Shown here in pieces: positions 1 through 64,000 of a DNA stretch of 64,000 nucleotides (positions are counted from its first letter, which is position 1; every line of letters starts with the position of its first letter). This DNA comes from Dictyostelium discoideum (Eukaryota). The position numbers were made by a program, and so were the translations under genes. The stretch lies in assembly GCA_000004695.1 (NCBI GenBank), contig CM000155.2, forward strand, positions 704,001-768,000. Reading direction: 5' to 3'. Under the pieces are notes generated by a model. The model did not search any database, was not told where the DNA came from, and was given only the letters and a program-made list of their open reading frames with translations.

Positions 1-1010
1 GAATATAATAAATCACCAATTCTTGTTGGAAATTTTACACCACCATTAGGTAAAACGTTACAACCAGGTTTGCTAATGTCAGCCTTAATTGAAACTTTAT
101 GGCCGTTTCTAACTGAATTAACATTTGAAATTATACCATGTGCAAATTTTATATTTGAATGAATTGAATTTTTTAAATCATTAATTGATGTTCCTTGGAA
201 GTCACCAAATTGACCTGGTACTCCACCCCCTCTATCGGCTGCACCTGATAAATCATAAAAATCATTACCCATTTGAACCAATTTTCTTGATTTCAAAGTC
301 AAATCTGGAACAAAACTTCCATCAAAGGAGTATTTAATTTGTGAAGAATCACTGGTACCCACTGACAATTTTTTATCATCAAGAAATAATTCAACATTAT
401 ATTTAACTTGGACATTTGTTATTTCATGAACATCATAATATGGTGGACGTGGTGATAATGCAACACGATGATAATCACAAATAGTATTAAGAGGTTTTAT
501 ATAACAACCACAATCAAAGTTAGTGTGAGTTGAAGTACAATAACTATTTCCAGGATAGTGTGTTGCCGCATAATCTCGTAACAAACCTTTACAATCAATA
601 TCACTTGGTTGTATTCCTCCGCATACTCCTGTACCACAACTACCTGAACCGTCACATTGTGTTCTTTGAGATATTACTGGTTCAAAACAACTAGTTGAGT
701 ACAAAAATTTTTTATCAGATTCCATATGATAATCGGTAATCTTCAATCTTAAGAGAGCTATTGACTGTTTACTCTCATCCTTTAAATTATAACAACCTTC
801 CCAACTTTTTGATGGTAATGTAAATACATATTCCCCAAAAAATGATGAAGTGATTGTACCATTACCATAATCTTTATTTATTGTTTGAATATTATTTGAA
901 ATTAAATATATTTCATCACAAGAATAACATTTTTCAACAAAAGAACGTGTAATAATTAAAAATAGTAGGGATAGAGAAGATATTGAAAAAGTTTTAAAAT
1001 ATTTCGAAAA
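1..1010 (-). CDS. Secreted cysteine-rich hypothetical protein, 3' part beyond the left edge. The minus-strand reading frame is open from about 1010 down to position 1. It encodes a signal-peptide-like segment (FSISSLSLLFLIIT) followed by a Cys-rich domain (CDGSGSCGTGVCGG, DCGCY).
   Basis: I translated the reverse complement by hand and found more than 300 uninterrupted codons with Dictyostelium-like codon usage. Upstream of the signal peptide there is an in-frame TGA before any ATG, so the initiator is probably in an upstream micro-exon. No family could be recognised. Confidence 0.4.
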
Positions 1011-1261
1011 TGAAACAGAATATATTATTCAATTACTACACCATTCAGCAAAATTAAATAATGAAGAAATGTTTATGTATATATTCGAAAAGTATAAACA
1101 TACAATAACTGATAATAAAATCTATATATTAATAAATAGTATATTCAAAGATAATAATTTAAAAATGGCTCAATTTATATTTAAAAATTTTGAAAATGAA
1201 ATATCACCATTGGGTAATATCTTTTTTTGTAATGATTATGAAAACAAAATTATAAATGTAA

Positions 1262-2190
1262 AACATAAAAACTCACCAATCATATCAACTCTCCAAAGAA
1301 AATAAAAACAAATTTATGTTATTTCCCATAAAATACCCAGACATCTGGAAAATGTATAAAAAAACACTTGCAAATCAATGGGTAGTTGAAGAAATAGAAT
1401 CAAGTGATGATGGATTAGATTGGGAGAAAAAATTAACAAATGATGAACGTGATTTCTTCTCAAATGTTTTAGCATTTTTTGTTGCATCTTGTGGTATTAT
1501 AAATAAAAACCTTAATAGATTTATGTCTAAAGTACAAATTCCAGAAGCGAAATGTTTCTATAATTATCAAATTCATATTAAATATTTACATTCCGAAACT
1601 TATAGGTATGGCAATTAAATTATATATTCATTTATACAATTATTTATGTTTGTTTGTTTATTTATTTATTTTTATTTTTATTTTTCCCTAGTCTTTTAAT
1701 TGAAACTTGTATTAAGGATAAAAATATTAAAGATAAACTTTTTAATGCAATTGAAACAATCCCATGTGTTAAAAAGAAGGCAGAATGGGCTTTAAAATGG
1801 ATAAATGAATCATTTGAAAAACGTCTAGTAGCACTCGTAGCATTTGAAAGTATATTTTTCAGTGGAAGTTTTCGTATAATCAGTTTGTTAAAAAAGAGAT
1901 CTTTGATGCAAGGTTTAACATTTTCAAATGAATTGATTAATTAATTTGATCAAAGATTCACAAATACATATGAACAATGGTTTATAGATAACCTTCCTTT
2001 CGAAGTATATTCATTCTTTCAAACATTTAAAACAAGAAATTTACTAATTCAAATAATGAGCAACAATAAAGTGAGATATTATATAAAAAATATTTCATCA
2101 AAAACAATCATAGGCTACGCAAAAAACATTGGAATAGAAGATGAATATATTTTCTTTTTTGAAAAAATGACCAATAAAGAAATTATATAA
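1262..2190 (+). pseudogene. Degenerate ribonucleotide reductase small subunit (R2)-like paralogue. Conserved blocks lie at 1262-1608 and 1692-1941, with an in-frame TAA at 1942-1944 and continued R2-like reading to 2190. Probable pseudogene or inactive paralogue.
   Basis: The translation matches canonical R2 strongly: FPIKYPDIWKMYKK, NVLAFFVASCGII, KVQIPEAKCFYNYQI, HSETYS|LLIETCIKD (joined across a GTATGG..CTAG intron at 1609-1691), [22 protein letters not shown] and [28 protein letters not shown]. Metal ligands are substituted: Asp->Cys in ASCGII, Glu->Lys in KYLHSE, His->Phe after the stop. The radical-site Tyr (HSETYS) is kept. A stop codon sits at the Arg position of ELISRDEGLH. The N-terminal region switches frame between 1069-1305 and 1262 onward with no room for an intron. 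Confidence 0.6.
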
Positions 2191-2384
2191 ATTGGATTAT
2201 TTATTTATTATTTAAATAAAATCACGATATTAATAAAAGACTATATTTATTTATTTTTTTGTTTTTCCCACCACCCCCAATGGTATTTTTTTGGATCGAT
2301 ACAGAACAAAAATTTAATAAACTCAATTAAATCCATCTATAATAATCAATAAAATTTAATCATATTTATAATTAATATTTTATT

Positions 2385-2454
<70 letters not shown>

Positions 2455-2471
2455 TATTATATTATTATTTA

Positions 2472-2530
<59 letters not shown>

Positions 2531-2713
2531 GGTTCAGTTTTATTTATTACACTTACATTACATTAATTGATTAATATGAACAGATAAAAAAAAAAATAAA
2601 AATAAAAAATGAAATAAAAAAAAAAAATAAAAAAATGAAATAAAAAACAAAAATAATAAAATGAAATAAAAAAATGAAATAAAAAAAATATATAATAAAA
2701 AACATATAATTAA

Positions 2714-3361
2714 TTAAATATTAAATAAATTTTTTATTTTTTTTTGAAAAATTAATGTGGTAATAATTAAACATATCACCAATGTTAATAAAAGTGTTAT
2801 GATTTTGTTATTTTTTATACTAATTAATATAATTTTTAAATTTAATAATAATGTCTTCAAAATAAAAAATAATACTCCCATTGAACTTAATAATATAAAG
2901 GATGATATTATTATATAATAACTTTCAAAACAAATTGGTGATAAAAATGATTTACCACATACATTCATAAATTCTTTTACCCAAATTAAAATATCCATTA
3001 CATGATTCATAATAAAATCGAATATTGTTATTTTACAATGAATTTCCTCTTTGACTTTAATAAAAGGATTATTAATATAGAAAATTTCCATATTAAATGA
3101 TTTTTCATTCGAACAGTACTTTTCAATGTTAATTTCCGTTTGATTTTCAGTTAAATTTATTATATTCTTCTCAAATATTGAATAAATGAGTATAATTTTT
3201 GGTAACGAGTCATTAAAATTTATATGCAAAGTATTAAAATCCAATCTGTAATCATAAATAATGTTGGGAATGAAAATCGAATTATTATTATTATTTCTTT
3301 CTTTTGCTTTGATTTGAATGACTAAAAAAAATAAAAAAATTAAAACGACTTTATTTATCAT
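2714..3361 (-). CDS. Hypothetical protein with a signal peptide and a C-terminal hydrophobic region (215 aa).
   Basis: Intact ORF in the track. It begins MINKVVLIFLFFLVIQIKA and has hydrophobic stretches near the C-terminus. No homology recognised. Confidence 0.35.
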   Translation of the reverse strand: MINKVVLIFLFFLVIQIKAKERNNNNNSIFIPNIIYDYRLDFNTLHINFNDSLPKIILIYSIFEKNIINLTENQTEINIEKYCSNEKSFNMEIFYINNPFIKVKEEIHCKITIFDFIMNHVMDILIWVKEFMNVCGKSFLSPICFESYYIIISSFILLSSMGVLFFILKTLLLNLKIILISIKNNKIITLLLTLVICLIITTLIFQKKIKNLFNI

Positions 3362-3426
3362 ACTCTATAATAATATATATATAAATTGTGGGTATATATA
3401 ATAAAAAATAAATATTAAACACATAT

Positions 3427-3469
<43 letters not shown>

Positions 3470-3506
3470 AATTTTTTTTTTTTTATTTATTTATTTATCC
3501 ATTTTT

Positions 3507-3538
<32 letters not shown>

Positions 3539-3562
3539 CCCCTAAAATTTTTTCTTAAAAAA

Positions 3563-4339
3563 ATGAAATCAATCCTATTTTATTTTGTTTTATTAATATT
3601 TTTAAATAATTATGTTAATGGCAGAATTTCAGTTTCTCCCGAGTATTTATCATCTTCAGATTTCAACTCAAATCATCTTGAACAAAAATTAACAAGTGTT
3701 TATTACAATAAACCAAATTGCACTGAAGGAAATGAACTATATATAAAAATTATTAAAGGCTGTAATTTTAGAGGAAGGGTAGTAGGTAATACCACTCATT
3801 ATATGTTTTATGATGATGATCCAGAAACACCTTTAATATGCAGTAACTTTGATAAAATCTCTGAAGTAGTTTTAAAAAATACTTGTATAAATGAAATTGA
3901 TGGGAGTTCCTTTCTATATAAAGAGTACAACAATTCTGATGAACAACTTTTAAAAAAACCTGGTACAATGGTTACATATATTTACCCCTTTAAAAGTTGT
4001 AGTGAAAATGAATTTATTATAATAAATTTTGAAAATGTTTGTGAAGATATTAATGGTCAAACTGCTCGTAAAATAACATTTGATAAATCAACGCTAATTT
4101 ACCATAATTGTAGTTCTGAATGTGCTTCTTGTGATCCTCAACTAACTACAAATATAGAAAAACCTCAAGAAAAGTGTTTCAATCAAAATAATGAAACAAT
4201 ATTCACATTAACTTTATTTAATCAAAAAGAAAAAAATGCTAGTGCTTTTGATCCTTCAAAAAATGAAGGAATTATTTTATTACAAAACTTTTTATTTTTG
4301 GTCCCCATGATTACTATTTTGATATTGTTTTTTTTTTAA
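3563..4339 (+). CDS. Secreted cysteine-rich protein with a hydrophobic C-terminus, GPI-anchor-like (258 aa).
   Basis: The ORF begins with the signal peptide MKSILFYFVLLIFLNNYVNG and has about 16 Cys and several N-glycosylation sites. The C-terminus is GIILLQNFLFLVPMITILILFFF. It is flanked by poly(T) and poly(A) promoter-like tracts. Confidence 0.45.
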   Translation: MKSILFYFVLLIFLNNYVNGRISVSPEYLSSSDFNSNHLEQKLTSVYYNKPNCTEGNELYIKIIKGCNFRGRVVGNTTHYMFYDDDPETPLICSNFDKISEVVLKNTCINEIDGSSFLYKEYNNSDEQLLKKPGTMVTYIYPFKSCSENEFIIINFENVCEDINGQTARKITFDKSTLIYHNCSSECASCDPQLTTNIEKPQEKCFNQNNETIFTLTLFNQKEKNASAFDPSKNEGIILLQNFLFLVPMITILILFFF

Positions 4340-4884
4340 AAAAAATAATAGTTGAAATTTTAAATTTTTGTAAAAAACTCCTCAAATAAACGCACGCAAT
4401 TTATTTTTTTTTTAATTTTTTTTTTTTTTTTTTTAATTTTTTTTTTTTATTAATATTAAAATTTTTTTTTTTTTTTTTTTATTTTTTTTTTTTGAGTTTT
4501 TATACGAAAGAGAAAACATGATAACATTTGAAGAAATTGCAATAAATAAAATAAATAAAAATAATAAATATATAAACCAATTGATTGAAAATAAGCATTT
4601 ATCCCCAGATACATTCGAGGCATTCGGCAACAAATATGAATGTTATAGTCACATTAACAAAAAATATAAAACAGCAAAACTAGTATTGTCTCAGAGGTCT
4701 TTAGCAGATATATATAAAAACTTTGAAAAGAAACAGTCACCAGAAAGTGAATTCAAAAAATATCTTGAAAATAATAGCATTAAATTCGAGGGTGGGTGAT
4801 TCAATATTTTGAGTTTTTTTTTTAAAAAAAATAACAAAAAATCTCAATATTAATATTTTTTTTTATTTTTTTTTTTATTTTTTC

Positions 4885-4928
<44 letters not shown>

Positions 4929-4992
4929 TTTTTTTTTTTTCTTTTTTTTATATTTAAAAAATAAAGAAAGCAAACTCATTAATGTATTTGAA

Positions 4993-5860
<868 letters not shown>

Positions 5861-5981
5861 ATAAACATTGTCATTTCTTGGTTAATTTTTTCATTTAATT
5901 TTTTCATTTAATTTTTTCATTTAATTTTTTCATTTAATTTTTTTTTTTTTTTTAATTTTTTTTTTTTTTTTTTTTTTTTTC

Positions 5982-5989
5982 TCCCATAA
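5982..5989 (+). promoter_or_regulatory. DUSE-like motif TCCCATAA, matching the [AT]CCCA[CT]AA Dictyostelium upstream sequence element found about 60 bp upstream of many small ncRNA genes.
   Basis: An exact 8-mer match embedded in a poly(T) tract, about 25-65 bp upstream of the palindrome at 6012-6135. A single short motif could be a chance match. Confidence 0.2.
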
Positions 5990-6011
5990 ATTTTTTTAAG
6001 CTTTGCATGGC

Positions 6012-6135
6012 TGTTCATGAACAATTTAATATGATATAAACACAAATTCTATAAACACGAAAATTTGTGTTTATAGAAATTTGTGTTTATATCATATTAA
6101 ATTGTTCATGAACACATTTTTGGTGTTCATGAACA
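6012..6135. repeat. Nested perfect palindrome. The 37-bp arms at 6012-6048 and 6078-6114 are exact reverse complements around an internal 11-bp-arm sub-palindrome at 6049-6077. A third copy of the 12-bp palindromic core TGTTCATGAACA sits at 6124-6135.
   Basis: Read directly from the sequence. TGTTCATGAACAATTTAATATGATATAAACACAAATT pairs with AATTTGTGTTTATATCATATTAAATTGTTCATGAACA. The centre is TCTATAAACACGAAAATTTGTGTTTATAGA. Confidence 0.85.
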
Positions 6136-7007
6136 CCCTATCTCTTTGAAATATGTACAGAATAAGGACTCCTCTCATAAAAAATGTGCAAATAGTTATA
6201 AATAATCGATCTATTAATTTTTTTTTTAATTTAAAAAATTCAATTTTTCAATTACTGATTTCACTTTTTTATAAAATACAATATAACAATTTTTTTTTTT
6301 TTTTTTTTTTATTATTATTGGAAAAGTTTAAAAAGTAATTTTTTGTTAGAAAAGTTTTTAAAACCAAAAGAGTACCATTGAAATAATTTGATAGTTTCTT
6401 GTTCGACATTATTTATTATTGTTATAAATTTTTTTTTTTTTTTTTTTTTCTTCTCCACTCTTTTTATTTTAATTTTTTTTTTTTTTTTTTTTTTTTTAAT
6501 TGAAAATAAAAAAAATATATTTTTATACATATTTAGAATTAATTTATTTTTTTAGAAATAAATTAAAATTAAAAAAAAAATATATATTTCCAACTTTTTA
6601 AATAGAACAATTTGGGGTTGAATAGAAAATATAATTAATTTTTTATTTGGAATTTCTGACAATTATAGTTTTGTATATATTCAAAATTTTAGAAAATTTT
6701 TACTGAACAAAAAAAAAATTTTAAATAAATATATTGTTTTTAAAAAATAGATTTGTAAAAAAAAAAAAAAAAACAAATAAATGAAAAATAGATCAACAAG
6801 AAATTCAACACCATCAAAATTTTCACTTTTTTTTTTCAAAATTTTTTTTATATATTTATTTTTATTTTTTTTTTTATTTTTTTTTTTTATTTTTTTTCAA
6901 AATTTTTAAAAAATTTGAAACCCTTTTTTTTTTTTTTTTTTTTATTTTTATTTATTTTTTTTTTTTAATTAATTAAATTAATTCTTAATAATAATATTTA
7001 TTTAATA

Positions 7008-7934
7008 ATGTCAAATAATAATAAAAATAAATTAGTTACAGTTGTAGATTCAACAAGTGAAGTTGGAGATTTTGTTACAAGAGCATTATTAAAGGAAGGA
7101 TATAAAGTACGTGCATTAACCAGAAATATAGAATCCAATGCAGCCAAAGCATTAAAGAACTTGGATGCCGAAGTTGTCAAATGTAGTGATACCGATTCAC
7201 CAGCAAACATTCAAGCAGCATTAATCGATACAGAAGTTATATTTTATCCAACCAATTTTTGGAGTTCATTTGAAAAGGAAGTAGAGTATGGCATAAAGTT
7301 TGTGGATGCCGCTCTTTCAGTTAAAACCGTTAAACATTATGTATTCCATGGTTTAATTTCATGTAAAACAGTATCAAACGATAAATATTCCGTACCACAT
7401 TTCGATCTTAAATATAGAGTAGAGCAACATTTACGTAAAGTGTCCAAAGAGAACCCAACATTCATTAGTTCTTTCATATATTCACCTTTTTATATGCAAA
7501 ATTTCTCTTCAATTTTCACACCAAAAAGATCAACCACCACCAATGGTACCTACACAATCAGTATGCCACTCGAAGAATCTAAACCATTGGATATGGTTGA
7601 CATTAAAGATATTGGTCCAATCGTTGCTGGTATCGTTGCTAATCCTTCCAAATACTCTGGTGTCATCGTACCTTTAGCTGGTGAGAAATTAACTGGTGAT
7701 CAAATTTGTCAAGTTTTCACCAAAGTCACTGGTAAACAAGTTAAATATAACTATATCCCACCTGCCACCTTTAGAACCTTTGCTTTCCCTTATGCCAATG
7801 AAATCGCTTCAATGTTTCAATTCTTTTCTGAATTTGGTGCTTTCAATGATTTAGATACAACCTTAGCTTCTTCAATTCATAAATTAACTTCTTTAGAAGA
7901 TTATTTAATTTCAACTAAATTTAGATTTGAATAA
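7008..7934 (+). CDS. NmrA-like family NAD(P)-binding protein (308 aa), of the isoflavone reductase / HSCARG type.
   Basis: It has an N-terminal Rossmann motif VTVVDSTSEVGDFVTRALLKEGYKVRALTR and the family-typical block VPHFDLKYRVEQHL. It is a single exon with a clean stop at 7932-7934. Confidence 0.8.
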   Translation: MSNNNKNKLVTVVDSTSEVGDFVTRALLKEGYKVRALTRNIESNAAKALKNLDAEVVKCSDTDSPANIQAALIDTEVIFYPTNFWSSFEKEVEYGIKFVDAALSVKTVKHYVFHGLISCKTVSNDKYSVPHFDLKYRVEQHLRKVSKENPTFISSFIYSPFYMQNFSSIFTPKRSTTTNGTYTISMPLEESKPLDMVDIKDIGPIVAGIVANPSKYSGVIVPLAGEKLTGDQICQVFTKVTGKQVKYNYIPPATFRTFAFPYANEIASMFQFFSEFGAFNDLDTTLASSIHKLTSLEDYLISTKFRFE

Positions 7935-8313
7935 AATAAAATAAAATTAAAAAAAAAAAAAAAAAAATAATAATAATAATTAATAATTAATAATTAATAT
8001 TTAATAATAAATAACAATAATAATAATAATAATAATAATAATAACCGATAAAACGCTATTAATAATCACATCACTATCAGAACAGAAAATTAATAAATAA
8101 TATTTATTTATGTATGATATAAAATTTATTTTTTATTTTTTATTTTTTTTATTTCTAACATTACTAATAAAAAATAATAATCAATATGTTTATTATTTGT
8201 AATTGGCAAATTATATTATAATAATTTTTTTTTTTTTTTTAATTTTACAAATTAGAGTTTACGTGAACATTCTCTTTATTATTATTTTCTCACTTTTTTT
8301 TTTTTTTATTTTT

Positions 8314-9111
8314 TTATAAAATTAAAAATTTAATAATTAATAAAACTATTGTTGTAAAAATAAATAATGGTGAGACTGAATAATAACCAATTCTTTCATT
8401 TTCTAAATACTCTTCAATTGTTACATTTAAACCTTGTTTGAATGTATATTGTGGTTTGAAACCTAATTCTCTTTTTGCACGTTCATTACTATAGATACGA
8501 TCTTCTTCCATTGCTGACAAAGTTGCTGCTTTAAATAGGAAGGGTTTTCTACTACTAAATGAATACATGAGCAATCCCAATACTCTAATGGCCGGGAAAC
8601 AAATTGATGCGGGTAATTTTAAACGTGGCTTCATTCTATTCAATTTTTCATTTAAGAAAATGATCGCTTCTTTATAGGTTAAACCTTTATCTGGTGAAAT
8701 TATATAGGTATGTGGTAATCCATCAGTATCATCAGTTGCTAATTTCTCTTTATGAATTGATAACATAATTGATTGAATGAAATCATCAATATGTGTATAC
8801 ATGATATTACCATTGGCAAATGATGGAATGAAAAATAAAATACCATATGACACTGATTGTATCAATTCAAATATACTAAATTGATCATCTTTTCCAAAAA
8901 TTCCAGTTGGTCTTAAAATAATCGTATCCAATCCATACTTTTTCTCGTAACGTCTAACATGATCCTCTGCTAATCTCTTGGTTTCACCATAATAATAACT
9001 TGGATGTGAATATGGGTCATCTAATTCTGATAATGGTATACCTGTAATTGGTTTTTTACCTCCCATAGTTTCAGTTGTTGAACAATAAATAAACCTTCTA
9101 ATTAATGATGA

Positions 9112-9198
<87 letters not shown>

Positions 9199-9687
9199 TA
9201 TATTATTTATATTATTTATATTATTATTATTTATATTATTATTATTATTATTTACACTATTCATTTTTGGAGATGAATTTAAAATTGTTGATGTACATGA
9301 TGCTTTTAATAAATTTTCTGTACCAATTACATTGGTTTTATGAATATTTGAATAATCAATTGAATTCCTAGGATAAAAGTCCATCATTGATGCTAAATGA
9401 ATTATTACCTTTATTTGATTATTTGTGATTATTGATTTTAAAAATTCGATACATTTTGATTGTGAAGTGACTGATGATTGTAAATCAACAAAATCACCAA
9501 TAATTAAATTAAAATTTTTATATTTTTCAATTAATTCTTTAATAAATTCACTATGACTTGATTTTTCTCTAACTAATGCATACACGTTATTATTTTTAGT
9601 TGAATCATCTTCAAGTAAAACTTTTATTAAATTACTTCCAACATATCCTGTTAATCCAGTTATTAATATATTTTCATTTTGAATCAT
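8314..9687 (-). CDS. Extended short-chain dehydrogenase of the 3beta-hydroxysteroid dehydrogenase / NAD-dependent epimerase-dehydratase (NSDHL-like) family (457 aa), with an internal poly-Asn insert and a C-terminal transmembrane anchor.
   Basis: It has the motif ILITGLTGYVGSNLIKVLL (GxxGxxG) at the N-terminus and the catalytic YxxxK in YYYGETKRLAEDHV. About 60 residues of (AAT)n-encoded Asn lie between the domains. The C-terminal hydrophobic tail is FIFTTIVLLIIKFLIL. Confidence 0.75.
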
Positions 9688-10428
9688 TTTTTTTTTTTTA
9701 TTTAATTTATATATATAAATTTATAGTTATTAATTTATTAATTGAATGTTTTTTTTATATTATTACTACAAAAATAATAACCACTCCCTTTTGATGATAT
9801 AATTTTTTTTTTTTTTTAATGAAATTAAAAATTAAAAATTTTTATTATTTTTTTTTTATTTTTTTATTAATTTTTTTTTTTTTATGAAATTATTTTTATT
9901 TTTATTTTATTTTTATTTTTTTATTTTTTATTTTTTTTTTCACAAATAGTAATAATGCGAACTAAATTGGGGAATCATTTGAAATTGAGGAATTAAAAAA
10001 AAAAATAAATAAAAAAATATGATTATACTATAAATGAAAAGAAAAAACATTTTATTACCAAATAAAAAAACTCAAAGAGGAAATTTATTTATATTTTTTT
10101 TTTTTTTATAAAAATAAATATTCCTTTTTTTTCATTTTCATTTTTTTTTTATTTTTTTATTTTTTTATTTTTTTTTTTAAAAAATTTCATACAGATCCTC
10201 AAATTATATTATCATTCATAAATAAACAATAACAAATAAACAAATAAAATAAATAAATAAATAAATAAATTCTATTTACTCACATATACATAAACAAATA
10301 ATACGTATTTCTTAAAAGATCTATTCACATAAACAAATATATTATAATATAATAATTAATAATTATTTGAAATTGTTTTTAAATTTTTTATTCATTGTGG
10401 GTTTTGTTTTTTTTTTTTTTATTATAAT

Positions 10429-39769: not shown

Positions 39770-41147
39770 TTAATGGATTTTAATATTTAATAAAGAAATT
39801 ATTATTAAAATAATAACTAACAATTGATATGAAACAGATTTACCATCAACTGAACCATTTGGATGATCATCATCACCAGTGGTAGAGGATGTTGTTGTTT
39901 TTTTAGAGCAAACTGTTTTAGGACCAATAGATATAAAACAATCTTTACAAATTGGATTTTTTTCAAAAATCTCACCATCCTTATTTAGGTTAAATGAAAT
40001 TGATGAGCCTGTGCAATCAATTAATTGATCATTTGAATTTCCAGAATATTTAAAAATATTGGAATCGTACGTTACATTTGAATTCAATGATTTGATGATT
40101 GGTTTGTTATTACTATTTGAAAATGTGTTTAAACTGAATGAAATCACAGAGTTATTTGATTCTGCCAAAACACCATCAAAGTTATTAAAAGTATTTAACA
40201 TAATTAAAGTATTTACGCTATTTGAAATTTTTAACAAAGAAGCAGGAGTTGAACTTTTTGGACCTATAATTTGATTAAAAGTTGAATATTCAATTGATAT
40301 GTCCTTTGCCTCGATAAAATATAACTTTTGGGTTTTAGTGCCAAAAGAAACTTGATTAAAAGAACAAAAATTTAATTTTTTTTTTGAATCTATCTCTTCA
40401 ACAATAAAAGAATCGTCAAAGGATACTGAATTGAATTTTGTAAATGTAAAAGATGTTGTGAATTTTTTGGCAAAAAAGGAATATTCTCTGAAAGTAACGT
40501 TTTCAAAAATTGAGTTTTCAAAACTAATTGAATTTACTTCTTTTGATTCCCCACGTCCTGAGAATCTCAAGTTTGTAGAATTTAAAAATTTACATGTATC
40601 AAAAATATATTGTGTTTCCATCTTTCCATTGGTATCTGAATGTAAGATGTGATAGTCAAGGCTGAAAAAGTTTACAAAGGCAACATTGGATACTATTAAA
40701 TATGTTTTTGAAGAAGGTGGATTGTTACCTTCACTATCAAAACTAATCAAATCATTTATGAGATCAGATCCATCAATAATGACATCATTAGAGTCTGGGG
40801 TGTATGTTGAAATCGTTATATGTAAACCCAATCCACTATGTATATAGTTTACTTCACTAGAATATGTTCCATCAGCTAATTTTCAAAACCAATGTAGAAT
40901 TATAGTTTTCTGGTTTGCTATTATATTCATGGAAATAATTCACAGCGTCCACAATATTGTTACATGAGTCTTCAAAAGAACTACCACATTCACTTGAATA
41001 TAAATTGTTTTTGTTAGAATCAACAATTAAATTTAAAATTGTAGGGTTGGCATTTGGACTAGAAACTAAATTTGAACTGGATTTAATAGCAGAAACAAAT
41101 AAAACACAAAGTAATAATATGATAATATTAAATTTTCTTGATAACAT
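39770..41147 (-). CDS. Secreted Asn/Ser-rich repeat protein with a hydrophobic C-terminus. Its reading frame is interrupted by a +1 shift between 40872 and 40831. It is either a recent pseudogene or a homopolymer error.
   Basis: The upstream ORF 41147-40872 encodes the signal peptide MLSRKFNIIILLLCVLFVSAIKS...STLVLKIS*. The downstream frame continues as ..ADGTYSSEVNYIHSGLGLHITISTYTPDSND.., with repeated N-x-[ST] and FxN motifs, down to LLVIILIIISLLNIKIH*. A truncated paralogous fragment lies at 42990-43500. Confidence 0.45.
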
Positions 41148-41254
41148 TTTTTTTTAATTTTTTTTTTTTTTTTATAATTAAATAAATGATTTGATGTTTT
41201 TTTTTTTTTTTTTTTTTTAATTTATACTAAAATTTTCTAGATGTTGAAAAAAAA

Positions 41255-41532
41255 AGAATTCTTATTTTTTTTCTATAATCTTGGAGAATAAAGAATAAAA
41301 ATCGGATACCCAACCACACTTTCAGATATTAATTTTTAAATTTACCGAAATAAGTCATAATTTAAAATTTTTTCCTTTTTTTTTTTTTCCTCTATTTTTT
41401 TTTTTTTTTTTTTTCTTTGAAAGGAAACCCCCAAAATTTTGATTTTTATTTGAAAATGTTTTTTTTAAAAATTGGTAATCTTTTTTTAATTGTTATATTG
41501 ATGGAACTCTCTTGGAGAACCAGATATATATT

Positions 41533-41588
<56 letters not shown>

Positions 41589-41804
41589 ATCAAAGAAAAA
41601 TGATTTAAAAATTTTTTTGGGTAAATGGAGATAACATTTAGAATACTTTTCAAATTATTCTAAAATTTTATTGTTCTTTAAAAAAAGAATTCATTTTTTT
41701 TTTCTTTAATCTTGGAGAATAAAGAACAAAAAAAATGGGTATCCAAACACACTTTCAGATAATACCGAAACAAGCCATAATTTAAAATTTTTTTTTTTCT
41801 TCCA

Positions 41805-41836
<32 letters not shown>

Positions 41837-41855
41837 CTTGCAAGGGAAATCCCCC

Positions 41856-41886
<31 letters not shown>

Positions 41887-42000
41887 GTCTTTTCAGGGGA
41901 AAAAAAAATTAGCAATTTATTATTAAGGTTGCAGGGAAATTTCAATAAAATTTCTTTCCACTGCTCAGTGAATTTTATTTAATTTCACAAAAAAAAAAAA
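41255..42000. repeat. Tandemly duplicated non-coding unit of about 400 bp. Copy 1 is about 41255-41650 and copy 2 about 41680-42000. Each contains AATCTTGGAGAATAAAGAA, CACACTTTCAGATA, ACCGAAA[TC]AAG[TC]CATAATTTAAAATTTTTT and GGAAA(T)CCCCCAAAA.
   Basis: Side-by-side reading shows about 85% identity outside homopolymers. It abuts an N gap at 42165. It may be part of a larger repeat, such as a solo LTR or the end of a complex repeat element. Confidence 0.6.
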
Positions 42001-42082
42001 AGTAATAAATTTAGTCTTTTAAAATTTCAAAAAAATTCCCCACAACTATTTAAAAGACTATTTTATTTTTATATTTTATATT

Positions 42083-42127
<45 letters not shown>

Positions 42128-42164
42128 TTTTTATTTTTTTCATTTTAAATTTTTAGGGAAGGAA

Positions 42165-42264
42165 NNNNNNNNNNNNNNNNNNNNNNNNNNNNNNNNNNNN
42201 NNNNNNNNNNNNNNNNNNNNNNNNNNNNNNNNNNNNNNNNNNNNNNNNNNNNNNNNNNNNNNNN
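42165..42264. other. Assembly gap (100 N).
   Basis: A run of n. Confidence 0.95.
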
Positions 42265-42671
42265 ACTTATTTAATATTCACTTATTTTTGTGACATACTT
42301 CATTATTCTATCAACTCATTATAAAATATAAAATAAAATTTATATAAAATATAAAATATTTTAAATATAAAGATATCAAATTTATAATAGTATTATTCAA
42401 TCAAATAAATATATAAATTTAAAAAAAAAAAAAAAAGAATAATAATGAAAATATAATTTTCTCTGCTGATGGGAAAGGTTTATCATTTAGTAAATTCAAA
42501 CATTTACTCTTATTAGTTCATGGTAATAATTTAACAAAAGCAGATATAGTTAGAAACTAATGTAACTGCAACAGAGTTACTTGAAGAAATCAAAGATAGT
42601 TTTGGAATGGGAGATAGCGATGAATTAACTGAATTAACAAAGTTAGGTGAATATAGTAACAGAAGCACAAG

Positions 42672-42703
<32 letters not shown>

Positions 42704-42989
42704 CCAACATCAACATCAACAACAGCAATAGTAGCACCAACAACCAATTCAATAAGTTTATCAAGTTTAAATTCTGTTAATGGAAATAGTATTGGTTGTG
42801 TATAAGAAAATAGTGGATATTAGTAATAGTTTAGGTGGTAGAGAGGTCAGATTTTAGCAAATTTTTCAAAATCAAATTCAATAACATTGTATTAGATTTG
42901 ATAGTGTTAATGCAGCGTCATCACTAGTGATTGGTAAAAATCAAGATTTCCAATCTTTTAATAATAATGTGTAAACAATGAATTAAAAA

Positions 42990-43500
42990 ATTTTTATTTA
43001 TTTATTCATATATTTATTTATGTAATCTGAAGTGATTTGAGGCCATGGTTGATCAGTAGTTGGAATCATTTGAAAATGAAATAGATGAACCTGTACAATC
43101 AATTAATTGGGCACCATTTAAATTGTTGGTATAGTTAAATGTATTCTTTTCAAAAAAAATATTTGAATTTAATGTTTTAAAGATTGTTGAATTGGAATCA
43201 GTATTTGAAATTATGTTTGATAGGAAAATACCAGAAGCACTATTAAACTCAATTAAACCACCATCAAAATTTTCAAATATATTCCTATCAACATAAATGG
43301 CATCAGTTTTCGAAAATCTAAATAAATGTGATGGCTTGAAGTTTTTGACCTGATAATTGAGAAAAAGATGAATATACTATATGCATTTGTCCAGAATTAA
43401 TAAAAGATGAATTTTGGATTTTAGTGCCATATGATACTTTTTTAAAAATAGTTCGGCCAATACTATATTCTGAACTTTCCTCATAACCAATAAAAGAACC
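42990..43500 (-). pseudogene. Fragmentary paralog of the secreted Asn/Ser-rich gene at 39770-41147.
   Basis: The minus-strand translation contains ..NNLNGAQLIDCTGSSISFSNDSNY*. This matches the LIDCTGSSISFNLNKDGEIF block of 39770-41147, with stops and frame breaks upstream. Confidence 0.4.
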
Positions 43501-44930
43501 AACAAGAAGAAAAAGAAAGAGATGGAAAGGTTTTTAAATAAATCTCAATTAGGACCATTCAATACAATATTAGAATATTATTTAAGAAAACAAGATTATG
43601 ATGGTGGAAGCATTCTGCATGAAATACATTTCAGAATATGGATATTATTTTGGCTCTAGACTATTTTTTAGTACCGTTGAGTGTTTTGTAAAAATTCATT
43701 TGAAAGGTTTACTGAATTTGTATTCCGTCTATACGATAACAAATTGTTAGTACCAGAACCATCAGCTTGGCGTTTATCATTTAGCACTATGGTTGAATCA
43801 TTCGCAGTTCAAAAATATTCCAATGAAGCTTTCAATAGATTCTTTAACAAGATGGGGTCCCATCACTGGAAGATGCTTCTGATATATTTAAATATTTAAT
43901 AGCAACTAAAGATTTAAAATCAATCGTCAAAGCCCTAAATTTTATCGATTCAGGTATAATCAACACTACTATCAAATTAATACCACATGTGATTATCAAC
44001 TTTTTCAGAGTCTTTTCAAAATCTGAAAAAGATACAACGATATTAGTTGGATATCAAGATCTGATATTCAAACAAATGAAAAAATTAGATCCAAAAGAAA
44101 TTGCAGCTATAATTATCTTTTATAATCTTATTATTGATAATACCAACTATCAAGGTAGATTTGGAATTAATAAACAATTCCTATCAAGATTACATGGTGA
44201 ATTCTTAAGAACTCTACCAAAAGAAATAATTAAAGTCATTATTGATGATTTGGTTAAATATTTCCTTTCAACAAATTATTATGAAAAATCATTATATTGG
44301 TTCAATGCAAATTCAACAATATTTAGTAATGAAATTAGTAAAACCGCAATATTCAGTTTCATTACTTACCAAAATTCACAATTACTATCATACCAAATCG
44401 AGGAAAAGAGAATTGAAGAATATCGTCAATTTTGGAGAAAAACCTTAAAGTTATCTGAAAATCAAACTTTTAATGATAAATATTTAGGTGTGGAGAAATC
44501 TGTTTATTCAGAGTTTAAGAATTTAAATCTTTCGAAAAAATTGAAATCAATTTATTATTTACCAGAAGGCTATGAAGAAATTCTAAATCGAAAAGTTGAT
44601 TACAAACATCAATTGGTATTTAGCAAAGATTATCATATTACTTTATCAGCAATGTTAAAAAATGATACTTTTAAAGGTTTAGAGATTTTCCATTATTTGA
44701 ATGACAATTTCTTAAAGAAATCAAAATTACCAATTGGTACTTTATTATTAGATACAATTTTAAAAATTCAAAGTCTTAATAAAAGAGAAATTCAAAAAGA
44801 AGATAAAGAAGAAGTAGATGAAAAAGATGAAAAAGTAAATGAAAGTAAAGATAAAAAAAAATCATATATTAGTGATTATTGGGAAAAGGGTTTCATTTTT
44901 AGAGTAGAAAATTCTTTATTTGAATTTTAA
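43500..44930 (+). pseudogene. Pseudogene copy of the helical-repeat family (middle portion), with multiple frameshifts and stops in the first 500 bp and then an ORF of about 313 codons.
   Basis: 43500-43990 is recognisably homologous to the FEKFTEFVFRLYD..IERWG region, but the frame is broken repeatedly. ORF 43989-44930 (RVFSKSEKDTTILVGYQDLIFKQMKKLDPKEIAAII..) matches paralog B residues of about 250-560 and then ends. The Ser/Pro linker, the presequence and the C-terminal third are absent. Confidence 0.65.
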
Positions 44931-45387
44931 ACCAAATTTAATTAAACAATAAAATAATTTTTTTTTTTCTTTTTAGATTTATCAAAACTAGTTTTATTTT
45001 ATTTATTTTTTTATTTATTTTTTTATTTATTTTTTTTAATTAAGATTGTAGTTTTATTTTATTATCTTTTTTTTTATTTATTTATTCTTTTTATTTATTC
45101 ATTTGTTTATTTATTATAATAATGATACACCTAAAAATATAAAAAATAAAACTTCATTTGCTAAACCTGCTTTATCAATTAACCCTGCTGTACCTACCAA
45201 TAAATAAACGATGACCATAGGTTGATTATATTTTTTTTGCTTCACTTTTAACCCAAATGTATTTATTAATTTATTTATTTATTATTTATTTATTATTTAA
45301 TATTTAATTGTTTAATTGTTTAATAATTTATTGTCTTAATATTGAAAATATGAAAATAAAAAAAAAAAAACGAAAAAAAAAAAAATG

Positions 45388-45420
<33 letters not shown>

Positions 45421-45613
45421 ATTAACATATTGTAATTAATAATTAATAAACAAAAAAATAATTCCCATGTTAATTTATTATTATTTTTTAATAAAATGTG
45501 TTGGTAAACCAACTTTCAAATTTTTTTTTTTTTTTATTTTTTAAAATTTTTAGGTGATACCATTTTTTTTATTTTTTATTATTTTTTATTTATTTTTCAT
45601 GTTAATTATCACA

Positions 45614-45761
45614 ATGAAAAGGTTATCTCTACTATCAACAATAAATAAATTAAATAAATTTGGTATTTCACCAATCTATCAATATGGTTTAAATTCAACA
45701 ACATTAAGAAATATTATAACCATTCAACAAAGATCTTACGCATCATTATCATCAACACCAC

Positions 45762-45820
<59 letters not shown>

Positions 45821-48672
45821 CCATCACCACCATCACCATCACCATCACCATCACCATCACCATCACCATCACCATCACCATCACCATCACCATCACCATC
45901 ACCGTCACCGTCACCATCACCATCACCAACCACAACCTCAACATTTGAAAAAAAGTAAATAAATTAGAATAAAAAAAATAAAAATAAAAAATTTAAATTT
46001 ACCATTGTCACACATTCATATATTTATTTTTCTTGATTTATAGATATAGTTATCAATTTGAATCAAAATTATCAGAAGCAATATATACTCAAGAAATAGA
46101 AAAAAAAAAATTAATTGTAAATGAAATTATACAAAGTGATAAACTTTTAGTTTCGCGACTTACACCAACATTACTTTTACAATTAACAGATTATGATATA
46201 TCATTGGCATTAAAATTATTTGATAAATATCATAATGATTTGATGTGTCATATTGAAAATAAAAAAGAAATGATTAATCAAGAAGAAAAGCAAACAGATG
46301 AAAAAGCAATAGAGTATTTTAAAAAATATCAATTACAACCATTCGAAATAATGTTAGAGTATTATGTAAGAAAACAAGATATAGATGGATTGGAAGCATT
46401 CTGTGTGAAATACATTTCAAAATATAGATTTTATTTTTTATCAAAACCATTTTTTAATATCTTTAAACATTTTGGGAAAACTTCATTTGAAAAGTTTACT
46501 GAATTTGTATTCCGTCTATACGATATCAAATCGTTTGCATCACCAAAATCATCAATTAAAGTAATGATTTTATTATTGGCACTTCAAAAAGACTCGAATC
46601 GAGGTTTCAATAGATTTTTTAACTATCATATAGAAAGATGGGGTCGCATCACTAGTGAAGATGCTTCTAATATATTTAAATATTTAATAGCAACTAATGA
46701 TTTAAAAACAATCGCTAATGTCCTAAATTGTATCGACTCAAATAAAACTGATACTACTAACAAATTAATACCCAAAGAGATTATCAACTTATTCAGAGTC
46801 TTTTCAAAATCTGAAAAAGATATAACGATATTAGTTGGATATCAAGATCTAATATTCAAACAAATGAAAAAATTACATCCAAAAGAAATCGCAGCTATAA
46901 TCTTCTTTTATAATGTTATTGATAATACCCACTATAAAGGTGAATTTAAAATTAATAAACAATTCCTATCAAGATTACATGGTGAATTCTTAAGAACTCT
47001 ACCAAAAGAAACAATTAAAGTCATTATTGATTATTTGGTTAAATATTTCCTTTCAGCAAATGATTATGAAAAATCATTATATTGGTTCAATGCAAATTCA
47101 ACAATATTTAGTAATGAAATTAGTAAAACCATAATATTTAGTTTCATTGCTTACCATACATTACAATTACCATCAAATAAAATCGAAAAAAAGAGAATTG
47201 AAGAATATCGTCAATTTTGGAGAAAAATCTTAAAGCAATCTGAAAATCAAACTTCTAATGATAAATATTTAGGTGTGGAGGAATCTGTTTATTCAGATTT
47301 TAAGAATTTAAATCCTTTAGAAATATTGGAATCAATATATAAATTAAATATAGGCTATGAAAGGCTTCTAACTAGAAGATATGATTACAAACGTCTATTA
47401 ATATTTAATAAAGATTATCTTCACGATACTACTTTATCAGCAATGTTAAAAAATGATAATTTTAAAGGTTCAGAGATTTTCAATTACTTAAATGATAATT
47501 TCTTAAAGAAATCACAATTACCAGTTGGTACTTTATTATTAGATACAATTTTAAAAATTCAAAGTCTTAATAAAAGAGAAAATAAAAAAGAAGATAAAAA
47601 AGAAGATAAAAAAGAAGAAGTAGATGAAAAAGATGAAAAAGTAAATAAAAAAAAAGGTAAAAAAAAATCATTAATTAGTGATTATTGGGAAAATAATGAT
47701 TCAGGATTTTCAAGATTAACAAATAAAGAAATTAATTTTATTCAACCAATGTTGGAAGGAATAAAGAATGATTTAATACTTGATAGAGATATATTTGATG
47801 AAAGATATGATCAAATGTTATCGACAGCACAACAATTGTCATTGTCACGGAAATTGGGTAAAGATGAAATTCAAATATTAAGAGTAGCATTATTGAATCT
47901 TTATTTCTATAAAACTGAAGAATCAATGGTAGACTATTTAAAAATCGTCACTCAAATGATTAAAAATCGTCATAGAATTCCATTTGATGTATTTGAACAA
48001 ACTTGTTGGTTAGTTTTAGAACATTACAGTAAATTGGTCGATAATGGTAGTGTCGATATTACAATGTTAGTCGATTTCATCGAGAAATTCACTAGAGATA
48101 ATCCAACTTTTGAAATTGGCTATTTGGTAATTTTAAATTCTTTATATTCTCTTCAAAAATACAGTGAAGCTCCATCCTACATTAATTTACATTCAAATTT
48201 CAGAAATACTCATGACACTTTGTTATCTCTAACCAATTGTTTATTACAACTTAACCCAGAATCAATTGACTGGAAACAATTTTTAGATAGGATCGAATCA
48301 TTGAAAAAGTTTGAAAATCTAGCATTCTTATTGAATCCAATTATCAAACATTTAGAAAAACATCCAAAAGAATTGGTTGATTTCGAAAATTCCGTTTTAA
48401 CTGAATCTCCATACTCTACTTATTTAATCGGTATTGATAATCAATCTTTTGAAACACTTATCCGTCATCATATAAATGATCCTGTTCAATTGGAATATTA
48501 TGCCAGAAGTTATCTTCGACCTTCCCAAGTAACTAATTTTCTATTTGCCATTGAAGAAAATAAAAAATTAGGGAACAGGGAATTTATTGGGGAAGAAATA
48601 TTAAAATATAACAGGCTTTTTAAATACTCAACTCAAAATTTAAAAGACTCCTTTAATAAAAATAAAAAATAA
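45614..48672 (+). CDS. Helical-repeat protein with an N-terminal mitochondrial-presequence-like exon, family member B. Exons: 45614-45954 and 46044-48672 (about 989 aa).
   Basis: Exon 1 is MKRLSLLSTINKLNKFGISPIYQYGLNSTTLRNIITIQQRSYAS plus (S)26(SP)n, encoded by (TCA)n(CACCAT)n. Exon 2 is about 70% identical in protein to member A along its full length. The donor and acceptor are at equivalent positions (GTAAAT / TTTATAG). Confidence 0.75.
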
Positions 48673-48695
48673 TAAAAGTTTAAAAAATAATAAAA

Positions 48696-48764
<69 letters not shown>

Positions 48765-48959
48765 TCACAAGAGGAAAAAAAAGTTTTAATTTATTATTTT
48801 TATTTAAATTAACATTAATAAAAAAACACCATACGAATTAAAAAAAGCTTTTTTTTTGAAATCTAAATTTTTATTATGGTCGGATGCAAAAAAATTTCAG
48901 CAGATATCCAAGCGGTGAAAAGTAATTTTATGTGGCTTGTCGCCTCTTTTTTTTATTTT

Positions 48960-49330
48960 TATTTTCTACGCGATTTTTGATATGATTGAATATTTTTGGG
49001 AAATTCATTTGAAAGGTTTACTGAATTTGTATTGCGTCTATACAATAACAAATCGTTAGTACTAAGTTTATCACTTCTCACTATAAGTAAATCATTTAAC
49101 TCTTAAATATAATATATTTGAATATTTAACACCAAAACAATTGCTAATGTCCTAAATTGTATCGATTCAAGTAAAACTGAAACTACCAAATTATCACCTA
49201 GTTTTATTATTAACCTATTCAGAGTCTTTTCAAAATCTGAAAAAGATATAACGATATTAGTTGGACACCAAGATCTAATATTCAAAGAAATGAAAAAATT
49301 ACATCTAAAAGAAATGGCAGATATAATTTT
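48960..49330 (+). pseudogene. Short degenerate fragments of the helical-repeat family (FEKFTEFV-type and FSKSEKDITILVG-type segments) with stops.
   Basis: 48975-49060 matches 43685-43760 (GAAAGGTTTACTGAATTTGTATT[GC]CGTCTATAC[GA]ATAACAAAT). 49230-49330 matches the RVFSKSEKDITILVG..IFKEMKKLH segment. Both are interrupted. Confidence 0.45.
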
Positions 49331-49745
49331 CTTTTATAATTGATCAATTAAAAGAATATCTTCATGATATTACTTTATTAGCAATGCACACCTGATTTTT
49401 CTAAATATTCAACTGAATACACCTTAAAAAAAAATAAAAAAAATAATAGTGTTTAAAAAAAAAAAAAAAGAATAATAGTTTTTTTTAATCAAAAATGAGA
49501 AAAAGAAATAAAATAAAGAAAATATACAAATATTTATAAAAAACAATTACTAGTAATTATTTTATTTTTTATTTTTATTTTTATTTTTTTTTTATTTTTT
49601 TTTAATTAAAAAATGAAAAACGAAAAAAAAAAAATAAAAAATAAAAAAACAAGTCTAATAATTTTTCGCTTTTTTCGCTTTTTTTTTTTTTTTTTTTTTG
49701 AATTTTTTTTTTTTCTTTTACCATTTTTTAAGTTATTTATATAAA

Positions 49746-49988
49746 ATGATTCGTTTTATATTGAAACCACCAATAAATAGTAATTGTTTAAAAAATAGTT
49801 TTTATATAAAAAGATATTATTCATTTGAAAATAAAAAAAAATTAAATAATTATAAAAATAAATCTATTATTAATAATAACAATAATAGTAATAACAATAA
49901 TTATAATTATAATAGTGGTATTAATAATTACAATAATAATAGTAATAATAATAATAATAATAATAAAAACAATAATAATAATTTAGAA

Positions 49989-50023
<35 letters not shown>

Positions 50024-53000
50024 AAATCAAGATGAAAATGTAAATAATAATAATAATAATTTAGAAAATAATATTGAAATTGAAAGAATTAAAGAAGCTA
50101 TTTTAAAAAAATACCTTGTTAAAGGGTTTAGTGGTTCAAATGATTTTTCAATACTAGATTCAAAAACAAGTTATCAATTTTCAAATTTAAATGAACTAAT
50201 TCAAGAAAATAGAGTTAATTTTGGAGAATGTTTAATTTTATTTGATAAAATTACACTAAGAGATGATATTAAATTTTCAAATGTTTATAACAACTTCTTT
50301 TCACTCATCATTATGAAAGGTTTAAAAGAAGGTAGTATCCAAGCAACCTTTCATTTCTTTCAAGAGAGAATTCATCTTGCTCAAAATTTTGTTTTCACTG
50401 AAGAATTTTCATTCATGATGATAGAATTTTATGAATTTGAAAAAAAGCATACTAGTAAATACAACAACGATGATAGCATTAACATTAATAATAATAATAA
50501 TAATATCGATTCACCACTTGCCTATTTTAATAAGCCATTTAGAAATACATTGGATGTGTTATTTAAACATCATTTAGTAAATGAAAGAACACTTGTATTA
50601 TTATTTAAAATAGCATTATCAAATGGAAATTTAAAACTATTTGATTTTCTATTTAATTACTATATAAAGAGTGCAGAAATTCTCAATAAATATTTAACAT
50701 CAAATGAAATAGCTGAAAATGGAAATCAAGATTTTAATAATAATAATATTTATAATAATAGTTATACTATTAATTATATTAATAATATAAATATTAAACA
50801 TTTTGAATTAAGTAATGTATATCTATTAGCATTACCAAATAATTTACATGTTAGTTTAATTCAAAGAATGATATTAAATGATGAATATGACAATGTTTTA
50901 AAAGTATTAGATATTGCATTAAAAAAAGGTACACCAGAAATTATAGAATGTTTCCAATCGATTTTGAAAATTTGTAAATATAAAAAACAAGATCCAACCA
51001 AGTATATAGATGTTTTATTTAGAAGTGAATACAGAGAACAATTGAAAAACTATTATCCAACATTACTATATTTCAATCAGACCACACAAAATATCGAAGT
51101 TTTCAATCATCTATTCGATTATATATCAAATTATAAAGATTCAAATATAAGACATGAGATCTTTTCATCCATGGTTTTAACTTCACTCTATCATAGTAGA
51201 TATGAATTGGCATTGGATTGGTATTATCATACAGTATATAAATGTAAATTTGAATCAACTTATTCAATCCATATTTTCATTTTCTATTCAACCTATTTCA
51301 AGAAAATACCATTTCTTCAAAGATTTTGGTCAAACAAATTGGAGAGTCAAATGAATTCCGATGAATATTTTACAAAGATAAAATTAAAATTTGATTCCTT
51401 TCAACCAAATATTTCAAATAATATTATATTTTCATTATTACCAATAAATGTATTTTTTAAAAATCAAAAACCATTACATAAAATTATTTCACCAAAACCT
51501 AAAGTTTTACCAACATCATTCTCATTTAAACGTAATATAAAAAATGATCAACAACAACAACAACAACGACAACAACAAAATGAAGATGAACAAGATGATG
51601 AAGACAGATTAGAAGAGGAAGAAGAAGAAGAAGAAGAGGAAGAACAAGAAGAAGAAGAAGAAGAACAAGAAAGAGAAGGATTAAATAATGAAGGATTTGA
51701 AGATTTTATTAATAATAATACTAATTATTATAATAATAATTATTATAATAATAATTATTATAAAAATAAATATTTTAAAAATGATTATTTTAAAAATAAA
51801 TATTATTATGATAATAAAAAGGAAAAACCAATTAAAATTGATTTAGCAATTTCACGAAGTAAAAATATACATTCAATTAAATTTAATGAAGAATTAATTT
51901 TTCAAAAGATTATACTTACAAGTAGAGAACCAATTAAATTAGAAACTGATAGATATTTATTCTTTTTATGTACTTGTTCAACCGATTTAGAATTTATTAG
52001 AAATTATGTAGTTGAAAATTATTTTAAAACCAATAGGATCTTACCAAATGATTTATTGACTAGAATAATGCATATATTAAAGTTGGATCCTTTTATTTAC
52101 TTTAAAGCAATAAAAGATGCGCCAGAGTATTACAGATTCCTGATGTTTGATGCTGGCGTATTTAATAATCTATTGGTGAAAAATTTCGATCAAGTCATTG
52201 AATTTATGAGTGTAGATAATAGCTATTATATTTCATCGCCTCATTTTCAAAAAATCATTTACCGTGCATTAATTAATAAATACCGAGATGAGAGATCAAT
52301 TAATCTATCAAATGGAATGCTAAGAACAATGTTTAAGAAAGGCTTCGACTTGGACCCTATCGCCGATAGCATTGGCCATTTCGCACGTTATAATAATTTA
52401 CAAATTCCTAAAGAGGTTTTCGATCATTTATTCAAGAAAATGAAATATCAAAGAATTACCTCATTTCATATAATTAATTTAATCCGTGACCAAAAGTTCA
52501 AAGAAGCATTGGACTTTTTGGAAGGATCTCCACGTGATCTCATTGATACAGATACAAAGAAACTATATTTGGAACATGTTTTCCCGGTGCTTTATCCGCT
52601 ATCGGATCTGGATAATGTGACTGTCTGGTTTGACATTTTAAGAGATAACCCAGATAATAAAATTAGAAACAAAATTGGGTTCTTTAATTTTCTATTGGTT
52701 GATTTGGCTAAACATGGACAAAAAGATATTATCATTTCATTGATTGAAAAAGATAGTAGAATCATGTCAAATATAAATCAAAAAACTTTATTTATTATTT
52801 TATCTCAATTTGATTTACAATTACCAAAAAGAAATCAATCGAAATTAATTGAAAATTCAAATAAAATAATCTCATTTTTTAAAGCTTCAAGAGTGTACGA
52901 ACAATATCATGAAGATGTTGTTAATTTAGTTTCAAAAGCAAATGAAATAGTTAAAGATGAAGAAATTATGAAATTTTTAAGTGATTCTCCAATAAGTGAA

Positions 53001-53096
53001 TTTCAACCTCCAAAATTAAAAAAAGATCCAATTTCAATATCTCAAAATTCAATTGATTTCATTGAAAAATATTATATTGATGATGAATTTAAATAG
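49746..53096 (+). CDS. Large helical protein (about 1116 aa) with a presequence-like N-terminus, poly-N and acidic low-complexity inserts. Possibly a divergent third member of the same family.
   Basis: The ORF starts MIRFILKPPINSNCLKNSFYIKRYYSF, which is basic with no acidic residues. The remainder is a helical Leu/Ile/Lys-rich protein with an (E)n insert. Similarity to members A and B is not obvious at the primary-sequence level. It may also have an upstream exon. Confidence 0.55.
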
Positions 53097-53532
53097 AAAT
53101 AAATAAACAAACAAATAAACAAAAAGGTTTTTTTTTTTTTTTTACTTTAAAATATTTTATTTTTATTTTTATTTTTTTTATTTTTTTTATTTTTTTTTTA
53201 AAAAATCTGGGTTACCCATTATTCTATGTTTTATTTTATTATTATTTTTATTTTTTTATTTTTCATTTTCTTAAAAAAATTAAAAAAAAAAAATTAAAAA
53301 TAACTGGATTTTTTAAAAGAAAAATAAAAAAAAAATTAAAAAAAAAAATTAAAAAAAAAAATTAAAAAAAAAAAAATTAAAAAAAAAAAATTAAAAAATG
53401 GTGACTTAAAATTTTGCAACTATCAAGGGGGTTATATTTTTTTTTTTTTTAATTTTTTTTTTTTTTTAATTTTTCACTTATTATTTTAAGTTGGTCATTA
53501 ACTTAAAATATATATGTATTTTTTAAATTACT

Positions 53533-53568
<36 letters not shown>

Positions 53569-53606
53569 GTTTTTTCTCTCCCTCTGTTGATCTTTTTTAG
53601 AGAGAA

Positions 53607-54351
53607 ATGGTAACATTTAACCTTAAAAATGTAACCGATGAACACTATGATCCTTCTAATCTCAATCTGAAGACGATTTCAATGGAACAGGCTTTAGAGT
53701 TAGAAGAACAGTCAAAAGTTAATTTTTCATCTCCAGATTTTATGTTTCAATTTTTATTAATGGAAACACTTTTAATTAAAGAAGTTAAAAGGATAGAAGA
53801 AAGTAACTATTGTAGTTTAGAAAGAGGCGAAGGACCATATGTAAAAATCAATTGGACCCCAAATTTTGAGGATTTCATTTCAAACTCATTAAAAATAACT
53901 GAATATGAAATTGGTGAAAATTTTCATTTTAGAGATAATTTATTTCGTAAGTATTGGTTTAAAATTTTGGTTTCTTGTGATACAAATAAAAAATATACAT
54001 AAATTGTTATTATGATTAATATATATTTTATAGATATATATATATATTATACATATATACTAATCATAATTACAATTAGCTAAAAACTACTCACAAATGA
54101 AAAGAGATAAAGCTAAAAAAAGTTTAGAATCACTTAATTTACTTAAACACAAAGCTCGTAAAATGATAAGTGAGTTTCAAACATTAAAAGAACATTTAAA
54201 TGAAAAAATTAGGGAAGTAGAGAGTAACTATGCATTAAAAGTAAAGGAGCATAATCAAATATCCTCTGAAATAGAAAACCTAGAGTCACTTTTGTTATTA
54301 GATGAGCCACAACAACAATCATCTTCACCACAAAAACCACAACAACAACAG

Positions 54352-54382
<31 letters not shown>

Positions 54383-55339
54383 CTCAAAAGAAGGCTCACC
54401 ATAAACAAAAATCACCACCTCAAAAAAAACCACAACAACCACAGCAACAACAACAACCACCACCACAACAACAACCACCACCACAACAACAACAACAAAA
54501 CTCTGTTGGAATTTTACCAAAGATATTACCATCAAAAAGTTTGGCTGTATTACCTTGTTCTGTAAAGGATGCTGGTAATTTATTGTTAAAATCTACACCA
54601 AGTAAGTTGCTTGCTGGTGCAGATTCAAAAGAAGAACAATTTTTTGAAATAGAGATTATTCATCTTCATAAATATATTGAAACAATTGAATTGGAATTTG
54701 AATTACAAGTTTTGCCTGATCCCATATCAGAGCATAATCTTGTTCCAATCTCAACAGAACCACAAGAGATTCAACAAGGTGGAAGAGGATATAAACTTAA
54801 ATTTGCTACAACTGAGTTTATAAAATCCCCTCATCAAATGGTTACACTTGTACTTTGGGCAACAATTAAAGGTACAGAAATCTCAAGTAATGCAATACTA
54901 AAACCAATTAAAATCATCTCTCTACATAATAGTTCCAATAGAATAAATCAACAAAACTATTGTGGACTTGATGAAAATTTACAAAAAAGAAGATCACAAC
55001 TTCTCATTAATATCCATAAAGGTTGTAATATTGATGAAACCATTAATAATATTAATAATATTAATCATAGTTTCACTCAATTATTTGGCACATTTGAATT
55101 TTATGAACAGCAAATGAAAAAAAAGATATTAAAAAAAGAAATTAAAAAGAAAGAATATCAAATTAAATATCCTTATCCTCCAGATTCTAGAACAGTTGCA
55201 ACACATTCAATTAATTTTAGAAAGACAGATGCTAATGGTAATTATGTTTGTCATGGTGCTGTTGGTGCAAATAAAGTTGGTTATTTCTTGGGTTTCTTAA
55301 AAAATGGTGGTGAAGATTTTCCAATTCTTAAAAAAGATG

Positions 55340-55376
<37 letters not shown>

Positions 55377-55424
55377 CAATATAGCTGAAAGACCTGGTAG
55401 TAATAATAATATAGTTGAAAGACC

Positions 55425-55517
<93 letters not shown>

Positions 55518-55548
55518 TAGCAGTAATAATATTAATAATAATAACAAC

Positions 55549-55628
<80 letters not shown>

Positions 55629-56280
55629 GGTAGATACTATAAATCCAGGTAATCCAAATCAAAGAAATAAACAAGGTCAAACACCATTACATTTATCAAC
55701 TCATTATAGAATTGGATATGAATTTACACGTATCATTTTGAAGAAAAAAGGAAACGTTTTTTTGAAAGATAATTTCGGACAAACTTGTTTCCATTTGGCC
55801 GTGGAGAGATGTCATTCAACAATGGTTTTAAATCTACTGAGATTGTATCCCAATCTGGTATTTAAACAAAATAATCATGGTCTCTATCCTGTCCATTTCG
55901 CAGCAATGGATGACACGGTCGATATCATTGATATTTTCATCGATCATCAAATTCAACTACTGGAGAGAGACAAAAACGCGCCTTTGTTTATCCTTTTCCA
56001 AGATTCAGTCGGTATGACCCCTCTACACTGGGCTGCTTCACTGGGTTTAACTAGTATCTGCCAAAAGTTAGTCCAATTTGGTGGTTGCAACATTAGAGAT
56101 TTTGAAGGTGAAACTGCAATTTTCAAAGCAATTCGTTCGGCAAACCCTACAACTTTCCAATATTTCCTTAGTCTTCCCGAAGTTGATACCTCCATCATTA
56201 ATTTCAACGGTATGGGTATAGAGTCTCTATTAAAATTTAGAAATGTTAAAAAAATTCAACCAGAAATTTGTCAATTCTGA
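53607..56280 (+). CDS. Ankyrin-repeat protein with coiled-coil and poly-Q/poly-N regions. Exons: 53607-53946 and 54080-56280 (about 847 aa). The exon 1-2 join is tentative.
   Basis: A GTAAGT donor lies after ..RDNLF. A 133-nt AT-rich intron ends CAATTAG. Exon 2 is in phase and encodes a coiled coil and Q/P-rich segment, then ankyrin repeats (GQTPLHLSTHY, GQTCFHLAVERCHSTMVLNLL, GLYPVHFAAMDD, GMTPLHWAASLG, GETAIFKAIRS). Confidence 0.55.
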
Positions 56281-56311
56281 TCCAATAAACAATAAAATAT
56301 TTATTCACCTA

Positions 56312-56348
<37 letters not shown>

Positions 56349-57359
56349 TTGTTATATAATTGTAATTTTAATTATTTACCTTACAAAACTTACAAAATGA
56401 CCTAACCGATTGTTTTTAATAACCTTTATTTAATTAAAAAGTAAAAATAAAAAATAAAAAATAAAAAAAAAATATTTTAAAAAACAAAAATAAAAAATAA
56501 TAAACACATAATAGATATTAAAATAAGATTTTTTCTAATTAAGGGATAGAAATTAAGTCAAATAAATTTTTTTTTTTTTTTTTTTTTTTTATTTAATTTA
56601 AAGGTTAGTAATTTAAAGATTTTAAAATCAAAATTGTTATATTATTTAAGAATACGGAAATTTCATCAATCTTCTAAAAAAAAAAAAACAATCTATCATC
56701 GACATTATTTGTTTTTTTTTTTTATAAAATTATTTTTTATTTATTTTTTTATTTATTTATTTATTTTTATTTATTTTTTTATTTATCTATTTAATTATTT
56801 GTTTGTTTGCACCATTACCTTTTTTGAAAAAGACATTTAAAATTCCTTTGAAAATAACTTAATATTTTAAGCTTATGTTTTTTTAAGTTATTTATTTTAA
56901 TAACTTTGCCACAAAGATTTATTTTTTGAGTTTGATTTTATTTTCAAAAAAAGTTTTTAAAAAAATTAATAAAAATTTTTTTTTTTTTTTTAAAGTCTAA
57001 AAAAAAAAATTTAATCATTTTAAATAACAAAAAAATAATATTTTATGTTAATTTTGATAAATTTTTTATTTAATATAAAAAAAAAATAAAAAAAATTCTT
57101 ATTAAACTCAACACAAAGCATGCTTTACTTTGAATTTTTTTTTTTTTATTTTAATATTTATTTCAAGATTTATTTTATAAAAAAGATATATTTTATCTGT
57201 GTTTTTTTTTTTTTTTTATTTTATTCCATTTAACCCCATATTTAATTGATTGTAAAAAAAAAAAAAAAAAAAAATTTAAGATCCACAAAGAATAAAAACA
57301 TTAACATTTTAAAGGAGTTTAAATTATTAAGTCTTTTAAAAATCCGCAAACAGCTTTTG

Positions 57360-57393
<34 letters not shown>

Positions 57394-58031
57394 CAAGTTT
57401 ATTCGAATTTATGAGCTCATAATAAAATTTATCCCAGCCAAAAAAAAAAGGATTCGAAAATTCAACCTCTCAACAATCCGAGATGATAAAACAAATAAAA
57501 TTATTTTATTATTTCTTTATATATAAAAAAAAATCAAAAATTATCATACATGAGCGGGGTACTGGTTTAAATTAATAAAAAAAAAAAAAAATAATAAAAT
57601 TTTGTTTAAAAAAAAAAAAAAATATCTTTCTTAGGTCCGACAAAAATAAATATTATCATGAAATTTATATTTTTATAATTTCTATTATTTTTTTATTTTT
57701 TAAATTATTTATATTTCTATAATTTTTATTTATTTTTTTTTTATTTTTTTTTTATTTTTTTTTTGTTTTTTTTTGTTTTTTTTTGTTTTTTATTTATTTT
57801 CTTTTTATTTTCTTAATAAACAAAAAAAAAAAAAAAAAAACCCTAATGCTGGGAGTTTAAAAAATTGAATATGGAATATTGATTTATTATTAAAATCTAT
57901 TATTATCATAATTTTCCTGAAGTTTATTTGTGTGAATTAAAGAGAGAGTGTGAATTAAAGAGAGAATCCTCAAGTCACTCGAATTTTTGTTTTTAAAATT
58001 TGATTTTTTTTTAAATTTTTTTTTTTTTTTT

Positions 58032-58067
<36 letters not shown>

Positions 58068-58166
58068 GGATGACCTAATATACGTTGGAAATTATTTTTT
58101 TTTTATTTTTTTTTTTATTTTTTTATTTTTTTTCTACTAAACATAACTATAATACTAAATTAAATT

Positions 58167-58198
<32 letters not shown>

Positions 58199-58389
58199 GG
58201 TAACCCCTTAATAATAATAATAATATTTAATAATTCGCAATATTGTAATAACAACATAGATTTTTTTTTTTTAAATTTTTTTTTAAAAAAAAAAAATATC
58301 TCATTTTGTGTTGAATTAATCAAAAAAAAAAAAAAAAACAAAAAAAAAAAACCAAAAAATTTGTCAAACATAGCTATTTTAATTAAAAA

Positions 58390-59299
58390 ATGAATAATGA
58401 TGCCGATATTCCAACTCTTTTTGAACATACCAGAATAGGAGGAACTGTTTCTATGGATAAATATAGTCAAATTTTAAACGATAATGGTAAATTATATTAA
58501 TTAAAATTTTTAAAAAAAAATAATAAATAATAAAAAAATAAAATTGTTTCTTTTTTTGTTTTGTTTTTGTTTTATTTTATTTTGTTTTAATTTTATATTT
58601 TACTTATAAATTAATTATTAATTTTTAATTATTTATTATATTTTTTTTTTCTTTTTTTTTTTTTTTTTTAAATATAAATTATTCTTAATTTTTTTTTTTT
58701 TAGAATCATATTTACAAGATTTCTCATTCAGTGCAAGTACAAATGTTCTCGTTGGAATTAATGGAAATCAACAAACATCATCATCAATCAATCCAGCACA
58801 ATTAAATATGTCACAATCACAACAACTTTTTCAACAATATTTTAATACAGCACCAACAACCAATACTCCATTAAATCAATCACAACAACAACAACAACAA
58901 ATTGCACAACTTCAAAGTCAAGTGCTACAACTAATACAACAACAACAACAACAATCACAATCAACACCAATTTCACCACCACAAAGTTTACCACAATATC
59001 AATCACAATCGTCACCAGCTCAACCACCAACAAACTATACTGATAATAGTTATAATGTACCATCACCAACACAAGATTTAATGTCATTATTTCAACAATC
59101 ACAAAATCAAAATCAAGTTCAACCATCTCCACAACTACTACTTCAAGCTTTACAACAACAACAACAAATTCAACTTCAACAACAATTACAACAACAACAA
59201 CAGCAACAACAACAAACTCAACAACAAAATGGTATTCCATCATTACAACAAATTCAACAACAAATTCAAGCATTCCAAGCACAAAATCAATTACCACTC

Positions 59300-59338
<39 letters not shown>

Positions 59339-62299
59339 ATACCAGATAATAGTAATAACAATAATAATAATAATAATTATAGTGTACCAAATTATTCACC
59401 AGTTACAAATTTGGATCATATACCATCATCCCCATTATCAAATAATTCAATTCCATCATCTCCATATCAAAATCCAAATGCACCATCATTACAAATTGAT
59501 GAGATTGCAATGAATAATTCATTACAAAAGTTTGCTCAAACCTATAATACTATTGAACATCAACAACAACAATTGATGTCACAACCATTACATAGAGTCA
59601 CTGGTAATCTAACAAACTCTATTGAAGAGGATGATGAGGATGATAATGGAAAATTAAAGAAAAAGAAATCCAAATCATCACCAATTCCAACCAGTAGTTC
59701 AGCCAAAGTGAGACCAACATCGAGTTCACCAGTTTCAAGCTCAAAAATGACTACCAAATCTAAAGAGTTGACACAAAAAGAAAAGAGTTCAGAAAAGGTT
59801 AGAAAAGCAATTGAAGAACATAAGAAAAGACTCTCTTTACCATACGATATCCCAACCATTGAATTTTTACCACGTGATTTAATTCCTGAGCCAAATTCAG
59901 TTACCAACAATCATATCATCACACCACCAACAGTCATTAAATTAAATTTACCACAAAGTAAAACCGATTTCTCAAACTACTGGGTCACAGCTCGTTTAAC
60001 TGAAAAAGATAAATTCAAAATCGATTATACCAAAGAACACTTTGAATGGGATGGTTATGCAACTTTTAACATTAAAATCGAGAAACCAAAGGGTAATGAA
60101 AAAACAGAATTCTTTAAAATTCGTTATGACCTCTTTTGTGAAGATCAAGATGGTAATCCATTGTATTTAGGAAACATTATCTCTGACCAAATTCGTTATT
60201 GTTATCATACAAGTTCATTACCAAATCCAAAGATCGAATTCATTTCACCATCAATGGTTAATCCATTGGCATTGGTTCCAAAGTTAGAATTAAATTCTTC
60301 ATTCTTTAAACATGGTGATGCCCATCCATTGGTGGTTTTATTCCTTGACAAACATGGTAAACAAGTTCTTCATCATCAAAGACCTGCCAAAAGTAATTGG
60401 ACCTCTGAATGGTCTATTAATATTGAAACTCCAGTTTTACCACCTGGTTCATATAGAGTTTTCGCTGTTTATTTAAAAAAGAATGAAGAAATTACTCCAT
60501 CATTAATTAATAATTTAAATCAAGATTTCTCTTGTATGATTTATTATTCTGATAATACAATTATTAATTCAACAAATTTAATTAATAATTTAAATAATAA
60601 TAATGGTAATGGTGGTGGTGGTGGTAATAATAATAATGGTAATAATAATAATAATGGTAATAATGATAATAATAATAATGGTAATAATGATAATAATAAT
60701 AATAATAATAATAATGGTAATAATGATAATTACTTTGGTGGTAATAATGGTGGTAATGATGGATTTAGTTTTAATAATTATTCATTAAATGTTAATGGTG
60801 GTAATAATATTTTTTATAAGATTTATATTGAAATTAGTAAATGTGAAGAATCTCAATTATCAAAATATGAAACCTATAGAAATATTACTAATGAAGTTAA
60901 TGGTGATTCATTGTTAATGTATTCAATTTTATCAAATGATTTATCAACATTTAAAAAGTTACTCTTATTAAAGACAAATATTGCCATCATGAATAATGCT
61001 CACTTTAATGCCTTACATTATGCAGCTTATTCTTCATTACAAAGAGAGGAATTCTTTGAAATATTAATTTCATCAAAAGATCATCATTCTGCAACTTCTT
61101 TAGAAACCTGTATAAACACTCCAAATCAAATTGGTAAATATGTCATTCATATGTTGGCCGAAATTAAAAATACAACTGCTATCATCAACTTATTGAATAG
61201 ATACCCAACCATGTTCAATATGGTTGATGCTCGTGGTTTCATCGCTTTACATTACTTTGTTATGCATCGTGAGGAAATGGGCTCTTGTAAATTAATTGAT
61301 TTCTGGGAAAATAATCTCTCAACAACTATTTCATCACCAAATACTGGTTTAACTTGCCAAACCTATAGCTCCGGTATGAATGTTTTACATTTAGCATGTG
61401 CAATGGGAAATGTAAAGATTGTAAATAGATTATTGAAAACTCGTGCTTTCGATTTATATCAACGTGACAACAAAGAGGAATTATGTATTCATAAAGCAAT
61501 TGGTAATCAAAAATTCGATGTCATTCGTTTACTTAAATTCATTGGCTTTGATATTAGTTTGGTTTTAGATGAAATAAAATCTGTTCAAGATGATCTCGAA
61601 TCCTATGATGAAGATGAATTAGCTTTCACAAGTAGATGTCAATTAGATTATATCACTAAATCTTATACTCAAATCACTCCAAGTATGAGAGAATCTTCAG
61701 TTAACTCTAATAATACTACTAGCAACACCAGCGATCCAACCGTTGAAGAGGATTTAATCAATAGATTAATTAAATTATCACATTCAGACTCATCATCTCA
61801 TACTCCATCATTATCACATTTACCAAAATTATCATCATCTTCCTCTTCAGATACTACAACTCATTTACTCTCAGAGTCACAATCTTCCACTGGTGGTAAT
61901 GTTACCTATACATTTGGTCATAGTACAAAGAAATTGGATGAAATTCTTGAAAAATTAGCCAACAAAATCAAAAAATTAGAAACTACCAATAAAACTTTGG
62001 AACAAAGAATTAGTCAACAAGAAGAGAAACAAAGAGATTCAAATGACCCAACTGATGAAACTTATTTAGATGCTATTAATATGTTTGTAAAAAACAACTC
62101 CAATCAAACCTATCAACGTATTGATAAGAAGACTGGTAAAACTGTTATACTCTCTTCTGAAAGTATGAATGCCTTTAAAGATAATTGTAAATTCCTTCCT
62201 TCAAATATTATTGGTAAAATTATTTCTTCCACTGAAAAAGATGATCAATTAATTGTTGATGTTGATTTCTATTTCGAAAATGAACAAGCTTTAGTTTAA
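58390..62299 (+). CDS. Poly-Q-rich ankyrin-repeat protein with a C-terminal coiled coil. Exons: 58390-58486 and 58704-62299 (about 1230 aa). It is paralogous in its ankyrin domain to 53607-56280.
   Basis: Exon 1 is MNNDADIPTLFEHTRIGGTVSMDKYSQILNDN. The donor is GTAAAT and the acceptor (T)nAG, in phase 1. Ankyrin repeats are present (NALHYAAYSS, GFIALHYFVMH, GMNVLHLACAMGNVKIVNRLL, ELCIHKAIGN). The block INLLNRYPTMF..ALHY parallels LNLLRLYPNLV..PVHF in the other gene. Confidence 0.65.
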
Positions 62300-62881
62300 A
62301 ACTTTAAACAATAATATCTAAAAAACTAAAAAACTAAAAAAAAAACTAAAAAACTAAAAACTTTAAAAAAAAAATTCTCTATTACAAACTTTTTTTATTA
62401 AACATTTAAATAAATAAATTATTCACAAATTTAGTTTAAAAAATTTTATTTATAAATATTTATGATATGATTTTTTTTTATTTCTTTTTTTCAAGAAAAA
62501 ACTGTTTAAATAATCATTTGTAGATTTTTTTTTTATCTGGTTTTGGGGATGGTATTAAAAGAAAAAAAAATAAAAATAAAACAATGGTTTAAAATTTGAG
62601 TAAACTTAAAAAAATGGGTGGTAAATGGGTTATAATTCTAGGTTATATTTTTTATCATCATTATTTTTATTTATTTTTTATTTTTTATTTTTTTTTTTTT
62701 TATTATTGTACCACAAATTTCTTTTCTTTTTTTTTTTTTTTTTTAATATCCAGATTTATTGAAGTATTTTTTTAGCTGATATCTTCCATTGGACTAAAAG
62801 GAAAAAAAAAAAAAAAAAAAAAAATTAGTTTTTGTTTATGAGTTTGTATTTGTTTTTAGGAAAATAAAATATAAAAAAAAC

Positions 62882-63128
62882 TTACTCTTCATATTGAGAT
62901 AATTGACCTGTATTCTTTCCAGAAGCTAATTTCTTTAAATAATTATTACTTAATGAAATCTTTTCATCCATCTCTTTAATCTTTGATTCTAAACCAACAA
63001 TATTGTTGATATTACGATCCAAATCATTTAAGATAGTTGGACCACTAAAATCTTCAAAACATTCATCAAAAGTAACCATACCATCTTTTTGATTAATAGT
63101 TGCAAAAATTTCCCCTTCTTCAATCTAT

Positions 63129-63179
<51 letters not shown>

Positions 63180-64000
63180 TTATTTTTTTTTGTTAATTAA
63201 AATATAAAAAAAAAAAAAAAAAAAAAAACTATAATAAAAGTAATTAATACAAACCATCTTTAAAACGAATTGTTCAGCTTTTGCTTTTGGAAGAGAAACC
63301 TTTTCAGCAATATCATTAATTGAAAGAGTCATAAAAGTTTGAGTGAGTTTTTTGATATTTCTACGATAGGTTGATTTAATTGAAAGTTTAACTAAACCCC
63401 AGTTGCTATCCTTTTGGAAGAATTCAGCACCAGATGAAGCTTTATTCATAATATCATTTATATTACCATTTGAAAAGGATTGAACAAATTCTGTGTATGG
63501 TTTACAATGAGATTTAATATTTCTTTGAACAACTGCTGGTGTACATTTTGGGAAATGTTGAACTGAACCAAATTGAATTAAATATACAATTAAATATTTT
63601 TTATAAGCTTCAACTGTAATTGCACTTAATGCTGATGCTGGTGCAGTAATAACCTAATTTTAAAATTATTATTATTATTATTATCATTAATTATAAATAT
63701 AAATAAATAAATAATTAAATAATTACAAATTTAAAAGCTTCAATTGCTTTTTTATATTTCTTAAAAGCAGTGAAAATGATACCAGAATAGTAAAAGTAAC
63801 AAAGAATATCTTTGATGGCGATTGAAGATTGTTCTGGATTAATGTGAGTGATGTTACTTTCAATTAATGGGAGTGCTTGATGATAACATTTTGAAAGGAT
63901 ACAAAGTTGTAAAAAATCTGTATGAATTGGTGTAAGAGTGGTTGTTGGTTTATTATCGGATAAAATATTAAGTGCATCTTTGAGTACTGCAACACCTCTA
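62882..64000 (-). CDS. csn3: COP9 signalosome complex subunit 3 (PCI-domain protein), C-terminal about 300 aa. The N-terminus lies beyond the right edge. Exons: >64000-63727, 63653-63255, 63124-62882.
   Basis: The hand translation matches CSN3 throughout: LTPIHTDFLQLCILSKCYHQALPLI, DILCYFYYSGIIFTAFKKYKKAIEAF, VITAPASALSAITVEAYKKYLIVYLIQFGSVQHFPKCTPAVV, GLVKLSIKSTYRRNIKKLTQTFMTLSINDIAEKV and KMIEEGEIFATINQKDGMVTF. The two introns (GTAATT..TTAG, 73 nt; GTTTGT..AATAG, 130 nt) are phase 0. Confidence 0.85.

Follow-up and report, generated by a model that had tools for sequence, protein, structure and literature searches.

Dictyostelium discoideum has a single active class I small-subunit gene of ribonucleotide reductase (RNR), which is duplicated in strain AX4, together with a dead fragment (Crona et al. 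2013, J Biol Chem 288:8198; PMC3605638). The latter, located on chromosome 6 and named there as a pseudogene, nrdB_ps (DDB_G0291764), was described as having extra N-terminal residues and as being devoid of about 120 C-terminal residues and of four of the six ligands, and its mRNA gave neither a Northern signal nor an RT-PCR product from cDNA. The expression test of PMC3605638 covered no more than axenic growth and the 4-24 h interval of development, with the data not shown there, and our literature search found DDB_G0291764 in no further paper.

The active gene, rnrB (rnrB-1/rnrB-2, DDB_G0272616/DDB_G0274021), codes for the small subunit (R2) of class Ia RNR. Another R2-derived protein to which the locus studied here invites comparison is Rnr4 (Y4) of yeast, which is the catalytically inactive partner of Y2 (Rnr2) in the Y2-Y4 heterodimer and is full-length, folded, expressed and conserved, with a C-terminal tail. 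The locus is like Rnr4 in being derived from R2 and in having lost some of the iron ligands; unlike it, it is a fragment without the ~140 C-terminal residues, is specific to one type of strain and has no detectable expression (PMC3605638). The reading that we find likely is that this fragment is a partial copy of host rnrB, made at the DNA level and with intron 2 still aboard. Its impact on RNR biology is little, as a dead fragment was already concluded in 2013 (PMC3605638), and with one active small-subunit gene plus a dead fragment there is no Rnr4-like subunit in the lineage. What the fragment does document is the succession of the two intron gains in rnrB.

Identity of the locus

The window (the whole stretch of 64,000 nucleotides that was analysed) has a G+C content of 15-28%; it contains ORFs with Asn repeats, and its introns are short, AT-rich and of the GT..AG type. 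The locus near its start is nrdB_ps of chromosome 6. The nrdB_ps primers of PMC3605638 match the window exactly at 1363-1382 (+) and 1541-1560 (-), positions that reproduce the 198-bp amplicon stated in that paper, and primers and published description agree with the locus without any difference. The first-pass annotation, made from the sequence letters, had suggested that the locus is a duplicated RNR small-subunit gene in decay, which is essentially right and matches the published nrdB_ps, without detectable mRNA. Its further view, that a catalytically dead R2-like subunit here would be novel for the lineage, does not survive, the AX4 annotation already carrying a 'ribonucleotide reductase-related' product and PMC3605638 having named the pseudogene. 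To that paper we add the retention of intron 2 with intron 1 missing, the limits of homology (~1292-1938), the non-R2 nature of the flanks, the strain-specific segment that carries the fragment, and stop and dN/dS statistics that are not those of neutral decay.

Genes are predicted at the locus by two annotation pipelines, and the databases hold models of 168 aa and 257 aa, both from D. discoideum, the best protein match being 100% identical. The 257-aa AX4 protein 'ribonucleotide reductase-related' (XP_629985.1 / Q54E77) falls in the 90%-identity cluster of the locus. This AX4 model (P0243) is a chimera, in which a predicted intron at 1212-1340 joins part of the orphan ORF upstream (MMN plus RDREDIEK...ISPL) to the R2 part, beginning with DIWKMYKK; looking up its exact 257-aa sequence returned no record. 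In Logan, the single member of the 90% cluster of the locus protein is an unspliced exon-1 product and the contigs that carry it keep the intron described below, whereas for rnrB an assembled cDNA is present.

Anatomy of the rnrB-derived fragment

The fragment consists of the following parts, all on the forward strand:

1292..1605, + strand: rnrB-derived coding block 1, running from rnrB codon ~16 through codon 119 and into the Ser120 codon (KENKNKFMLFPIKYPDIW...HSETY)
1606..1691, + strand: predicted spliceosomal-type intron of 86 nt (GTATGG...CCCTAG), phase 2, within the Ser codon that follows HSETY, split as AG and T
1692..1941, + strand: rnrB-derived coding block 2, covering rnrB codons 120-199; DNA similarity ends at 1938
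1942..1944, + strand: TAA stop, one codon past the 3' breakpoint of rnrB homology, at the Arg position of ELISRDEGLH

The first in-frame ATG of block 1 is at 1316, and splicing 1316-1605 to 1692-1941 gives 180 aa that match Pfam PF00268 (E=1e-60, profile positions 4-189 of 281), align with human p53R2 residues 33-213 and with the corresponding regions of R2 from mouse, human and yeast, and find solved R2 structures at E values down to 1.5e-62. The R2 reading frame reported in the first pass is thus present. The interruption that directly follows HSETY is a spliceosomal intron rather than damage; its G+C content is 15%, against 26% in the flanking coding blocks. At the 5' end, similarity to rnrB probably starts as early as ~1278 and is broken near 1291 by a probable 1-nt insertion, which agrees with the N-terminal frame break noticed earlier: an upstream ORF in frame 1 ends at 1303-1305, whilst the R2 frame (frame 2) runs from ~1292. 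In all, codons ~16-199 of the 338 of rnrB are covered, and block 1 is without rnrB intron 1, whose place is in the Gly52 codon. The lesions of the fragment are truncation at both ends, the probable 1-nt insertion at the 5' junction and the TAA at the 3' breakpoint, and inside the 187 homologous codons there is no disabling lesion.

Alignment to R2 proteins, including dictyostelid RnrB, shows two of the iron ligands substituted, Asp by Cys (ASDG to ASCG) and Glu by Lys (IENIH to IKYLH), whilst the first His (HSE) and the third ligand Glu (AVEG to AFES, in AFESIFF) are kept, as is the radical-bearing Tyr (HSETY). The last two of the six R2 ligands (Asp, Glu, His, Glu, Glu, His) fall past the end of homology, and with them are missing the ~140 C-terminal residues, including the tail that binds the large subunit. 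Three substituted ligands had been claimed. Those of Asp and Glu stand; the third, His to Phe, is not real, because rnrB similarity ends at 1938 and the residue had been read from unrelated sequence, the first His being kept and the second lying past the end of homology. It is these two changed ligands, together with the missing last two, the missing C-terminal third of the fold and the missing tail, that leave the product without any function as an RNR subunit. The C-terminal portion may either never have been copied or have been lost at the 3' breakpoint.

The TAA does occupy the Arg codon of ELISRDEGLH, as had been noticed. The continuation of an R2-like frame from there to 2190, however, finds no backing: the 81 codons 3' of the TAA have no Pfam match and, compared by BLASTP with D. 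discoideum RnrB, reach only E=1.1; in a permissive DNA alignment with the 3' half of rnrB, 1939-2330 scores 63 against 62±9 for shuffled sequences; and tblastn of the RnrB C-terminal half gives no match. The idea that the stop itself might be a sequencing error was tried and rejected, the first 2400-2600 bases of the window being 100% identical in an independent NCBI assembly and in four Logan read assemblies spanning the TAA, which makes five independent assemblies with the same stop. A fifth Logan contig covers 886-1787 only, short of the TAA. The assemblies are all identical at the stop, so that they hold no polymorphism data.

These results bear directly on the other suggestion of the first pass, namely that the TAA is erroneous or read through and that the product is a catalytically dead subunit which would pair with RnrB in the way that Rnr4 pairs with Rnr2. 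Such a role would suit a protein that has lost some ligands whilst keeping the radical Tyr and its similarity to R2, and which is followed by 81 open codons after the stop. Yet the sequence after the TAA is not R2, so that read-through restores no helices, ligands or tail, and homology stops at codon 199 of 338. The stop is no error, as just described. Besides, the fragment is nearer to active R2s (E=1e-59 to 1e-62; for yeast Rnr2, E=2e-59) than it is to Rnr4, for which E=1e-33; mRNA went undetected (PMC3605638); and the sequence is not conserved at the syntenic site in sister species. In its strong form this reading is, on the alignments, refuted by the end of homology at 1938, and we leave it hardly any probability at all.

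The carrier segment and its neighbours

The fragment sits among other coding sequences within a larger segment:

1..6342, no strand: strain-specific segment of ~6.5 kb, beginning ~180 nt left of the window; absent at the syntenic site elsewhere
1..956, - strand: Phlebovirus_G2-like ORF (Pfam PF07245, E=3.7e-18, profile positions 1-247 of 324), cut by the start of the window
928..1305, + strand: upstream orphan ORF (X-up) of 125 codons in frame 1, with its stop at 1303-1305, reaching the 5' edge of the rnrB-derived sequence
1945..2190, + strand: downstream orphan ORF (X-down) of 81 codons, directly after the TAA and in frame with block 2; not R2-like

Two further predicted genes complete the contents of the segment. 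Its distribution was examined by synteny, fetching the interval between gshB and NmrA through the single-exon NmrA-like neighbour in D. discoideum strains ACTFIW and ACTFIR, in D. citrinum and in D. dimigraforme. The NmrA coding sequences are 99.2%, 98.8%, 94.2% and 94.9% identical, respectively, and the flanks align; the ~6.5-kb segment itself has no counterpart by blastn at the syntenic site of any of the four, and tblastn of the fragment, of both orphan ORFs and of the G2 protein finds nothing in these four loci. The protein search likewise returned no annotated orthologue of the fragment. The segment is therefore present or absent between strains of one species that are only ~1% diverged, and beside a remnant of a viral-type glycoprotein. 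Around the segment there are no transposon hallmarks, only low-complexity repeats, and the junctions showed neither a poly(A) tract nor a target-site duplication nor any retroelement sequence.

Both orphan ORFs stay open for longer than chance would predict (matched by 0 of 5000 shuffles for X-up, which also has GC1>GC2>GC3, and by 2 of 5000 for X-down, P=4e-4). Neither belongs to a Pfam family. In an exhaustive HMMER search of 1.84 billion representative proteins, X-up finds only itself; a word-based protein search gave no match for the flanking ORFs, a search which also missed the self-match, and no paralogues of them occur in the window and the compared loci. The G2-like ORF, which we take to be DDB_G0291774, is a neighbour and does not belong to the rnrB copy. 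It stands head-to-head with X-up without any spacer; the ORF at 3-956 matches the Phlebovirus_G2 fusion-glycoprotein domain, and this match extends ~200 nt past the annotated ATG, without a Met. The rnrB-derived fragment similarly adjoins X-up and X-down with no AT-rich spacer in between. The region has the look of a patchwork, with coding fragments set edge to edge.

Origin from rnrB and the order of intron gains

For comparison we used the D. discoideum RnrB protein (338 aa) with its genomic locus and cDNA, and rnrB from D. citrinum, D. dimigraforme, D. purpureum and Polysphondylium violaceum. Exon and intron limits come from genomic sequence against cDNA for D. discoideum; for D. citrinum, D. 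dimigraforme and D. purpureum they were set by a fit to the annotated protein. The rnrB intron 2 of each of the four Dictyostelium species interrupts, in phase 2, the Ser codon after HSETY, with ACTTATAG before the intron (gt...ag) and TCTTTTAAT after it, the common boundary pattern being ACTTA(T/C)AG, then GT...AG, then TCTTTTAAT. The intron of the fragment at 1606-1691 is identical to it in site and phase, which argues that the fragment is a partial, DNA-level copy of the host gene.

The fragment is 83% identical in nucleotides and 72% in amino acids to D. discoideum rnrB over the 187 codons, against 62-65% identity to the R2 proteins of D. purpureum and other dictyostelids. Fifty-five sites group it with D. 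discoideum, D. citrinum and D. dimigraforme against D. purpureum, with derived states common to that group. A viral or bacterial R2 as source, which Bacteroidota-like matches (60-65% identity) and the viral-type neighbour had brought to mind, was discarded on account of the host intron and of these derived residues of the D. discoideum group. The fragment thus shares with its parent the intron 2 site and lineage-specific residues, and differs from it in covering codons ~16-199 only, in having no intron 1, in its two changed ligands and altered invariant positions, in the loss of the C-terminal half and in being without expression (PMC3605638).

The introns of rnrB form a series, with none in P. 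violaceum, intron 2 only in D. purpureum, and both in D. discoideum, D. citrinum and D. dimigraforme; the fragment, like D. purpureum rnrB, carries intron 2 only. The simplest reading is that copying fell between the origin of intron 2 and the gain of intron 1, and it is on this most economical account that the copy would predate the gain of intron 1 by rnrB. We consider it probable that the copy dates to after the split from D. purpureum, and to about the time when D. discoideum, D. citrinum and D. dimigraforme radiated or earlier. In neighbour-joining bootstraps and site patterns the fragment is placed as sister to the three close species in 53% and as sister to D. discoideum in 33%. It keeps an ancestral Asn where these three have His, whilst Gln195 is common to the fragment and D. 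discoideum only, and trees of third positions put it within or close to the D. discoideum group.

A different source would be a partially spliced rnrB pre-mRNA, with intron 1 out and intron 2 kept, that was inserted together with other fragments, the locus being then a patchwork of reverse-transcribed pieces which include the phlebovirus-like glycoprotein fragment. This would yield precisely a copy without intron 1 and with intron 2, and is in line with the third-position trees and with Gln195, which place the fragment within or close to a group that has intron 1 in all of its rnrB genes. It also accords with a strain-specific segment in which coding fragments abut without spacers beside a viral-type G2 fragment that has no start, and with a fragment branch 2-3 times longer than the synonymous divergence of rnrB predicts. 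However, the series of none, one and two introns makes copying before the gain of intron 1 the simpler course, the fragment keeps the ancestral Asn where the trio has His, the placement of the fragment (the 53% and 33% given above) is statistically weak, and the junctions show none of the three marks looked for. On balance we judge a pre-mRNA source distinctly improbable, and keep to the DNA-level copy.

If the copy is older than the split of the species, its presence in one strain and absence from the same site in conspecific strains means that the segment moved or came from elsewhere. The copy now lies between two orphan ORFs in the ~6.5-kb segment of an AX4-type strain, and is not found at that site elsewhere. 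The pre-split age of the copy conflicts with its location in a segment of the presence/absence kind, and this weighs against our reading. Taken with the record of intron gains and the long-open frame, the strain-specific segment makes the fragment a modest candidate for studying the movement and brief reuse of gene fragments in Dictyostelium genomes.

Selection and decay

Differences between the fragment and rnrB are spread almost evenly over the three codon positions (37, 24 and 34), and the pairwise NG86 dN/dS is 0.54, where ~0.5 would be expected with one neutral and one constrained branch. The branch of the fragment carries ~91 substitutions, compared to 4-14 per rnrB lineage, and many of its changes are at positions invariant across all aligned R2 proteins. 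In spite of this, there is not a single stop or frameshift in the 187 homologous codons, and the two internal indels, of one and two codons, are in frame. When the 91 observed changes were placed randomly on the inferred ancestor, with the mutation spectrum kept (20,000 replicates), the mean number of stops was 6.0 and only 0.135% of the replicates were stop-free (P=0.00135). Synonymous changes on the fragment branch amount to 24.6, against 16.6±3.1 expected (P=0.004), which corresponds to a dN/dS of ~0.6. These statistics come from our own simulation rather than from a formal likelihood test, and they carry some ascertainment bias, open frames being easier to notice. The comparison with the functional paralogue proposed in the first pass thus gives a divided answer: constraint is relaxed, as the pairwise value indicates, and yet evolution on the fragment branch appears to depart from full neutrality.

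The stop-free 187 codons and the dN/dS of ~0.6 suggest past translation of the frame. Probably the rnrB-derived frame was for much of its existence translated and, if under relaxed constraint, protected by selection, and fell silent recently; such a pattern of stops and of dN/dS is not what one would expect of a copy dead from the outset. The alternative to a recent silencing would be that the locus is still used in other conditions.

The latter leads to a living, chimeric orphan gene, made of an orphan N-terminal segment and half an R2 fold and serving a role outside RNR. Its product, either the 257-aa AX4 model or the 180 aa from the ATG at 1316, could possibly bind or poison RnrB dimers, and the gene would be expressed only in other conditions, e.g., in the sexual cycle or during growth on bacteria. 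In its favour are the statistics of the frame itself (187 codons stop-free despite ~91 substitutions, P≈0.001; the excess of synonymous changes; the in-frame indels), flanking ORFs open beyond chance and with coding-like G+C by codon position, and gene calls by two annotation pipelines. Against this, the mRNA is absent by Northern blot and RT-PCR (PMC3605638), and the Logan cluster member is only the unspliced exon-1 product whilst rnrB cDNA was assembled. Invariant R2 positions have been hit and codon positions differ almost equally; half of a ferritin-like bundle is, from the known R2 fold, unlikely to fold alone; and the locus is dispensable, since it is missing from the syntenic site in conspecific strains. 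The chimeric model, moreover, needs the predicted intron at 1212-1340, which removes conserved R2 codons. We therefore hold a gene still living in this form to be unlikely.

A broader version, to which we give a small but slightly better chance, is that the rnrB-derived frame, possibly chimeric with the orphan ORFs, was or is translated as a strain-specific new gene, brought on a mobile or foreign segment of ~6.5 kb together with the fragment of a phlebovirus-type fusion glycoprotein. If true, it would illustrate how a gene fragment can give rise to a new gene, as opposed to simple decay. In the reading that we prefer, the partial copy of rnrB would have been translated under relaxed constraint and then silenced, and is probably non-functional today. 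What residual interest the locus has lies in a stop-free frame that outlasts the prediction of neutral decay, in the strain-specific segment that carries it, and in its viral-type neighbour.

The label of plain pseudogene hence fits mostly, if not cleanly. In common with unprocessed duplicated pseudogene fragments, the locus is a partial, intron-bearing copy truncated at both ends, with relaxed substitution and no transcript; unlike them, it is, unusually for its divergence, free of internal stops and frameshifts and stands in frame with orphan ORFs.

A strain-specific segment between gshB and NmrA

The left end of the window is occupied by a segment of about 6.5 kb, which contains the G2-like ORF, the rnrB fragment (a partial copy of the gene for the RNR small subunit) and two further predicted genes. 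It is missing from the gshB-NmrA interval, the syntenic site compared between genomes, of D. discoideum ACTFIW and ACTFIR, D. citrinum or D. dimigraforme. The first two are strains about 1% diverged; in place of the segment, all four genomes carry a stretch of about 1 kb with a 199-aa CfaA_B_C-like gene.

Features of the segment (window coordinates)
1-6342, starting about 180 nt left of the window (2860-9343 of retrieved locus L015): strain-specific segment, without counterpart in the gshB-NmrA interval elsewhere
3-956, minus: G2-like ORF, DDB_G0291774 / Q54E78, Phlebovirus_G2 match
928-1305, plus: upstream ORF, 125 codons, open far beyond chance
1945-2190, plus: downstream ORF, 81 codons, open far beyond chance
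2380-2530 and 2590-2700: long (ATT)n microsatellite, then 13-nt tandem repeat, in the spacer downstream of the rnrB fragment
4993-5658, plus: poly-Asn ORF, 221 codons, mostly Asn runs, within the segment

The ORF of DDB_G0291774 hits Phlebovirus_G2, a class II fusion-glycoprotein domain, at E=3.7e-18 over positions 1-247 of the 324-position profile. Ahead of the annotated ATG the homology continues for about 200 nt, a stretch that holds no Met. The ORF may be the 5′-truncated remnant of a viral-type gene in a social amoeba. It meets the adjacent ORF head to head, the two abutting. The 221-codon ORF is poly-Asn coding or low-complexity sequence, typical of Dictyostelium.

Orphan ORFs beside the rnrB fragment

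The downstream ORF shares the frame of the rnrB fragment, from which a TAA is all that separates it. Neither this ORF nor the upstream one has a match in Pfam, and a word-based protein search with the two concatenated returned zero matches. This last negative is weak on its own, since the same search also missed database entries of 78 and 115 aa identical to part of the query, and we therefore relied on an exhaustive HMMER search of 1.84 billion representative proteins, which covered the upstream ORF only and recovered nothing but the query itself.

Evolution of rnrB

Across the rnrB loci compared (D. discoideum, D. citrinum, D. dimigraforme, D. purpureum and P. violaceum; L002, L009, L011, L010 and L021, respectively), the intron count rises from none in P. 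violaceum to one (intron 2) in D. purpureum and two in the D. discoideum group. The series is stepwise, and its one-intron intermediate state is preserved in the pseudogene fragment. The fragment also has in common with all D. discoideum strains Gln195 of RnrB (in LMQGL; fragment codons at about 1908-1922); residue 195 is Pro in both D. citrinum and D. dimigraforme, as in most of the remaining aligned dictyostelids, and His in Heterostelium album. The shared Gln may have arisen by a parallel C->A change or through gene conversion over a short tract, or it may point to a closer relationship.

The spacer 3′ of the fragment, holding both repeats, is about 10% G+C; the 13-nt unit is AAAAAATGAAATA-like, and all Logan read assemblies end at the (ATT)n microsatellite.

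What the first reader, a model, noticed from the sequence alone, without database searches (positions are those of the whole stretch)
5982..6135. Roughly 125-bp nested perfect palindrome downstream of a DUSE-like ncRNA promoter motif.
A 37-bp perfect inverted repeat with a 29-nt spacer that is itself an 11-bp-arm palindrome is highly non-random in AT-rich intergenic DNA. A third copy of the 12-bp palindromic core TGTTCATGAACA follows. Directly upstream is TCCCATAA at 5982-5989, matching the Dictyostelium upstream sequence element of Pol II/III small-RNA genes. The candidates are a hairpin small-RNA precursor (miRNA or siRNA-like), a MITE-like foldback element, or a protein-binding palindromic operator array.
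Basis: seen in the sequence. Interest (0 to 1): 0.55.

Follow-up and report, generated by a model that had tools for sequence, protein, structure and literature searches.

The report
Young palindrome inside plasmid-derived insertion
A real, almost perfect 103-bp DNA palindrome with an extra copy of its 12-bp end box sits in a 6.7-kb block of plasmid-related DNA that only the Dictyostelium discoideum AX4 lineage carries; it looks like a leftover array of protein-binding sites, not the promoter-driven small-RNA gene that was proposed.

Summary
Arms 6012-6048 and 6078-6114 are 37 nt and 100% complementary, and the 29-nt spacer is itself palindromic. A third TGTTCATGAACA lies at 6124-6135. It is the longest perfect inverted repeat in the window and the only one with complex sequence; simulated sequences give arms of 16 nt at most. 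An independent assembly carries it unchanged.

The DUSE reading fails. The 8-mer occurs at chance frequency (9 seen, 8.6 expected). No Class I RNA or other Rfam family lies downstream. The predicted start site falls inside the left arm.

Context changes the picture. The window is D. discoideum AX4. The palindrome lies 208 bp inside the right edge of a 6,689-bp block that is absent from the same locus in eight related genomes. The block holds a homologue of the nuclear-plasmid "D2 ORF" and a second gene. Both also occur on a plasmid-like D. citrinum contig, which has its own box-studded intergenic palindrome.

The best reading (confidence about 0.4) is a relic dyad array of dimer-binding boxes from Ddp1/Ddp5-like plasmid DNA. 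The rivals are a young hairpin-RNA locus and a neutral inverted duplication. No other copy was found, but the AX4 genome could not be searched. No transcript data were available. Interest is modest.

The parts
1..6342 (.). Window part of a 6,689-bp lineage-specific block. It begins about 385 bp left of the window (L001 2655) and ends at window 6342. It is present in AX4 and L001 and absent from the orthologous locus in eight related genomes.
   Evidence: Homology of L002, L008 and L011 to the window starts at 6343, and of L013 at 6339. All relatives have MFS - DUF6748 - CfaA-like - NmrA with no block. The relatives' roughly 280-bp spacer is not found inside the block.
3..746 (-). DDB_G0291774. 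It carries a phlebovirus Gc (G2) fusion-domain-like region and is a homologue of the Dictyostelium nuclear-plasmid 'D2 ORF'. The ORF runs off the left end of the window.
   Evidence: Pfam PF07245: E 1.5e-11, 44.3 bits against a cut-off of 22.9. P0030 'D2 ORF': E 3.2e-12 among 1.84 billion representatives. BLASTP E 2e-21.
3563..4339 (+). DDB_G0291766, a secreted-type 'orphan' protein with a homologue on the plasmid-like D. citrinum contig L128.
   Evidence: The only hit in the 5.8-billion-cluster search was itself. tblastn to L128: E 1.5e-21. BLASTP: 35% over 149 aa, E 3e-24.
4518..5860 (+). Upstream gene region (DDB_G0291778 and preceding ORFs, including a poly-Asn tract). The unspliced stop codon ends at 5860, 152 nt before the palindrome.
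   Evidence: The L001 annotation ends the gene here.
5938..5980 (+). T-tract (T16 AA T25). It resembles the T-rich stretch that precedes Dictyostelium pri-miRNA and mRNA start sites. In the reference gene model it lies inside an intron.
   Evidence: Sequence. Motif description in PMC6161686. Intron inferred.
5982..5989 (+). TCCCATAA, a DUSE-like 8-mer. Judged a chance match.
   Evidence: 9 matches in the window against 8.58 expected. No ncRNA family lies downstream.
6000..6240 (.). Island of complex sequence that holds the element: 24% GC, against 10-11% GC in the intergenic DNA on either side.
6001..6039 (+). Terminal exon (LCMAVHEQFNMI*) implied by the deposited DDB_G0291778 protein, with an intron at 5828-6000. 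It overlaps 28 nt of the left arm. The gene model is unverified.
   Evidence: P0001 sequence and translation of the window.
6012..6048 (.). Left arm of the 37-nt perfect inverted repeat. It contains box P1 (6012-6023) and sub-repeat TATAAACAC (6035-6043).
6049..6077 (.). Spacer, itself a palindrome: TATAAACAC at 6050-6058 and GTGTTTATA at 6067-6075. The centre of the 103-bp palindrome lies here.
6078..6114 (.). Right arm of the inverted repeat. It contains GTGTTTATA (6083-6091) and box P2 (6103-6114).
6122..6137 (.). Box P3: the 16-bp perfect palindrome GGTGTTCATGAACACC, with the 12-mer core at 6124-6135. It starts 21 bp after P2. The 13-mer TGTTCATGAACAC is identical in P2 and P3, while the 8 nt that follow each copy are unrelated.
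   Evidence: (family D9).

Best explanation
The element is a DNA-level feature. It is a young, dyad-symmetric cluster of short repeated boxes that came in with, or was made during, the insertion of a 6.7-kb piece of Ddp1/Ddp5-type nuclear-plasmid-related DNA into chromosome 6 of the D. discoideum AX4 lineage.

Anatomy (shown). There are three copies of a self-complementary box: TGTTCATGAACA, extended to GGTGTTCATGAACACC in the third copy. There are also four copies of TATAAACAC(A/G)AAA. The layout is [P]-N-[R][R] | [R'][R']-N-[P]-N9-[P].

Proposed mechanism (inferred). Each P box is a site for a dimeric DNA-binding protein. P2 and P3 are two helical turns apart, on the same face of the helix, and the whole array has dyad symmetry. 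This is the layout of plasmid and viral origin, partition or promoter-operator inverted repeats. The likely binder would be a plasmid-encoded factor. The block carries no such regulator or Rep gene, so the array is probably an orphaned relic in today's chromosome.

Origin of the perfect symmetry (inferred). It is best explained by a recent fold-back (inverted) duplication of about 51 bp of a pre-existing [R][R]-N-[P]-N9-[P] array.
For: 1. The boxes are highly non-random. The 12-mer occurs three times within 124 bp and nowhere else in 64 kb, against 0.36 expected.
2. P2 and P3 share an identical 13-mer at 21-bp spacing, but what follows them is unrelated (ATTTTTGG versus CCTATCTC). A simple tandem duplication does not explain this. 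Box-specific constraint does.
3. P3 lies outside the big palindrome, so neither hairpin formation nor one inverted duplication accounts for it.
4. The element sits in a 24% GC island within 10-11% GC intergenic DNA.
5. It lies inside a 6,689-bp block that is absent from the same locus in eight related genomes: other D. discoideum isolates, D. cf. discoideum, D. citrinum, D. firmibasis and D. dimigraforme. The block is therefore a derived insertion.
6. The block encodes a homologue of the plasmid 'D2 ORF' and a second gene, DDB_G0291766. Both have homologues within about 4 kb of each other on the D. citrinum contig L128.
7. L128 also encodes three proteins with weak HHCC zinc-domain hits. It has a 476-bp intergenic palindrome studded with repeated short palindromic boxes, GTAAGGGC-N-GCCCTTAC four times. 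That is the same kind of architecture in plasmid-like DNA.
8. The same 12-mer is used as a tandem iteron-like unit in three unrelated viral contigs. This shows it is a workable protein-binding unit. It is an analogy only.
Against: - No binding protein is known, and nothing here tests binding.
- L128's box sequences differ from these, and there is no DNA-level similarity between the element and L128.
- The gene order around the two palindromes differs.
- The block has no Rep gene (Pfam Dicty_REP was not hit) and no HHCC-type gene, so no cognate factor is encoded nearby.
- The attribution of 'D2 ORF' to plasmids Ddp1/Ddp5 rests on my memory of Rieben et al. 1998. So do the G5 HHCC domain and a 'TGTCATGACA' box in Ddp2-family plasmids. 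That paper and the plasmid sequences could not be read.
- D2-like genes also occur on large scaffolds of other species, so the gene family need not be exclusively plasmid-borne.
- Only two near-identical genomes carry the element, so there is no evidence of selection.
Confidence: 0.4

Rival explanations
1. Young hairpin-RNA locus. The 103-nt palindrome is transcribed by Pol II, either from the T-tract upstream or as the terminal exon and 3' UTR of DDB_G0291778. It folds into a roughly 50-bp perfect stem and is diced by DrnB into 21-nt siRNA- or miRNA-like RNAs.
For: - The fold is very stable: -63.3 kcal/mol, or -0.61 kcal/mol/nt at 37 C and -0.78 at 22 C. That is within or beyond the -0.5 to -0.73 range of accepted D. 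discoideum miRNA hairpins.
- A T16-AA-T25 tract lies 30-75 nt upstream, like the T-rich stretch before mapped pri-miRNA start sites (PMC6161686).
- Most Dictyostelium miRNA genes are single-copy, intergenic and species-specific.
- The reference gene model places an exon at 6001-6039, which would put the hairpin in an mRNA.
- Sub-threshold Rfam hits are to generic miRNA hairpin families.
Against: - The sequence is absent from the miRNA tables of Liao 2018 and Meier 2016 and from the Edelbroek 2024 supplements. The 17 loci of Avesson 2012 could not be checked.
- The Rfam hits are on both strands and far below gathering scores, as expected for any palindrome.
- T-tracts are everywhere in this genome.
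- The third box and the internal direct repeats have no role in a hairpin.
- The other annotation of the same gene stops at 5860 with no such exon.
- No transcript data were available.
Confidence: 0.22
2. Neutral by-product. A fold-back or template-switch inverted duplication arose during the messy insertion or later repair, in a stretch that happened to be repeat-rich. It has no function at the DNA or RNA level.
For: - The near-perfect symmetry (one bulge) implies a very recent origin.
- The host block is a mosaic of truncated genes: a D2-like fragment and an RNR small chain covering profile positions 4-189 of 281, split into two ORFs. About 250 bp of ancestral spacer was lost at insertion.
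- The two R units are a plain 16-bp tandem duplication (family D10).
- There is no conservation to argue for function.
Against: - It does not explain identical 13-mer boxes with unrelated flanks at 21-bp spacing.
- It does not explain why each box is itself a perfect 12-16-bp palindrome.
- It does not explain the GC island.
- It is compatible with the best explanation as the step that created the symmetry, but not as the whole story.
Confidence: 0.28
3. MITE-like foldback transposon: a short non-autonomous element made of two terminal inverted repeats, present in many copies.
For: The foldback shape. D. discoideum does have short repetitive DNA elements such as thug-S that also give small RNAs.
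Against: - There is no other full or partial copy in the 64-kb window, in L001, or in eight related 21-kb loci.
- No target-site duplication flanks 6012-6114: GCATGGC on the left against CATTTTT on the right.
- There are no matches in the viral, metagenome or prokaryote collections beyond the 12-16-mers themselves.
- About 250 kb is too small a sample to exclude a low-copy family.
Confidence: 0.05
4. DUSE-driven small ncRNA gene (Class I-like or another Pol II/III small RNA) starting about 60 nt downstream of TCCCATAA.
For: An exact DUSE-consensus 8-mer lies at 5982-5989. A T5 run at 6117-6121 could act as a Pol III stop, giving a transcript of about 74 nt.
Against: - The motif occurs at chance frequency.
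- There is no RF01414 or other Rfam hit.
- No match to the 11-nt Class I motif, as I recall it from memory, lies within 5860-7010.
- The predicted start falls inside the left arm.
- The only AAATGTG box is 200 nt away.
Confidence: 0.03

Closest known systems
Inverted repeats of Dictyostelium nuclear plasmids (Ddp2 family, about 0.5-kb arms; Ddp5, 1.6 kb), which act with plasmid-encoded Rep or transcription factors. Details are from memory of Leiting 1990, Rieben 1998 and Shammat & Welker 1999; these were not readable here.
   Same: An intergenic dyad-symmetric element containing short palindromic boxes, in DNA that carries a D2-type plasmid gene. The plasmid-like contig L128 shows the same design. 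The box TGTTCATGAACA differs by one inserted base per half-site from the 'TGTCATGACA' box I recall for Ddp2-family plasmids (memory only).
   Different: The arms are about 51 bp, not hundreds of bp. The element is chromosomal, not episomal. The block has no Rep or HHCC-type gene. The box sequences are not shared with L128. No plasmid sequence could be compared.
Dyad-symmetry origin or operator arrays of episomes and viruses, for example the EBV oriP DS element with 21-bp-spaced palindromic EBNA1 sites, and phage or plasmid iterons (general knowledge).
   Same: Repeated palindromic sites of 12-16 bp, 21-bp spacing between two of them, and overall dyad symmetry. The identical 12-mer forms iteron-like arrays in three viral contigs.
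   Different: Analogy only. There is no homology, no known binding protein, and no evidence of origin or partition activity.
D. discoideum DrnB-dependent miRNA hairpins (Avesson 2012; Meier 2016, PMC4894637; Liao 2018, PMC6161686).
   Same: Single-copy, lineage-specific hairpin of about 100-150 nt with comparable or stronger folding energy per nucleotide, and a T-tract upstream.
   Different: It is not among the listed loci I could check. The stem is essentially perfect. An extra box lies outside the hairpin. No read data were available.
DUSE-dependent ncRNA genes, including Class I RNAs (Rfam RF01414; Kjellin 2021, PMC7919456).
   Same: An exact DUSE-consensus 8-mer lies upstream.
   Different: The motif is at chance frequency. 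There is no Class I covariance-model hit, no 11-nt motif, and the geometry is wrong.
Foldback or MITE-type elements such as thug-S in D. discoideum.
   Same: Foldback shape.
   Different: No further copies and no target-site duplication in the data held.

Membership tests
DUSE-dependent ncRNA gene / Class I RNA (RF01414) | A DUSE motif present more often than chance and about 60 nt upstream of the start site or of an AAATGTG box | tested here: not met
   9 matches against 8.58 expected in the window. The +60 position is 6042-6049, inside the left arm. The nearest AAATGTG is at 6182. Criteria are from PMC7919456.
DUSE-dependent ncRNA gene / Class I RNA (RF01414) | An RNA matching the family model (terminal 6-bp stem, 11-nt motif, about 60 nt long) | tested here: not met
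   No Rfam hit at gathering score in the window. No RF01414 hit at E <= 10 in 5860-7010. No match with 2 or fewer mismatches to the motif, as recalled from memory, within 5860-7010.
Dictyostelium miRNA gene | A hairpin with folding energy below -0.2 kcal/mol/nt | tested here: met
   -0.61 kcal/mol/nt at 37 C. Any palindrome would pass this test.
Dictyostelium miRNA gene | At least 10 reads each for the 5p and 3p species, with defined 5' ends, a 2-nt overhang and DrnB dependence | not testable with these tools
   No read data. The sequence is absent from the Liao 2018, Meier 2016 and Edelbroek 2024 tables.
MITE / foldback transposon | Multiple dispersed copies | tested here: inconclusive
   None in the 64-kb window or in about 190 kb of related loci. 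The whole AX4 genome was not searchable.
MITE / foldback transposon | A target-site duplication flanking the inverted repeats | tested here: not met
   The flanks ...GCATGGC and CATTTTT... share no direct repeat.
Ddp-type nuclear-plasmid inverted repeat | Located in plasmid DNA or plasmid-derived DNA | tested here: met
   The block carries a D2-ORF homologue and a second gene shared with the plasmid-like contig L128. The block is absent from eight related genomes. The attribution of 'D2 ORF' to Ddp1/Ddp5 is from memory.
Ddp-type nuclear-plasmid inverted repeat | A cognate Rep or regulator gene encoded on the same element | tested here: not met
   No Dicty_REP or HHCC hit among the eight ORFs scanned, seven of them in the block.
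Ddp-type nuclear-plasmid inverted repeat | Sequence similarity of the arms or boxes to known plasmid inverted repeats | not testable with these tools
   Plasmid sequences and papers are not held. There is no similarity to the L128 palindrome.
Ddp-type nuclear-plasmid inverted repeat | Supports extrachromosomal replication or binds a plasmid factor | not testable with these tools
   Needs an ARS assay or a gel-shift experiment.

The most novel reading that the evidence does not exclude
The 6.7-kb block is a previously unreported chromosomal integration of a Ddp1/Ddp5-like nuclear plasmid segment in the AX4/NC4 lineage. The palindrome is that plasmid's still-recognisable cis element (origin, partition or promoter-operator). 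It can still be bound by plasmid factors, or it is transcribed into a hairpin that feeds the RNAi machinery. Either way the chromosome would hold a handle on plasmid biology, through tethering, incompatibility or silencing.
Probability: 0.15. Interest if true: 0.6.

Novelty: new variant of a known kind. Interest (0 to 1): 0.35.

Why it matters
On its own the palindrome is a modest curiosity: a single, young, unconserved element with no demonstrated activity.

It matters more as a marker. It led to a lineage-specific insertion in the reference D. discoideum genome whose genes tie it to the Ddp nuclear plasmids. Those are one of only two well-characterised families of natural nuclear plasmids in eukaryotes (PMC11962162).

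If the element is a real plasmid cis site, it offers three things:
- a short, defined sequence for finding the unknown DNA-binding factors of these plasmids;
- a natural example of plasmid-to-chromosome transfer;
- a test bed for how a perfect palindrome of about 100 bp is tolerated in a eukaryotic chromosome.

The reference annotation also deserves a second look here. The gene model of DDB_G0291778 runs into the palindrome.

Tried and rejected
- DUSE / Class I RNA. Rejected on motif frequency, geometry and the absence of RF01414.
- Known miRNA. The hairpin sequence is absent from the supplements of Liao 2018, Meier 2016 and Edelbroek 2024. None of the 24 mature sequences listed in Liao's Table S1 maps to the window. 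A full-text search for six internal 15-mers, in DNA and RNA letters, returned no paper. The 12-mer occurs only in unrelated papers.
- Transposon termini. There is no inverted or direct partner of the block's right end at its left end, and no Helitron-like TC...CTRR ends.
- Viral origin of the block. The Gc-like ORF has no relative in IMG/VR. The RNR fragment is only 52-59% identical to viral R2 proteins, which is generic family conservation. The best PDB match to the Gc-like ORF has E = 0.41.
- Giant-virus 'hairpin rule' terminators. No comparable palindromes follow the other ORFs of the block.
- Collection scans for the arm architecture. Viral, metagenome and prokaryote scans gave only chance or analogous hits that share nothing beyond 12-16-mers.
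- PLSDB holds only bacterial plasmids; the hits were chance matches.
- Reading Rieben et al. 1998 (PMC1460040) failed, and 'TGTCATGACA' is not in the searchable library.
- The 215-aa ORF at 2714-3361 as the N-terminal half of a D2-like protein: not significant, E about 1.
- The island 5990-6260 as a coding relic related to L128: no signal.
- Look-ups of the 61-aa and 42-aa ORFs beside or over the palindrome, and of DDB_G0291766, in the assembly index found nothing. Genome-wide copy number could not be obtained that way.
- lncRNA supplements contain none of the flanking gene IDs.
- The phage-like contig L015, which carries the same 12-mer as an iteron, could not be identified in the phage collection.
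Full report
OBSERVATION

The sequence is as described. The arms 6012-6048 and 6078-6114 are 37 nt long and 100% complementary, with 29 nt between them. The spacer is itself palindromic: CTATAAACAC / GTGTTTATAG, or 12-nt arms if the flanking TT/AA are counted. So 6012-6114 is a 103-bp palindrome with one bulged base and a 4-nt loop.

As RNA the palindrome folds at -63.3 kcal/mol, which is -0.61 kcal/mol per nucleotide. The 136-nt stretch folds at -70.1 kcal/mol with z = -12.95, and as DNA the z-score is -13.66. No shuffle folds as well in either case.

TGTTCATGAACA occurs at 6012, 6103 and 6124 and nowhere else in 64 kb, even allowing one mismatch. Chance expectation is 0.36. The third copy is the core of a perfect 16-bp palindrome, GGTGTTCATGAACACC, at 6122-6137. 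Each half of the big palindrome also holds two copies of TATAAACAC(A/G)AAA.

Among all perfect inverted repeats in the window this is the longest, and it is the only one that is not an A-run paired with a T-run. In 40 composition-matched simulations the longest complex perfect arm was 16 nt or less. An independent assembly, L001, carries the element base for base, while homopolymer lengths around it differ. It is therefore not an assembly artefact.

WHERE WE ARE

The flanking proteins identify the window as Dictyostelium discoideum AX4, on a 3.6-Mb contig. That length fits chromosome 6, as I recall it; the chromosome assignment was not verified.
- DDB_G0291766 is at 3563-4339.
- DDB_G0291778 ends at 5860.
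- The NmrA-like gene DDB_G0291732 is at 7008-7934.

THE DUSE CLAIM

The consensus WCCCAYAA occurs 9 times in the window against 8.6 expected by chance. The literature places DUSE about 60 nt upstream of the start site, or of an AAATGTG box. It also defines Class I RNAs as Rfam family RF01414 (PMC7919456).

At this locus:
- The point 60 nt downstream is 6042-6049, inside the left arm. A transcript starting there keeps only the inner hairpin (-22.6 kcal/mol).
- The only AAATGTG nearby is at 6182.
- Rfam gives nothing at gathering score in the whole window.
- At E <= 10 in 5860-7010, Rfam gives only generic miRNA-hairpin families, on both strands and far below their thresholds.

I regard the DUSE match as chance.

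COMPARATIVE CONTEXT

This was the most informative step. I fetched the orthologous locus of the NmrA-like gene from nine other assemblies.

L001 is 99.6% identical to the window and has the element. The other eight lack the palindrome and its sub-motifs: two other isolates labelled D. discoideum (about 90% identical here), two D. cf. discoideum, two D. citrinum, D. firmibasis and D. dimigraforme. All eight have the gene order MFS - DUF6748 - CfaA-like - NmrA. In the four closest genomes, homology to the window begins at 6339-6343.

Relative to them, AX4 and L001 carry a 6,689-bp block, L001 2655-9343. It begins about 385 bp left of the window and ends at window 6342. The block replaces about 250 bp of ancestral spacer, and none of that spacer survives inside the block. 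By parsimony the block is a derived insertion. The palindrome ends 208 bp inside its right edge. No terminal inverted repeats or target-site duplication mark the block.

WHAT THE BLOCK IS

Pfam finds a phlebovirus Gc (G2) fusion domain in the ORF at its left end, DDB_G0291774: 44 bits against a cut-off of 22.9. It also finds a truncated ribonucleotide-reductase small chain split into two ORFs. The remaining ORFs are orphans.

An exhaustive search of 1.84 billion representative proteins found only 13 relatives of the Gc-like ORF. Among them are two GenBank proteins named "D2 ORF [Dictyostelium discoideum]" (AAC18624.1 and AAC18631.1). BLASTP against the first gives E = 2e-21. From my memory of Rieben et al. 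1998, D2 is a gene of the nuclear plasmids Ddp1 and Ddp5. That paper could not be read here. The D2 protein itself passes the Pfam Gc-domain threshold.

Another relative lies on a 48.5-kb D. citrinum contig, fetched as L128. On that contig:
- The "orphan" DDB_G0291766 has a homologue (35% over 149 aa, E = 3e-24) about 1.4 kb from the D2-like gene.
- Three proteins give weak HHCC zinc-domain hits, below Pfam's threshold. As I recall, the plasmid G5 proteins carry an HHCC domain.
- A 476-bp imperfect palindrome lies between two divergent genes. It is studded with repeated short palindromic boxes: GTAAGGGC-N-GCCCTTAC four times, plus a CCGGCA-centred box twice.

So the AX4 block shares two neighbouring gene families with plasmid-like DNA. 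That DNA has the same kind of box-filled intergenic palindrome, although the box sequences differ and there is no DNA-level similarity. The block has no Rep or HHCC-type gene, so it is at best a defective fragment.

WHAT THE PALINDROME MOST LIKELY IS

Three features argue for a DNA-level array of protein-binding boxes, as opposed to an RNA gene or a pure accident.
- P2 and P3 share an identical 13-mer at 21-bp spacing (two helical turns), while the sequences that follow them are unrelated.
- Each box is itself a perfect 12-16-bp palindrome, the signature of a dimeric binder.
- P3 lies outside the large palindrome, so hairpin formation or a single inverted duplication does not explain it.

The element also sits in a 24% GC island within 10-11% GC intergenic DNA. 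The identical 12-mer serves as a tandem iteron-like unit in three unrelated viral contigs. That is an analogy, not homology.

The near-perfect symmetry is best explained by a recent fold-back duplication of about 51 bp of a pre-existing [R][R]-N-[P]-N9-[P] array. I therefore favour, at a confidence of about 0.4, a relic dyad-symmetric cis element of plasmid origin, of the origin, partition or promoter-operator type. It is probably orphaned now, because its presumed binding factor is not encoded in the block. Binding, origin activity and any link to specific plasmid sequences are inferred, not shown.

RIVALS

Hairpin RNA (about 0.22).
- For: the fold is as strong as or stronger than accepted Dictyostelium miRNA hairpins (-0.5 to -0.73 kcal/mol/nt). 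A T16-AA-T25 tract upstream resembles the T-rich stretch before mapped pri-miRNA start sites. The deposited DDB_G0291778 protein ends ...LLFYEK|LCMAVHEQFNMI*, which implies an intron at 5828-6000 and a terminal exon at 6001-6039 that runs into the left arm.
- Against: the sequence is not in the miRNA tables I could check. The alternative annotation stops the gene at 5860. T-tracts are ubiquitous in this genome. I had no read data.

Neutral inverted duplication in a junk-like mosaic (about 0.28). This explains the symmetry but not the boxes.

MITE (about 0.05). There is no second copy in about 250 kb of Dictyostelium sequence held and no target-site duplication. The full genome could not be searched.

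DUSE-driven ncRNA (about 0.03). Effectively refuted.

NOVELTY AND VERDICT

The feature is real and statistically exceptional. It is also single-copy in the data held, young, unconserved and without demonstrated activity. It fails the membership tests for DUSE genes and MITEs, and it cannot be tested for miRNA status here. It resembles the plasmid inverted repeats in design and context, but not in size, sequence or an accompanying Rep gene. I class it as a new variant of a known kind, with modest interest (0.35). The more interesting by-products are listed under things noticed in passing: the plasmid-related, lineage-specific insertion in the reference genome, and the Gc-like fusion domain of the plasmid D2 protein family.

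Noticed in passing
window <1..6342 (L001 2655-9343): A 6,689-bp block is present only in AX4 and L001 and absent from the same locus in eight related Dictyostelium genomes. It replaces about 250 bp of ancestral spacer. The left junction lies directly after an (ATTT)n repeat, and the right junction is at 6342/6343. There are no terminal repeats or target-site duplication.
   Followed up: yes
window 3-746 (-), continuing to L001 2841; proteins P0030/P0043: DDB_G0291774 and the Dictyostelium 'D2 ORF' proteins both pass Pfam's threshold for the phlebovirus Gc (class II fusion) domain. As I recall, the D2 ORFs belong to nuclear plasmids Ddp1/Ddp5. The family has only 13 detectable relatives in 1.84 billion representatives, several of them long Gc-domain proteins from Logan and JGI contigs. 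A fusogen-like glycoprotein on a eukaryotic nuclear plasmid may be worth a study of its own. I found no literature on it.
   Followed up: partly
L128 17145-17620 (D. citrinum contig JBTAPK010000030.1): A 476-bp imperfect palindrome (83% self-complementary) lies between two divergent genes that both give weak HHCC zinc-domain hits. It contains GTAAGGGC-N-GCCCTTAC four times and a CCGGCA-centred box twice. The contig carries the D2-like gene twice and may be a plasmid concatemer.
   Followed up: partly
window 3563-4339 (+) and L128 13623-14387 (-): The 'orphan' DDB_G0291766 matched nothing but itself in the 5.8-billion-cluster search. It is nevertheless 35% identical (E = 3e-24) to a gene next to the D2-like gene on the D. 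citrinum contig.
   Followed up: yes
window 1316-1944 (+) (L001 4355-4983): A truncated ribonucleotide-reductase small-chain copy covers Pfam profile positions 4-189 of 281 and is split into two ORFs. It is 52-59% identical to viral R2 proteins. It is probably a pseudogene fragment, and its source (host rnrB or foreign) was not resolved.
   Followed up: partly
window 2648-6321: All 9 base substitutions between the window and L001 across 17.9 kb fall inside the block, and none in the 11.6 kb to its right. Every one gives A or T in L001. This could be faster change, lower sequence quality in the block, or long-read error.
   Followed up: no
window 5641 and 5828-6039: A 1-bp difference (GGGG in the window, GGG in L001) joins the poly-Asn ORF 4993-5658 to the ORF ending at 5860. 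Accordingly, the L001 annotation calls one 641-aa gene over 3563-5860. The reference model DDB_G0291778 (81 aa) instead uses an intron at 5828-6000 with a weak GTTTTA donor, and a 12-codon exon inside the palindrome. The gene models here conflict.
   Followed up: partly
window 5880-5941: A 13-bp unit, TTAATTTTTTCAT, is repeated four to five times in tandem just after the upstream gene's stop codon and before the long T-tract.
   Followed up: no
L001 2100-2650 versus L002 7402-9109: The CfaA_B_C-like gene left of the block has a 1-bp deletion in L001 relative to its orthologues, so it may be a pseudogene. In L002 the gene is tandemly duplicated.
   Followed up: no
window 29634-29934: A run of 301 N, which is an assembly gap in the reference.
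   Followed up: no
window 13539-13639 (-): Three exact ACCCACAA (DUSE-consensus) matches lie within 100 bp on the minus strand. They are probably part of a coding repeat. This was not examined.
   Followed up: no
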